Source: Pseudomonadota bacterium (lineage in GTDB: Bacteria; Bdellovibrionota_B; Oligoflexia; Silvanigrellales; Silvanigrellaceae). Taken from it: DNA of 48,405 bases. Under the pieces are notes generated by a model, which saw nothing but the letters and a program-made list of their open reading frames with translations, had not been told where the DNA came from and did no database searches. Positions 1 through 48,405 of this stretch are shown here, piece after piece. The translations under genes were made by a program, and so were the position numbers. Position 1 is the stretch's first letter. Each line of letters opens with the position of its first letter. Where the stretch lies: contig JBDLRP010000025.1 of NCBI GenBank assembly GCA_039799905.1, positions 1 through 48,405 of the forward strand. Reading direction: 5' to 3'.

Positions 1-89
1 AATCCTCGGGGACGGTCGTGGGTATCGGACGGATGAGTGCGTGTCTGAACCCTCCGTTGTCTTTGCGCACTTAGCTGTTTTTTTCTGTA

Positions 90-1214
90 ATGAAAACAAA
101 AAACATCCGGACGTCTGTCATGACCACACATTCTTCATCTGAATCTGTAGCTCTGCAATTTCATTCGGTTGTCTGTAAATCAGACGAAATGCCCTGCCAG
201 TGGACGGCCGGAGAAGCTGAAGAATCCGAAATCAGACTTCTCGTGCATGGCGGCGCCTGGGACATTCCCCAGACACTCCATGATGCTCATGCTGCCGGAG
301 TGCGCCATGCCTATGAATCGGCCCTCTCTGAATACCGCAAAGGGGCATCGGGGATGGAAATTGTTTTAGCCGCCCTCGAAGTGCTCGAACGCGATCCGAC
401 TTTTGATGCCGGCCGCGGAAGTTTCTTGAACGAGTGCGGAGAAGTCGAACTCGACGCCGGCGTTATGGAGGGTGCCCAACTGCGCGCGGGCGCCGTCGCA
501 GGCATCCGCAATTTTCTTCATCCATCCAAAATTGCCTATGACGTAATGACCCAGACAAACCACGCTTTGCTTGTGGGCGAGGGGGCAGAGCGCTTTGCAT
601 CGCGCTGTGGCCATAAGGCGCTCCCGCCCGACGAATTGGTAGACCCACGTGAGCGCGAGGTGTTTGCCCGTTGGATTGCCGCAGGCCGGCCGGATGCAAA
701 GGTGTTTTTTGCTTCTCCGGCTGCTGAGTCTCTGCGCTCGGGAAGCGAACCGGAAAAGCGCGGAACGGTGGGTGTTGTGGTCGCTCTGCGAGAAAAATCA
801 TCACAGGCAAAGAAATGGTCTCTATTCGCAGGCACAAGTACCGGCGGAACACCCGGTAAAATGCAGGGCCGGGTTGGAGATGTTCCCGTCATTGGCGCTG
901 GAGTCTACGCCGACGACGAGGGGGCCGCTGTTAGTTGCACCGGATGGGGCGAGGGGCTTCTAAGAATTGCCGCAGGACAACGCATTTCTGCGGCTGTTCG
1001 TGCGGGAGTTCCGCTGCAGAAGGCTGTTGCACAAACCCTTGCAGATTTGTGGCGGCGCATGGACGGACGTGCTGGAATCATTGCTGTTGATGGACAGGGT
1101 AACGTGGCGGCAAGCTTCAGTACACCCTTCATGGCATTTGCCGGTCCGGCTGGAGTGGTCTCTCACTTGCGGCGGGCAGACGCCTGTGACACAGTGCCGC
1201 GCCAAGACCGCTGA
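90..1214 (+). CDS. isoaspartyl peptidase / plant-type L-asparaginase (Ntn hydrolase)
   Basis: Motifs VHGGA, FDAGRGS, ELDAGVM, G|TVG (nucleophile Thr), TSTGG, GRVGD and SCTGWGE. True start is probably downstream of 90 (e.g. ATG 120 or 189). Confidence 0.9.
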   Translation: MKTKNIRTSVMTTHSSSESVALQFHSVVCKSDEMPCQWTAGEAEESEIRLLVHGGAWDIPQTLHDAHAAGVRHAYESALSEYRKGASGMEIVLAALEVLERDPTFDAGRGSFLNECGEVELDAGVMEGAQLRAGAVAGIRNFLHPSKIAYDVMTQTNHALLVGEGAERFASRCGHKALPPDELVDPREREVFARWIAAGRPDAKVFFASPAAESLRSGSEPEKRGTVGVVVALREKSSQAKKWSLFAGTSTGGTPGKMQGRVGDVPVIGAGVYADDEGAAVSCTGWGEGLLRIAAGQRISAAVRAGVPLQKAVAQTLADLWRRMDGRAGIIAVDGQGNVAASFSTPFMAFAGPAGVVSHLRRADACDTVPRQDR

Positions 1215-1235
1215 TACCATACTGGAGAGTCGCCT

Positions 1236-1946
1236 ATGTCATTGGGTGCTGGTGCCCTCGCGCTCCGTCGCGTGCAGATTCTTGTCGAACCCAAGCAGGT
1301 TCAGTTCAGAGAAATTTTAAAAAAGCTCAAAAAACGGAGTATTTCCCCGCTCGGGCCTGACGACGAGCGCGAAACGAGTACGGGTTGGTGCCATCCATAC
1401 AGTGGCGAGGCCAATTTCGACTTAGCTCACGAGCATCTCTACGAGCAGGCGTTCGTCTTTGGTTTGCGATCTGACGTCAAGCGCATCCCTGGAACTTACT
1501 TCAGGCTGCAAATGAAAAATGCGCTTGAAGCACTGCAGAGCAAGGGAAAGTCGGCACGCGGCGAGCAGGGGCGCTCGCAGGGAAAAAAACTCCGCGATGC
1601 GACCCGCGACAGGCTAAAGCAGGAATTGCTGCGCGGAACTCTTCCCTCCGTCCGCCTGACCGAGATCGTCTGGCATCTCGATTCCAACGAAATTTGGCTT
1701 CTCAGTGCCTCGCAGGCTGTGTATGACGAGTTCGAAAAGCTGTTCGTTGAAACGTTCGGCTGGCCACTTGCGCAATACAACGCAGGCACGATGGGTGTTG
1801 ATTTTAACCGCATGCTGCACGGCTTGTCGGTGTCGCTCGACGAGCACATCAATTTGAGCCCAGCGGATTTCCGCGAGACGCAATCGGACGGTCTGCCTCG
1901 GAGTGTTTCTGCGCCGGCATTGCAAGGTGCGACGGATTTATTTTGA
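1236..1946 (+). CDS. RdgC-like recombination-associated protein (short delta/Bdellovibrionota type)
   Basis: Pattern STGW..P, LRSDVKRIP, LKQELL..TLPS, IVWHLD, FEKLFVETFG resembles the RdgC N-terminal half. GGAG RBS upstream. Confidence 0.6.
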   Translation: MSLGAGALALRRVQILVEPKQVQFREILKKLKKRSISPLGPDDERETSTGWCHPYSGEANFDLAHEHLYEQAFVFGLRSDVKRIPGTYFRLQMKNALEALQSKGKSARGEQGRSQGKKLRDATRDRLKQELLRGTLPSVRLTEIVWHLDSNEIWLLSASQAVYDEFEKLFVETFGWPLAQYNAGTMGVDFNRMLHGLSVSLDEHINLSPADFRETQSDGLPRSVSAPALQGATDLF

Positions 1947-1975
1947 AGACCTTTTTTTGATTTGAAGGATTCCGC

Positions 1976-2626
1976 ATGATGGACGCACTTCCGCAATTGA
2001 GCCGGTTTGAAAAACTCGGAGAAATCCTTTTTCGTCTGCGCGACTACACACCCATTCCCATCATCATCTGTGCTATCCTTTTTGCTCAGCCGACGTTGCT
2101 CTCGTTGCTTGTCGGTGGGCTTGTCGCACTGACCGGTGAGCTCATCCGCACCTATGGTGTGGCCTACATCGGCACCATCTCGCGCACGCGCAGCTATTCC
2201 AACGGTCAACTGGTCAAAGAAGGCCCTTTTGCGCTATTGCGAAATCCGCTTTATTTCGGAAATTTGGTGCTGAGCATCGGTTTGTCTTTGATGTGCAATG
2301 TAAATTGGCTGCCGCCGGTGGTTGTTGCGGTTTTTTATGCTCAGTACATTCCAGTTGTGGCGTGGGAAGAGCGTAAACTCACTCACATCTTTGGTGATGC
2401 TTATGCGCAATACAAAGCATCTGTGCCGAACCGCTGGTTTCCGAGTTTGTCACGCATCCGTGAGACAAGTCTGTATGCGGCTCCGCAATCGTGGGGGCCG
2501 GCACTGCGTAGCGAGAAGCGTACGCTGACCTCGGTCATCACCTACTTTGTGATCATGTCAGTAATTTATTGGGCATTGCAGTCCGGTGCGATGGAATTGC
2601 CACTCATAACCCATCTCTTGCGCTAA
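1976..2626 (+). CDS. isoprenylcysteine carboxyl/phospholipid methyltransferase family membrane protein
   Basis: Motifs LVKEGPFALLRNPLYFG and EERKL...FGDAYAQYK..VP; several TM segments. Confidence 0.85.
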   Translation: MMDALPQLSRFEKLGEILFRLRDYTPIPIIICAILFAQPTLLSLLVGGLVALTGELIRTYGVAYIGTISRTRSYSNGQLVKEGPFALLRNPLYFGNLVLSIGLSLMCNVNWLPPVVVAVFYAQYIPVVAWEERKLTHIFGDAYAQYKASVPNRWFPSLSRIRETSLYAAPQSWGPALRSEKRTLTSVITYFVIMSVIYWALQSGAMELPLITHLLR

Positions 2627-2716
2627 GACTGTCTAAAAAAAATACAATCTAATGCGCATTTCCAGCACTTTTCTTCACATCTGACAAGTTGTCTCTGCAC
2701 TGCAAAATTCTCCCGT

Positions 2717-2742
2717 TCAACCTTCACAGAGAGCACCGAAGA
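2717..2742 (+). promoter_or_regulatory. weak sigma28-like promoter for the putative sRNA
   Basis: TCAA-N14-ACCGAAGA; the spacer is 1 nt short. It would place the start near 2750, the first base of the closing helix. Confidence 0.3.
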
Positions 2743-2749
2743 CTTTTTC

Positions 2750-3008
2750 AGTGGGCTCTGCAGGCGGTTTTGCAACGCTTCAGGGACGAAGAAAAAAAGC
2801 CCCGTTGCGCAGGATGCGCACCTGAATCTTAAAAAGCAGATTCAGGACTGCCAGTAAGGCCGATTCTCAGGAAGAGAATCTGTTGTGGGGGCGAGTTGAT
2901 CGACCGTCGCAGGGCGGAGCCCACTTTGTTCCCCGTGCCCGCCCTAAAAGCTGGGCGCGGGGTACCCCAAAGAAGAGGGCCGGCAGGAAGCCGGCCCTTT
3001 GTATTTTT
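2750..3008 (+). ncRNA. putative CsrA/RsmA-binding sRNA (CsrB/RsmZ-like, multiple GGA hairpins)
   Basis: GGA-loop hairpins cttc-AGGGAC-gaag (2778-2791), tgcgc-AGGAT-gcgca (2806-2820), gattctc-AGGAA-gagaatc (2862-2880) and agggccggc-AGGAA-gccggccct (2976-2998, followed by a T-rich tail). A 12-bp long-range helix pairs 2750-2761 with 2914-2925. No convincing ORF. Confidence 0.6.
2976..3008 (+). terminator. intrinsic terminator (possibly bidirectional)
   Basis: 9-bp GC-rich stem followed by ttgtattttt. An A-rich tract upstream could serve the convergent protease gene. Confidence 0.6.
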
Positions 3009-3069
3009 AAAAGTAGAAGTTCTGCAGCGGAAACTGACAAAAGCAATACGATGGCGAAAGATTATCGCT

Positions 3070-4143
3070 TCACAGACCAGGTGATCCACAAATCTCTAGA
3101 TCTATGCACTCACAATGCTTTGGATAGCAGGCAGCACCTCCTCCATATTTTTCGCAGTTTGCCAGTTGTGAATTGTTGCAGTTTCCGTAGCCGTCAGAGG
3201 GTTTGAATGCTCCGACCGGTGGTTGTCCGACCTGCGGCTGTCCGACCTGCGGTTGTCCGACCTGCGGTTGTCCGACCTGCGGTTGCTCATCTTGCTGCTG
3301 TCCGACTTGCTGGTTGCTTGAGATTGGTTTTTGCGGAGTGGGCTGCGCAACTGGTTTGGGGTACAGCGCGTTGACTGTTTGAATGTCTCTGGTGGAAAAG
3401 CCGACAGCCACAGCTGAGTTGCGTTCGAATATGTAGCAGTAATTCATTATCGAATATGGATCATAGCTTGTTCCAACAACTCTAATGCTATTCGCGTTTC
3501 CTGTATCTTTCCATACGTTAAAATGCACGGCGGCTGTTTCCTGTGTTTTTGAACAGGTGGTTTTCGCCTGCGCGTGCTCGTGAAGCATGCCTACTGCGTG
3601 ACCCATTTCGTGCAAAAACGTCGACTGGAATTCCGAAATAGCGGTGGAAATTCCAATCTTGCTTTGCGTGGTTTTAAAAATGTGTGAGTTCAATGCGAGA
3701 GTGGGTTCAGCTCGAACCGTCGACGGAATTCTTTGAGGCAGGCCGAACGTTTGAATGCCGTAGATTTTTCCATTGCCGATTTGACTCATGCCGTGAAGCC
3801 GGTTGCGGATGTTTTCTGGATCATTGGTGGGGAAATCCTCAGCGTCCCACCAAGTCAGCCTGATTTCATTTGCCGAACTCTTGGGGCCACACGGACCAAA
3901 CCCCTGAAGCGACAGGTTTGTGCGTGCAAACTGATCTCTGGCGTGAGCGAATAGTGCTCCAGTGACATTCACAAGCTCACGATCCGCAAATCCTCTGCTT
4001 TCATAGCAAACGTTCAGTGTGTTTCCTCCATATGAGGTGCCCGCGACTCCCCAGCCAGAAGTGCGGCTGTCGGACTGTTTGTTGCAACCGAGGACAAAGT
4101 GACTTGTGCAAAGTGCAAGAACAACTGGGAATAATGTTTTCAT
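3070..4143 (-). CDS. metzincin (astacin/M12-like) zinc metalloprotease lipoprotein
   Basis: Lipobox VLGC, HEMGHAVGMLHEH zinc motif, SIMNY Met-turn, Q/P-rich linker and Cys-rich C-terminus. Confidence 0.85.
   Translation of the reverse strand: MKTLFPVVLALCTSHFVLGCNKQSDSRTSGWGVAGTSYGGNTLNVCYESRGFADRELVNVTGALFAHARDQFARTNLSLQGFGPCGPKSSANEIRLTWWDAEDFPTNDPENIRNRLHGMSQIGNGKIYGIQTFGLPQRIPSTVRAEPTLALNSHIFKTTQSKIGISTAISEFQSTFLHEMGHAVGMLHEHAQAKTTCSKTQETAAVHFNVWKDTGNANSIRVVGTSYDPYSIMNYCYIFERNSAVAVGFSTRDIQTVNALYPKPVAQPTPQKPISSNQQVGQQQDEQPQVGQPQVGQPQVGQPQVGQPPVGAFKPSDGYGNCNNSQLANCEKYGGGAACYPKHCECIDLEICGSPGL
3211..3285. repeat. 15-bp coding tandem repeat (QPQVG x4 plus degenerate copy)
   Basis: gg(t/c)tgtccgacctgc units at 3221, 3236, 3251 and 3266, with partial flanking copies. 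Confidence 0.95.
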
Positions 4144-4167
4144 TTTTCAACCCTCAAAATCTTCAAG

Positions 4168-4195
4168 GTATCGGAGTGACTTCGTTGGAGTATGA
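4168..4195 (-). promoter_or_regulatory. sigma28-like promoter
   Basis: TCAT-N16-TCCGATAC on the minus strand, 25 nt upstream of the metalloprotease ATG. Confidence 0.5.
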
Positions 4196-4448
4196 GAACT
4201 AATTTTTATTGGCTCATTTTTAATTTCCGCGGATGCGCTGATATTTTTACAAACAGCTTTTTCAGATGGCTTCGAGCGTGACAGCGACGTGGCCGCGGAA
4301 ACGGACAGCTGAGCTCTTTTCTTAGCGACAAAAAAAGGAACTGTAGAATATTGTTAGTTTGTGGGCTGTTCTGAAGTTCCTGGTTATTTATCAAACGACT
4401 TACATGTTGCTTTGCTCAGTGCTCCTCAGAACGTACGGTTTCAAAAGC

Positions 4449-4475
4449 TCAAGTTATTTGTCCTCTTTCCGACAG
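4449..4475 (+). promoter_or_regulatory. sigma28-like promoter
   Basis: TCAA-N15-TCCGACAG upstream of the lipoprotein at 4504. Confidence 0.55.
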
Positions 4476-4503
4476 TACGTGGACTGGTGGCGGGGTAAGC
4501 GGC

Positions 4504-5094
4504 ATGAATGACAAGTTTTCTGTTTTTGCGGTCAGCGTTTTTATCGTGGCTGGATGCAATTCCAAAACCGACGATCCCAATGAAGCCGATTTACAGAGCG
4601 GCTCTGCTGGGGCTGCTTGCAGCAATCCAGACAAGTGGACTTCTTCAGCATGCGGCAAAGACACATCCCAAGTTGTAATCCGAGAGGCATTTGGTGTCTT
4701 CCCGAAGATGGATCAAGCCACTCAAGCCAGAGGGTTTCGCTTGTGTGCGGGAAGGGCTGAAGCCTTTGTCAACGGGCGGTGGGAATCGAACGTTTTCGGG
4801 GTTTGGTTGAATGGCTTCAATCTTGGCTGTCACAAGGGAGTCGGTTACAAAATTTCGGGATCCGCGCAAGGCGCGAACGTTGTCACGATTTTCAAACGCG
4901 GTGCATTTGAGGGAAGTGCGAACACGCAAGATTCCGGATTTTTGAAGGACATAAAGACCGGCAAAGAGGTGGGCAGCATCGAGAGAGGTGGATCCGGCAA
5001 TGATTCCAGGCTAGTCGCGCTGTGTATTGAAAGCTATGCAAGCGCTTGTTCGATTTCGGCGAATGGCGGGACTCTGAAGTACGATGCAAAATAA
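4504..5094 (+). CDS. hypothetical lipoprotein
   Basis: Signal peptide with lipobox VAGC, paired Cys, beta-rich mature part; no family recognised. Confidence 0.75.
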   Translation: MNDKFSVFAVSVFIVAGCNSKTDDPNEADLQSGSAGAACSNPDKWTSSACGKDTSQVVIREAFGVFPKMDQATQARGFRLCAGRAEAFVNGRWESNVFGVWLNGFNLGCHKGVGYKISGSAQGANVVTIFKRGAFEGSANTQDSGFLKDIKTGKEVGSIERGGSGNDSRLVALCIESYASACSISANGGTLKYDAK

Positions 5095-5165
5095 GAGCCG
5101 GCGCTGAGCCGGCCCCTCGATTCATTTCCCTGCTGCGCCGCTCAGGCTAAGCAAAACTCAATGAA

Positions 5166-6887
5166 TTATTGCTTGTCGGCCTTGAACATAAACTTCTGTG
5201 TAAATCCAGCAGAGCCGCCGGTTGCCGAATTGCAGACCGGATTTTGATCGACAGATTTCTCCGTCATAACGAGCTCGATCAAAACTTCAGTATCTGACAG
5301 TTTGTTCAGCGCCATGTCGACAGATTCCGCAAAGCGGCAGTTGATGAACGAGTTGCCGCCGTCTTTGGAGCCTGCCGGTACGCCACGGAAATAGGTTTTT
5401 TCATCATGCACAGCAGCTGTCGTGTCGCTCGTATAGGTGAGCAGGTTCATGACAAACTGGTTGGTGGAACGCTGCGGGCCGTCGCCGCGCATCACGAATT
5501 GCGATGGTTCTTTTGCACCCCAGTTGAGGTGAACATCGGCAATACATGCGTCGCCATTGTCGCGGTTCTGATAATAGTAGTTCGCATAGCACTGCAGCCT
5601 TTGAAGCTCGCTGCCCGCGCTAGAGCAGGCGCCGTTGTAGTCTGCGTCCCGTACAAAGTTCGCATTGGTCAATTTAACACCATTGGCGTTAACGATACCA
5701 TGAATTCCCTTGCACGTAATTGCCTTGCCGTTCTCTTTGAGGGTTCCCGTATTGCTGCAAACATCCAGTGATTGAATTTTGTCAAAGGGTTGGCAAGAAC
5801 CGTTGTTGTTCCACGTGACAGGATCGTTATGCCAGTTTTTGATTTCCACGGGCGAGCCGTCATCGTAGCGGCAGCCGGAGTCGCGCGAGTTGACGTTGAC
5901 ACTGTAAGCCACTGCACTGTTCGCTGTTCCCTTGCACTTCATGACCTCTACGTCGTTGATTCTGTCAGGCGTGCAGTTTGGAATCGGATAGGTTGTTGTT
6001 GCAGAGGAGCTTTTCCAACCTTGCTCCCAGCCGGCAGTCCACGTAAATCCGCCGTCTCCCAACCCAGAACTCGAGAAGTCGATGCCGACTTTGGCCTTGG
6101 CATCATCATTTCTAAACCCGAGTTTTTGTCCGCAATTTTCGAAGGCAGTCTTTGATTTCCAGATGCCCATCGCATAGGCGTCGGAATTGTCGGTCGTCTT
6201 CTTACCGGCAATGCGTTTCAGATAAATATCCATGCCCTTTGCGGGACCTTTGCAATCGTCACTCCCTGCGGAACAGTCGATAGCCGTCTGATAGCCCTCG
6301 GGAAGATTATCAGTAGCCTTGAGTTTCCAAGTTCCGGTGAAGTCGAAACCGCTGCCGCTGAATGCCTTAACCGCGCTCTTGAAGTTGGCGACGTTTGCCT
6401 TTGCCTTGCCGGTTGCAGTATCGACCTTGATGGTCCCCATGCTGGTGTTGCCAGAGAACGCCAGTCGCGCGTCGCTTTTGGCATCGCCGTCGACGTTCTT
6501 TGAATCAGTGTCTTCAAAGACCATGGTTGCCACAGTGTCTGTGCCATTGAGAATAAAACAGCCGACGGACACCCCATTGGCTTCAATATCGAGCGAGAAA
6601 TTACCGTTGCCGTCCACTTCACCAGTGCCAGCTTTGGGTGGAAACGCAAACGAGACGCAGTAAACCTTGAGTGCGTCGACTTCAAGATTGCTGGCCGCGT
6701 TCAGACCCGCAAGATTTAATGCGGCAGCTGTCGAAGAGTTTTCCAGCGCGAGTTGACCTGAAATGGTAATCGAGGCTCCTTCGCCGAGACCCTCGCTGAC
6801 CGAAGATTTTTTCTTACCGCAACCTGCGGCCGCCAGCACAACCGACATGAGACCCACAGCACAGACATTCCAGCGCGCAGCACTCAT
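5166..6887 (-). CDS. large Cys-rich hypothetical lipoprotein
   Basis: AGGAG RBS before ATG 6887, lipobox AAGC, about 570 aa with many Cys; no family recognised. Confidence 0.8.
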   Translation of the reverse strand: MSAARWNVCAVGLMSVVLAAAGCGKKKSSVSEGLGEGASITISGQLALENSSTAAALNLAGLNAASNLEVDALKVYCVSFAFPPKAGTGEVDGNGNFSLDIEANGVSVGCFILNGTDTVATMVFEDTDSKNVDGDAKSDARLAFSGNTSMGTIKVDTATGKAKANVANFKSAVKAFSGSGFDFTGTWKLKATDNLPEGYQTAIDCSAGSDDCKGPAKGMDIYLKRIAGKKTTDNSDAYAMGIWKSKTAFENCGQKLGFRNDDAKAKVGIDFSSSGLGDGGFTWTAGWEQGWKSSSATTTYPIPNCTPDRINDVEVMKCKGTANSAVAYSVNVNSRDSGCRYDDGSPVEIKNWHNDPVTWNNNGSCQPFDKIQSLDVCSNTGTLKENGKAITCKGIHGIVNANGVKLTNANFVRDADYNGACSSAGSELQRLQCYANYYYQNRDNGDACIADVHLNWGAKEPSQFVMRGDGPQRSTNQFVMNLLTYTSDTTAAVHDEKTYFRGVPAGSKDGGNSFINCRFAESVDMALNKLSDTEVLIELVMTEKSVDQNPVCNSATGGSAGFTQKFMFKADKQ

Positions 6888-7074
6888 AAAAACACTCCTC
6901 AACTTCGGTCCGCAAAGGGACCATGTGATACGAAACGGAACAGCGAAACAACGGACGCACCACTCGGTGCACCCGACCGGCTCAGTATCGGGAAAAAGTT
7001 GGGCTCAACACAGATGAATGTCATTTTGGTAACAGTGCCGATTTTTAATCAACAACGTCTGCAGGCGGTAATTG

Positions 7075-7611
7075 TTACAGGGTGAGGAGTGAATAAACGC
7101 CGGCGGCGGGGGCGAGCTCCTGGAGAGCCTTGCGGCCATTGAGAAATGAAAGCTCAATGACAAAAGAAAATCCTGCCAAAGTGCCGCCGTTCGATTGCAC
7201 CAAGCGAGCCACGGCTGCTGCTGTTCCGCCGGTTGCGATGACGTCATCAACAATAAGGTAACGCCCGCCGGAGTGGATAGAGGACTTTTGGATTTCGACG
7301 TGGTCGATTCCGTACTCCAACGTGTAGCTCTGTTTGAGAACCTCGCCAGGGAGTTTGCCGGCTTTGCGCGCCGGAATAAACGGCAAATTAAGTTCGGCAG
7401 CCAACGGCATCCCGAACAGAAAGCCACGGCTTTCCATACCAATGATGTGCGTCGCGGAGCAGTCGCCCGCGTGTTCTGCCAAATGCCGAAGCACACGCTT
7501 GAATGCAGCTGGGTTTGCCAGCAATGGACAAATATCCTTGAAGACGATCCCCGGTTTTGGAAAATCAGGATAGTCTTTGAGAATAGACAAAAGCTCTTGT
7601 TGAATGTTCAT
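7075..7611 (-). CDS. apt: adenine phosphoribosyltransferase
   Basis: Motifs PDFPKPGIVFKDI, ESRGF, RKAGKLP, YTLEYG and the PRPP loop IVDDVIATGGT. Confidence 0.97.
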   Translation of the reverse strand: MNIQQELLSILKDYPDFPKPGIVFKDICPLLANPAAFKRVLRHLAEHAGDCSATHIIGMESRGFLFGMPLAAELNLPFIPARKAGKLPGEVLKQSYTLEYGIDHVEIQKSSIHSGGRYLIVDDVIATGGTAAAVARLVQSNGGTLAGFSFVIELSFLNGRKALQELAPAAGVYSLLTL

Positions 7612-7634
7612 GAATTTACTCTTTCAAAGAATAA

Positions 7635-8778
7635 TTACAGATCGTCATCTCCACCGCCGCCGCCTTTGCCTTTGAAGCTTCCCGCAGCCGACTGGCGAAG
7701 GAACTCAAGGGAAAATTCAGCGATGTCGCCATCGAGAACCTTTTGTGGATCCGAGGACTGACACAGGGTGCGGGTGTCTTTGACCATTTTATAAGGATGC
7801 AGGACATACGAACGGATTTGCGAACCAAATGCGTTGTCCATCTTGGAATCCTCAATGGCGCGGCTTTCGGCCGTGCGCTTGTTGATTTCAATCTCATAGA
7901 GTTTCGCCTTGAGCAGCTTCATACACGTCTCACGGTTCTGAATCTGGCTGCGCTGGCTCTGTGACTGAACGACGATACCGCTGGGCATGTGGGTCATACG
8001 CACTGCCGAGTCGGTTCGGTTGACGTGCTGACCACCGGCGCCGCCGGCTCGATAGGTATCCACGCGCAAATCGCTATCCTTAACCTCGATGTTGATATCA
8101 TCGTCGACCACGGGGCTTACGAACACCGAGCAAAACGAGGTGTGCCGGCGTGCATTTGAGTCGTAGGGCGAAATCCGCACCAAGCGGTGCACGCCGATCT
8201 CCGACTTCAAAAGTCCATAGGCGAAGTCGCCGTCGACAGTGATCGTGGCGTTGCGTATTCCGGCGCCTTCACCCTCAAGCTCGTCGACAACCTGCGCCTT
8301 CCACTTGCGCACGTCGCAATGACGCAGGATCATGCGCATGACCATCAAAGCCCAATCGCATGCCTCGGTTCCGCCGGCACCTGCGTTGATTTGAACAATC
8401 GCGGCGTTTTTGTCTGTTTCACCCGAAAGCAAGCGCTGTGTTTCGAGGTCGGTCACCTTAGCGTCAAGTTCATCAAGAGCTGCATCGGCTTCTTTTTCTG
8501 TGGCTTCGTCGCCCGCTTCACCGAATTCAATCAAAACCAGCGCATCGTCGGCCATACGTTGAATGACTGCCACGTTACTGAAGCCGTCTTCGAGTGCCTT
8601 TTTCTCTTTGAGAATTTTAGATGACTTGCGTCTGTCGTTCCAGAAGTTGGGATCGCTCTGACTTTCCGCGTCGATTTCCATCATCCGCTTGCGCCGCAAT
8701 GGCGTGTCAAAGTGACCTCCGGATTGGTTCGTACTTACTCATCACTTCTTGAAGGCGATTGCGCTGTATTTCGCTCAT
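7635..8778 (-). CDS. prfB: peptide chain release factor 2, with programmed +1 frameshift
   Basis: GGQ motif, SPY (SPF-type) motif and NAFGSQIRSYV. A 23-codon first frame from ATG 8778 ends in CTT TGA C. Confidence 0.97.
8706..8720 (-). promoter_or_regulatory. prfB +1 frameshift cassette
   Basis: GGAGGT-CA-CTT-TGA-C: internal SD followed by the slippery CTT TGA C. Confidence 0.95.
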
Positions 8779-8838
8779 TTCTTTTCTAACTCCATTTAAA
8801 CCAGTCTGTATTTTTCGCCGTGGTGAAAAAGAATCAAC

Positions 8839-10017
8839 TCACCGAATGTTCGGAACCATAACCGATAGCATTTCTGAAAGTCGATTTGGCGAAAGACCCA
8901 AACCCAATCGAAAGCCATGCGAAAAATCCCCGTCCGTCATATCAGTTTCCATGAAGGAAGAAAGAGGTAGGAGAAAAACTCCTTTTTGCCTCAATGTTTC
9001 AAAGATTTCAGTTGGTTCATGAGCTGTTTGCGAAAAAATACAGGATACAAGCCCTCCCTCAGGAGGCACACCAACCCAACCGTTGGACTCAGCCAACCAA
9101 TCTCTCAACTGCTTTCGATTGCTTTGCCATTCGTCGAACAAAGGTCTGAAAAAACTCTGCTTGCGCGAAAAGCTCTGCAGGAACCAGATCGCCAGCAGCT
9201 GCGAAAGTGGATTGACCGTATGGGTCAGATAATTTTTCTCGCTCTGCATTGAGGCAAGGGTTGTCTCATCGCCGACACACCAGCCAATACGCAAACCGGG
9301 AGTTCCGGCACATTTGATAAAACTCCCAGTCACATAGCGTCCACGGCCGCGATCCCAAATCGTTGGTCCGATTCGGGCCGGCAGGCTCGCGTCTGATTCT
9401 GGAACAGCCAGAAAGCGATAATGCTCATCACCAACCACAACACAGCCAATGCCGTCACAAGCAGTCAGCAGTGCTTCGCGCTCTGCGTCTGTGAAAGTGA
9501 GTCCGGAAGGGTTGTGCGGGTGGTTGAAAATGAAAACATCGGGCCGCTCGCGGGTGAGCGTTGCGATCCATTGCTGAAGCGGAACTTGTGGTTTTCCGCT
9601 CTGAATGTCCCAGTCAATAGGCAGGTAAAGAACGCCGGCCCCCAACGAACGCGGAATTTCACTCAACAATTGAAAAGCTGGTGTGATGAGCGCGACGCGT
9701 TTTGGCCGGAGCTGACGCAGCAAAAGAATCAGCGCCTCGCTTGTCCCCGTCGTGATGAGCACATTTTCAGGAGTAGCACCCGCGTGTAGTCGGGCCACTT
9801 GGGCACGCAACTCTTCCATGCCCATGTTGGGCGCATCACAGAGAAGTGTCTCATGGAGAGCGTCGCGCAAATCAAAACTGAAGTCCGGTTGCAGACCACT
9901 CAAGATGCTCTGCAGAGTCTGCGGCCGATGCCCCGATTCACCTGCATTGAACTCTGCAGTGAATCGGTGGCGTTCGAGCCAGTCTTCCATCAAAAATTCG
10001 GAGAGCGGAGCTTTCAC
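8839..10017 (-). CDS. PLP-dependent aminotransferase class I/II
   Basis: Motifs TTGTSEAL, NHPHNPSG, DEHY and GSFIKCAGTPGLRIGW (PLP Lys). GTG start overlaps the mqnC stop. Confidence 0.9.
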   Translation of the reverse strand: MKAPLSEFLMEDWLERHRFTAEFNAGESGHRPQTLQSILSGLQPDFSFDLRDALHETLLCDAPNMGMEELRAQVARLHAGATPENVLITTGTSEALILLLRQLRPKRVALITPAFQLLSEIPRSLGAGVLYLPIDWDIQSGKPQVPLQQWIATLTRERPDVFIFNHPHNPSGLTFTDAEREALLTACDGIGCVVVGDEHYRFLAVPESDASLPARIGPTIWDRGRGRYVTGSFIKCAGTPGLRIGWCVGDETTLASMQSEKNYLTHTVNPLSQLLAIWFLQSFSRKQSFFRPLFDEWQSNRKQLRDWLAESNGWVGVPPEGGLVSCIFSQTAHEPTEIFETLRQKGVFLLPLSSFMETDMTDGDFSHGFRLGLGLSPNRLSEMLSVMVPNIR

Positions 10018-11336
10018 TGAGCGGGAGTCTCGGGATACTCGGCAAGAATGTTATAGTACGTGTCGCGTTGAACTGGAGTGAAGCCCGAACGGCGGATGAG
10101 TTCAATCATGTTCTTGCGATCGAGCGTATAGGACGTACCCGCAGCGCTGACAACGTTTTCCTCAATCATGATTGAGCCCATGTCGTTAGCACCATAGTGC
10201 AGCGAGATTTGTCCAATCTTCGGCCCCATGGTCACCCAGCTGCCCTGAATATTTGGAATGTTGTCCATCATCAGACGGCTGACTGCGAGAACACGCAGAT
10301 ATTCAACTCCACCGGTTGGCTGCATATCGGGATTCTTTTTAGCCAGCTCGGTGTTTTCGCCTTGGAACGTCCACAGAATAAACGCGTAAAAGCCTTTTGT
10401 TTCATCCTGCGCATCGCGGATGCGTAAAATGTGCTCGATGATGTGTTTGCGCTCTTCAAGTGCGCCGAACATCATGGTCGCAGTGGTCGGCAGGTTTGCC
10501 TGATGAGCCTCCTGCATGACCTTGATCCAGCGGTGGCTGTGGCGCTTGACGGGACTCTGTTCCAGACGGATTTCATCGGACAGGATTTCAGCACCCGCAC
10601 CGGGGATCGAGTCGAGTCCGGCTGCTTTGAGTCGTTCGAGCGTTTCTGCAACAGTCAGGCGCGAGACCTGTGCGATGCCCTCGATTTCGATAACCGACAA
10701 CGCATGCAGATGGATCTTGTACCGTTCTTTAATGCTGCGGAAGAGATCCTCGTAATACTCAATTTTGAGGTGCGGATTCACTCCACCCTGCATGAGTGTA
10801 CCTGTGCCGCCGAGTTCGATGGTCTCTTCAATTTTCTTGAAGATGTCTTCCTTGGAAAGAACATAGGCATCCGACTCAGGGCCACGCCTGTAAAAGGCGC
10901 AGAAGTCGCAACCGATGCGACAGACGTTCGTGTAGTTGATGTTGCGATCGATCAGGAACGAAACCTTGCCCTGCGGGTGAAAACGTTCTTTGGCACGGGT
11001 TGCAAGCCAGCCAAGCACGTTGAGGTCGCCCGCATCGAGCAAACGCAGACCCTGCTCACCGCTCAGACGGCCGCCTGCAAAAGCAGTTTCATAGGCAGAC
11101 TTGAGCAGCGGGTCCTGAGTTTCAGCAATGCGCGCGGACATCAGTTCGTCGTGAACTTTTGTTTCGCGGGGGGAGGAGGCAATCATCTTTTGCCGCTCGC
11201 CATCGCGCGTATTGATTTCTTCAAGCGTCGGAGCTTCCTGAAAACCTGCAGCGGCAGGCAGTGTGTTCTGCGCGATGGATTGTTCAAATCCGCGCCAGAC
11301 AGGTTTATTTGAGCAGTTCAGGCTATAGGGATTCAT
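10014..11336 (-). CDS. mqnC: dehypoxanthine futalosine cyclase (radical SAM)
   Basis: IDRNINYTNVC..GCDFCAFYR, LMQGG, IPGAGAEIL, SWVTMGPKIGQ..LHYGANDMGSIMIEENVVSAAG. Confidence 0.92.
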   Translation of the reverse strand: MNPYSLNCSNKPVWRGFEQSIAQNTLPAAAGFQEAPTLEEINTRDGERQKMIASSPRETKVHDELMSARIAETQDPLLKSAYETAFAGGRLSGEQGLRLLDAGDLNVLGWLATRAKERFHPQGKVSFLIDRNINYTNVCRIGCDFCAFYRRGPESDAYVLSKEDIFKKIEETIELGGTGTLMQGGVNPHLKIEYYEDLFRSIKERYKIHLHALSVIEIEGIAQVSRLTVAETLERLKAAGLDSIPGAGAEILSDEIRLEQSPVKRHSHRWIKVMQEAHQANLPTTATMMFGALEERKHIIEHILRIRDAQDETKGFYAFILWTFQGENTELAKKNPDMQPTGGVEYLRVLAVSRLMMDNIPNIQGSWVTMGPKIGQISLHYGANDMGSIMIEENVVSAAGTSYTLDRKNMIELIRRSGFTPVQRDTYYNILAEYPETPAQ

Positions 11337-12520
11337 ACAAGTGAGTCCTCCGACGGATTGTCGTAGCGGCGGATGGGTTCATAAACAGTGGAGCGTTCCA
11401 CAGGAACACGATCCGCATCGCGGATCACGCGCAGCAGGTTGCTTTTGGCCATTGCCATGCCACCCTTGCTGCCTGCCATGTTGGCGATTTTTTCTTCGAC
11501 AACTGTGCCGTCCAAATCGTTTGCACCAAAATGCAGGGCCGTCTGCGCAACACGCTCGCCCGTCATGATCCAATAGCTCTTGATGTGGCGGAAGTTGTCG
11601 AGCAGAAGGCGCGCAACCGCGACAGTCTTGAGGTCATCTGCGCCGTAGGTGTGGCGGTTGATTCCCAATTCGTTGTTCTCTGGTTGATACGCAAGCGGAA
11701 TGAACACGTTGAATCCGGCAGTCTCATCCTGCAAGCCGCGCAGGCGCAGCATGTGATCCACTCTTGCAGGAACATCTTCGATGTGTCCGTATAGCATTGT
11801 GCAGTTTGAACGCAGGCCCATTTTGTGGGCGGTTCTGTGAATGTCGAGCCAGCCATCGCCGGTGAGCTTGGTGTCGCAAATCAACTCGCGCACATACGGC
11901 GTAAAGATTTCGGCGCCGCCGCCAGGGAAACTGCCCAAACCTGCGTCGCGCAATTCACCAATCACTTCGGCAACAGATTTGCGCTCTTTGCGTGCGAGCC
12001 AGTCGAGCTCGACAGCTGTAAACGCCTTGACGTGCACGTGAGGAGCTGCTTGTTTCACCGTACGGATGATGTTTGTGTAGTTGGACAACTTCCAACGCGG
12101 GTGCAAACCGCCGACCATGTGAATTTCGGTTGCGCCCGAATCGGCCGCCATTTTGGCGCGGTGAGCAATTTCGTCGTCTGAATAGGCGTACGCGCCTTCT
12201 TCATTCGGTTTGCGCGAAAATGCGCAGAACTTACACGACAGCGCGCAGATGTTTGTCGGGTTAATGTGACGGTTGACGTTGAAATAAACGTCACGGCCGT
12301 TTTTGCGAAGATTGATTTCGTTTGCAACAGAGCCCAGCTCGATGAGGTCGGGAGAGTGATAGAGGTTCACTCCATCCTCAAAGCTCAAACGCTCGCCGCG
12401 CAGCGCCTTGCGCAATGCGGATTGGACGGCCTGATAACTTACCTTAACCGTCGGAAGTGCATTGGCACCCTCGAGCAGCCGCGGGGGAAGATGCGACGAG
12501 GCGCAAGTCAGCGATTCCAT
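11333..12520 (-). CDS. mqnE: aminofutalosine synthase (radical SAM)
   Basis: YFNVNRHINPTNICALSCKFCAF, EIHMVGGLHP, KAFTAVE, FIPLAYQPEN, HIKSYWIM, GTVVEEKI. Confidence 0.92.
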   Translation of the reverse strand: MESLTCASSHLPPRLLEGANALPTVKVSYQAVQSALRKALRGERLSFEDGVNLYHSPDLIELGSVANEINLRKNGRDVYFNVNRHINPTNICALSCKFCAFSRKPNEEGAYAYSDDEIAHRAKMAADSGATEIHMVGGLHPRWKLSNYTNIIRTVKQAAPHVHVKAFTAVELDWLARKERKSVAEVIGELRDAGLGSFPGGGAEIFTPYVRELICDTKLTGDGWLDIHRTAHKMGLRSNCTMLYGHIEDVPARVDHMLRLRGLQDETAGFNVFIPLAYQPENNELGINRHTYGADDLKTVAVARLLLDNFRHIKSYWIMTGERVAQTALHFGANDLDGTVVEEKIANMAGSKGGMAMAKSNLLRVIRDADRVPVERSTVYEPIRRYDNPSEDSLV

Positions 12521-12618
12521 GGGAACCCTTTCTATGAAATTGGCAGCATGACTGATACCATCCTTTTGCCGAGCCTCAAATATCCTTGACGGTCGTCAAT
12601 GTTTCTCGACGATTGACC

Positions 12619-12646
12619 TCAGTAACCGACGAGGATAATCCGAAGA
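12619..12646 (+). promoter_or_regulatory. possible promoter for the tatA operon (sigma28-like; overlaps a sigma70-like TTGACC-N15-GATAAT)
   Basis: TCAG-N16-TCCGAAGA; assignment is ambiguous. Confidence 0.3.
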
Positions 12647-12690
12647 ACGCTCGGAGCGATTTGACTGCTTGCGACGATGGGAGGGCGGCT

Positions 12691-12999
12691 ATGCCTAATA
12701 TTGGTTTTCCCGAATTATTACTGGTCCTTGGAATTGCGCTGCTGCTGTTTGGCAACCGCCTCCCGACGGTCGGCAAATCCTTGGGTGAAGGAATCCGCAA
12801 CTTTAAAAAGGGGCTGAGCTCGGATGATTCCGAAGAAAAACAGGCCCAATCGGCTCCGCCTCAGCAGAATCAGGCAATGCCACCCCAACAGCAGGTCGCT
12901 GCACAAAACGTGCAGCACAGCAGCCTGCAAAGCCCTCAGGCAGGTCAACAAGGAAAAGTTGACTTTGTCGACGTAGAACATCGCGATTCAAACAAATGA
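12691..12999 (+). CDS. tatA: twin-arginine translocase TatA/TatE subunit
   Basis: MPNIGFPELLLVLGIALLLFGNRLPTVGKSLGEGIRNFKKGL; GGAGGG RBS before ATG 12691. Confidence 0.93.
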   Translation: MPNIGFPELLLVLGIALLLFGNRLPTVGKSLGEGIRNFKKGLSSDDSEEKQAQSAPPQQNQAMPPQQQVAAQNVQHSSLQSPQAGQQGKVDFVDVEHRDSNK

Positions 13000-14069
13000 C
13001 CCAGAGTGCCAATCTCACAGAGCGCGTGCCGCAGAGATTGGTCTTTGTTCTCGGCAAGGGTGGTGTGGGTAGAACAACCCTCGCAACGTCCTTTGCTCGC
13101 GCCTGCGCGCTTAAGGGTGAAAAGACCCTCATTGTGCAATGGGCACTGCAAGATTCTGTCTCGCTGCTCTTTGCAAAGCCAACCGCCGGTCACGACTCTG
13201 AAGCCATCGCAGAAAATTTGTGGACGATGAACTTCTCGCCCGATGAGGCCATCCGCGAGTATTTTATCGACCACCTGAAGATGCGTCTGGTCTATAATCT
13301 AGTCATCGAGAACAAGCATGTACAGCGCTTGATTCATGCGGCTCCCGGGGTGCAGGAACTGTTTTTTCTCGGTCGGCTCTTCTGGCTGATCTGCCTATCG
13401 GAAGAAATTCGCGGCACACGTTTTGACCGGGTCATCGTCGACGCACAGGCAACTGGTCACGGTGTGTCACTTTTTACTGTCGCGCCCACAATTGCCCAGT
13501 TTGGAATGACCGGACCTTTGGCGAGTGAATGCGACAGGGTTGCCAAGATGCTTGCTGATCCCAAGCTCGTCGGAAGTATGCTTGTCACACTTCCCGAAGA
13601 ACTTCCGGTGGAAGAAACGCTGGAATTTTTGCCCCGGCTCGCGCGCGATTTGGGGCGTCCGGCCGATGCATTATTTGTGAACCGTTCGCTTGCTCCTTAC
13701 ATGGAGAGCAATCCGGCCGCTTTGGATGAACAACACGTTTTAAACATTTGGCAGCGGCAGCTGAACTCCGAAAAAGCACTCAAAGCGCTGAGTCTGCTGC
13801 ACCGTGATTTGCGCAAGCGAAATCACTTTGAAACCCTTCTTCGCTCGTCGGTTGCGAAGCTCTTCCCGCAATTGCCTATCATCTCTGTTCCCGACATCGG
13901 ACTTGCGAATCCGGATGCTGCAGCTCCTGCCGTTCTGCAGGGTGTCACCGATTGGCTGACTGCGACTGCAACCCGCGCAGATACTCAACGAAATTCGCCT
14001 TCCCCCGCTGCGGCGCAGGGCCATGCTGCTCATTCTTTGGCCGATGAATTCAGTGAGGACCAGCGGTGA
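12996..14069 (+). CDS. ArsA/Get3-family ATPase subunit A (degenerate Walker A)
   Basis: Motifs GKGGVGRTT, APGVQEL, VIVDAQATGH, VTLPEELPVEET and FVNR. Start overlaps the tatA stop. Confidence 0.85.
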   Translation: MTQSANLTERVPQRLVFVLGKGGVGRTTLATSFARACALKGEKTLIVQWALQDSVSLLFAKPTAGHDSEAIAENLWTMNFSPDEAIREYFIDHLKMRLVYNLVIENKHVQRLIHAAPGVQELFFLGRLFWLICLSEEIRGTRFDRVIVDAQATGHGVSLFTVAPTIAQFGMTGPLASECDRVAKMLADPKLVGSMLVTLPEELPVEETLEFLPRLARDLGRPADALFVNRSLAPYMESNPAALDEQHVLNIWQRQLNSEKALKALSLLHRDLRKRNHFETLLRSSVAKLFPQLPIISVPDIGLANPDAAAPAVLQGVTDWLTATATRADTQRNSPSPAAAQGHAAHSLADEFSEDQR

Positions 14070-15193
14070 AGAAAAGCAAAGCAGATGCAACTGCAAAAAC
14101 AATTCATCCGCCGCGGCTGCACTTGTTTCTTGGTGCCGGTGGCGTTGGCAAAACGACGTTGTCGGCGGGTTTCGCCCTCGCTCTTGCGCAGCAAGGACGT
14201 CACGTCGGACTCATGTCAATCGATCCGGCAAAACGTCTGCAGGGCGCATTGGGCCTAAGCGAATTGCCAGAAACCGGCGCGCTCATTGAAATACCCAACT
14301 GCTCTGGCTCACTGCGTGCCAGTGTTTTGCACATCGGCGAAAGTCTTAAGCGCTGGGTGGGCGAGGCCGGTCTGTCGCAAAGCGCACAAGAACAGCTCTT
14401 TGCCAATCAACTTTTTCGCGCGCTCGCAGAACGGCTTGCCACGGCCACCGACACCTTTGCCGCTGTGCGCATGGCCGAATGGCCGGAGCGTGAAGCTGGG
14501 CTCACCGATCTGGTGGTCGATACCGCACCGGGGATTCACGCAATCGATTTTTTATCGAAACCCGAGAAACTCAGTGCCTTTCTCGATGGGAAGCTCATTG
14601 AATGGTTGAAGTGGTTTGCACAAGAAAACCAACAATCAACCGGACTGATCCAGCGCGTCGTCAAAGGTGGTGCCCGCAAGATTCTTGAGGGTTTGTCGGA
14701 GCTGGGTGGGCAGCGCTTTATGCTCCACTTTGCCGAATTCCTGATTCTTCTTGATGAAGTATTTGCACGGATGATGACACGTTTGGATTTTGCCGGCCGC
14801 TGGCTGCGCTCGGCAGAAACACACTGCTACATTGTCACTTCGGTCCGCTATGACGCCGTGCAGGTCGCCACAGAGCTCAGCCGTACACTCCGCTCGCTCA
14901 AAATGCGCTCGGGGCAGGTCATCATCAACCGCGCCTTTCCCGAGGAATTGCGTCTTGACGCCGGTTTTACGGAAACCCTCGGTCAGCTGCGTCAACAGGA
15001 TGCCTCGTTTTTTGCAAATTACCTCGAGAACTTTATGATTGTTCAGAGGCGTGTGCAGGAGCAACTGGGAAAAACGGCAGAATCGGTTTTAACACTACCC
15101 GTCGCCGAACATCTCGATGCCCACTCGGCACTGCGGCTCGATGACCTTGCATTTCTGGGTCGTAAAATCACGGAGCATGCGGGAGAAAGTTAG
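14066..15193 (+). CDS. ArsA/Get3-family ATPase subunit B
   Basis: Motifs GAGGVGKTT, SIDPAKRL..ALGL, VVDTAP..HAIDFL..P and IINR. GTG overlaps the upstream stop. Confidence 0.85.
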   Translation: MKKSKADATAKTIHPPRLHLFLGAGGVGKTTLSAGFALALAQQGRHVGLMSIDPAKRLQGALGLSELPETGALIEIPNCSGSLRASVLHIGESLKRWVGEAGLSQSAQEQLFANQLFRALAERLATATDTFAAVRMAEWPEREAGLTDLVVDTAPGIHAIDFLSKPEKLSAFLDGKLIEWLKWFAQENQQSTGLIQRVVKGGARKILEGLSELGGQRFMLHFAEFLILLDEVFARMMTRLDFAGRWLRSAETHCYIVTSVRYDAVQVATELSRTLRSLKMRSGQVIINRAFPEELRLDAGFTETLGQLRQQDASFFANYLENFMIVQRRVQEQLGKTAESVLTLPVAEHLDAHSALRLDDLAFLGRKITEHAGES

Positions 15194-15195
15194 TC

Positions 15196-15984
15196 ATGAT
15201 GGACATTGCCCTGCGCGGCCTTGAATCACTCGGTGGTGTGGTGCGCGGGCGGATCATCGGACTCGGGCGTTTTACGCTTCTTTTACGTGAAGTTTTCTTC
15301 TGGCTCGTGCGTCCGCCATTCCGCATTCAGCTGATCTTCCGCCAGTTTGAATTTGTTGGCAACAAATCCTTATCAATCGTGACTTTGTCATCATTGTTCA
15401 CCGGTGCCGTACTTGGCCTGCAAATTGGTAAAATCTTCGGAATCTTTCGTGCCGAAGGGTTGATGGGTGCGGCCACGGGAAAGGCATTGGCACTCGAACT
15501 CGCGCCGGTGATGTGCGGCTTCATCGTGACGGGCCGTGCCGGCGCGGCCATGGCTGCAGAAATTGCCACTATGCGCGTGAACGAACAGCTCGATGCCATG
15601 GAGGCAATGGGGGTTTCACCAGTCAGTTACCTTATTGTTCCGCGCGTCATTGCCAGCACACTGATGATGCCGCTTTTGTCGGTTATTTTTCTCGCCCTCG
15701 GAATCATCGGCTGCTATATTCTCGGCCTTGTCATGTTCCGCGTCGACACCTCTGTTTTCATCGCCCAGCTGCAGTGGCTGGTATGGGTTTCTGACATTCA
15801 AAAAGGACTCATAAAGGCTTTGGTTTTCGGATTCATCATTTCGACCATCGCTTGTTACAAAGGCTACTACGCGCGCGGCGGTGCCAAGGGGGTGGGTGAA
15901 GCCACAACTCAGGCGGTCGTCTCCAGCCTGCTGACAATTCTCATCGTCGACTTCTTTATTTCGCTCGTGCAAATGCGGGGCTGA
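15196..15984 (+). CDS. mlaE: MlaE-family ABC permease
   Basis: ELAPV..G...GRAGAAMAAEIATMRVNEQLDAMEAMG; GGAKGVGEATTQAVV. Confidence 0.95.
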   Translation: MMDIALRGLESLGGVVRGRIIGLGRFTLLLREVFFWLVRPPFRIQLIFRQFEFVGNKSLSIVTLSSLFTGAVLGLQIGKIFGIFRAEGLMGAATGKALALELAPVMCGFIVTGRAGAAMAAEIATMRVNEQLDAMEAMGVSPVSYLIVPRVIASTLMMPLLSVIFLALGIIGCYILGLVMFRVDTSVFIAQLQWLVWVSDIQKGLIKALVFGFIISTIACYKGYYARGGAKGVGEATTQAVVSSLLTILIVDFFISLVQMRG

Positions 15985-15987
15985 CGG

Positions 15988-16806
15988 ATGAGCAGCCTGC
16001 AACAAAAATCTGCTGGTGCTGGCAAATCGCGTTCTGCGGAAACATCGCCCATCGTGAGTTTTTCCGAAGTGCGCAAAACATTCGGCAACCAACACGTCTT
16101 GCGCGGCCTCACCTTTGAACTCAAACGCGGTGAGATCAGTTTCATCATCGGCCGCTCTGGCGAGGGAAAATCCGTTACGATAAAGCACATGATTGGTGTC
16201 TTGCATCCGGATTCCGGCGAAATTTCGGTGGATGGAAAAATCCTCACCCACGCGGCAGAAACCGAGTGGATTGCCGCCCGCAAGAAAATGGGCCTGCTTT
16301 TTCAAGACGGCGCATTGTTTGACAGCATGACAGTTGGCGAAAATGTTGCGTTTCCTCTCAAAGAATTTCAACATTTGACCCCAAAACAACTCACCGATCG
16401 GATCAATGAACTGCTCGAACTTGTCGGCCTGCCTGACTACGGCAGAACTCAGGTGCCCGACCTGAGCATCGGCGAACGCAAGAGGGTCGGCTTGGCCCGT
16501 GCCCTTGCGCTAAACCCGGCACTGTTACTTTACGATGAACCCACAACCGGCATGGACCCGCTGGTTTCCGAACTCATCGACACGCTCATTCTTGAGATGC
16601 AAAAGAAGATCGACGGACTTTCGAGCGTGGTCATCAGCCACGACATTCAGTCCGTCCTGCGGCTTGCGGACAGAATCTTTTTTCTCCACGAGGGTAAAAT
16701 GTATTTGTCCGGAACGCCGGACGATTTTCGCCGCAGCAGTGATCCTGTCATTCAACAATTTCTCGCCGGTTCGCTGAAGGGCCCGCTCGGCCAGCCGATT
16801 GCCTGA
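15988..16806 (+). CDS. mlaF: MlaF-family ABC ATPase
   Basis: GRSGEGKS, LFQDGALFDSMTVGENVAFPL, LLYDEPTTGMDP, SHD; sits between mlaE and mlaD. Confidence 0.93.
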   Translation: MSSLQQKSAGAGKSRSAETSPIVSFSEVRKTFGNQHVLRGLTFELKRGEISFIIGRSGEGKSVTIKHMIGVLHPDSGEISVDGKILTHAAETEWIAARKKMGLLFQDGALFDSMTVGENVAFPLKEFQHLTPKQLTDRINELLELVGLPDYGRTQVPDLSIGERKRVGLARALALNPALLLYDEPTTGMDPLVSELIDTLILEMQKKIDGLSSVVISHDIQSVLRLADRIFFLHEGKMYLSGTPDDFRRSSDPVIQQFLAGSLKGPLGQPIA

Positions 16807-16856
16807 ATAAATTTTGCAGCGCCGCCATTGTTGCTGTAAATCTTACCCAGCAGAAA

Positions 16857-16883
16857 TAAAGATGTTATTTAATTTGCCGATGA
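16857..16883 (+). promoter_or_regulatory. sigma28-like promoter internal to the mla locus, upstream of mlaD
   Basis: TAAA-N15-GCCGATGA, one mismatch to TAAA-N15-GCCGATAA. Confidence 0.65.
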
Positions 16884-16932
16884 TAAGATGAATTGAACCT
16901 ACTGTATTGCCCGCGGGCGATGAAAGAAGCGC

Positions 16933-18477
16933 ATGTTCGAAAGAACAGTGACAACTGAGCTGAAAGTCGGCTTGTTTACCGTGGTGGCTTTTGCCGCACT
17001 CGGCGCACTTGTCGTCACACTCGAGGGCAACCCTTTTGCCGCGCGCGCTCAGCGTTTCAATACTGTTTTGCAAAACGTCGGTGGAGTGGGTGCGCGCACA
17101 CAAGTGCGTACGAGCGGCGTTCAGGTGGGAGAAGTTGAGTCGATCGACATTCTTCCACGCGGTGCCAAGGTCAACTTCCGCGTCAACGGTTCCGTGAGAA
17201 TCCCCAAGGGTTCGTATATTGAACTTCGTTCGCGCGGTATTCTCGGCGACGTCTACCTCGAGATCGTACGCAACGAAGACAACAAAGAAGACATGGAATC
17301 CGGCGCACAGATTCCGCAGATGAAGGAATTCAACGACATGGGAACTCTGATGAGTTCCTTGGGAAGCATTGCGCAGGATTTACAAACAGTGAGCCGCACT
17401 CTCGCCAAGGTTTTTGGCGGCGGCGACGGCCAGTCCACGTTGCAGAGCATTGTTTCGAACGTAGAGAAAATCACCGCCGAGGCACGCGACATCGTTGCCG
17501 GCCAGAAGGAAAACATCACCGCGACGCTCGACACGCTGCGCGAATCCGTTTCACGGGTGAATGCACTGCTGGCCAAGCATGACGGACGCATCGATGACAT
17601 CATGCTGGCGGTCTCGGATGCCACCAAAGACATGAAAGTCTTCAGCGCCGAGCTGCGCAAGGTCATGTCGGGCGAAAACAAAACCCGCATCGAAAATATT
17701 GTCGCTGCGCTCGACGACTCAATGCAGAGCGTCCGGCAGGCAACGAGTAAAGTTCAGCTGATTGTCGACAAAGTTGAAAAGGGTGAAGGAACGCTCGGTC
17801 AGCTGGTCGCCAAGGACGATGCTGCAAATGAACTTAAGAATACGCTGAAAAGCGTTCAGGAGCTTCTCAAGCCCGCTGCAAAATTGAAGATTGAGGTGGA
17901 CTACAAGGGCGAATTGCGCAACACCGAAACGCGCTACGTTGCCACGGCCGGAAACCACTTCAATTTGCGACTGGCCACAAGGCCCGATCGCTATTACCTG
18001 CTCGGTGTCTCGGATTCTCCGCAGAGCCGCAAAATCACCGAAGAGCGGACCTCGGTTTCAAAAGACGCCTCCGGCGCGGACATCGTCCGACAGGAGGTCA
18101 CGACCAGTGAAGAGCGTCCGCGCATCAAGTACAACGCACAATTCGCCAAGCGCTTCGACAAGGTCGGCGTGCGGTTCGGACTTTTCGAAAGTTATGCGGG
18201 TGTTGCTGGAGATCTGTACCTCTTCTCCGACAGATTCAGCACATCGGTCGAGGTATTCCAATTCGGTGAAGACCAGACTCAGGCAGACTACAAATCTAAA
18301 GGATTCGCCCGCGTCAAAGGGTATGCGAACGTTTTCGTAACACCGAATATTTACGTGACCGGTGGTGCGGACAACATCGGACGCACTCCCAAACCCATCG
18401 CCTTCTTTGGTGCGGGTCTGCGCTTCACGGATGATGACCTGAAGACGGTTATCGGTGCGGCAGCACTGGCCAAATAA
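16933..18477 (+). CDS. mlaD: long MlaD/MCE protein with helical stalk and C-terminal beta-strand (barrel-like) domain
   Basis: ELKVGLF N-terminal TM, MCE motifs (VRTSGVQVGEV, GILGDVYLEI), about 180 aa of heptad-like helices, GEGTLGQL, then amphipathic strands ending FFGAGLRFTDDDLK. Confidence 0.9.
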   Translation: MFERTVTTELKVGLFTVVAFAALGALVVTLEGNPFAARAQRFNTVLQNVGGVGARTQVRTSGVQVGEVESIDILPRGAKVNFRVNGSVRIPKGSYIELRSRGILGDVYLEIVRNEDNKEDMESGAQIPQMKEFNDMGTLMSSLGSIAQDLQTVSRTLAKVFGGGDGQSTLQSIVSNVEKITAEARDIVAGQKENITATLDTLRESVSRVNALLAKHDGRIDDIMLAVSDATKDMKVFSAELRKVMSGENKTRIENIVAALDDSMQSVRQATSKVQLIVDKVEKGEGTLGQLVAKDDAANELKNTLKSVQELLKPAAKLKIEVDYKGELRNTETRYVATAGNHFNLRLATRPDRYYLLGVSDSPQSRKITEERTSVSKDASGADIVRQEVTTSEERPRIKYNAQFAKRFDKVGVRFGLFESYAGVAGDLYLFSDRFSTSVEVFQFGEDQTQADYKSKGFARVKGYANVFVTPNIYVTGGADNIGRTPKPIAFFGAGLRFTDDDLKTVIGAAALAK

Positions 18478-18507
18478 GAGCACCGAAAAAAAATTTCCCT
18501 GTCAGTA

Positions 18508-18534
18508 TTAAGTTAGTCAAAGAACTGTCGATGA
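18508..18534 (+). promoter_or_regulatory. sigma28-like promoter for the Glt-like cluster
   Basis: TTAA-N15-GTCGATGA, 30 nt upstream of ATG 18565. Confidence 0.4.
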
Positions 18535-18564
18535 TCCACATAGGTCAACTTAGAGGTAACGACC

Positions 18565-19263
18565 ATGTGGAAGTCAATTGCTTTGCTCGCTTGCGCGAGC
18601 CCAGTTTCCGTGTGTCTGGGGTCGGGTCCGAAACAGACGCGATTGCTTGCCATGACCACGACGAACACTTCTGAAAGTGCTCCAAGCGTTCTGCAAAATC
18701 GTTTTTTTACCAAACGTCTGCGGGCTGAAGTAGGCGTCAGTGCGGGCTCAATCCTGAACGAGAGTTATTCCAAAACAAACACTTTCGGCGCACGTGCAGG
18801 CTTGTTCATCAGCGAAAAAACCGGCGTCGAATATAATTTTGCCAAATTCAAATCAGAAGACTCACCCGACCTTGTTGCACTGCGAACCCAAGAGGTTTGC
18901 GTCGAGCTCGAGTGCCGCTCGATTGAACCGAGTTACATCAGAATCAACAAGCTTCATCAGCTTCAGCTTGTCACTGCCCCAATATACGGAAAAATAAACC
19001 TTTTCGACTGGGCCATCCTGTATTCAGACCTCACGTTCAGCGCCGGTGCGGCGCAGGTCGACACAACCCAAGGACGCAAGTGGGCATTCACACCGGCCAT
19101 TGGCCAGCGTTTTTACTTTTCCAAGTCTTTCAGCCTGCGCGTCGATGCCACCGACATTTATCTCAACGAAACAGTCAAAAGCGGCGACAAATCCATCTCG
19201 AACTGGCGACATAACTGGGTCGCACAGGTGGGTCTGAGCGCCTTTCTCAACTCGGGGGAATAA
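18565..19263 (+). CDS. outer-membrane beta-barrel protein, GltA/GltB-like
   Basis: LQNRFFTK..RAE, APIYGKINLF..AILYSD, IGQRFYF....SLRVD pattern, typical of myxobacterial/Bdellovibrio gliding-associated OMPs. Confidence 0.7.
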   Translation: MWKSIALLACASPVSVCLGSGPKQTRLLAMTTTNTSESAPSVLQNRFFTKRLRAEVGVSAGSILNESYSKTNTFGARAGLFISEKTGVEYNFAKFKSEDSPDLVALRTQEVCVELECRSIEPSYIRINKLHQLQLVTAPIYGKINLFDWAILYSDLTFSAGAAQVDTTQGRKWAFTPAIGQRFYFSKSFSLRVDATDIYLNETVKSGDKSISNWRHNWVAQVGLSAFLNSGE

Positions 19264-19265
19264 CC

Positions 19266-20939
19266 ATGAGAAGAGCAGCTCAAGGAATTCTTCGCGGAAT
19301 GATGACCCTCGCAGCCTGCGCAGCTCTGTCACAGACTGCAACTGCCAACCCGCAACTTTCGGCGAAGCAGGCAGTCGGTGGAAAAAAAGTAATCAAACCA
19401 TTGCCTCTTCTGGACCGTGCCTGGCTCCAGCGGAAAGATCCGCTCATCAAAAAACTGGCCTTTGTTGAACAATTGCAAAAAGACATCGATACACAGTTGC
19501 ACAACAAGGAAAATCAGTCGCGGATGATGATGGCACAGGCACTTGTGCTCATCGGCGATGAAAACAGCCGCATCGCGGCTGTAGAATTGCTCAAGCAGGC
19601 CGCTGAAAATTCTCCTCTGAAGCTGACGAGTCAAGCCGCATCACTTGTCTGGAAGGAATTTCAAAACCACCTGAAAATTTCCGACAGCACGAACTACAAC
19701 ACACTGGCCGACGTGGCGTGGGCGATTTCAACAACCGGTCATACCCCTGAAGACCCACAATGGTTTTATTTCGTCGCCTTGTCTGCGGCAAACAGGGGCG
19801 ACAGTGCCGTTGCGCTCGACTTGTTTGGAAAAACAGAACCGTCATCTGCGCTGTTCAGACACGCCAAACTTCAAGAGGGTCTGCTCTCTGCAGCATCCGG
19901 CAACGCTGCCAAGGCAAAGAACTCGCTCGAAATCGTGATGACTCTCGAATTGACCGAAGCCGAAAAAACGACTGGTCTCAAAAAAGAGGCGTTGGTCAAC
20001 TTGAAAGAAATTGCTGCGCTGAACCTTGCGCGGCTGATGTTTGAAAACAAAGAATTCAAAGAGGCACTGTCGCTTTATCGCAGTATCGACGCGCAAAGTC
20101 CGCTTTTCTATGAGAGCCTGAGCGAGCAGGGCTGGGCCTTCTTCATGGCAGGGCATCCCAATCGCGCGCTCGGCGCCGAGTATGGTGCAACAAGCCCGTT
20201 CTTCAGCGACCGATTCCAGCCGGATCAATACTTTCTCAGCGCCGCAGTCAACTATTGGCTTTGCGACTTCAAGGCCGCGCGCCGCAACATTCAAGCCTTT
20301 GTCCATCACACAAGGGAAGATGCCGCGCTGCTGAGAAAATGGAACCTTGCTTCTGCCGCCAGTGCCGAGCAGCACAAGGCACTTGTGCAGAAGGCCTTCG
20401 GTGTCGCCGAAAATCTCGTGCATGGGGTCAGTGCGGCACACAATTCACTTGGTCCGCGCGGGCTGCAGTCACTCAGCAAGAAAACCAACATCATCCGCCG
20501 GCTTACCCAACTCGAAAAAATCCGCGGCGCACGGTTGGAAATCACGCGTGGGAACTGGCCGATGCGCAGCAAAAGAACGGTTGTTCAGTCTCTGCTGCGC
20601 AGAGAAGAAGCCGAGCAAAAGCACATCGGGATGATGACTCTTGCCCTGATAGCCGCAATGCAATCCGACTACGAACGCGCTGTGTCGCAGCTTCGCCTGA
20701 TTCAGCTGGAAATCATGACTGCAGAAAAAGACAAGCTGATGAACCGCGACCGTTCCGCGGCAGGACAGGAATTCCTTGGGAGCGAGGAAGAATTCCTTGA
20801 GGCGGTGCAGCAGTCGGCACAGGTCTGGAGCAACGAAAAGAAGGAGTTCTGGAAAGACGAATTGGACAGCTTCATCTTCAGCAAGAAGTCCCAGTGTCAA
20901 CAACAAGAAGGAGAGGACAGGAAAAATGTTGAAAAATAG
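19266..20939 (+). CDS. secreted TPR protein, GltC-like
   Basis: Signal peptide, TPRs, ALNLARL, EQGWAFF, RALG....TSPFF, YWLCDF, and C-terminal EFWKDELDSF.....SQC. Confidence 0.7.
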   Translation: MRRAAQGILRGMMTLAACAALSQTATANPQLSAKQAVGGKKVIKPLPLLDRAWLQRKDPLIKKLAFVEQLQKDIDTQLHNKENQSRMMMAQALVLIGDENSRIAAVELLKQAAENSPLKLTSQAASLVWKEFQNHLKISDSTNYNTLADVAWAISTTGHTPEDPQWFYFVALSAANRGDSAVALDLFGKTEPSSALFRHAKLQEGLLSAASGNAAKAKNSLEIVMTLELTEAEKTTGLKKEALVNLKEIAALNLARLMFENKEFKEALSLYRSIDAQSPLFYESLSEQGWAFFMAGHPNRALGAEYGATSPFFSDRFQPDQYFLSAAVNYWLCDFKAARRNIQAFVHHTREDAALLRKWNLASAASAEQHKALVQKAFGVAENLVHGVSAAHNSLGPRGLQSLSKKTNIIRRLTQLEKIRGARLEITRGNWPMRSKRTVVQSLLRREEAEQKHIGMMTLALIAAMQSDYERAVSQLRLIQLEIMTAEKDKLMNRDRSAAGQEFLGSEEEFLEAVQQSAQVWSNEKKEFWKDELDSFIFSKKSQCQQQEGEDRKNVEK

Positions 20940-23900
20940 AAGGCTTCAGCAGTGCGCGGGAGTGCTGATGGTTCTGGGCGCGATGTTAGAGGAAAGCGCC
21001 TACGCTAGAGCAAACACACAGAAGGTTCAGGCGACACTCGAAAACCGGGCAACCCTCACTCCGAGTGCGGATCCATCTGCAACCATGAACGGCTGGCAGG
21101 GACAGGCCACCGTACGCACCCTTCAGTCCAAAACAAACACGGTCCAAAGCAATGGGCTCTCAGCACTCGAAAGCCTCAAACAACAAACAAGCCAGCTTTC
21201 CCGTTCGCTGCGCACGGCCGGAGGAGTGGCAGAGGGCCGCTTCGAGGCGCCGGGGCTTTTTGAATTCTCAACTTTCGTAAACCAAAAATCCTCGTCTGAA
21301 TCCAAAGACGGAAGCCGCGCCGAAGAAATCGACCGCCTTCGCACAGCAACCATCCAGAGCATCGAAAAGATCCTCCGGCAACCTGCAAATGCAAATCAAA
21401 GGGTCGACCTCATGCTGCGGCTCGCGGAATTGCACTCGGAGCGGCACAGCGACTTTCTCATCCGAGAAATGAGTCAATATGAGGCTGCCCACGCAAAGTG
21501 GGAGCGCAATCACCGCAGCGGAGCCGAGCCCAAATTCTCGCAGACTCAGTCATTACAGGCAATTCAAGCGGCCACGCAAATTCTCAGAAACTTGGTCAAC
21601 CAGTATCCCAATCATCCGCGCACTCCGGATGCTCTCTATCAGCTGGGCTTCCTCCTCACTGAGATGAAGAGCGAAAGCGCGGCGCTATACTTTCAGAGGC
21701 TGATTGAACGTTTTCCAAAATCAAAGTTCATTCCTGACGCACAGCTGGCCATGGGTGAATATTGGTTCAGCAGAAATAAATTTAATGATGCTCTTACCTT
21801 TTACCAGAAGGCAATTAACGACAGAAATCACCGAGCTTATCCCTATGCCGTCTACAAATTGGGCTGGACCTTCTTCAACGTCCGCGGCACTGAAGAAGAA
21901 ACAATTAAAAATCTGCAAAAATCGCTCGTCGCCTTCAAACTGCTCGTGAAGTACATCGAGGAATCAGGTTCTGAGAAAAAACTCTCGCTGCTGCGCAAGG
22001 ATGCTCTGCGTGACATGGTTCTCGTGTACGCCGAGCTGGGCGACATCGAGGAGGCTCAGAAATATTTCAAGTCGATGAACGAAACCTCACTTTATACATC
22101 ACTGCTCGAGCGGCTTGCGTGGCTACATGCAGATGCAGGAAGGCAACGTGAGGCCATCGAAATCTACAATCGTCTTCTGCGCGAGTTTCCCCTGAACGCA
22201 AAGAATCCGCAATTCCTTGTTCGCCTCGCCGGTCTGCATGAAAAAGATCAAAACCGGCTGATGCTTGTCGAGAGTCTTCAGCAACTCTCCGAACTCCTTT
22301 CTCCACAATCCGAATGGTGGAAGACTCAGGCAAAACCGCAAGACCGCGAGTCGGCAAAAAAGCTGGTGGTGGATGAAACACAGGTTTGGAGCCTGCGTCT
22401 GCACGCTGAATTCCAAAAAACAAAGAACAGGACCACTGCCCAGCAGGCACTGACTATTTACGACCTGAACCTGCAGCACTTGGGTGAAAGCGCCGCAGCT
22501 TATCTGCCGCTCTTCAACCGCTCACAACTGCACACGAGTTTGGAGGATCACGAGAAAGCCATTCAAGGCTACGCAACAGCTGCATGGCTCGATAAAAAAT
22601 TTAACTTGCGCCGTCCAGAAACGAAAGTCGCTCTCGAAAATGCTATTGCCGAGAGTGACATTTTGATTCAGCGCCGAGGACCGCTCTCTGCGGTCAAAAA
22701 TGGCCAGATTCCTCCACTCGAGGCTCGACTTGTCAAACTGATCGACTTTCATGCCGGACTCTTTCCCAAAGACAGCGAGCGTGTCGGACTTTTGCATCGG
22801 GCTGCGCTCATTCATCTGACAGCAGGTCAGGTGGTGCCAGCGCATCAGCGCTGGACCTCGCTCGCGCGCGAAGCACCACAAAGTGTGCACGTCAGCGAAG
22901 GCTTGCGACTGCTCATCAAACGCTCGTTCGATCAAAACGACTGGGCCAAGGCTGCGGCGGATTCGCGCGCATTCCTCAAGATTTCGGGGATCACAACAGC
23001 AACTGTCGCGACACATCTTGCAAAGCTGTTGCGCGTTGCACTCTTTCAACAGGCCCTGCAGACAGAGAAATCCGGACGCCACACCGATGCGGCACAGCAG
23101 TTTCTCAGCTACCAAAAAGAATTCCCGACCGACGGCGACGCCGGAAAAGCTCTTATCAACGCTGCTAACAACCAGTTCAAAGGCAAGCTTCCCGAAGAAG
23201 CACTCGTGACTTTGAACAAGTTCGTAGCCGCTTATCCGAATTCTGAATACCAGCTGCGTGCACTTGAAATGACCGCTGTCACCGCCGAAGCGTTGGGCCG
23301 GTTTGCAGACGCCGCTCAGGCTTACGAGCAGACCGCAAACAAAAAGACCAACAAGGAAATGGCAGGACAGGACCTCGCCTATGCAGCACGCTTGAGGCTT
23401 GCCGACAACAATGCGCAGCGCGCGGTGGGCAACGCTGAGGCGGCAATACCACATTTGAAGCGTCCGACGGATGTCTGCGAAGCATTCAAAGTCATCCTCG
23501 ATGCACAAGTGCAGATGCGTTCTTCTTCTGCCCTCGCCACCGCACAGTCTGCGCTGCAAAAGTGCCAGAACACTTCGCCGGAGTGGGGTATCTATTTTGG
23601 CGGTGTTGCGGCGCGCATGAGCATGGCAGCAGGGCAAAGCAGTGAGGCCGTGCGCTTGTCCACACAAACACTTGCGCGTGGAAAGGCTCTCAGCTCACGC
23701 CTGCAAAGCCCTTATGCCTTTGAAGGTCTGCGTATTGCAGGCGGAGTTCAATTGACTGTTCTTGAGGGGCAGAGCAGGGCTCTTCTCAGCAGGCGGGTTC
23801 GTGATTCGAATTCCATTCAGTCCGAATTCGGAAAAATCAAAACCGACGCGCATCAACTCGCTCAGCAATATGTGCAACTGGCACAATCTGGTCAGACGGA

Positions 23901-24258
23901 AACGTCCATCGGCGCGATCTATCGACTCGCCGAAATTCAAGAGGGGCTAGCGAACATTCTGGTGCAGGCACCCAATCCGAGCGGCATGTCGCCGGCTGAA
24001 TCCGAAACATTCAGAGCACGCATCGAAAAAATCGCAATGCCGATGCAGGAGGAGGCGGCCAAACTTTATACGCAGGCCTTCGAAAAAGCTTCCGAGGGTG
24101 AAATTATCTCTTCCTACACACAAATGCTGCGGGAAAAACTCGCAACAATCAATCCGTCCGAGCACAGAAAAGTCATCGAGGTCATGCCCAAGCCGTTATA
24201 TTTCGCGCACGAACTTCCGATGAGCAAAGAGGTGAAAGGAGAAGTGGAAGAAGATTAA
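20926..24258 (+). CDS. large TPR protein, GltD/AgmU-like
   Basis: Signal peptide from ATG 20926; LRLAELH.E, YPNHPRTPDALYQLG, FPKSKFIPDAQLAMGEYWF, YKLGWTFFN; C-terminal A.PMQEEA..LY. Confidence 0.72.
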   Translation: MLKNRRLQQCAGVLMVLGAMLEESAYARANTQKVQATLENRATLTPSADPSATMNGWQGQATVRTLQSKTNTVQSNGLSALESLKQQTSQLSRSLRTAGGVAEGRFEAPGLFEFSTFVNQKSSSESKDGSRAEEIDRLRTATIQSIEKILRQPANANQRVDLMLRLAELHSERHSDFLIREMSQYEAAHAKWERNHRSGAEPKFSQTQSLQAIQAATQILRNLVNQYPNHPRTPDALYQLGFLLTEMKSESAALYFQRLIERFPKSKFIPDAQLAMGEYWFSRNKFNDALTFYQKAINDRNHRAYPYAVYKLGWTFFNVRGTEEETIKNLQKSLVAFKLLVKYIEESGSEKKLSLLRKDALRDMVLVYAELGDIEEAQKYFKSMNETSLYTSLLERLAWLHADAGRQREAIEIYNRLLREFPLNAKNPQFLVRLAGLHEKDQNRLMLVESLQQLSELLSPQSEWWKTQAKPQDRESAKKLVVDETQVWSLRLHAEFQKTKNRTTAQQALTIYDLNLQHLGESAAAYLPLFNRSQLHTSLEDHEKAIQGYATAAWLDKKFNLRRPETKVALENAIAESDILIQRRGPLSAVKNGQIPPLEARLVKLIDFHAGLFPKDSERVGLLHRAALIHLTAGQVVPAHQRWTSLAREAPQSVHVSEGLRLLIKRSFDQNDWAKAAADSRAFLKISGITTATVATHLAKLLRVALFQQALQTEKSGRHTDAAQQFLSYQKEFPTDGDAGKALINAANNQFKGKLPEEALVTLNKFVAAYPNSEYQLRALEMTAVTAEALGRFADAAQAYEQTANKKTNKEMAGQDLAYAARLRLADNNAQRAVGNAEAAIPHLKRPTDVCEAFKVILDAQVQMRSSSALATAQSALQKCQNTSPEWGIYFGGVAARMSMAAGQSSEAVRLSTQTLARGKALSSRLQSPYAFEGLRIAGGVQLTVLEGQSRALLSRRVRDSNSIQSEFGKIKTDAHQLAQQYVQLAQSGQTETSIGAIYRLAEIQEGLANILVQAPNPSGMSPAESETFRARIEKIAMPMQEEAAKLYTQAFEKASEGEIISSYTQMLREKLATINPSEHRKVIEVMPKPLYFAHELPMSKEVKGEVEED

Positions 24259-24316
24259 CGACAGCAAAGTTTTTCGTTGATTGAAATAACTCAGGCAACT
24301 TTAGAGGAAAAAAGCC

Positions 24317-25360
24317 ATGAGAAAAAAACAAGTCTCGTTACTTTGTGTTCGCGTGTGCTTCGTTGCTTTGGCCACATTCACAGTCGGATGCCAGACAACT
24401 CGGCGGCCCAGCGCAGTCCGCAGCGCCGACAATTCTGCCCTGCTTGTTCAAGTGAGTCAGGACCCAAGCAGTCTGATGTGGAATGAGGGTCGCTTCAAAT
24501 CAGGTGAGGCACTCAAACAACCAACGCCGCCGATTAAATCGGCCACAGACACAGTCGCACTTCAGACCCGTGCCGAACTTTCGTTGCTCGGTCACATGAC
24601 CCGTTCGGCAGGCGAAAACGCGCGGGCAATATTGCGTCACGACCTGCGCAACGTGAAGGCTCTCAAGTCGCTCATAAAGGCTGCACTCATCGACCGTAAA
24701 CCGCATGAAGCACTGCTTCTGACGAATTCGGCCATGAGCGTCGCACCACAGGACGCAGAGCTTTTTTCATACGAAGCTCTCGCGCAATATCAACTCGACA
24801 ATCCTCTTTACGCCAAGGCACTGTGGAACAAGGCGCTGAGCCTCGACCCGATGCACATTCCAACGCTCATGAATCTTGGAGTTCTGCTGTTTCAAAATGG
24901 TCACAGCAAAAAGGCCGGTGCGCATTTCGATCGCGTTCTGGCCTTGCAGCCGCAGCATCTTGATGCGCAAGTGGGACGCGCTCTGGTGCTCAGTGCCGAG
25001 GGCTCACATGACGACGCAATCGCAGCTCTCGAATCGATTCTCAAAAAAACCGGCGACAATGCACTGGTTCTTGAGAATCTTGCGCTGATCTCGCGCGAGC
25101 GGCTCAAAGATTACAAAAAGGCCAGCCGCTATGTGGAACGCACACTCGCCTTGCGTTCAGCCGATCGTCGCAGCATCGAAACGGCGGTAGGAATGCGGCA
25201 GGAATTGCGCCGGCTGATGGCAGGGCAGGAAAAGCGCCTCACCGATGAAAATCTCCGCGAGATGGCTGAAACCCCAACAGCTGCAGTGGGCGAGATTTCT
25301 GGAAACGGTGGGCAAAGCGGCTCCTCAGAGCTGCAAAAAATGGAGGAGAGCATCAAATGA
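24317..25360 (+). CDS. TPR lipoprotein, GltE/AglT-like
   Basis: Lipobox TVGC and tandem TPRs (MNLGVLLFQNG); follows the GltD-like gene. Confidence 0.7.
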   Translation: MRKKQVSLLCVRVCFVALATFTVGCQTTRRPSAVRSADNSALLVQVSQDPSSLMWNEGRFKSGEALKQPTPPIKSATDTVALQTRAELSLLGHMTRSAGENARAILRHDLRNVKALKSLIKAALIDRKPHEALLLTNSAMSVAPQDAELFSYEALAQYQLDNPLYAKALWNKALSLDPMHIPTLMNLGVLLFQNGHSKKAGAHFDRVLALQPQHLDAQVGRALVLSAEGSHDDAIAALESILKKTGDNALVLENLALISRERLKDYKKASRYVERTLALRSADRRSIETAVGMRQELRRLMAGQEKRLTDENLREMAETPTAAVGEISGNGGQSGSSELQKMEESIK

Positions 25361-25752
25361 AGACTAAGAACTGCAATCAACGTCCGACCACTCTCTTGGA
25401 TGTGGGATTGATTTGGCTGCGTCTGGTGCTTGTCTCGGTTGCCGTGGTGCTTGTCCTGCGTGCGACGGTGGCGCGCGCTGAAATGCCGACAGCTCCCTCT
25501 GCAACGGGTCAGTCTGGCATCGAAAACTCGTCAGAAATGAAAGTGAAACGCGACGCCCGCGGCCGCAAAATGCAGTACGTCGACTTCAGCGATGCGCTCA
25601 TCGAAGGACGCGCGCGCACACCCGACGGATTCGTAATTCAGAGCCGCAATGCCGGCAGATTCAAGTCGATGATCGAATTACGCAGCAACTTCCGCGACAA
25701 CATCAAGGTCCATGCGCTCGAAGCAGGCTCTGCAATCGGCATCGCCGACTGA
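25357..25752 (+). CDS. small secreted protein, GltF/CglF-like
   Basis: Signal peptide (ARA) and the DFSDALIEG...PDG....SR...FKSMIELRSNF motif; follows the GltE-like gene. Confidence 0.72.
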   Translation: MKTKNCNQRPTTLLDVGLIWLRLVLVSVAVVLVLRATVARAEMPTAPSATGQSGIENSSEMKVKRDARGRKMQYVDFSDALIEGRARTPDGFVIQSRNAGRFKSMIELRSNFRDNIKVHALEAGSAIGIAD

Positions 25753-25869
25753 GCCTGCTATCCCCCCCTTGCAATTTGCACGCCGCTGTCCCTAAGATAC
25801 TGTAACTTCGGGACAGCTCGATCCTTAGGCAAGCCAAAGGAAGGTTTACAATAAGGTCGATCTGGTGCA

Positions 25870-25896
25870 TATACACGTCCCAAAGTGTCCCGAACA
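25870..25896 (+). promoter_or_regulatory. weak sigma28-like promoter upstream of dksA
   Basis: TATA-N15-CCCGAACA. Confidence 0.3.
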
Positions 25897-25937
25897 TGAA
25901 TGAAACATGGCTATGATTGCAGCAGGAGGTTGCTGAT

Positions 25938-26333
25938 ATGGCGGCAAAGGTCTCGAAAGAAGCACAAGAACTCACCCCTGATGAAGTTCTGAGGCTCAAA
26001 GAGGTCTTACTAAAGACGCGCGAGAGCCTTCATGAGAAGTCTCGTGAGCGTAAGGCTGAGGGCATGTACGAAATCAGCCGTGATGACCTTGCAGATGAAG
26101 CTGACCTTGCTTCTGTGGAAACCGCACAGGACGTCGGCATGAAGCTGGCAGAGCACGATAGACACAAGCTCAATCTGGTCGAAAAGGCTCTCAAGAAAAT
26201 TGAAGCCAACGACGGGTCATTCGGCTTGTGCGAAGGAACGGGCGAGCCCATCGGTTTCCGCCGGCTGGAAGTTCAACCATGGGTTCTCTACTCGCTCAGA
26301 TATCAAGAAGAGCTTGAAAGAGGACGTCGCTGA
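25938..26333 (+). CDS. dksA: DksA/TraR family RNA polymerase-binding protein (single-Cys type)
   Basis: AGGAGG RBS, coiled-coil tip DEADLA, and ALKKI..GSFGLCEGTGEPIG.RRL..P. Confidence 0.85.
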   Translation: MAAKVSKEAQELTPDEVLRLKEVLLKTRESLHEKSRERKAEGMYEISRDDLADEADLASVETAQDVGMKLAEHDRHKLNLVEKALKKIEANDGSFGLCEGTGEPIGFRRLEVQPWVLYSLRYQEELERGRR

Positions 26334-26375
26334 GGCTCACAGTCCTCTGCATCACTCGGCCGAGCAGGCAGCAGC

Positions 26376-27353
26376 TCAACTCAGAGTCAAACGGCATATC
26401 CGCTGAGCAGGCCCGCTCAGGTGCAACGTTCCACTCCTGTTGAGAATAGAAATCACGCCCCCAGGCATCGCAAAACTCCCAGCAGTTCCTGTTTGGGAGT
26501 TTTGCGTTTTTTCGAGAGTGACCTGAATGGCACAGCCACCCGACCCGCAACACTGCGTCAGTCCGGCTCCGCGCTCATAAACGATTGCATCCAGCGGAGC
26601 ACCCGTTGAGTTTTCAGGAAGCCCAACGAATCCAATGTTGCTGAGTGGAATACCCAGAGCGCTGCAAAGGCCTTTGCTTTGCATGAGTTGTCCCAGCTCG
26701 GCGAAATGTTCGTTGGTCAATTTGCGAAAGGTGCCCGCCTTCAACACGAGCACGAGATGTGGATTGGCAAGTCTGACAAAACTTCCATTCTGCAGAGCTG
26801 CCAATAACAATTCCTGCGCGACAGTGCCGCCAAGGAAAGCCGAATCAGTTAACGTTGAAAGGGGTAAATCACGGTATTCCACGACCTCGCCCATGCCGAC
26901 GGCAGACTCAAAGAGCCCTGAATCTTCATGGGTCAACTGTGAATTCAGCAATGTTGCAAAAACATTCATATGGGCAGGCGTCTGCACTTCGTCAGGATTG
27001 AAGTCGAAGACGGGCAGGGGTGAACAACCATCCCAGTGACCCAGCGAGAGCACAGCGGCAGCGAGACAGCGCAAGGCATTGCCACAGGTACCGGCGCGCG
27101 AACCATCGCTGTTCCATATCGCTGCCGAGAGTTGACCATCGCGCTCGACCTGCCAGACGACAAGTCCGTCGGCACCCAATCCGGTTGTCCGGTCGCAAAA
27201 ATCAACAGCAAGACGCTCAAGAGTCGACGATTCCAGCCGACCTCCAAACGAAGCCCTGAGCGCGTTTGCCTCGGCCAGCAAAAAATCATTGCGGGCCCCG
27301 TGCCATTTTTCAAACGAAAAACCCTCCCGGAGGAGGGAAAGACGCGCGCTCAT
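26376..27353 (-). CDS. dapF: diaminopimelate epimerase (divergent, with insertions)
   Basis: KWHGARNDF, DRTTGLGADG, NSDGS...CGNALRC, NPHLV and ERGAGLTQCCGSG. Confidence 0.88.
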   Translation of the reverse strand: MSARLSLLREGFSFEKWHGARNDFLLAEANALRASFGGRLESSTLERLAVDFCDRTTGLGADGLVVWQVERDGQLSAAIWNSDGSRAGTCGNALRCLAAAVLSLGHWDGCSPLPVFDFNPDEVQTPAHMNVFATLLNSQLTHEDSGLFESAVGMGEVVEYRDLPLSTLTDSAFLGGTVAQELLLAALQNGSFVRLANPHLVLVLKAGTFRKLTNEHFAELGQLMQSKGLCSALGIPLSNIGFVGLPENSTGAPLDAIVYERGAGLTQCCGSGGCAIQVTLEKTQNSQTGTAGSFAMPGGVISILNRSGTLHLSGPAQRICRLTLS

Positions 27354-27354
27354 A

Positions 27355-27636
27355 TCACTCTGAAACTTCGATGACGCAGTCACCGAGCACGCGGCACTGG
27401 CAAGCCAGACGCTCGTCTTCACGGGCGGCCATTGTTTCGAGGAAATCACGTTCGTGTTCTTCCATGGAACTCAGGTTCTGAGGATTTTCAACGACGCGGA
27501 CCATGCAAGCCCCGCAGGCACCGTCGCGGCAACCAAACAGGATACTGGTGTCATGATGCTCACAAACATCAATAATCGCTGCATTTTTTTCAACTTCAAT
27601 CGTTTTCTTGTCTGTTTTGATCGTAAGAACTGGCAT
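27355..27636 (-). CDS. 2Fe-2S ferredoxin
   Basis: GCRDGACGAC...RLACQC. Confidence 0.93.
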   Translation of the reverse strand: MPVLTIKTDKKTIEVEKNAAIIDVCEHHDTSILFGCRDGACGACMVRVVENPQNLSSMEEHERDFLETMAAREDERLACQCRVLGDCVIEVSE

Positions 27637-27707
27637 CGGAGCCCCCTGAAAAAACAAATGCGGACTTTAATTAATCGAACGACTCCGCACAGATGGATTA
27701 ATACTCA

Positions 27708-27734
27708 TAAACCCCGAACCGATTCAACCGATAT
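27708..27734 (+). promoter_or_regulatory. sigma28-like promoter
   Basis: TAAA-N15-ACCGATAT upstream of ATG 27769. Confidence 0.65.
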
Positions 27735-27768
27735 CTCGTGAGACCGAGGAACTGCGGGAGCGCGTGCG

Positions 27769-29664
27769 ATGCCGAAGGACTTAAGGACCCTGTTGGAACC
27801 AGCCAAAAACTCTGGAAAAGCCGGAGCAGCTGCCCCGCTGGCGCACAGGCGTGCCTTATCGAGCCCGGGCGAACCCAGGGTTTTTCGCGTTAGGGCCGGA
27901 TTCGTTTGCGGTTTGTGCGGCAAACTTCACGAAAAGTTGGACAGCGCCTTCGATTGTCTCGGCCGATGCACAATTGAGCTGCGTTTACGGACACCGGCAG
28001 GGCGGCAGATGTCCGGACAAACAGGCCATTTTGCCTGCACAGCATGCGGCCGTGGCTATGCCAACACCGACGATGCAGAAGAATGTTTTGAGCGCTGTTT
28101 GGCGCGCATGAAACCAAATGCGCAATTTGAGCAGGCTCTTCGCCGAGTGCAGGTCCGCTATGTGCAAAGACTGCAAGCCCATGGTGTCCGTTCCCTGCAG
28201 CGCATCGATCCATACAGCGAACACACAAAAATGCTCAACACGCTCACGCAAGAACAGGCCGCAATGGGTCGTCCGGTTGCTAAACCTGATCCCGTTCAAA
28301 GCCAGGGGAGCAAGGCGGTTCAGTCGACCTCCACGGCGACCCAGGCGTCTGCAACAGATGTCGTTGTGAAGGATGTGCAAACAACTCCCGTCGATGGCTC
28401 GCCAATCGAAGCGGCGAACTTCTCTGAGGCGCAAGAGGAAGTCTACTCATCGGCAAACGCTCAAACTGCACAAGCGCTTGATGAAAGTGTTTTAGCTGCG
28501 GGAGAAGAAGAATCGTTGACAGCTGACCTGCACATCACGGCAGGGGAAGAATTGAGCCCGAACGAACTGAATCAAGAATTCACGCAAGATGAAGTCTTGG
28601 ATACAGGGGAAAATGAAGTTGCTCAGGAATTCACTCAACCTGTGTTGGCTGATTCGGATCCCGAAGTGGACACCAACATTATGGATGAACTTCCCACGGA
28701 ATATGAAACAGCTTCTGCCGCTTTGCCTGATGCTGAAGAAGAAAATGCAATGCTGGCAGCGAATGCACTGAGCGTACTCGACAAAATTGCCGCGAGCGCA
28801 AACCGCAAAGCAGCAAAGCCAGCTCCACAACAAAAACCGCCTGCGAGACGTGAGCATACGAGGCATCACGCAGCGCAGTCTCCGATGGACTCTCTCGACA
28901 ACACTTCGACCTTGCCAGCGACGACTGACTTGCTCGACGAAACACCATCCTCTGCCGACTTTACTTCAATGCTGGACGACTCTCTGCAAATGCCCTCCGA
29001 CGAAGCATTGAATCAATCTTTCGTTGCAGAGCCTTCGTCGGCCGCAATGTCACTGTTGAATCAAAAAAGTTTTGCGAAGGCAGAGTCGCCAGGCAGAGGC
29101 GATTCGGGATCCGCCTTAACGATGCTCGCAACCTCGACTCCTGAGGCGACACACCGCGCACTCGGCAGCGGCGAGCGAGCACTTTCAGCAAATCGAGATA
29201 AAGATTCATTCGACTTTGATATGTCGATGGGAGGGGGTGACCTATCAGGCGCCTTCAGCGAGGCGTCGGAGTTTGCGCAAGTTGCCGAGCAACCCGAGAC
29301 CAACGTCTTGGCTGCCGATGTTCTGGCCTTGTTACAGACGTCCACGACCGACGAAAATTTGGAACTTTCGTCCAAACAAACAAAAGAACTCAAAAGCAAA
29401 AAGATTGAGGTAGACCTCGATCTACTCGAAAAGCTGACGACCGACGACGGCTCAGCGAACGATGGCACTGTTCACCTGCGCAAGGCTGATATGAAGTCGT
29501 ACCGGCGCAACAATGCGAAGTACACGTGCAGCGCCTGCAGCAAGGAATTCTTCACTAAAGAGCAAGTTGAAGCTTGTTTTTACTCGCATCCCGAGGAGGG
29601 TTCCGAAGAGGCGCGTGCTCTCATCGAAAGAGCCAAAAAAACATCCAACAAAACAGCCGCTTAA
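27769..29664 (+). CDS. hypothetical protein with three Cx2C-x12-C-x3-C/H zinc-finger-like motifs and a long acidic low-complexity linker
   Basis: CGLC-x12-CLGRC, CTAC-x12-CFERC and CSAC-x12-CFYSH; E/D/S/A-rich middle. Confidence 0.8.
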   Translation: MPKDLRTLLEPAKNSGKAGAAAPLAHRRALSSPGEPRVFRVRAGFVCGLCGKLHEKLDSAFDCLGRCTIELRLRTPAGRQMSGQTGHFACTACGRGYANTDDAEECFERCLARMKPNAQFEQALRRVQVRYVQRLQAHGVRSLQRIDPYSEHTKMLNTLTQEQAAMGRPVAKPDPVQSQGSKAVQSTSTATQASATDVVVKDVQTTPVDGSPIEAANFSEAQEEVYSSANAQTAQALDESVLAAGEEESLTADLHITAGEELSPNELNQEFTQDEVLDTGENEVAQEFTQPVLADSDPEVDTNIMDELPTEYETASAALPDAEEENAMLAANALSVLDKIAASANRKAAKPAPQQKPPARREHTRHHAAQSPMDSLDNTSTLPATTDLLDETPSSADFTSMLDDSLQMPSDEALNQSFVAEPSSAAMSLLNQKSFAKAESPGRGDSGSALTMLATSTPEATHRALGSGERALSANRDKDSFDFDMSMGGGDLSGAFSEASEFAQVAEQPETNVLAADVLALLQTSTTDENLELSSKQTKELKSKKIEVDLDLLEKLTTDDGSANDGTVHLRKADMKSYRRNNAKYTCSACSKEFFTKEQVEACFYSHPEEGSEEARALIERAKKTSNKTAA

Positions 29665-29746
29665 TCGAATGCAAAATAAGTTTTCTTGAATTCTCAACTA
29701 CTCTCCTGTAATGCCGAGGCCGGTAAAACTCACGGAGGGATTTCAG

Positions 29747-30655
29747 ATGTTTACTCGCGTTTCTTCGATCCTCGCACTGTCGACAATCGTTTCGCTCACA
29801 GCCTACGCAGATGATTCGAAGCTCGGAACCAGAAAACATCCTCTCAAACTCGTGATGGTGCCATCCACCGACTCAACAAAAATACTCACAAGTATGAAGC
29901 CGGTTGCTCAATGTCTGGAAAAGGAAACCGGCCTGACCTTCGATATCTCGGTTCCCAACAGCTATATCGTTGCCATCGAAGGAATGGGCTCAAAGAAGGT
30001 TGACATCGCCTTTTTGCCAACGTTCGGCTACCTGCTCGCACACGAGAAGTTTGGAGCGGAGGCACTTCTGAAGGCTTCACGCAACGGTGAAACGACATAC
30101 CGTGCAGCAATTCTCGCGCGTACTGACAAGAACATTAAAAGTGTGAACGACCTGAACGGCAAAAAAATTGCCTACGTCGATCCGGCCTCCACCTCCGGAT
30201 ACATCCTGCCCAAAAAACTCTTTATGGATGCCAAGATCAAACCAGCTCAGGAAGTCTTCCAAGGCAAACATGATGCAGTTGTGACTGCCGTCTATCAGGG
30301 TCAGGTCGATGCGGGCGCCGTCTTCTACAACAAGCCTGTCGATGGAAAAATCAAAGACGCACGCGAAAAAGTCAAAGTTCAATTTCCCGACATCGAGGAA
30401 AAAGTAAAAATAGTCACACTGACAGACGACATTCCTAATGACCCGATTGTCATCCGCAAGGAAGTTTCGGCCGAGTCGAAGGCCAAAATCTCCAAAGCGT
30501 TTCAAACGTGTGTCGGTAAGCTTCCGGATGCTTTCAAGGGCATCAACAACTCCGACGCCTTCGCCACAGTCAAGGATAGCGACTACGACGGCATCCGCAA
30601 AACTGTGAAGCTGCTCGGCATCAACATCGGCGCTGAAGTCGAAAAGAAGAAATAA
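29747..30655 (+). CDS. phosphate/phosphite/phosphonate ABC substrate-binding protein (PhnD family), orphan
   Basis: Signal peptide; SYIVAIEGM...KVDIAF, DPASTSGY..P, GKHDAV..AV..GQVDAGA, IPNDP. Confidence 0.9.
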   Translation: MFTRVSSILALSTIVSLTAYADDSKLGTRKHPLKLVMVPSTDSTKILTSMKPVAQCLEKETGLTFDISVPNSYIVAIEGMGSKKVDIAFLPTFGYLLAHEKFGAEALLKASRNGETTYRAAILARTDKNIKSVNDLNGKKIAYVDPASTSGYILPKKLFMDAKIKPAQEVFQGKHDAVVTAVYQGQVDAGAVFYNKPVDGKIKDAREKVKVQFPDIEEKVKIVTLTDDIPNDPIVIRKEVSAESKAKISKAFQTCVGKLPDAFKGINNSDAFATVKDSDYDGIRKTVKLLGINIGAEVEKKK

Positions 30656-30661
30656 TCGTCC

Positions 30662-31345
30662 GTGACAACTCCTTCGGACACTCTCGCGCAAAAAATCATC
30701 GCTTGCAGAGAGTGTCCGCGATTACGATCGCACTGTGAATCCATCGCCAACGAAAAAAAGAAAATGTATGCGGACTGGGAGTATTGGGGACGTCCTGTTG
30801 CCAATTTCGGAACGACGTCTGCACAGCTTCTGATCGTCGGACTCGCACCCGCGGCGCACGGCGCCAACCGCACCGGACGCATGTTCACGGGAGATCAAAG
30901 CGGAGTCTGGCTGTATCGCGCACTGCATCGGGCGGGATTCGCCAATCAGGCCGAATCCGTGAGCCGTGATGACGGACTTGAGCTCATCAATTGCCTCATT
31001 ACAGCTGTTTGTCATTGCGCACCGCCGGACAACAAGCCCAACCCTCAAGAGATCAAAAATTGTTCGCCTTTTCTTCGCGAAACATTTGCGGACACAACGC
31101 AGAAAAAAGTTATTCTGACGCTCGGCCACATCGCATGGAAAAACACGTGGGACACTCTTCGGGCGCAGCTGACCGAACCTATGAAATCTGAGCTGCGATT
31201 TTCGCACGGAGCAGAAGTTGCGCTGCAGAACGGTTTGCATGTGATCGCAAGTTATCATCCCAGCCAGCAGAACACCTTCACGGGAAGGCTGACAGAAGAT
31301 GCATTCGATGCGATTTTTTCCCGCTGCCGGGAGTTGATAGAATGA
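30662..31345 (+). CDS. uracil-DNA glycosylase family 5 (UdgB-like, Fe-S)
   Basis: CRECPRL, GLAPAAHGANRTGRMFTGD, CAPPDNKP and YHPSQQNT. Confidence 0.92.
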   Translation: MTTPSDTLAQKIIACRECPRLRSHCESIANEKKKMYADWEYWGRPVANFGTTSAQLLIVGLAPAAHGANRTGRMFTGDQSGVWLYRALHRAGFANQAESVSRDDGLELINCLITAVCHCAPPDNKPNPQEIKNCSPFLRETFADTTQKKVILTLGHIAWKNTWDTLRAQLTEPMKSELRFSHGAEVALQNGLHVIASYHPSQQNTFTGRLTEDAFDAIFSRCRELIE

Positions 31346-31413
31346 TGCGCGAGCAAAGGTTTTTCGTGGCCAGAAAGGTTTTGAACCGATGCGCAGATTG
31401 AGGCATCTGCGGC

Positions 31414-32154
31414 TCAGTTCGGTTTGCAACCGAGATTGGGAAATCCTTCAACTGAAAATTGCACATCAGAACTTTCGACAGTGAATTGAAAGTCGTTCCA
31501 GTCGACAATTTTTGGAATTTCTCGTTGAGTTCGAACTCCATTTTTCAGTTCTTCCACAACTCCTCCATTTAGGACGACAGAACAGGGCAGGTCACCACCG
31601 TCGATCGGGGCTTTCAAAATTGTCTTGCTGGGATCATTGACACACTGCACGTAGGCATACTTCCAGAAATCGTTATTGGTATCTTCGAAATCGATGTTGA
31701 CGCCGGACACAGCTCCATCGACCTGTTTTTGTGTCACCTTGAAAAAGTCCTTGTCCTCGGAGGTTTGTGTCGAGCGTTGGTAGGACTCAGATTTAAGGCC
31801 TGCCTTTTCAAACGTGACGTCGGCCTTCAACTGAAGAACATTGCAATAGCCCTTTTTTGTGTTGATCTCGATTTCACGATCTTTGTCATTGCAATTGATT
31901 TGAATCCAATCGGTATTGACCAAGCCGGCCACTTTCAATTGAAAAACACTCTTGCGCTCGGCTTCACAGTTCGCCTTCGTCAGCCTGATGATGGCTTTCG
32001 TGTCGGGAATTCCGTCGCCGATACCCGTTTTGGGAGGTGCGACCGTCACAACGGGCGTGCTGACCGGTACCACCTTGTCGGAGACAACTGTTTTGTTGCA
32101 CGCCTGAGCTAGCAGCAGAAAGGCGAGAAAAGACCGGCAGATCGCTTGGCTCAT
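31414..32154 (-). CDS. hypothetical lipoprotein
   Basis: GAGGAGG RBS, lipobox AQAC, several Cys, and a DWNDF acidic motif. Confidence 0.75.
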   Translation of the reverse strand: MSQAICRSFLAFLLLAQACNKTVVSDKVVPVSTPVVTVAPPKTGIGDGIPDTKAIIRLTKANCEAERKSVFQLKVAGLVNTDWIQINCNDKDREIEINTKKGYCNVLQLKADVTFEKAGLKSESYQRSTQTSEDKDFFKVTQKQVDGAVSGVNIDFEDTNNDFWKYAYVQCVNDPSKTILKAPIDGGDLPCSVVLNGGVVEELKNGVRTQREIPKIVDWNDFQFTVESSDVQFSVEGFPNLGCKPN

Positions 32155-32181
32155 CGCACACACCTCCTCAAAAGCCTTTTG

Positions 32182-32209
32182 TTTTCGGAATCATGGCCAA
32201 AAAACTTTA
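32182..32209 (-). promoter_or_regulatory. sigma28-like promoter
   Basis: TAAAGTTT-N12-TCCGAAAA, matching the extended FliA -35 TAAAGTTT. Confidence 0.65.
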
Positions 32210-32288
32210 GTTTTGAGAATTCCTCAGTGATAAAAAAATTTCTGCAAAATCATGTGTTGGATGGGCGGTTGTCGGCGGGAGAACTGTA

Positions 32289-32993
32289 ATGAAAGTCCTC
32301 AAAATGATTTTTCTATTTGTAACATTTTGGCTCGTCAAAAACACTCCGGTTGCGTATGCCAGCAGCCGGCAGCCAAGCAAAGCTTCCGCGGGCAGCGATT
32401 CGGCCCTGCCGCAGATTCTCGATTGGCTTGCCTTTGGCTCTGGCTGTCAGAGGGCAAAAGAAAAGGGCGATGCTAAAGTCTCACTTTCGCACAGCTTCGA
32501 AAATTCCTTGCTTGCACGATTGCACATTGAAAAACTACGGCTCAACCTCGGCGGAAAAAAGCAGGGTCTCAGCGAGTGTGCGGTGCGCATCAGCGTGCAG
32601 CCGCCACAGGGTCAGCGGATCAGCCACGTTGCCGCTCGTACAACCCTTGTCGCCAGTAAAAACGAAACAGCCCACCTCCGTGCGCGTTTGCTTCTGCTCA
32701 TCGGACAATCCATGGTCGACAGCCATGAATGGGACCTGCCGGACAAACAGTTTGCGCGTGGATTGGAACAGCTCGTCTTACTTTCTGCGGGAAAAAAGTC
32801 TGAGCATCCGATGCCGGTGTTGAACTGCGGTGCTGCTCAAATCATCGGACTCGACTATACGCTCGAAGGACTGCATAAAGGCCCTGTCGCTCCGGCAGCG
32901 AAGAGTAACGACGACGAAGTTTGGCTGCAGACGCTGACAAAAAAAGAAAAAGACTCCGCACAGGTCGAAGTCTTTTTTGAAAAGTGCAACTAA
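32289..32993 (+). CDS. secreted protein, DUF4360-like
   Basis: Signal peptide (AYA); FGSGC...ECAVRISVQPPQG pattern and a terminal Cys. Confidence 0.5.
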   Translation: MKVLKMIFLFVTFWLVKNTPVAYASSRQPSKASAGSDSALPQILDWLAFGSGCQRAKEKGDAKVSLSHSFENSLLARLHIEKLRLNLGGKKQGLSECAVRISVQPPQGQRISHVAARTTLVASKNETAHLRARLLLLIGQSMVDSHEWDLPDKQFARGLEQLVLLSAGKKSEHPMPVLNCGAAQIIGLDYTLEGLHKGPVAPAAKSNDDEVWLQTLTKKEKDSAQVEVFFEKCN

Positions 32994-33029
32994 GCACGAG
33001 GGTGCTGATTGCAACCACCCTTCGACTTT

Positions 33030-36000
33030 TTAGAATTCTTCAGACCCGCCGCCGCCACCGCCTTGCGATGGTTCTTCTTCTCTAGCCTGTTTAACTTGTT
33101 GCACATAAACTTTGATTTTTTCCGCAATCTCCTGATCAGGATTGCCGACAGACGTCAGTGCATCTTCCGCCTGCAGTGCAAAACTGCGCGATTCAGACTT
33201 GAATCTGTCTTTGCTGAACGCAACAAGTGACTTTATTTCCTGCACCACTTGTTCATCCAGGTCATTGGAAGGCTCGACCACGGCGAGCATTTTTGCAAGA
33301 TCGCCCGAGAGTTTTGAGACCTCGTAATACCCGAGTGAACACCAGTCGACTCCTGGAATCTCACAGGGCGCCAGCAGATTTGTTTTCACACGCTCATAGT
33401 CTTTGACCAGCAACTGGACTGCGAGTTTGAGATCTTTTTGGTTCATCACCTGACGTGTGCGCAGGTTGGCAACTTCGAATCTGGCAGCTGCAAATCTGGC
33501 CTTCGACTGCATCTTGAAGCCGTCCGGTGTGGTAGGGCGGATCACCGTCGCCGCAGAGGCTGCCTTTTTCGCCAGTTCATCGCGACCGAGCTTCTGATAA
33601 ACCATCAACAAATTAAATTGCACCGTGATGACATCATCGGGTGCCCGAACCAGCTTGGACAACCGCTCGAACGCGCTCAGCGCAATGACACCGTTATTGG
33701 ATTTTTGCGCCAGCTGAGCGATTGCTTCGAGAGTCTTTTTTTGCTCTTCTGCGGTCTTGAGCAACTTCAGATGCCGCTCGTACTCGCCGATTGCCTCGGG
33801 AAGTTTTCCAGCTTCACGAAAGCTTTCTGCAGCTTTCAAATGAGACTGCCGCGTGAGCGCTTCTTGCGGATAGAGGTTGGAGTAGAATTGATAATGTTCG
33901 GCAGCCTTGAGAAATGACTTCGAATTACGCGCTAGTTCGGCTGCCGACCAGCGGATATCTTTGGCCTGCGGGATTTTGGGATATAGCTTTAAATACGTGT
34001 CATACGCCATCATCGAGAGATCTATTTTCTTTGCCGCTGCAAAAGCCTGTCCTGATCTCTCGAGTGCGGCAGGGGCATTGGGCGAATTTGGAAACTCTTT
34101 CTGGAATGCCGCATATCTGTTGCCTGCGCCTTCGAACTGTTGAGCGTCGAACTGTTGTTTGGCAAGCTCAAAGACAACGTTTTCGAGTTGTTTCGGTAGA
34201 TTCCTGAAAGGCTCTTTTGTCGGAACAATGCCAAGTTTGACCATCAAACGGATGAATTTCTCAACGTCAGCGATTTCTCTTCGGGCGGTCAGATGTTCGA
34301 GCAGCACAGCTGCCGAATCCCCGGCCATCGGATGCCGTGGAGCACGGTTGAAAGCTTCCTCATAACGAGCCAGAGCAACTTGTTTTGCTCCGCTCATCAA
34401 CTGGACAAAAGCCGCCTGATAGGCGACTTGCTCACCCTCAGCTTTCGGCAACAAGGCGCGCAGTTTGTCTGCATTGCTTACGTACCCTGTGGCCATCACA
34501 GGGTCACCCTGCAATTTCTGACCGGACGCGATTTTTACATCGGCACCAAGACCCATTAAAAATCCACGCGCCTGCAAGTTGAATTGGAGTGCATTGACTC
34601 TGTTCAGACGGTCTTTGAACTTGCTTGCTGCAATTTCAGAGCGGCGGCCAACTTCAGTGAACTGTTTGGTTTGAAAAAGAATGTCGATCATGCGCAACTC
34701 GTAGTCTTCGCGCGAGGCGTAGGCCGGAAAGCCTCTGACGAAAGAGTCATGCAGAGCAACGATTCTGCCAGCAAGATCTTTGTCCGGCTTTACTTTGAAT
34801 TGAGTCATTACGACATTCATCGAGTGAAGCATCTGTGAGTCCAGATTGATGGTCTTCTGGATACCGCGCGAAATTACTCTCTCCCATGCGATCGCAATCA
34901 TCCGAGCATCGTTGGAGGCTATTGTCAGATCAAGCATTCTGGCTTCGATGCGATTTTTCAGCTGTTCACTTGCCTGACCAGCAGTCAGGGCGTCGCCATA
35001 GGCCTTCAGTGCGGAAGCGAGATTCTTTGGGTAAACCTTGAGCGCAAACTCTTCAAGATAAGCGCGCGCATAATCGACCAAGTCGTTATTGACGAGTGTC
35101 TGATAAATTTCCTGATTGACAGTCGTAGACATCTTTAAACCGACGTCAATCAGCAATGCGGCCGCCGCCTGCAAAATAGTGCCCGGAGTCTGCTCCTTGT
35201 CTGCCTTTCTAATGTTCTTGCAGGTAGCAATCACATCCTGCAGCAGTGCGAGCGCCGCAGCAGGTTTGTTCTTGGTGATTTCCTGTTCTGCAAGCATCAG
35301 TTTGAAGGCCGCTCCTTCGTATTGGTCGGTGGTGCTCTGCATGACCTGCTCAATGGTTCCAAACGGACTTGGCAGACGGCCGGCAGCAGCATCGAGTGTC
35401 AGACCAACCGCTGCGAGCTCGTGTTGTTCGGCTCCCTGCAAAGTCTTCAACATGGCAATTGCTTCATCGCGTACACTCGGATCGCCGAGCTTCATGCGTG
35501 CGACTGTCAGTTTAAACTTCCACTGTTTGACGTACGGGTTCTTGGGGTAATTTAAGACCAGCTCCTGATAACGCTGCGCCTGCTGACGTCTGATGTTTTT
35601 CAGGGTTTGGGCAAGGTCGGGATACTTGGGATCGGTAATGCCGACAACCCGCATCCATTCAAAAACCAGGCCTTGCTCTTCATAAAGCCTCAACATCGAC
35701 AGCGAGGCATTGAGCGCGGCCTCCGAGCGAATAGGAGCCTTTTTGAGCTCCGCGGAAAGACGTCTGATTTGCTCAAGACGAGTCTTGGTGCCGCTCGGTT
35801 TATAATCAAGGTTTTCGAGAATCTGCCTGTCGCGGCCTGTCAGGTCGGAGGGAGTCATGAATTTTTTGACTGCCGGTCCTTTGAAAATGGGCTCGATGTT
35901 CAATTGCCAAGGCTTGATGACAGCAGCTGTTTGCTTTTCGGCATCTGCCGAATCGGCGGCAGCCTCGGGCGCACCTTCGCCACCTGTTGCTGCTTTGGGT

Positions 36001-36167
36001 GCAACGCTTTCCTTTGTGTTGTTAGTAGGTGGGGCCTTTTCGGCGGGTGTGTCTGAGTCCTGTGCCAGTGCCGTCTGCGCAAAATGCGGAGATGCCGCAA
36101 GCACCGCAAGGACGAATATTCCACGCAGGGGAGCCCAAACAAACGTCTTTTGAGCTTTAATTTTCAC
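33030..36167 (-). CDS. large secreted TPR protein (GltD-like paralog)
   Basis: GAGGTGG RBS with GTG 36167, signal peptide, repeated FPNSP.AP.AL / LYP-type TPR pairs. Confidence 0.75.
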   Translation of the reverse strand: MKIKAQKTFVWAPLRGIFVLAVLAASPHFAQTALAQDSDTPAEKAPPTNNTKESVAPKAATGGEGAPEAAADSADAEKQTAAVIKPWQLNIEPIFKGPAVKKFMTPSDLTGRDRQILENLDYKPSGTKTRLEQIRRLSAELKKAPIRSEAALNASLSMLRLYEEQGLVFEWMRVVGITDPKYPDLAQTLKNIRRQQAQRYQELVLNYPKNPYVKQWKFKLTVARMKLGDPSVRDEAIAMLKTLQGAEQHELAAVGLTLDAAAGRLPSPFGTIEQVMQSTTDQYEGAAFKLMLAEQEITKNKPAAALALLQDVIATCKNIRKADKEQTPGTILQAAAALLIDVGLKMSTTVNQEIYQTLVNNDLVDYARAYLEEFALKVYPKNLASALKAYGDALTAGQASEQLKNRIEARMLDLTIASNDARMIAIAWERVISRGIQKTINLDSQMLHSMNVVMTQFKVKPDKDLAGRIVALHDSFVRGFPAYASREDYELRMIDILFQTKQFTEVGRRSEIAASKFKDRLNRVNALQFNLQARGFLMGLGADVKIASGQKLQGDPVMATGYVSNADKLRALLPKAEGEQVAYQAAFVQLMSGAKQVALARYEEAFNRAPRHPMAGDSAAVLLEHLTARREIADVEKFIRLMVKLGIVPTKEPFRNLPKQLENVVFELAKQQFDAQQFEGAGNRYAAFQKEFPNSPNAPAALERSGQAFAAAKKIDLSMMAYDTYLKLYPKIPQAKDIRWSAAELARNSKSFLKAAEHYQFYSNLYPQEALTRQSHLKAAESFREAGKLPEAIGEYERHLKLLKTAEEQKKTLEAIAQLAQKSNNGVIALSAFERLSKLVRAPDDVITVQFNLLMVYQKLGRDELAKKAASAATVIRPTTPDGFKMQSKARFAAARFEVANLRTRQVMNQKDLKLAVQLLVKDYERVKTNLLAPCEIPGVDWCSLGYYEVSKLSGDLAKMLAVVEPSNDLDEQVVQEIKSLVAFSKDRFKSESRSFALQAEDALTSVGNPDQEIAEKIKVYVQQVKQAREEEPSQGGGGGGSEEF

Positions 36168-36220
36168 GCGCCACCTCTTGAAACATAGGAATCGACTTGC
36201 TCTACCAAACAACTTCGGCA

Positions 36221-36247
36221 GTATCGGCCAGTGAGACCGCGAATTTA
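36221..36247 (-). promoter_or_regulatory. sigma28-like promoter
   Basis: TAAA-N15-GCCGATAC (one mismatch). It lies inside the ORF-finder 5' extension, supporting the 36167 start. Confidence 0.7.
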
Positions 36248-36312
36248 GACAGTTTGCTGACAGTCTGACGGGCAATTCTTATTCAGGCTCTTTGCGTGCG
36301 CAGGACAGAAAC

Positions 36313-36342
36313 AAAAAGGAGATCGGACTCAGCCCGATCTCC
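36313..36342 (-). terminator. intrinsic terminator of the DUF4360-like gene
   Basis: ggagatcgg/ccgatctcc 9-bp stem followed by TTTTT on the minus strand. Confidence 0.8.
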
Positions 36343-36384
36343 CCGTAAATCTAGCTATTGGCCCGATATTGGAACCTGGCAGGA

Positions 36385-37032
36385 TTAGCCTGCCGGACAG
36401 GTCAGCCATCCCATGGTTGCGTAGAACTTAACGTCGTATTGGTCTGCACTGAGCAGCAGGTTTTGCCTGTCGTTCTGTTTGTTACCTTGAACGACGAGCC
36501 GTGAGGTAAAGAGACCGACTGGATTAAAGGCTGGCAAACACCACATTGCAGGGCCGGGTGCAGAAACAAGAAAGTGATTGGTTGTCTGACGGAAGGCAGC
36601 CGGATTATTGAAGGTCGTGCCGTAGGGCAAATTGACCACCAACGGATTCACAGGCAAGCCAAAGAACGTCCCCTGAGTGGCGATGCTGGCCGATGCTCCA
36701 GCGCTCTTGATGCCGCCGTAATAGATCGTCTGCTGCAAATTGGCCGCGTAATACCCGCGGGCAATCTGTGCGGGCACCGCGATGGTACATGCCTTGCGCG
36801 CAGCGTACGGGAGACCCGAGTTTGCCGGCAGGTCGACACCCAAATTGGAAAAAATGAATTGCACCTGATCGCCTGCGGCAATGACAACCGTATCGCGGCC
36901 CATCACGCAACCGGTCCCATTGGCGACGGCCTGTTCGACCTTCCAGTGGGCGGTTTGTGCAACAGCAGTGACAGATGGCAACAGAGAGGCGACAACTCCA
37001 AGCGTGCAAAGACTAATTGTAGATTTTTTCAT
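36385..37032 (-). CDS. secreted DUF4360-family protein
   Basis: AGGAGG RBS, signal peptide, ANGTGC...ARKACTIAVP..IARGY, terminal WLTC. Confidence 0.65.
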   Translation of the reverse strand: MKKSTISLCTLGVVASLLPSVTAVAQTAHWKVEQAVANGTGCVMGRDTVVIAAGDQVQFIFSNLGVDLPANSGLPYAARKACTIAVPAQIARGYYAANLQQTIYYGGIKSAGASASIATQGTFFGLPVNPLVVNLPYGTTFNNPAAFRQTTNHFLVSAPGPAMWCLPAFNPVGLFTSRLVVQGNKQNDRQNLLLSADQYDVKFYATMGWLTCPAG

Positions 37033-37326
37033 AAATTCCTCCTTTTTTTGCCGACAGGCTGCAACCTTGCAGCGCTGCAGCAGAGTACCCAAAGGAAGTT
37101 TCTTCTTCTCAAGCCAAAGTTTCTTTGGTGCAAATGTCTCTCTGGGTCTTTTTGTTGATAACTCAGCTACTTTTGTGGGATTTGAGGCGGCTTCAGCGTT
37201 TTTTTCATGAAAAATTTGAAATTTCTGCTTCCATGTTTCGTTACGTCACTCACATCACATTTGCGTTACTGACTTAAGCAGTTTGTAATGTTACTCACTC
37301 CAGTTAACACAAGTTATCAGTCTTTC

Positions 37327-37354
37327 AGTTTTGATAACTTACATTATGTTGCAA
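37327..37354 (+). other. candidate dif (XerCD) recombination site
   Basis: AGTTTTGATAA-CTTACA-TTATGTTGCAA versus E. coli GGTGCGCATAA-TGTATA-TTATGTTAAAT; located in an AT-rich intergenic region. Confidence 0.5.
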
Positions 37355-37496
37355 GAGTCTGATTACCGACCAGGGAATTCACAAGGCAGTAAAAAAGCCC
37401 CTGAAAAAAGACACAGAAGCAATATTCTCGTTGGGAATTAGAGTTACAAAAAGACCAGCAAATGCACACTGGTAATGCAAAAAGAATGCTGCTCTC

Positions 37497-37529
37497 AAAA
37501 TTGCTGGCACGACGCATGAGCCAGCAATT
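37497..37529 (-). terminator. intrinsic terminator candidate
   Basis: aattgctggc/gccagcaatt 10-bp inverted repeat with a short T run on the minus strand, downstream of the 38015 gene. Confidence 0.6.
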
Positions 37530-37562
37530 CCATCCTGAACGTGATCCGTTGCCATCGAGTAC

Positions 37563-38015
37563 TCAGTAAAGACTGCCTACCCGAGTGCAGGAATCTGCAA
37601 ATGAGCCACTGCAGACAACCACCGGATAAGGCGGCGCGCTGGAAAATGAATCTTGGCATGACCAAGCATGCGCACCGGAGTCAGTACAACCGAGGTGCTT
37701 TGGAGACAAAACATCGCGTCCGGATACGTCGCAGGCATTAATCGGCGCACTTGTTTCAGAACACGCATTAATGCGCACAGTTCCGGCCGCGCCCTCGACA
37801 CGCACGCTGACTGCACCAACACCTCCACCGGTGCTGCCGTTGCCATTTGTAACAGTTTCAGTGCGCGTGGACTGGCTCGTACAAATGCCGTTGATGCACG
37901 TTTCGGTGCGAGTCGTAGTTTCAGAACGCTCTTGCGAAAATGCACAACCGGCCGCCGTGATCAGCAAGCCGGTTGAAATTAAACAAAAGACTGGAAATTT
38001 AAACTGCACTTTCAT
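37563..38015 (-). CDS. small Cys-rich hypothetical lipoprotein
   Basis: GGAGG RBS, lipobox AAGC, and 8 further Cys in the mature chain. Confidence 0.7.
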   Translation of the reverse strand: MKVQFKFPVFCLISTGLLITAAGCAFSQERSETTTRTETCINGICTSQSTRTETVTNGNGSTGGGVGAVSVRVEGAAGTVRINACSETSAPINACDVSGRDVLSPKHLGCTDSGAHAWSCQDSFSSAPPYPVVVCSGSFADSCTRVGSLY

Positions 38016-38043
38016 AGGGAATCAACCTCCAAGCAATGTGAGC

Positions 38044-38071
38044 CTGTCGGCCGTTCCCAGAGATTACTTGA
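38044..38071 (-). promoter_or_regulatory. sigma28-like promoter
   Basis: TCAA-N16-GCCGACAG upstream of ATG 38015. Confidence 0.6.
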
Positions 38072-38076
38072 AAAAA

Positions 38077-38589
38077 TCAGCCGCCGCCGATCTTTTTCAT
38101 TGTAATTTCAAATTTTTCGCCATTTTTTGTCGGGTTAATTTTGCATTTATCGTAAGTCGGAGCACCCGTCAGCGGCGGATTCTGCGTAAAGCCAAACGGC
38201 TCGTCCGGAACCTGAATGCCGAAGATGCTGCGAGTATCGAGTTTTCCATTAAGATTAATATCCTCAAACAAACTCACAACGTAACCATCCTGCGAGGGGG
38301 GAAGATTTTCAATTAAAAAGGATTCAATTGAACTGGTCACGTCTTTACATCCATTCAACACCACAGCGCTGGGGTCTGATGGAAATCCCTGTGGCCCGGC
38401 AAAAACGGCATAACAAATCTGCGATCTTTTCCCGGGTGTTTGAGCACCGCGCAAATTCTTCACCACAACAGAGATGTATTGGACAGATTCATGATTGAGA
38501 GATTGCAGCGCCGAAGGCTCTTCACCTTGGCAGCCTGACAATAAAAGGGATACCGATAACGACGCTGACACAGCCGAAAACTTCAACAT
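38077..38589 (-). CDS. DUF2141-family lipoprotein
   Basis: Lipobox LSGC; YVVSLFEDINLNGKLD...FGI.VPDEPFGFTQNP. Confidence 0.8.
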   Translation of the reverse strand: MLKFSAVSASLSVSLLLSGCQGEEPSALQSLNHESVQYISVVVKNLRGAQTPGKRSQICYAVFAGPQGFPSDPSAVVLNGCKDVTSSIESFLIENLPPSQDGYVVSLFEDINLNGKLDTRSIFGIQVPDEPFGFTQNPPLTGAPTYDKCKINPTKNGEKFEITMKKIGGG

Positions 38590-38665
38590 TGATGTACACC
38601 TCCAGTAGAGCCCGCTAGAAGTGTACATCAATACCTGAGCAGAAAACCAGTTGAGAGCACTTGAA

Positions 38666-39025
38666 TTAAGAACGCGGGTTTCTCAACAACAATGTGTAGC
38701 CGCCTTTGATGAGCACCTCGAGCTCGCAAGAACTTTTGTATTCAGCAACATCACGGTTCGCCTTGTTCAGCACATAGCCGAAAGCTTGTGCACATTTCTT
38801 GGGTTTCTCTGGCAGATATCCCTGCTCAATGAGATCGTTGTACTCACAAAGGTCACGCGTGATGACCTCTTCGCCCGTTTGCGGATGAAAAACGGAAGAC
38901 ATCATATCAGCACAGAAACGCGGTTCGGTGCTGCCGACAGCGCCTGTGATTGCAAATGCGGAATTAGGAACAACCGCGGACAAAGCGAACAAACAAGAAA
39001 ACACCAAAGTAATACGTGCGAACAT
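38666..39025 (-). CDS. small secreted protein with two Cys-bounded repeats
   Basis: GAGGAGG RBS, signal peptide (AFA), and two CA-x20-C-E-x7-GY units. Confidence 0.7.
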   Translation of the reverse strand: MFARITLVFSCLFALSAVVPNSAFAITGAVGSTEPRFCADMMSSVFHPQTGEEVITRDLCEYNDLIEQGYLPEKPKKCAQAFGYVLNKANRDVAEYKSSCELEVLIKGGYTLLLRNPRS

Positions 39026-39189
39026 TTTCAACCTCCTCGAAGACACGCTGCGAAATTGCCCGTGTTCAACAAGGAGACTTCTACAAAACCCATACGATAA
39101 CTTAAACGAATATTTTTACATACGTGATATGCAAATAGATTATATCATTAAACTCAAAGGCCTGTATTAATTACCAAAAAATAATCAAA

Positions 39190-40911
39190 TTAGAGCATCA
39201 TTTCAGGTTCCAGAGAGCGCCCAGTCATCCAAGTCGGGGCTGCGTGCCCAAGAATTCCCAACAACGTCGGAACAACATCGTCTGCAAAGACATCTTTATT
39301 GATCGTCTTTCCACGCGGAATCTTCCAACCGGAAAAAATTATCGGAATACGTGTGTCTTCATCAAATGCCGTGCCGTGATTGGCAGCAACATAGCTTCCC
39401 CAAAGCCATCCTGCATGCGTCAGAATCTTCAAATCACCGGAACGCTGCGGATCGTGACCGCGGGCAAACAAACCAGCCTCTGGCGTCTTTGCGTTGGTGA
39501 AATCGGCTTCACTCAGAACTCCCCGAACACCGCCAATCTTTGTCAGCGCGTTGCTGAGCACCGAAGCTACGTCGCCTCGCGAAACTCTGAATTTTTCAAG
39601 CGTGGAAGCGCGCAGGTACACCTCAGAAGTCGAAATCGCTTCAATCCACTGTCCTTCGCCAAAGCGCGCGCGCAAAGCGGATTCGGCCGCAGCCATGATT
39701 TCATCTTTGTCCAGCTTGCCCAACTCAACTCCGCGCGAGCGCAGGACTTCAGGCAAGGTCTGCACACCATGGTCCGAGGAAACAACATAGAGTACCGATT
39801 GCCTTCCGAAACGCACGTCGAGTTCACGCATCAGGCGGGCGACACTTTTATTGAGCTTGACGTAGACGTCCATGAGTTCCGGACTCTCACCGCCGAACGA
39901 ATGGCCGACGAGATCGGGGGTTGAAAAACTCACCGTCAGCAAATCTGGAAACGTTCCCCGCCGGCAAGTCTTTACTGGTGAACGAGACGCGCAACCAAGG
40001 CGTTCCTGACGCACACCCTCAATTGCGAAGTCGACCAAAAAATCATTTGCAGCTGGCGTCAGTTCAAAAAAACTGCGACCGCCGATTCCCTTGCTGGCCG
40101 CCATTTCGTAGGGAAAACCGGCACCAAAGCGCTGGGAGAACGAACTTCTCACCGTCAGTGCAGAACGTAACGCGGGATCCACAAGATAGGCCTGCATTTG
40201 TGCGATTGAAAACAAAGGACGCCAAGGTTGCGGCGCACGCTGTGAAGACTTGAGGTTGAAAGCATCAACCCAAGCAGGAAGTGCCGGCGTAAATGCAGTG
40301 CTGCTGACCATCGATCCTGATTTTGCTTCGTACCAATACGTGCCGGAAGAGCCAGCACCCGCGCAAAAAATAGCCCCCCGATCTTTCAAAGAGATTGAAA
40401 GCGTTCTGGCACCGCCTCCGCTCAAACTGTGCATCACATCCGAGAGCGAGCCGGTCTTGCGCAGGCGTGCGCTTTTTCCTTCGTCAGGAGAATTGGACAG
40501 CGGATCACTTGCCAGCAGTTGCTTGGTTGAAACCAGTCGGGCCTGTGGATCGAAGGTGGCTTCGACATTTCTCTTGGACTCCCTGTCGTAAAGGCTGTTG
40601 CCAACAACACCGTGTCGGGCTGGGGTCGTTCCGGTGCAGAGCGTTGCGTGTCCTGCCGCCGTAACCGATGGAGCACTTGCCGTGCGCGCTTGCAAAAACA
40701 CACTTCCAGTTGTCTGCAATTGCAACAACCCCTCTTCCCGACCCGAATTGGATGCGCGCATCGCCGAAGCAAAACGGCCCAACAGATCGGCGCGCATCTG
40801 ATCCACCATGATAAGCACAATGAGACGAGGACTTTTACCTTCGCGAACCTGCGCCCAAGCCGGCAGCGAAACGCCGAGAGCCAGCACAAAAGCAGAAAAT
40901 TTGAACAACAT
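39190..40911 (-). CDS. alkaline phosphatase superfamily protein (PafA/nucleotide pyrophosphatase type)
   Basis: VDQMR, VTAAGHAT (nucleophile Thr), SLKDR, DLVGH.FG, SDHG and NHG; signal peptide from ATG 40911. Confidence 0.9.
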   Translation of the reverse strand: MLFKFSAFVLALGVSLPAWAQVREGKSPRLIVLIMVDQMRADLLGRFASAMRASNSGREEGLLQLQTTGSVFLQARTASAPSVTAAGHATLCTGTTPARHGVVGNSLYDRESKRNVEATFDPQARLVSTKQLLASDPLSNSPDEGKSARLRKTGSLSDVMHSLSGGGARTLSISLKDRGAIFCAGAGSSGTYWYEAKSGSMVSSTAFTPALPAWVDAFNLKSSQRAPQPWRPLFSIAQMQAYLVDPALRSALTVRSSFSQRFGAGFPYEMAASKGIGGRSFFELTPAANDFLVDFAIEGVRQERLGCASRSPVKTCRRGTFPDLLTVSFSTPDLVGHSFGGESPELMDVYVKLNKSVARLMRELDVRFGRQSVLYVVSSDHGVQTLPEVLRSRGVELGKLDKDEIMAAAESALRARFGEGQWIEAISTSEVYLRASTLEKFRVSRGDVASVLSNALTKIGGVRGVLSEADFTNAKTPEAGLFARGHDPQRSGDLKILTHAGWLWGSYVAANHGTAFDEDTRIPIIFSGWKIPRGKTINKDVFADDVVPTLLGILGHAAPTWMTGRSLEPEMML

Positions 40912-40999
40912 ATTGCTGCCTTCAAATGAGGGGGTAATCGACGTCATACAAAACATTAGTGCGCAAACACCCGAATCTATTCATTTATCAGAGTTTTCT

Positions 41000-41026
41000 T
41001 AAAAACACCAAGTACATATCCGAATC
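41000..41026 (+). promoter_or_regulatory. sigma28-like promoter
   Basis: TAAA-N15-TCCGAATC upstream of ATG 41056. Confidence 0.5.
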
Positions 41027-41055
41027 GTACATCAGGGAAGTATTGGAGGAGCAAC

Positions 41056-41883
41056 ATGTCTGTTCAATCTTTTAAGGTTGCTGTATTGACCGTACTGCTG
41101 CTCTCCGCTTGTGGTGCACCACAATACACGTCCACGACGCCTGACAAAAAACCACGCAAGAACACTGCTGCCAATGCAGAGCAAATTGCGGTCATCAGTC
41201 CAAACAAACAAATCAAAGCTGCAGAAAAAGAAAATGTTTCGAAAGAGCCCAAGGCCGCTGAAGCTGCGCCAGAACAAGTGAGCGGCGCAATTGCCGTAAA
41301 GGGGCAGAGCCTCGATTTGCATGCGATTGTCGACATTTCTGGTTCATTGAAAACGAACGATTCAAACTGCAAACGATTTGAAGCACTCAAGGTCTTCTTT
41401 AAAGAATTAAAAACAACCTTGGGAGAAAATGCCGATGCGAGGCTTTCGCTGACAGTTTTCAGCTCGGAGGCCAAATTTGTGGGCACCGAAGAAGGATTTT
41501 TGAATCTGAGTGACCAGGAATTCGATGCAAAGTACAAAGGAACCATCTGCAGCAACAGCGGCAATACCTATGCCGCTCAGGCCTTCAATATTGCAGCTGG
41601 CAAAGCACAGGAGCTGATTAACTCATCGCCGAAAAAAGTCACCAGCGCCCTCATCTTCACAGACGGCATCCCCAATGTCGTATCGATGGAAGTCACGCTT
41701 CAAGAGGCTGCAAAGCTCAGAGGCGTCTTTCCAGACCGTGTCTTCGGAATTCTTTTGAAAGGCAGTTTGTTCTTCGGCGCAAATTCGAAATTCCTCGTGG
41801 ATGTAACCGGCTCCGCGGATCGGGTTCGTGAAGTCGGACAGGTCGATGATTTAGCCAATGCGCTCAACAGCTTCCTTAAATAG
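41056..41883 (+). CDS. VWA-domain lipoprotein
   Basis: Lipobox LSAC, MIDAS motif DISGS, G.T and IFTDG.P. Confidence 0.85.
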   Translation: MSVQSFKVAVLTVLLLSACGAPQYTSTTPDKKPRKNTAANAEQIAVISPNKQIKAAEKENVSKEPKAAEAAPEQVSGAIAVKGQSLDLHAIVDISGSLKTNDSNCKRFEALKVFFKELKTTLGENADARLSLTVFSSEAKFVGTEEGFLNLSDQEFDAKYKGTICSNSGNTYAAQAFNIAAGKAQELINSSPKKVTSALIFTDGIPNVVSMEVTLQEAAKLRGVFPDRVFGILLKGSLFFGANSKFLVDVTGSADRVREVGQVDDLANALNSFLK

Positions 41884-41999
41884 ATTCCTTACAAGGCTTT
41901 TGCTATGCGGCAGTGCTGTTTGCATTCTTCGCCGCCGGTCTGGCACTCGGATACGTTTTTCAAAAGGACGTGATAGTCTATGAGCAGAGAGGTCTGCCC

Positions 42000-43118
42000 A
42001 TGGCGAAACGCGTTTCAACATTACCTGTATCGCAACCCGCAGCGATTCTTGGTGCTGGCGAAAAAACAGATCTGCTCACATGGGCTTGCGAAAAGCTGAC
42101 TGCAAACATCACCGACGTTGTCGGGCATTTTCTTCTTGCGCAGCGCTCTGCTCACACCCGCAGCGCCTACAAGCGCGACATATTGGAATTTCTCGATTTC
42201 ATGCACAGCTTGGGCCGAACGCCTCTGCTGGTCGGGGACATTTGCGAGAGGTCCATTCTCCTTTGGAAGGACGAGCTTTCACGAAGACACACGCGTTTCA
42301 GTGACACAAAAAGGCGTATTGCAAATTCATCCGTCGCAAGAAAACTCTGCACCCTTTCCTCTTTGCTGGATTTTGCGCTCAAACGAAAATTGATCGAAGA
42401 AAACCCCTTGATGAGGGTCAACCGCCCAAAAGTTCGCAGGCAGAGTCATGCAAGCGTGCTCAGTGCGGATGAACTGATGCAGATTCTCAACGCCAGTCGG
42501 GAGCACCTGCAGGGCATCCGTATCTCTGCGCCGGCTGAAGTTTCCGCCCTTGCACTTTGGCAGCGCAAACTGCGCGCGGCGGAAATGGAATGGTGTATTT
42601 TGGTGCTGCTATTTACTGTTGGCATGCGCGTCAGCGAGCTATGTCAGCTGACAATCAAAGACCTAATTCCGGACGGTGATCTTCTGCGCCTGAGGCTGGT
42701 CACCAAAGGAGCCCGCAAACACGTGCCGCTCATCCATCCCGAGAGCGCAAAAATTCTTATGTCTTTTGTGGAACGCCACCGCGGCCAAGCTGCTCCGGAT
42801 GAACCTGTCTTCCCTGCCGGACGCAACAACAGCATCGATGAAAGAGTGCCCCTGCACCGCAGCACGGTTTTTCGCATGGTGCGGCAGGCGGCCATCCGCG
42901 CAGGCATTCAAAGAAACTTTTCACCCCACGGCTGTCGTGCAACTCTGGCCACGCAGCTTCATCTGGAGGAAGTTCCAGTCGTTGAAATCCAATCATTGCT
43001 CAACCATGCTCAGGTCACGACCACACAGCTTTATCTGCACAGGGTCGACGCACTCAAAGAGTCTGCCGCACTGCGCCTGCCATGGGTAAATTCTTCCCAC
43101 ACTAAAGATGGTGAATGA
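42000..43118 (+). CDS. tyrosine recombinase (XerC/XerD-like)
   Basis: SAHTRSAYKRDI, SVARKL..LSS, catalytic R (GMRVSEL), K (TKG), HGCR, LNH and TTQLY. Alternative GTG start at 41913. Confidence 0.9.
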   Translation: MAKRVSTLPVSQPAAILGAGEKTDLLTWACEKLTANITDVVGHFLLAQRSAHTRSAYKRDILEFLDFMHSLGRTPLLVGDICERSILLWKDELSRRHTRFSDTKRRIANSSVARKLCTLSSLLDFALKRKLIEENPLMRVNRPKVRRQSHASVLSADELMQILNASREHLQGIRISAPAEVSALALWQRKLRAAEMEWCILVLLFTVGMRVSELCQLTIKDLIPDGDLLRLRLVTKGARKHVPLIHPESAKILMSFVERHRGQAAPDEPVFPAGRNNSIDERVPLHRSTVFRMVRQAAIRAGIQRNFSPHGCRATLATQLHLEEVPVVEIQSLLNHAQVTTTQLYLHRVDALKESAALRLPWVNSSHTKDGE

Positions 43119-43201
43119 ATCTTCTTGCAGCACCGACCACAGCACAGCATTGTGGGTAAAGTTCTCCGCTTCACCGATGCCCGATCGGGTAAAATTCAAG
43201 T

Positions 43202-44590
43202 GTGAAAAGCAAAACAAACAACATCAAAGATGCTTGTATTCGGCGTTTTACAAAACGTCGCTGGTGCCGGCTTGCATGGACTGCAACCGCGCTTAACGTT
43301 GTTCCGCAGATGGCAAAGGCCGATCTCTTCCATTATTCAAATCTGCTAATAGGACAAAGAGCCATCGGTCTTGGCGGTGCTTTTACGGCTTTGTCCGATG
43401 ACACGTCGGGGCTGTATTACAACCCCGCCGGACTTGCGCTGCAATCGTCCTCCGAGCTCAGCGGCTCAATAAACTCATTTTACCTCAAGAAGAACACCTT
43501 CGAGCGCGTGTTCGGCGAGAAACAATTCGAAGAAAGTGCCCGCGGAAACGTATCTTCATTCTTTGGCCTATCCAAAAAAATTTCCCCGCCCCTGCTGGGA
43601 AACATTTCGATTGGGCTTGCATTTATCAACCCCGATACCTCGCTGAGCAATGAAAACATCCTGATCGAAAACGAACCCGACCCCAACGTGGTGCGTTATC
43701 ATCGCGCGGCAAACATCAGAAGCGGGTCATCGCAGGTGATTGTCGGCGCGGCGAAAAAAATCGGCAAGGAAAGCGCGCTCGGCTGCGCTGGCTCATATCT
43801 TGACGTCGACGAGCTGGAGCAAACGTATCAGGACGTCGTTCAGGGCCCCTTTCTCTCGAAAGACCTGCCGTCCACCAACATCTACTCAAGCCTCGGACAA
43901 AATTTGCGAACTCACCTTGTAATCCGCGGCGGTGGTCTGCGCTGCGGCTTTCGAACGGGCTTCGATAGTGGATTTAAACTAGGCATTTCTTATCAGAAAA
44001 CAGAAATCGTTTACCAAAATTTTGAATACGATTTTGAAATAAATAAAGTGTACACGAACAGCGAAGGCAAGGTGGTCGCAGCCGACAACAGCGAAGAAAC
44101 CATACTCAGCGGCAAACTCCAACGCGAAGCTGTGCGCACTCAGAGCCAAAATTTCATTTCGCTTTGGCCCGACGAACTGCGAATTGGAATAGCATTTCAG
44201 CCCTACAAAGCCCTGACGTTGACTGCCGATGCGGTCCGCTTTGGTGCGGGTGATGGAGGAACTGTTAGAGTCAAGCGCGGTGAGGTCATCAATTTTGCGG
44301 TAGGTTCGGAGCTGCTGCTCGCAAATACCTTGTTTTTCCGCGCCGGCGTTTTCACCAACAATGATGCAACCCCGACGCGCGACTTATCATCTGCCAACCA
44401 GCGTAAGGAATACATGGACTATCGCGGTGCCTCTTTTTCAACAGGGCTCAAACTGCGAATTGGCGATTATGGTCTTCATTATGTTGAGCAGCGCGGCCAA
44501 GGAATGGCAGAGAAGGTCGCCGGCAAGCGCAATGTTTCGAGCGGACGGCTGCAGGTTATCTCGATTTCAGCCACGCAATCATTCCAATGA
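43202..44590 (+). CDS. FadL/OmpP1-family outer-membrane transporter
   Basis: GQRAIGLGGAFTALSDDTSGLYYNPAGL hatch motif, beta-strands and a subterminal Phe. Confidence 0.8.
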   Translation: MKSKTNNIKDACIRRFTKRRWCRLAWTATALNVVPQMAKADLFHYSNLLIGQRAIGLGGAFTALSDDTSGLYYNPAGLALQSSSELSGSINSFYLKKNTFERVFGEKQFEESARGNVSSFFGLSKKISPPLLGNISIGLAFINPDTSLSNENILIENEPDPNVVRYHRAANIRSGSSQVIVGAAKKIGKESALGCAGSYLDVDELEQTYQDVVQGPFLSKDLPSTNIYSSLGQNLRTHLVIRGGGLRCGFRTGFDSGFKLGISYQKTEIVYQNFEYDFEINKVYTNSEGKVVAADNSEETILSGKLQREAVRTQSQNFISLWPDELRIGIAFQPYKALTLTADAVRFGAGDGGTVRVKRGEVINFAVGSELLLANTLFFRAGVFTNNDATPTRDLSSANQRKEYMDYRGASFSTGLKLRIGDYGLHYVEQRGQGMAEKVAGKRNVSSGRLQVISISATQSFQ

Positions 44591-44653
44591 CGATGCCAGT
44601 TGATAGCCCCGCCGCATTTATGACATATTGGTAAGACATTTTCTTTTCATCTG

Positions 44654-45268
44654 ATGATTGGGGTGTTTACCTTGAAACTCTTCACACATTGCGCGCTGAT
44701 TATAACCATCAGTTCGGTGTCTGTCGCAGCTGCAGGCAGTGATATCTCAATGAACGTCGGAACAACAGCAGATGACGTCGTGCAGCAGACAATTGCAAAC
44801 GTTTCGGGACAGGATTTTAGTGATTTCTATACAAACGAATATAACTACAAACAGGTCTACCGGAACGTTATGTCCTGGTTTGGTGGCACGAGCAACGGCT
44901 GTGTGGCCTTTGCCTCCACTGCGCTGCGATTCCTGGGCGTGAACGTTCCTCAAAATGGACTATGGAATGGCGAGCGGGTGTCGCTTCTGACGAAGCCCTT
45001 CTCAGCTTATCTGCAAGACAAACTGGGCTGGACTCGAGTCACTCAATCCAAAGAATTGCGGCCGGGAGATTTGGTTTTCACGGTCGACGAACCCAAGGCC
45101 CCGGGGTATCCGGCGCACGTGTTCATGCATGCCGGTTACGAAGATGCCGCGCGCTTGATTTCGCTTGCCGTCGACAATCAGGAATTCACCCACCCCCGTG
45201 CACTGGCGGGCGACGTCAAAAAGGATTATTCTGCCTTCGCGTATGCGCTGCGTTCACCCATTGATTGA
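44654..45268 (+). CDS. secreted NlpC/P60-superfamily (papain-like) putative peptidoglycan hydrolase
   Basis: Signal peptide; NGCVAFAS (Cys), LRPGDLVF, PAHV (His), VDNQ. Start may be TTG 44672. Confidence 0.65.
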   Translation: MIGVFTLKLFTHCALIITISSVSVAAAGSDISMNVGTTADDVVQQTIANVSGQDFSDFYTNEYNYKQVYRNVMSWFGGTSNGCVAFASTALRFLGVNVPQNGLWNGERVSLLTKPFSAYLQDKLGWTRVTQSKELRPGDLVFTVDEPKAPGYPAHVFMHAGYEDAARLISLAVDNQEFTHPRALAGDVKKDYSAFAYALRSPID

Positions 45269-45279
45269 CGGGATCGGAC

Positions 45280-46080
45280 ATGAACTCCTCGGAATCCGAC
45301 ATCACAAAACACGATGATGATCACGAGGGCTATCAGCTCGAAGTTCATGAAGTCGCGCAGCTGCTCGGCGTAACAAGAACTCGCGTATCACAGCTCACCT
45401 CCAGCGGGCATTTGTCGTTTGAGCGACGCCGCGTTGGCACTCGAAACAGGCTCTTCTATAAACGCAGCGAAGTATTGTCTCACCAAAAGGGTTTCTACGG
45501 CCGGCACGTTGCGCAGCCTTTTGCCGGCGATGCCGAACAGCAGGCTTCAGCACGCACGCCGACGCACCAAGACCTCAAAAGAGCTGGCGCAAGAGCTTCC
45601 GGCCTCTCCGCAGAACAAGGCGCGGACAATGTAGAAATCAAGAATTCAGCTGGTTTTTTCGAAGAAAATCTTCGCCTCAGCCATGAACCCACACTCGATA
45701 AAATCATTCATCTCCTCGTTCAGATCCAACGTTCCACGATGCGCCCTACTGCTCCAGTCCGCCCAGCTGCCACACAGCAGATCGAGGAAGATAAAAACCG
45801 CGCGCTGGTATCTGAACTGATCGAGAATGTTCATCGGCTTTCTGCACAGCTCTCTGTGCAGGCAGGTTTGCTTGGCACACTTCTGGATGAATCGCGTTCG
45901 GTGAAGAAAGAGCTGCACAGAATCCTGCAGAGCACCCGTGCAGCGGGAGCCTCGGTGCAGCCAGCCGCCCCAGCCACTCGGGTCACTTCCGACGGGCAAA
46001 GAATCATCAGTCACAGGAAGGCGAAAGCCCCTCGCAGGTCGCGTCCAGTTCCATTGAAACGCCGCAACCGCGGCTACTGA
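45280..46080 (+). CDS. helix-turn-helix (excisionase/MerR-like) DNA-binding protein with coiled coil
   Basis: EVAQLLGVTRTRVSQL..SG.L...R......LFYKRSEV; basic C-terminal tail. Confidence 0.75.
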   Translation: MNSSESDITKHDDDHEGYQLEVHEVAQLLGVTRTRVSQLTSSGHLSFERRRVGTRNRLFYKRSEVLSHQKGFYGRHVAQPFAGDAEQQASARTPTHQDLKRAGARASGLSAEQGADNVEIKNSAGFFEENLRLSHEPTLDKIIHLLVQIQRSTMRPTAPVRPAATQQIEEDKNRALVSELIENVHRLSAQLSVQAGLLGTLLDESRSVKKELHRILQSTRAAGASVQPAAPATRVTSDGQRIISHRKAKAPRRSRPVPLKRRNRGY

Positions 46081-46147
46081 AAGCACGGCCCCGACCCAAA
46101 ACGTTTTTTGCAGAAAATTGAAACCCATCCTGCTCGGTCAGAACAGG

Positions 46148-47839
46148 TTATTTGCACAACTTGACTGCTGATTTTCCTGCGTCAGCTGAGGGCGATTCCA
46201 CAGCTGAGTCATCTTCAATCGGCAACGGCAGCGGCCGGATTGTCGCCCCGCCCGAAGTTGATTCGCCATTCACGCTCGTTACAGCGAAGTATGGAAGATT
46301 CTCAATTGTGATAATAGAACCACTGTCACCGGCCTGCAGAAAACCCATGTGGGGCACCTCTGGTCTGCCGGCAGCAGTCTTCGTAGCAGCTTGCGTGCGC
46401 ATCTCATCAGTCACTTCTTTATGCATCTCGAGGTGGTGAAACCGTCCCAAGAGCGATTTAGGATCCCATTTGATGAAATGATTTCGCGCGCCCGTATCTA
46501 CGCCGGAAAGATTATTCACGTTGAAGTGCATGAACGCACGGGAAGTATCCAGTGGATCTGGATTGTCTGCAGTGGGTTCTGCGAGAGTCACGAAGCGAAA
46601 ATTGGAATGAATCCGGGTGTCCAACGGAAGGAAAAATGAACCGTCCTCCCTCTCTTCCACAAGGGCCTCCAGAACAGTGAAGACTGTGTCCATGCGCTGT
46701 GTTGAAGCCGCATAGTCGCTCTTCATAACCTCTACAATATCTGCCAATCCGGATGGTTGGAACGAATCATATTTTGTTCCTCGTAACGCAACTTGAATAA
46801 GGGTACTGAATTCATCCCTGATTGCGCAGAACCATGCATTTTTGTTTGCGGCGCACGCCGAAATGTCGGCTAGAAGATCGTCGCGAACATATTGAAGCAT
46901 CTTGAATTTTGAATACGTCTGAACACGATTGCGCACAGCCTTATGGATACCAATAAGCTCAAGGGGTGTGTTCTTGTCGTCTTCAAAAACTAATCTCGTC
47001 TCGGGATTCGCCTTGAACTTCTCCGCCAGTTTGGATTTAGCAATCAGGCCTGTGAGCGTCGCCGTGCTATCGACCCTCATCTGCTTTATCCGGTCGATCA
47101 CCGGCACCGGAGTGGAAGCGGCGGGCTCAATTTTAAAGTGAATCATGTCCTGATAAGTCGAACACACATTATTAAAAACCGGATCATCTCTTCTAAGACA
47201 GATTTTTCCCGCAGTCTCCGAAACGCCAGCGCCAGTCGAATTAGAGGTTATGGTTGGCTGATTAAACAGAGAATTCAGATCAGCTGCGTTTGTTCGCAAG
47301 GAGTTCAAAACTTTTTTCTGATTTTCGAAACTCACCTTCTTGTCGCGCATTGTCTTGCGCAATTCATGAACTTTGCTCAGCAACGGGTACTCAACATTGA
47401 CCGGGTAGTAGGTTCGGCCTTGATGGTCGAACATGTGTAGTTTCATCGAATGATCTTTGGCAAGGTCAATACAGTGCGCGGCTGTGTAAACGTTCATTTC
47501 GAGTCGTTCGTTCAACAGCACATCCTGACTTTCTGCGGGACTGTCAGTGAATTCAACATAAGCTGTACAAAGTCGATAACTGTCGACCGGCGAGAATTCG
47601 GTTTTTCGGGTATAAACCTCGATAAATCCACCATTGCTGAAGAACTTTGAATTCGCCACTGTCGTTGGCGCTCGTTCGATGTCGAACCGCAAGAGTGCAG
47701 TCGTTTTGGAACACACGGGCACGTTTGACTTCGCACCACTACAAGAGGTCACAACATAAGCCAACAGCGCCAATTTGCCTGAACGCCAGAGGCCCATCCG
47801 CTTTGATTTTGGAGGCTTATGGTTTTGATCGTAGGTCAT
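46148..47839 (-). CDS. lipoprotein with trypsin-like (S1) serine protease motifs split by large insertions
   Basis: GGAGGGG RBS with ATG 47839, lipobox VTSC, TAAHC (His), candidate Asp in YQDMIHF, and AGDSGS (Ser). Confidence 0.7.
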   Translation of the reverse strand: MTYDQNHKPPKSKRMGLWRSGKLALLAYVVTSCSGAKSNVPVCSKTTALLRFDIERAPTTVANSKFFSNGGFIEVYTRKTEFSPVDSYRLCTAYVEFTDSPAESQDVLLNERLEMNVYTAAHCIDLAKDHSMKLHMFDHQGRTYYPVNVEYPLLSKVHELRKTMRDKKVSFENQKKVLNSLRTNAADLNSLFNQPTITSNSTGAGVSETAGKICLRRDDPVFNNVCSTYQDMIHFKIEPAASTPVPVIDRIKQMRVDSTATLTGLIAKSKLAEKFKANPETRLVFEDDKNTPLELIGIHKAVRNRVQTYSKFKMLQYVRDDLLADISACAANKNAWFCAIRDEFSTLIQVALRGTKYDSFQPSGLADIVEVMKSDYAASTQRMDTVFTVLEALVEEREDGSFFLPLDTRIHSNFRFVTLAEPTADNPDPLDTSRAFMHFNVNNLSGVDTGARNHFIKWDPKSLLGRFHHLEMHKEVTDEMRTQAATKTAAGRPEVPHMGFLQAGDSGSIITIENLPYFAVTSVNGESTSGGATIRPLPLPIEDDSAVESPSADAGKSAVKLCK

Positions 47840-47856
47840 GTGCCCCTCCATGAGTT

Positions 47857-47883
47857 GTATCGGAGGGAGGGTTTGCAAAATGA
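47857..47883 (-). promoter_or_regulatory. sigma28-like promoter
   Basis: TCAT-N15-TCCGATAC, the same boxes as the 4168-4195 promoter. Confidence 0.55.
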
Positions 47884-48154
47884 AGGCATTGCGATCTGCG
47901 TGCAAATCGCAATTTACTAAAAAACTTCAAGTCATTGAAATAATTTATTTAACCATAAAAAAAGAAATCATCTAAATGACAATGAGAGCAAGAACGGAGG
48001 GGGCCGATTGCAGTCCATGGTGTCCCGAACATGGCTGCAAAGCCGCAGACAAGACCTCACTCGTGAGGGAGGGAAGTCTTGGGAAGTAACGTTTTCAACC
48101 CACGAGAAGACCCGAAGTGTTGCAAACAGAATCAGCGGCAGCAAACAGACGGTT

Positions 48155-48405
48155 TCACGGTACAGTGCCTTCAGACTTTACCGTAATGAATCGGGCGGGA
48201 GGCACAACGAATAAACCGATCAAGCCAAGGTAACAGGCAGTGACTGCGGAATCGAAAAAGGTGTTCTGAGTTAGTCCATGCAAGAGATTTGCGGCCAATG
48301 CCAACGTGAGTGCGCCCAGCAGCACTTTGCGCTCCGGCGAATGTCCGCTCAGCACGCGAAGGTTCATGTACAAAATTGCTATGGACGCCAGAAACACCAT
48401 CAGCC
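48155..48405 (-). CDS. C-terminal fragment of an O-antigen ligase-like membrane protein (truncated by window edge)
   Basis: TM helices with LLHGLTQNTFFD motif. Confidence 0.55.
   Translation of the reverse strand, partial: LMVFLASIAILYMNLRVLSGHSPERKVLLGALTLALAANLLHGLTQNTFFDSAVTACYLGLIGLFVVPPARFITVKSEGTVP

Follow-up and report, generated by a model that had tools for sequence, protein, structure and literature searches.

The window considered here, that is, the whole stretch of 48,405 nucleotides analysed, holds an intergenic element between a plus-strand methyltransferase gene, which ends a block of genes, and a convergent gene encoding an astacin-like peptidase domain (Table 1). The methyltransferase gene does not adjoin the RNA in G011 or in genus g5, and gene content between the element and apt (3010-7000) varies among relatives, several of which have apt directly convergent; this stretch is an insertion-prone site. 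Within it, five near-tandem 15-nt repeats (3225-3300) encode QPQVG units of the astacin-like protein.

Table 1. Features of the element and its surroundings in the window, together with look-alike loci in genomes outside Silvanigrellaceae.
Feature	Position	Strand	Remarks
Block ending in the methyltransferase gene	asparaginase 90-1214, RdgC-like 1236-1946		Context only
PEMT/ICMT-type methyltransferase gene (upstream)	1976..2626	+	Context only
Conserved upstream boxes	2683..2705	+	GACAA 2683-2687, GCAA 2702-2705; invariant in 11 genus homologs
Sigma28-like promoter	2716..2742	+	-35 slot TTCAA, 15-nt spacer, -10 CCGA 2736-2739; predicted start ~2750
Conserved core of predicted non-coding RNA	2750..2925	+	Fold, covariation, homologs
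Closing helix P1	2750-2761/2914-2925	+	12 pairs, one G-U
Helix P2	2763-2769/2902-2908	+	
Inner helix P3	2773-2776/2895-2898	+	
HP1, ANGGAX hexaloop AGGGAC	2778..2791	+	GGA in 13/13 genus genomes
A-rich linker	2792-2798	+	
Inner helix P4	2799-2803/2888-2892	+	Every cell paired (100%); both sides changed in 2 pairs
HP2, AGGAX pentaloop AGGAT	2806..2820	+	GGA in 13/13 genus genomes
HP3, structural hairpin, A-rich loop	2821..2846	+	Stem 2821-2829/2838-2846, 9 bp, covarying
HP4, loop AGTAA	2850..2860	+	Site lost in this lineage; GGA in 7/13 genus genomes and in other genera
HP5, AGGAX pentaloop AGGAA	2862..2880	+	GGA in 13/13 genus genomes
Variable hairpin between core and terminator	2930..2963	+	Structure kept, sequence not
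Intrinsic terminator, loop AGGAA	2974..3008	+	Stem 2974-3000; also scores on minus strand
Gene with astacin-like peptidase domain (downstream)	3070..4143	-	Convergent, varies among relatives; context only
G031 look-alike	L363:1424-1675		Between RodZ-like gene and panC
G037 look-alike	L373:1309-1575		Between RodZ-like gene and panC
G040 look-alike	L374:1099-1350		Between RodZ-like gene and panC
G038 look-alike	L375:2435-2666	-	Between RodZ-like gene and panC

The predicted fold is nested, with P1, P2 and P3 enclosing HP1, the A-rich linker and P4, inside which lie HP2 to HP5. An earlier sequence-only reading of the same DNA had located the hairpin stems, their GGA loops, the 9-bp stem and the closing helix correctly, and the folding check that it proposed gave -131.9 kcal/mol for 2740-3020 (z -6.67), with none of 200 shuffles as good. 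Its inventory of sites and helices was incomplete, as it missed the lost site HP4 and the inner helices P3 and P4. Furthermore, the fifth CAGGAC that it counted lies where it was placed but does not stand as a CsrA site, since it forms the 3' arm of the covarying HP3 stem and is not kept (C-G to U-A in 3/11 genus homologs); HP3 itself occurs in all genera with the RNA. Its GGA-bearing terminator hairpin is indeed a predicted intrinsic terminator, although the loop GGA is present in only 6/13 genus genomes. The window copy carries three conserved GGA loops and one terminator loop, among which HP1 is predicted, by the hexaloop rule as given in the accessible part of PMC4005645, to be a high-affinity CsrA site.

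Genome-wide, 875 GGA loops sit on stems of at least 4 pairs, and the element is the sole 300-nt window in the genome with four of them; because 2/10 other loop cores, used as a control, likewise gave one such four-loop window, the single-genome cluster is only moderately beyond chance, and conservation, rather than this cluster, is the real evidence for the element. At gathering score, no family was found in an Rfam search of the window, and the six weak matches over the element (E up to 10) include one related family, RsmY (RF00195), whose 11.6 bits (E 4.9, against a gathering score of 57) are non-significant; an Rfam search of eight homolog or context loci returned nothing relevant. The element is single copy in the genome. 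Both alternatives that the sequence-only reading had flagged, another Rfam family and a REP/MITE repeat, thus found no support, the latter on account of the single copy per genome.

Conservation within the genus is extensive. BLAST recovered homologs in 10/12 same-genus genomes, and model R1, built from the genus alignment, found one copy in each of 13 genomes; two held-out genus genomes score 165 and 171 bits and show further compensatory changes, and a metagenome scan added five loci of genus type. The alignment of 11 sequences gives 53 pairs, in which 99.5% of cells are paired and both sides have changed in 11 pairs, a result equalled by 0/500 shuffles, with the reservation, which applies equally to the g5 counts below, that the same alignments gave the structure and that kin are not independent. 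Compensatory stem changes in HP2 occur in G006 and G009, both held out of model training. The GGA loops are thus kept on covarying stems among relatives, in line with the sequence-only reading. The longest open reading frames in homologs span 0-46 codons, with no constancy, and the same operon lies upstream in 12/13 genus genomes (G011 differs).

Across Silvanigrellaceae, one homolog each was found in 28/33 genomes, representing 6/8 genera. Divergent copies with the same helix order were recovered through synteny and pattern searches in G020, G018, G019, G017, G041 and G046, together with nine more genomes of g5; BLAST and the genus-trained R1 missed every other genus, and their blanks do not signify absence. 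Among the 33 genomes searched, the RNA was not found in G013, G015, G014, G044 and G021; in G014 the contig ends at the syntenic place, and G044 is 72% complete. A synteny search after the RdgC-like and bcp genes yielded no array in four g5 genomes, G013 or G015. Cross-genus MAFFT alignment was too poor for pair counts. An independent alignment of ten g5 sequences gave 44 pairs, with 94.1% of cells paired, 19 two-sided changes and 0/500 shuffles as good, and the model built from g5 alone scores G018, G017 and G020 at 33.5, 32.4 and 24.5 bits. In the window, this model reaches 15.6 bits over 2752-2927 at full length, second to a terminator hairpin at 16.9; homology of the window genus to g5 is supported by the shared architecture and this modest score. 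In g5 a T run directly follows the closing helix, HP4 competes with an alternative pairing in single-sequence folds, and mostly only 1-3 GGA are open.

Loops in Silvanigrellaceae are mostly exact ANGGAX hexaloops or AGGAX pentaloops, with 2-5 GGA hairpins per RNA in the 27 homologs counted. At open GGA sites, the N letter is T in 13, G in 12, A in 12 and C in 1, and the X letter is T in 32, A in 26, C in 15 and G in 5; the A and GGA stay while N and X vary, which is what the CsrA/RsmE rule, as given in the accessible part of PMC4005645, predicts. Flanking genes vary among genera (in g5, an M32 peptidase gene and then prs), which argues against a cis role. That the element is a real, conserved, structured RNA gene candidate is almost certain.

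Upstream of the core, 24 homologs have the CGA of a sigma28-like promoter at a constant distance from the start of P1, with a one-base shift in a single homolog, and their -35 slot reads TT(C/T)A or TCGA. G020 has a canonical TCAAG-N15-ACGA and G019 a TCGAG with a 15-nt spacer; G018 is without a clear match. The window genome uses FliA-type promoters, as indicated by TAAAG, which is counted 22 times with a spacer of 15 and 15 times with one of 16 (vs 3-7 at other spacers), and by such promoters on two of its flagellin genes. Neither TTCAG nor TTCAH, the -35 type of the window copy, is enriched genome-wide, and GTTYA-N16-CGAA is not a genome-wide promoter class; in B. bacteriovorus, the sigma28-type promoter is given as TTAAG-N16-CCGATA in the accessible part of PMC3627812. 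On balance, the RNA is somewhat more probably sigma28-driven than driven otherwise: measured against the FliA form T(A/T/C)AAG-N15/16-CCGA, the conserved -10 supports the sigma28 suggestion of the sequence-only reading, but the -35 of this copy is not of the enriched type. That reading's further link to attack-phase transcription gained no support, nothing showing that Silvanigrellaceae has an attack phase.

The GACAA/GCAA boxes are invariant even in G011, whose upstream gene differs, and a sigma70 scan places a match at 2681-2708 (1 found vs 0.7 expected); they may be a second, sigma70-like promoter or an activator site. Sigma54 was considered for these boxes and rejected, as the spacing, read by eye, does not fit. 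The terminator scores on both strands and is consequently likely shared with the convergent gene. Four RNA runs were examined, of which one gave two flank contigs and none a contig over the element, a hole in contigs that proves nothing.

Equally relevant is the regulatory setting of the host, whose CsrA relatives belong to Silvanigrellaceae, Silvanigrellales and Oligoflexia, in agreement with the Bdellovibrionota-like origin first proposed. The genome encodes one csrA (whose presence the sequence-only reading had asked to see), one fliW, fliA and eight flagellin-domain matches; csrA occurs in 24/25 Silvanigrellaceae genomes searched. CsrA keeps its N-terminal RNA-binding core. As a separate observation, the protein (L001:1213-1659, minus) has 148 aa in total with a long, low-complexity C-terminal tail, and D37 where solved homologs have proline. 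Residue 55 is I in the window genome and I, T or L in 24/24 Silvanigrellaceae CsrAs read (eight g5 genomes lie outside this count), as opposed to N in 11/11 other Oligoflexia. According to the accessible parts of bioRxiv 2020.07.02.184341 and PMC13407953, N55 does not vary among FliW-controlled CsrAs, and binding depends on it; since N55D was the mutant tested, I or T at this position need not abolish FliW binding.

Moreover, csrA and fliW lie within ~1 kb of each other in 11/11 other-family genomes having both vs 0/22 Silvanigrellaceae, and in the window genome they sit on separate contigs beside other genes. All aligned FliW sequences of Silvanigrellaceae are intact and retain the GKQ contact motif, so that control by FliW may continue. 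CsrA of G013 and of G015 is without N55, yet no RNA was found in these genomes. In G021 (1.8 Mb, 94% complete), csrA is kept, and flagellin, fliW and the RNA are all without a match. A search of the genome with E. coli UvrY gave best matches of 24-37% identity over the receiver domain only and no UvrY ortholog, and the UvrY box has at least 4/12 mismatches upstream of 23 homologs.

Candidate CsrA targets on sequence grounds are the leaders of csrA and of one flagellin gene, as well as several genes with sigma28 promoters. In most Oligoflexia loci read (L001:1660-1690; L026-L054), the Shine-Dalgarno site in the csrA leader is covered by a stem whose loop reads ANGGAG, which suggests class-wide CsrA autoregulation in Oligoflexia. 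The flagellin leader has a 5-bp AGGAA hairpin over the ribosome-binding site, as well as two more GGA, and the sigma28-promoter genes have GGA hairpins over the start region. A TTCAG-N15-CCGA leader with several GGA motifs (G000:C21:197627-197715 and L273) precedes a conserved gene, recurs in no fewer than 10 same-genus genomes and is a further candidate target. In four g5 genomes (L255-L258), a FliA-type promoter is followed by a GGA hairpin holding the start codon of a conserved gene without a Pfam match.

Comparison with known systems places the element outside the CsrB/RsmZ families despite its like anatomy. It resembles CsrB/CsrC and RsmX/Y/Z in that short stems present several A(N)GGAX loops, and in its intergenic stand-alone place, a predicted intrinsic terminator and csrA in the genome. 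Unlike them, it has no Rfam match and is predicted to adopt a nested, multibranched fold that a long helix closes, with few sites against the 22 GGA given for CsrB in the accessible part of PMC7652899; it also has no UvrY ortholog or box, a sigma28-like promoter and a host that encodes FliW. The Csr-sponge interpretation of the sequence-only reading, set outside Gammaproteobacteria, accordingly agrees with the fold, the kept loops and csrA, but not with CsrB/RsmZ membership. According to the accessible parts of PMC7652899 and PMC4682653, sponge sRNAs are widespread in Gammaproteobacteria, fliW and BarA-UvrY show an anti-correlation, and whether FliW and sRNAs act jointly on CsrA is left open.

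The FliW-CsrA-flagellin switch of B. subtilis, C. jejuni and G. sulfurreducens shares with the host fliW, a C-terminally extended CsrA and GGA hairpins in flagellin leaders; Silvanigrellaceae differs from it in lacking N55 in 24/24 CsrAs, in unlinked csrA and fliW and in having an RNA antagonist candidate. RsmA-regulating sRNAs were predicted computationally in Geobacter and Oceanobacillus, in single genomes and without validation (PMC5568370, accessible part), and a 2026 paper, in its accessible part, reports no such sRNA characterised in Geobacter; those predictions embody the same idea of CsrA sponges outside Gammaproteobacteria, but the element has family-wide covariation. In the same phylum as the element, and compared here by description only, are the attack-phase sRNAs and merRNA of B. 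bacteriovorus: three of the former have FliA promoters, and a sponge-like role was proposed for merRNA in the accessible part of PMC3627812, in whose text csrA never occurs. MerRNA holds a c-di-GMP riboswitch, whereas the element is without such a match. Full-text literature searched, which mostly excludes subscription journals, contains no report of such an RNA in Silvanigrellaceae, although supplements of RNA-motif surveys may list it.

Taken as sequence evidence, these features make it quite probable that the element is a CsrA-antagonist RNA, and likely a new, non-Rfam one coexisting with FliW. A stand-alone RNA of ~180-260 nt would be transcribed from the sigma28-type promoter at ~2750; through its exposed A(N)GGAX loops, three or four in number, it would bind CsrA dimers, one or two per RNA, and titrate them from mRNA leaders. 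When sigma28 is released late in flagellar assembly, the RNA would then lift the repression that CsrA exerts on flagellin and other sigma28 transcripts, and this feed-forward loop would give the timing that FliW gives in Bacillus. More weakly, loss of N55 and of the csrA-fliW pair may have weakened FliW control and left the RNA as the main antagonist in Silvanigrellaceae.

Look-alikes in four genomes spanning three other Oligoflexia families bear directly on this proposal. They are syntenic with one another and resemble the family RNA in promoter and hairpins, and their homology to it is tentative: combined model R3 gave no significant match in 16 non-family genomes, the best being G031 (18.5 bits, E 0.13), the only one of five RodZ-like/panC loci that it scores. 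The intergenic G031 locus combines two GGA hairpins and a terminator with a perfect TAAAG-N15-CCGA promoter, and G037, G040 and G038 show a similar sigma28 promoter with tandem hairpins at the same place, where no such element lies in G035; G034 is without a panC match. In all look-alike genomes, N55 is kept and fliW is linked. The tandem loops carry GGA in G031 and G037 and read ATGAT, ATGAG and AAGAC, without GGA, in G040 and G038, and this retention in only two of four is the main counter-evidence to the CsrA reading. Either the RNA is older than Silvanigrellaceae, with sites decaying where FliW is strong, or the true ligand reads ANGAN loops.

The latter option corresponds to an unlikely alternative, in which a sigma28-type Oligoflexia RNA binds another protein that reads A-N-G-A-N loops, GGA being merely the commonest version and CsrA binding incidental. 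The GGA-free loops of G038 and G040 sit on kept stems, lost slots within Silvanigrellaceae read AAGAG, ATGAA and AAGAT, and conservation of the nested rod, the A-rich linker and the junction goes beyond what a sponge would require. Nevertheless, most loops in the family keep the exact forms described above, switching between 5 and 6 nt with GGA kept fits CsrA, and homology of the outside RNAs to those of the family is tentative, G031 being the only one that scores. A trans-acting RNA that base-pairs, or serves as a ribosome decoy whose SD-like loops pair with the anti-SD, is very unlikely; CsrA would then be no more than its chaperone or stabiliser. AGGA loops look like Shine-Dalgarno sites, and CsrA is reported to help the B. 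subtilis sRNA SR1 pair with mRNA (PMC7652899, accessible part), but ATGGA, ACGGA and a free X weaken SD pairing while suiting CsrA, and no long conserved single-stranded seed extends across genera.

The chance that the element acts in cis, either as the upstream operon's 3' UTR/terminator region or as a leader/attenuator for the gene that lies downstream (prs in g5), appears slight indeed. The nearly constant upstream operon of the genus and the prs gene downstream in most g5 genomes speak for it, yet neighbours change among and within genera (G011, G022, G047), the promoter boxes travel with the element and the downstream gene in the window is convergent. Largely refuted, with barely any probability left, is a repeat, mobile element, small-protein gene or divergent housekeeping RNA (6S, SRP, RNase P, tmRNA). 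No tmRNA was found in the window genome by ARAGORN or Rfam, which would leave room for the last of these; against this group stand the single copy per genome, the inconstant open reading frames, the absence of a tRNA-like arm in the element, the T-arm element on C41 and the location elsewhere in the genome of 6S, RNase P and SRP-like RNAs (the SRP match just under cut-off).

Beyond the CsrA-antagonist reading itself, a broader scenario is tentative and rather doubtful: an independently evolved, sigma28-driven CsrA-sponge RNA present throughout Oligoflexia, with intact FliW in some families, would have taken over CsrA control in Silvanigrellaceae, where N55 was lost and csrA split from fliW. 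If true, Silvanigrellaceae would be a living second example of the protein-to-RNA handover made by Gammaproteobacteria. The family offers a defined candidate in which a single RNA, CsrA and FliW come together with predicted target leaders and with variants that have naturally lost sites. It also yields a new RNA model with which to annotate a phylum whose CsrA control is little known.

Pattern matches were also considered as further copies and rejected, being coding sequence or mRNA leaders in 20/20, 2/2 and 18/20 cases in three sets and in all among the matches listed in one more. Elsewhere in the genome, an intergenic element at G000:C41 ~83700-84010 (minus; L022) carries a T-arm together with an acceptor-like helix, the order of the two being unusual; it is possibly a tmRNA, divergent or permuted, or else some other tRNA-like RNA.
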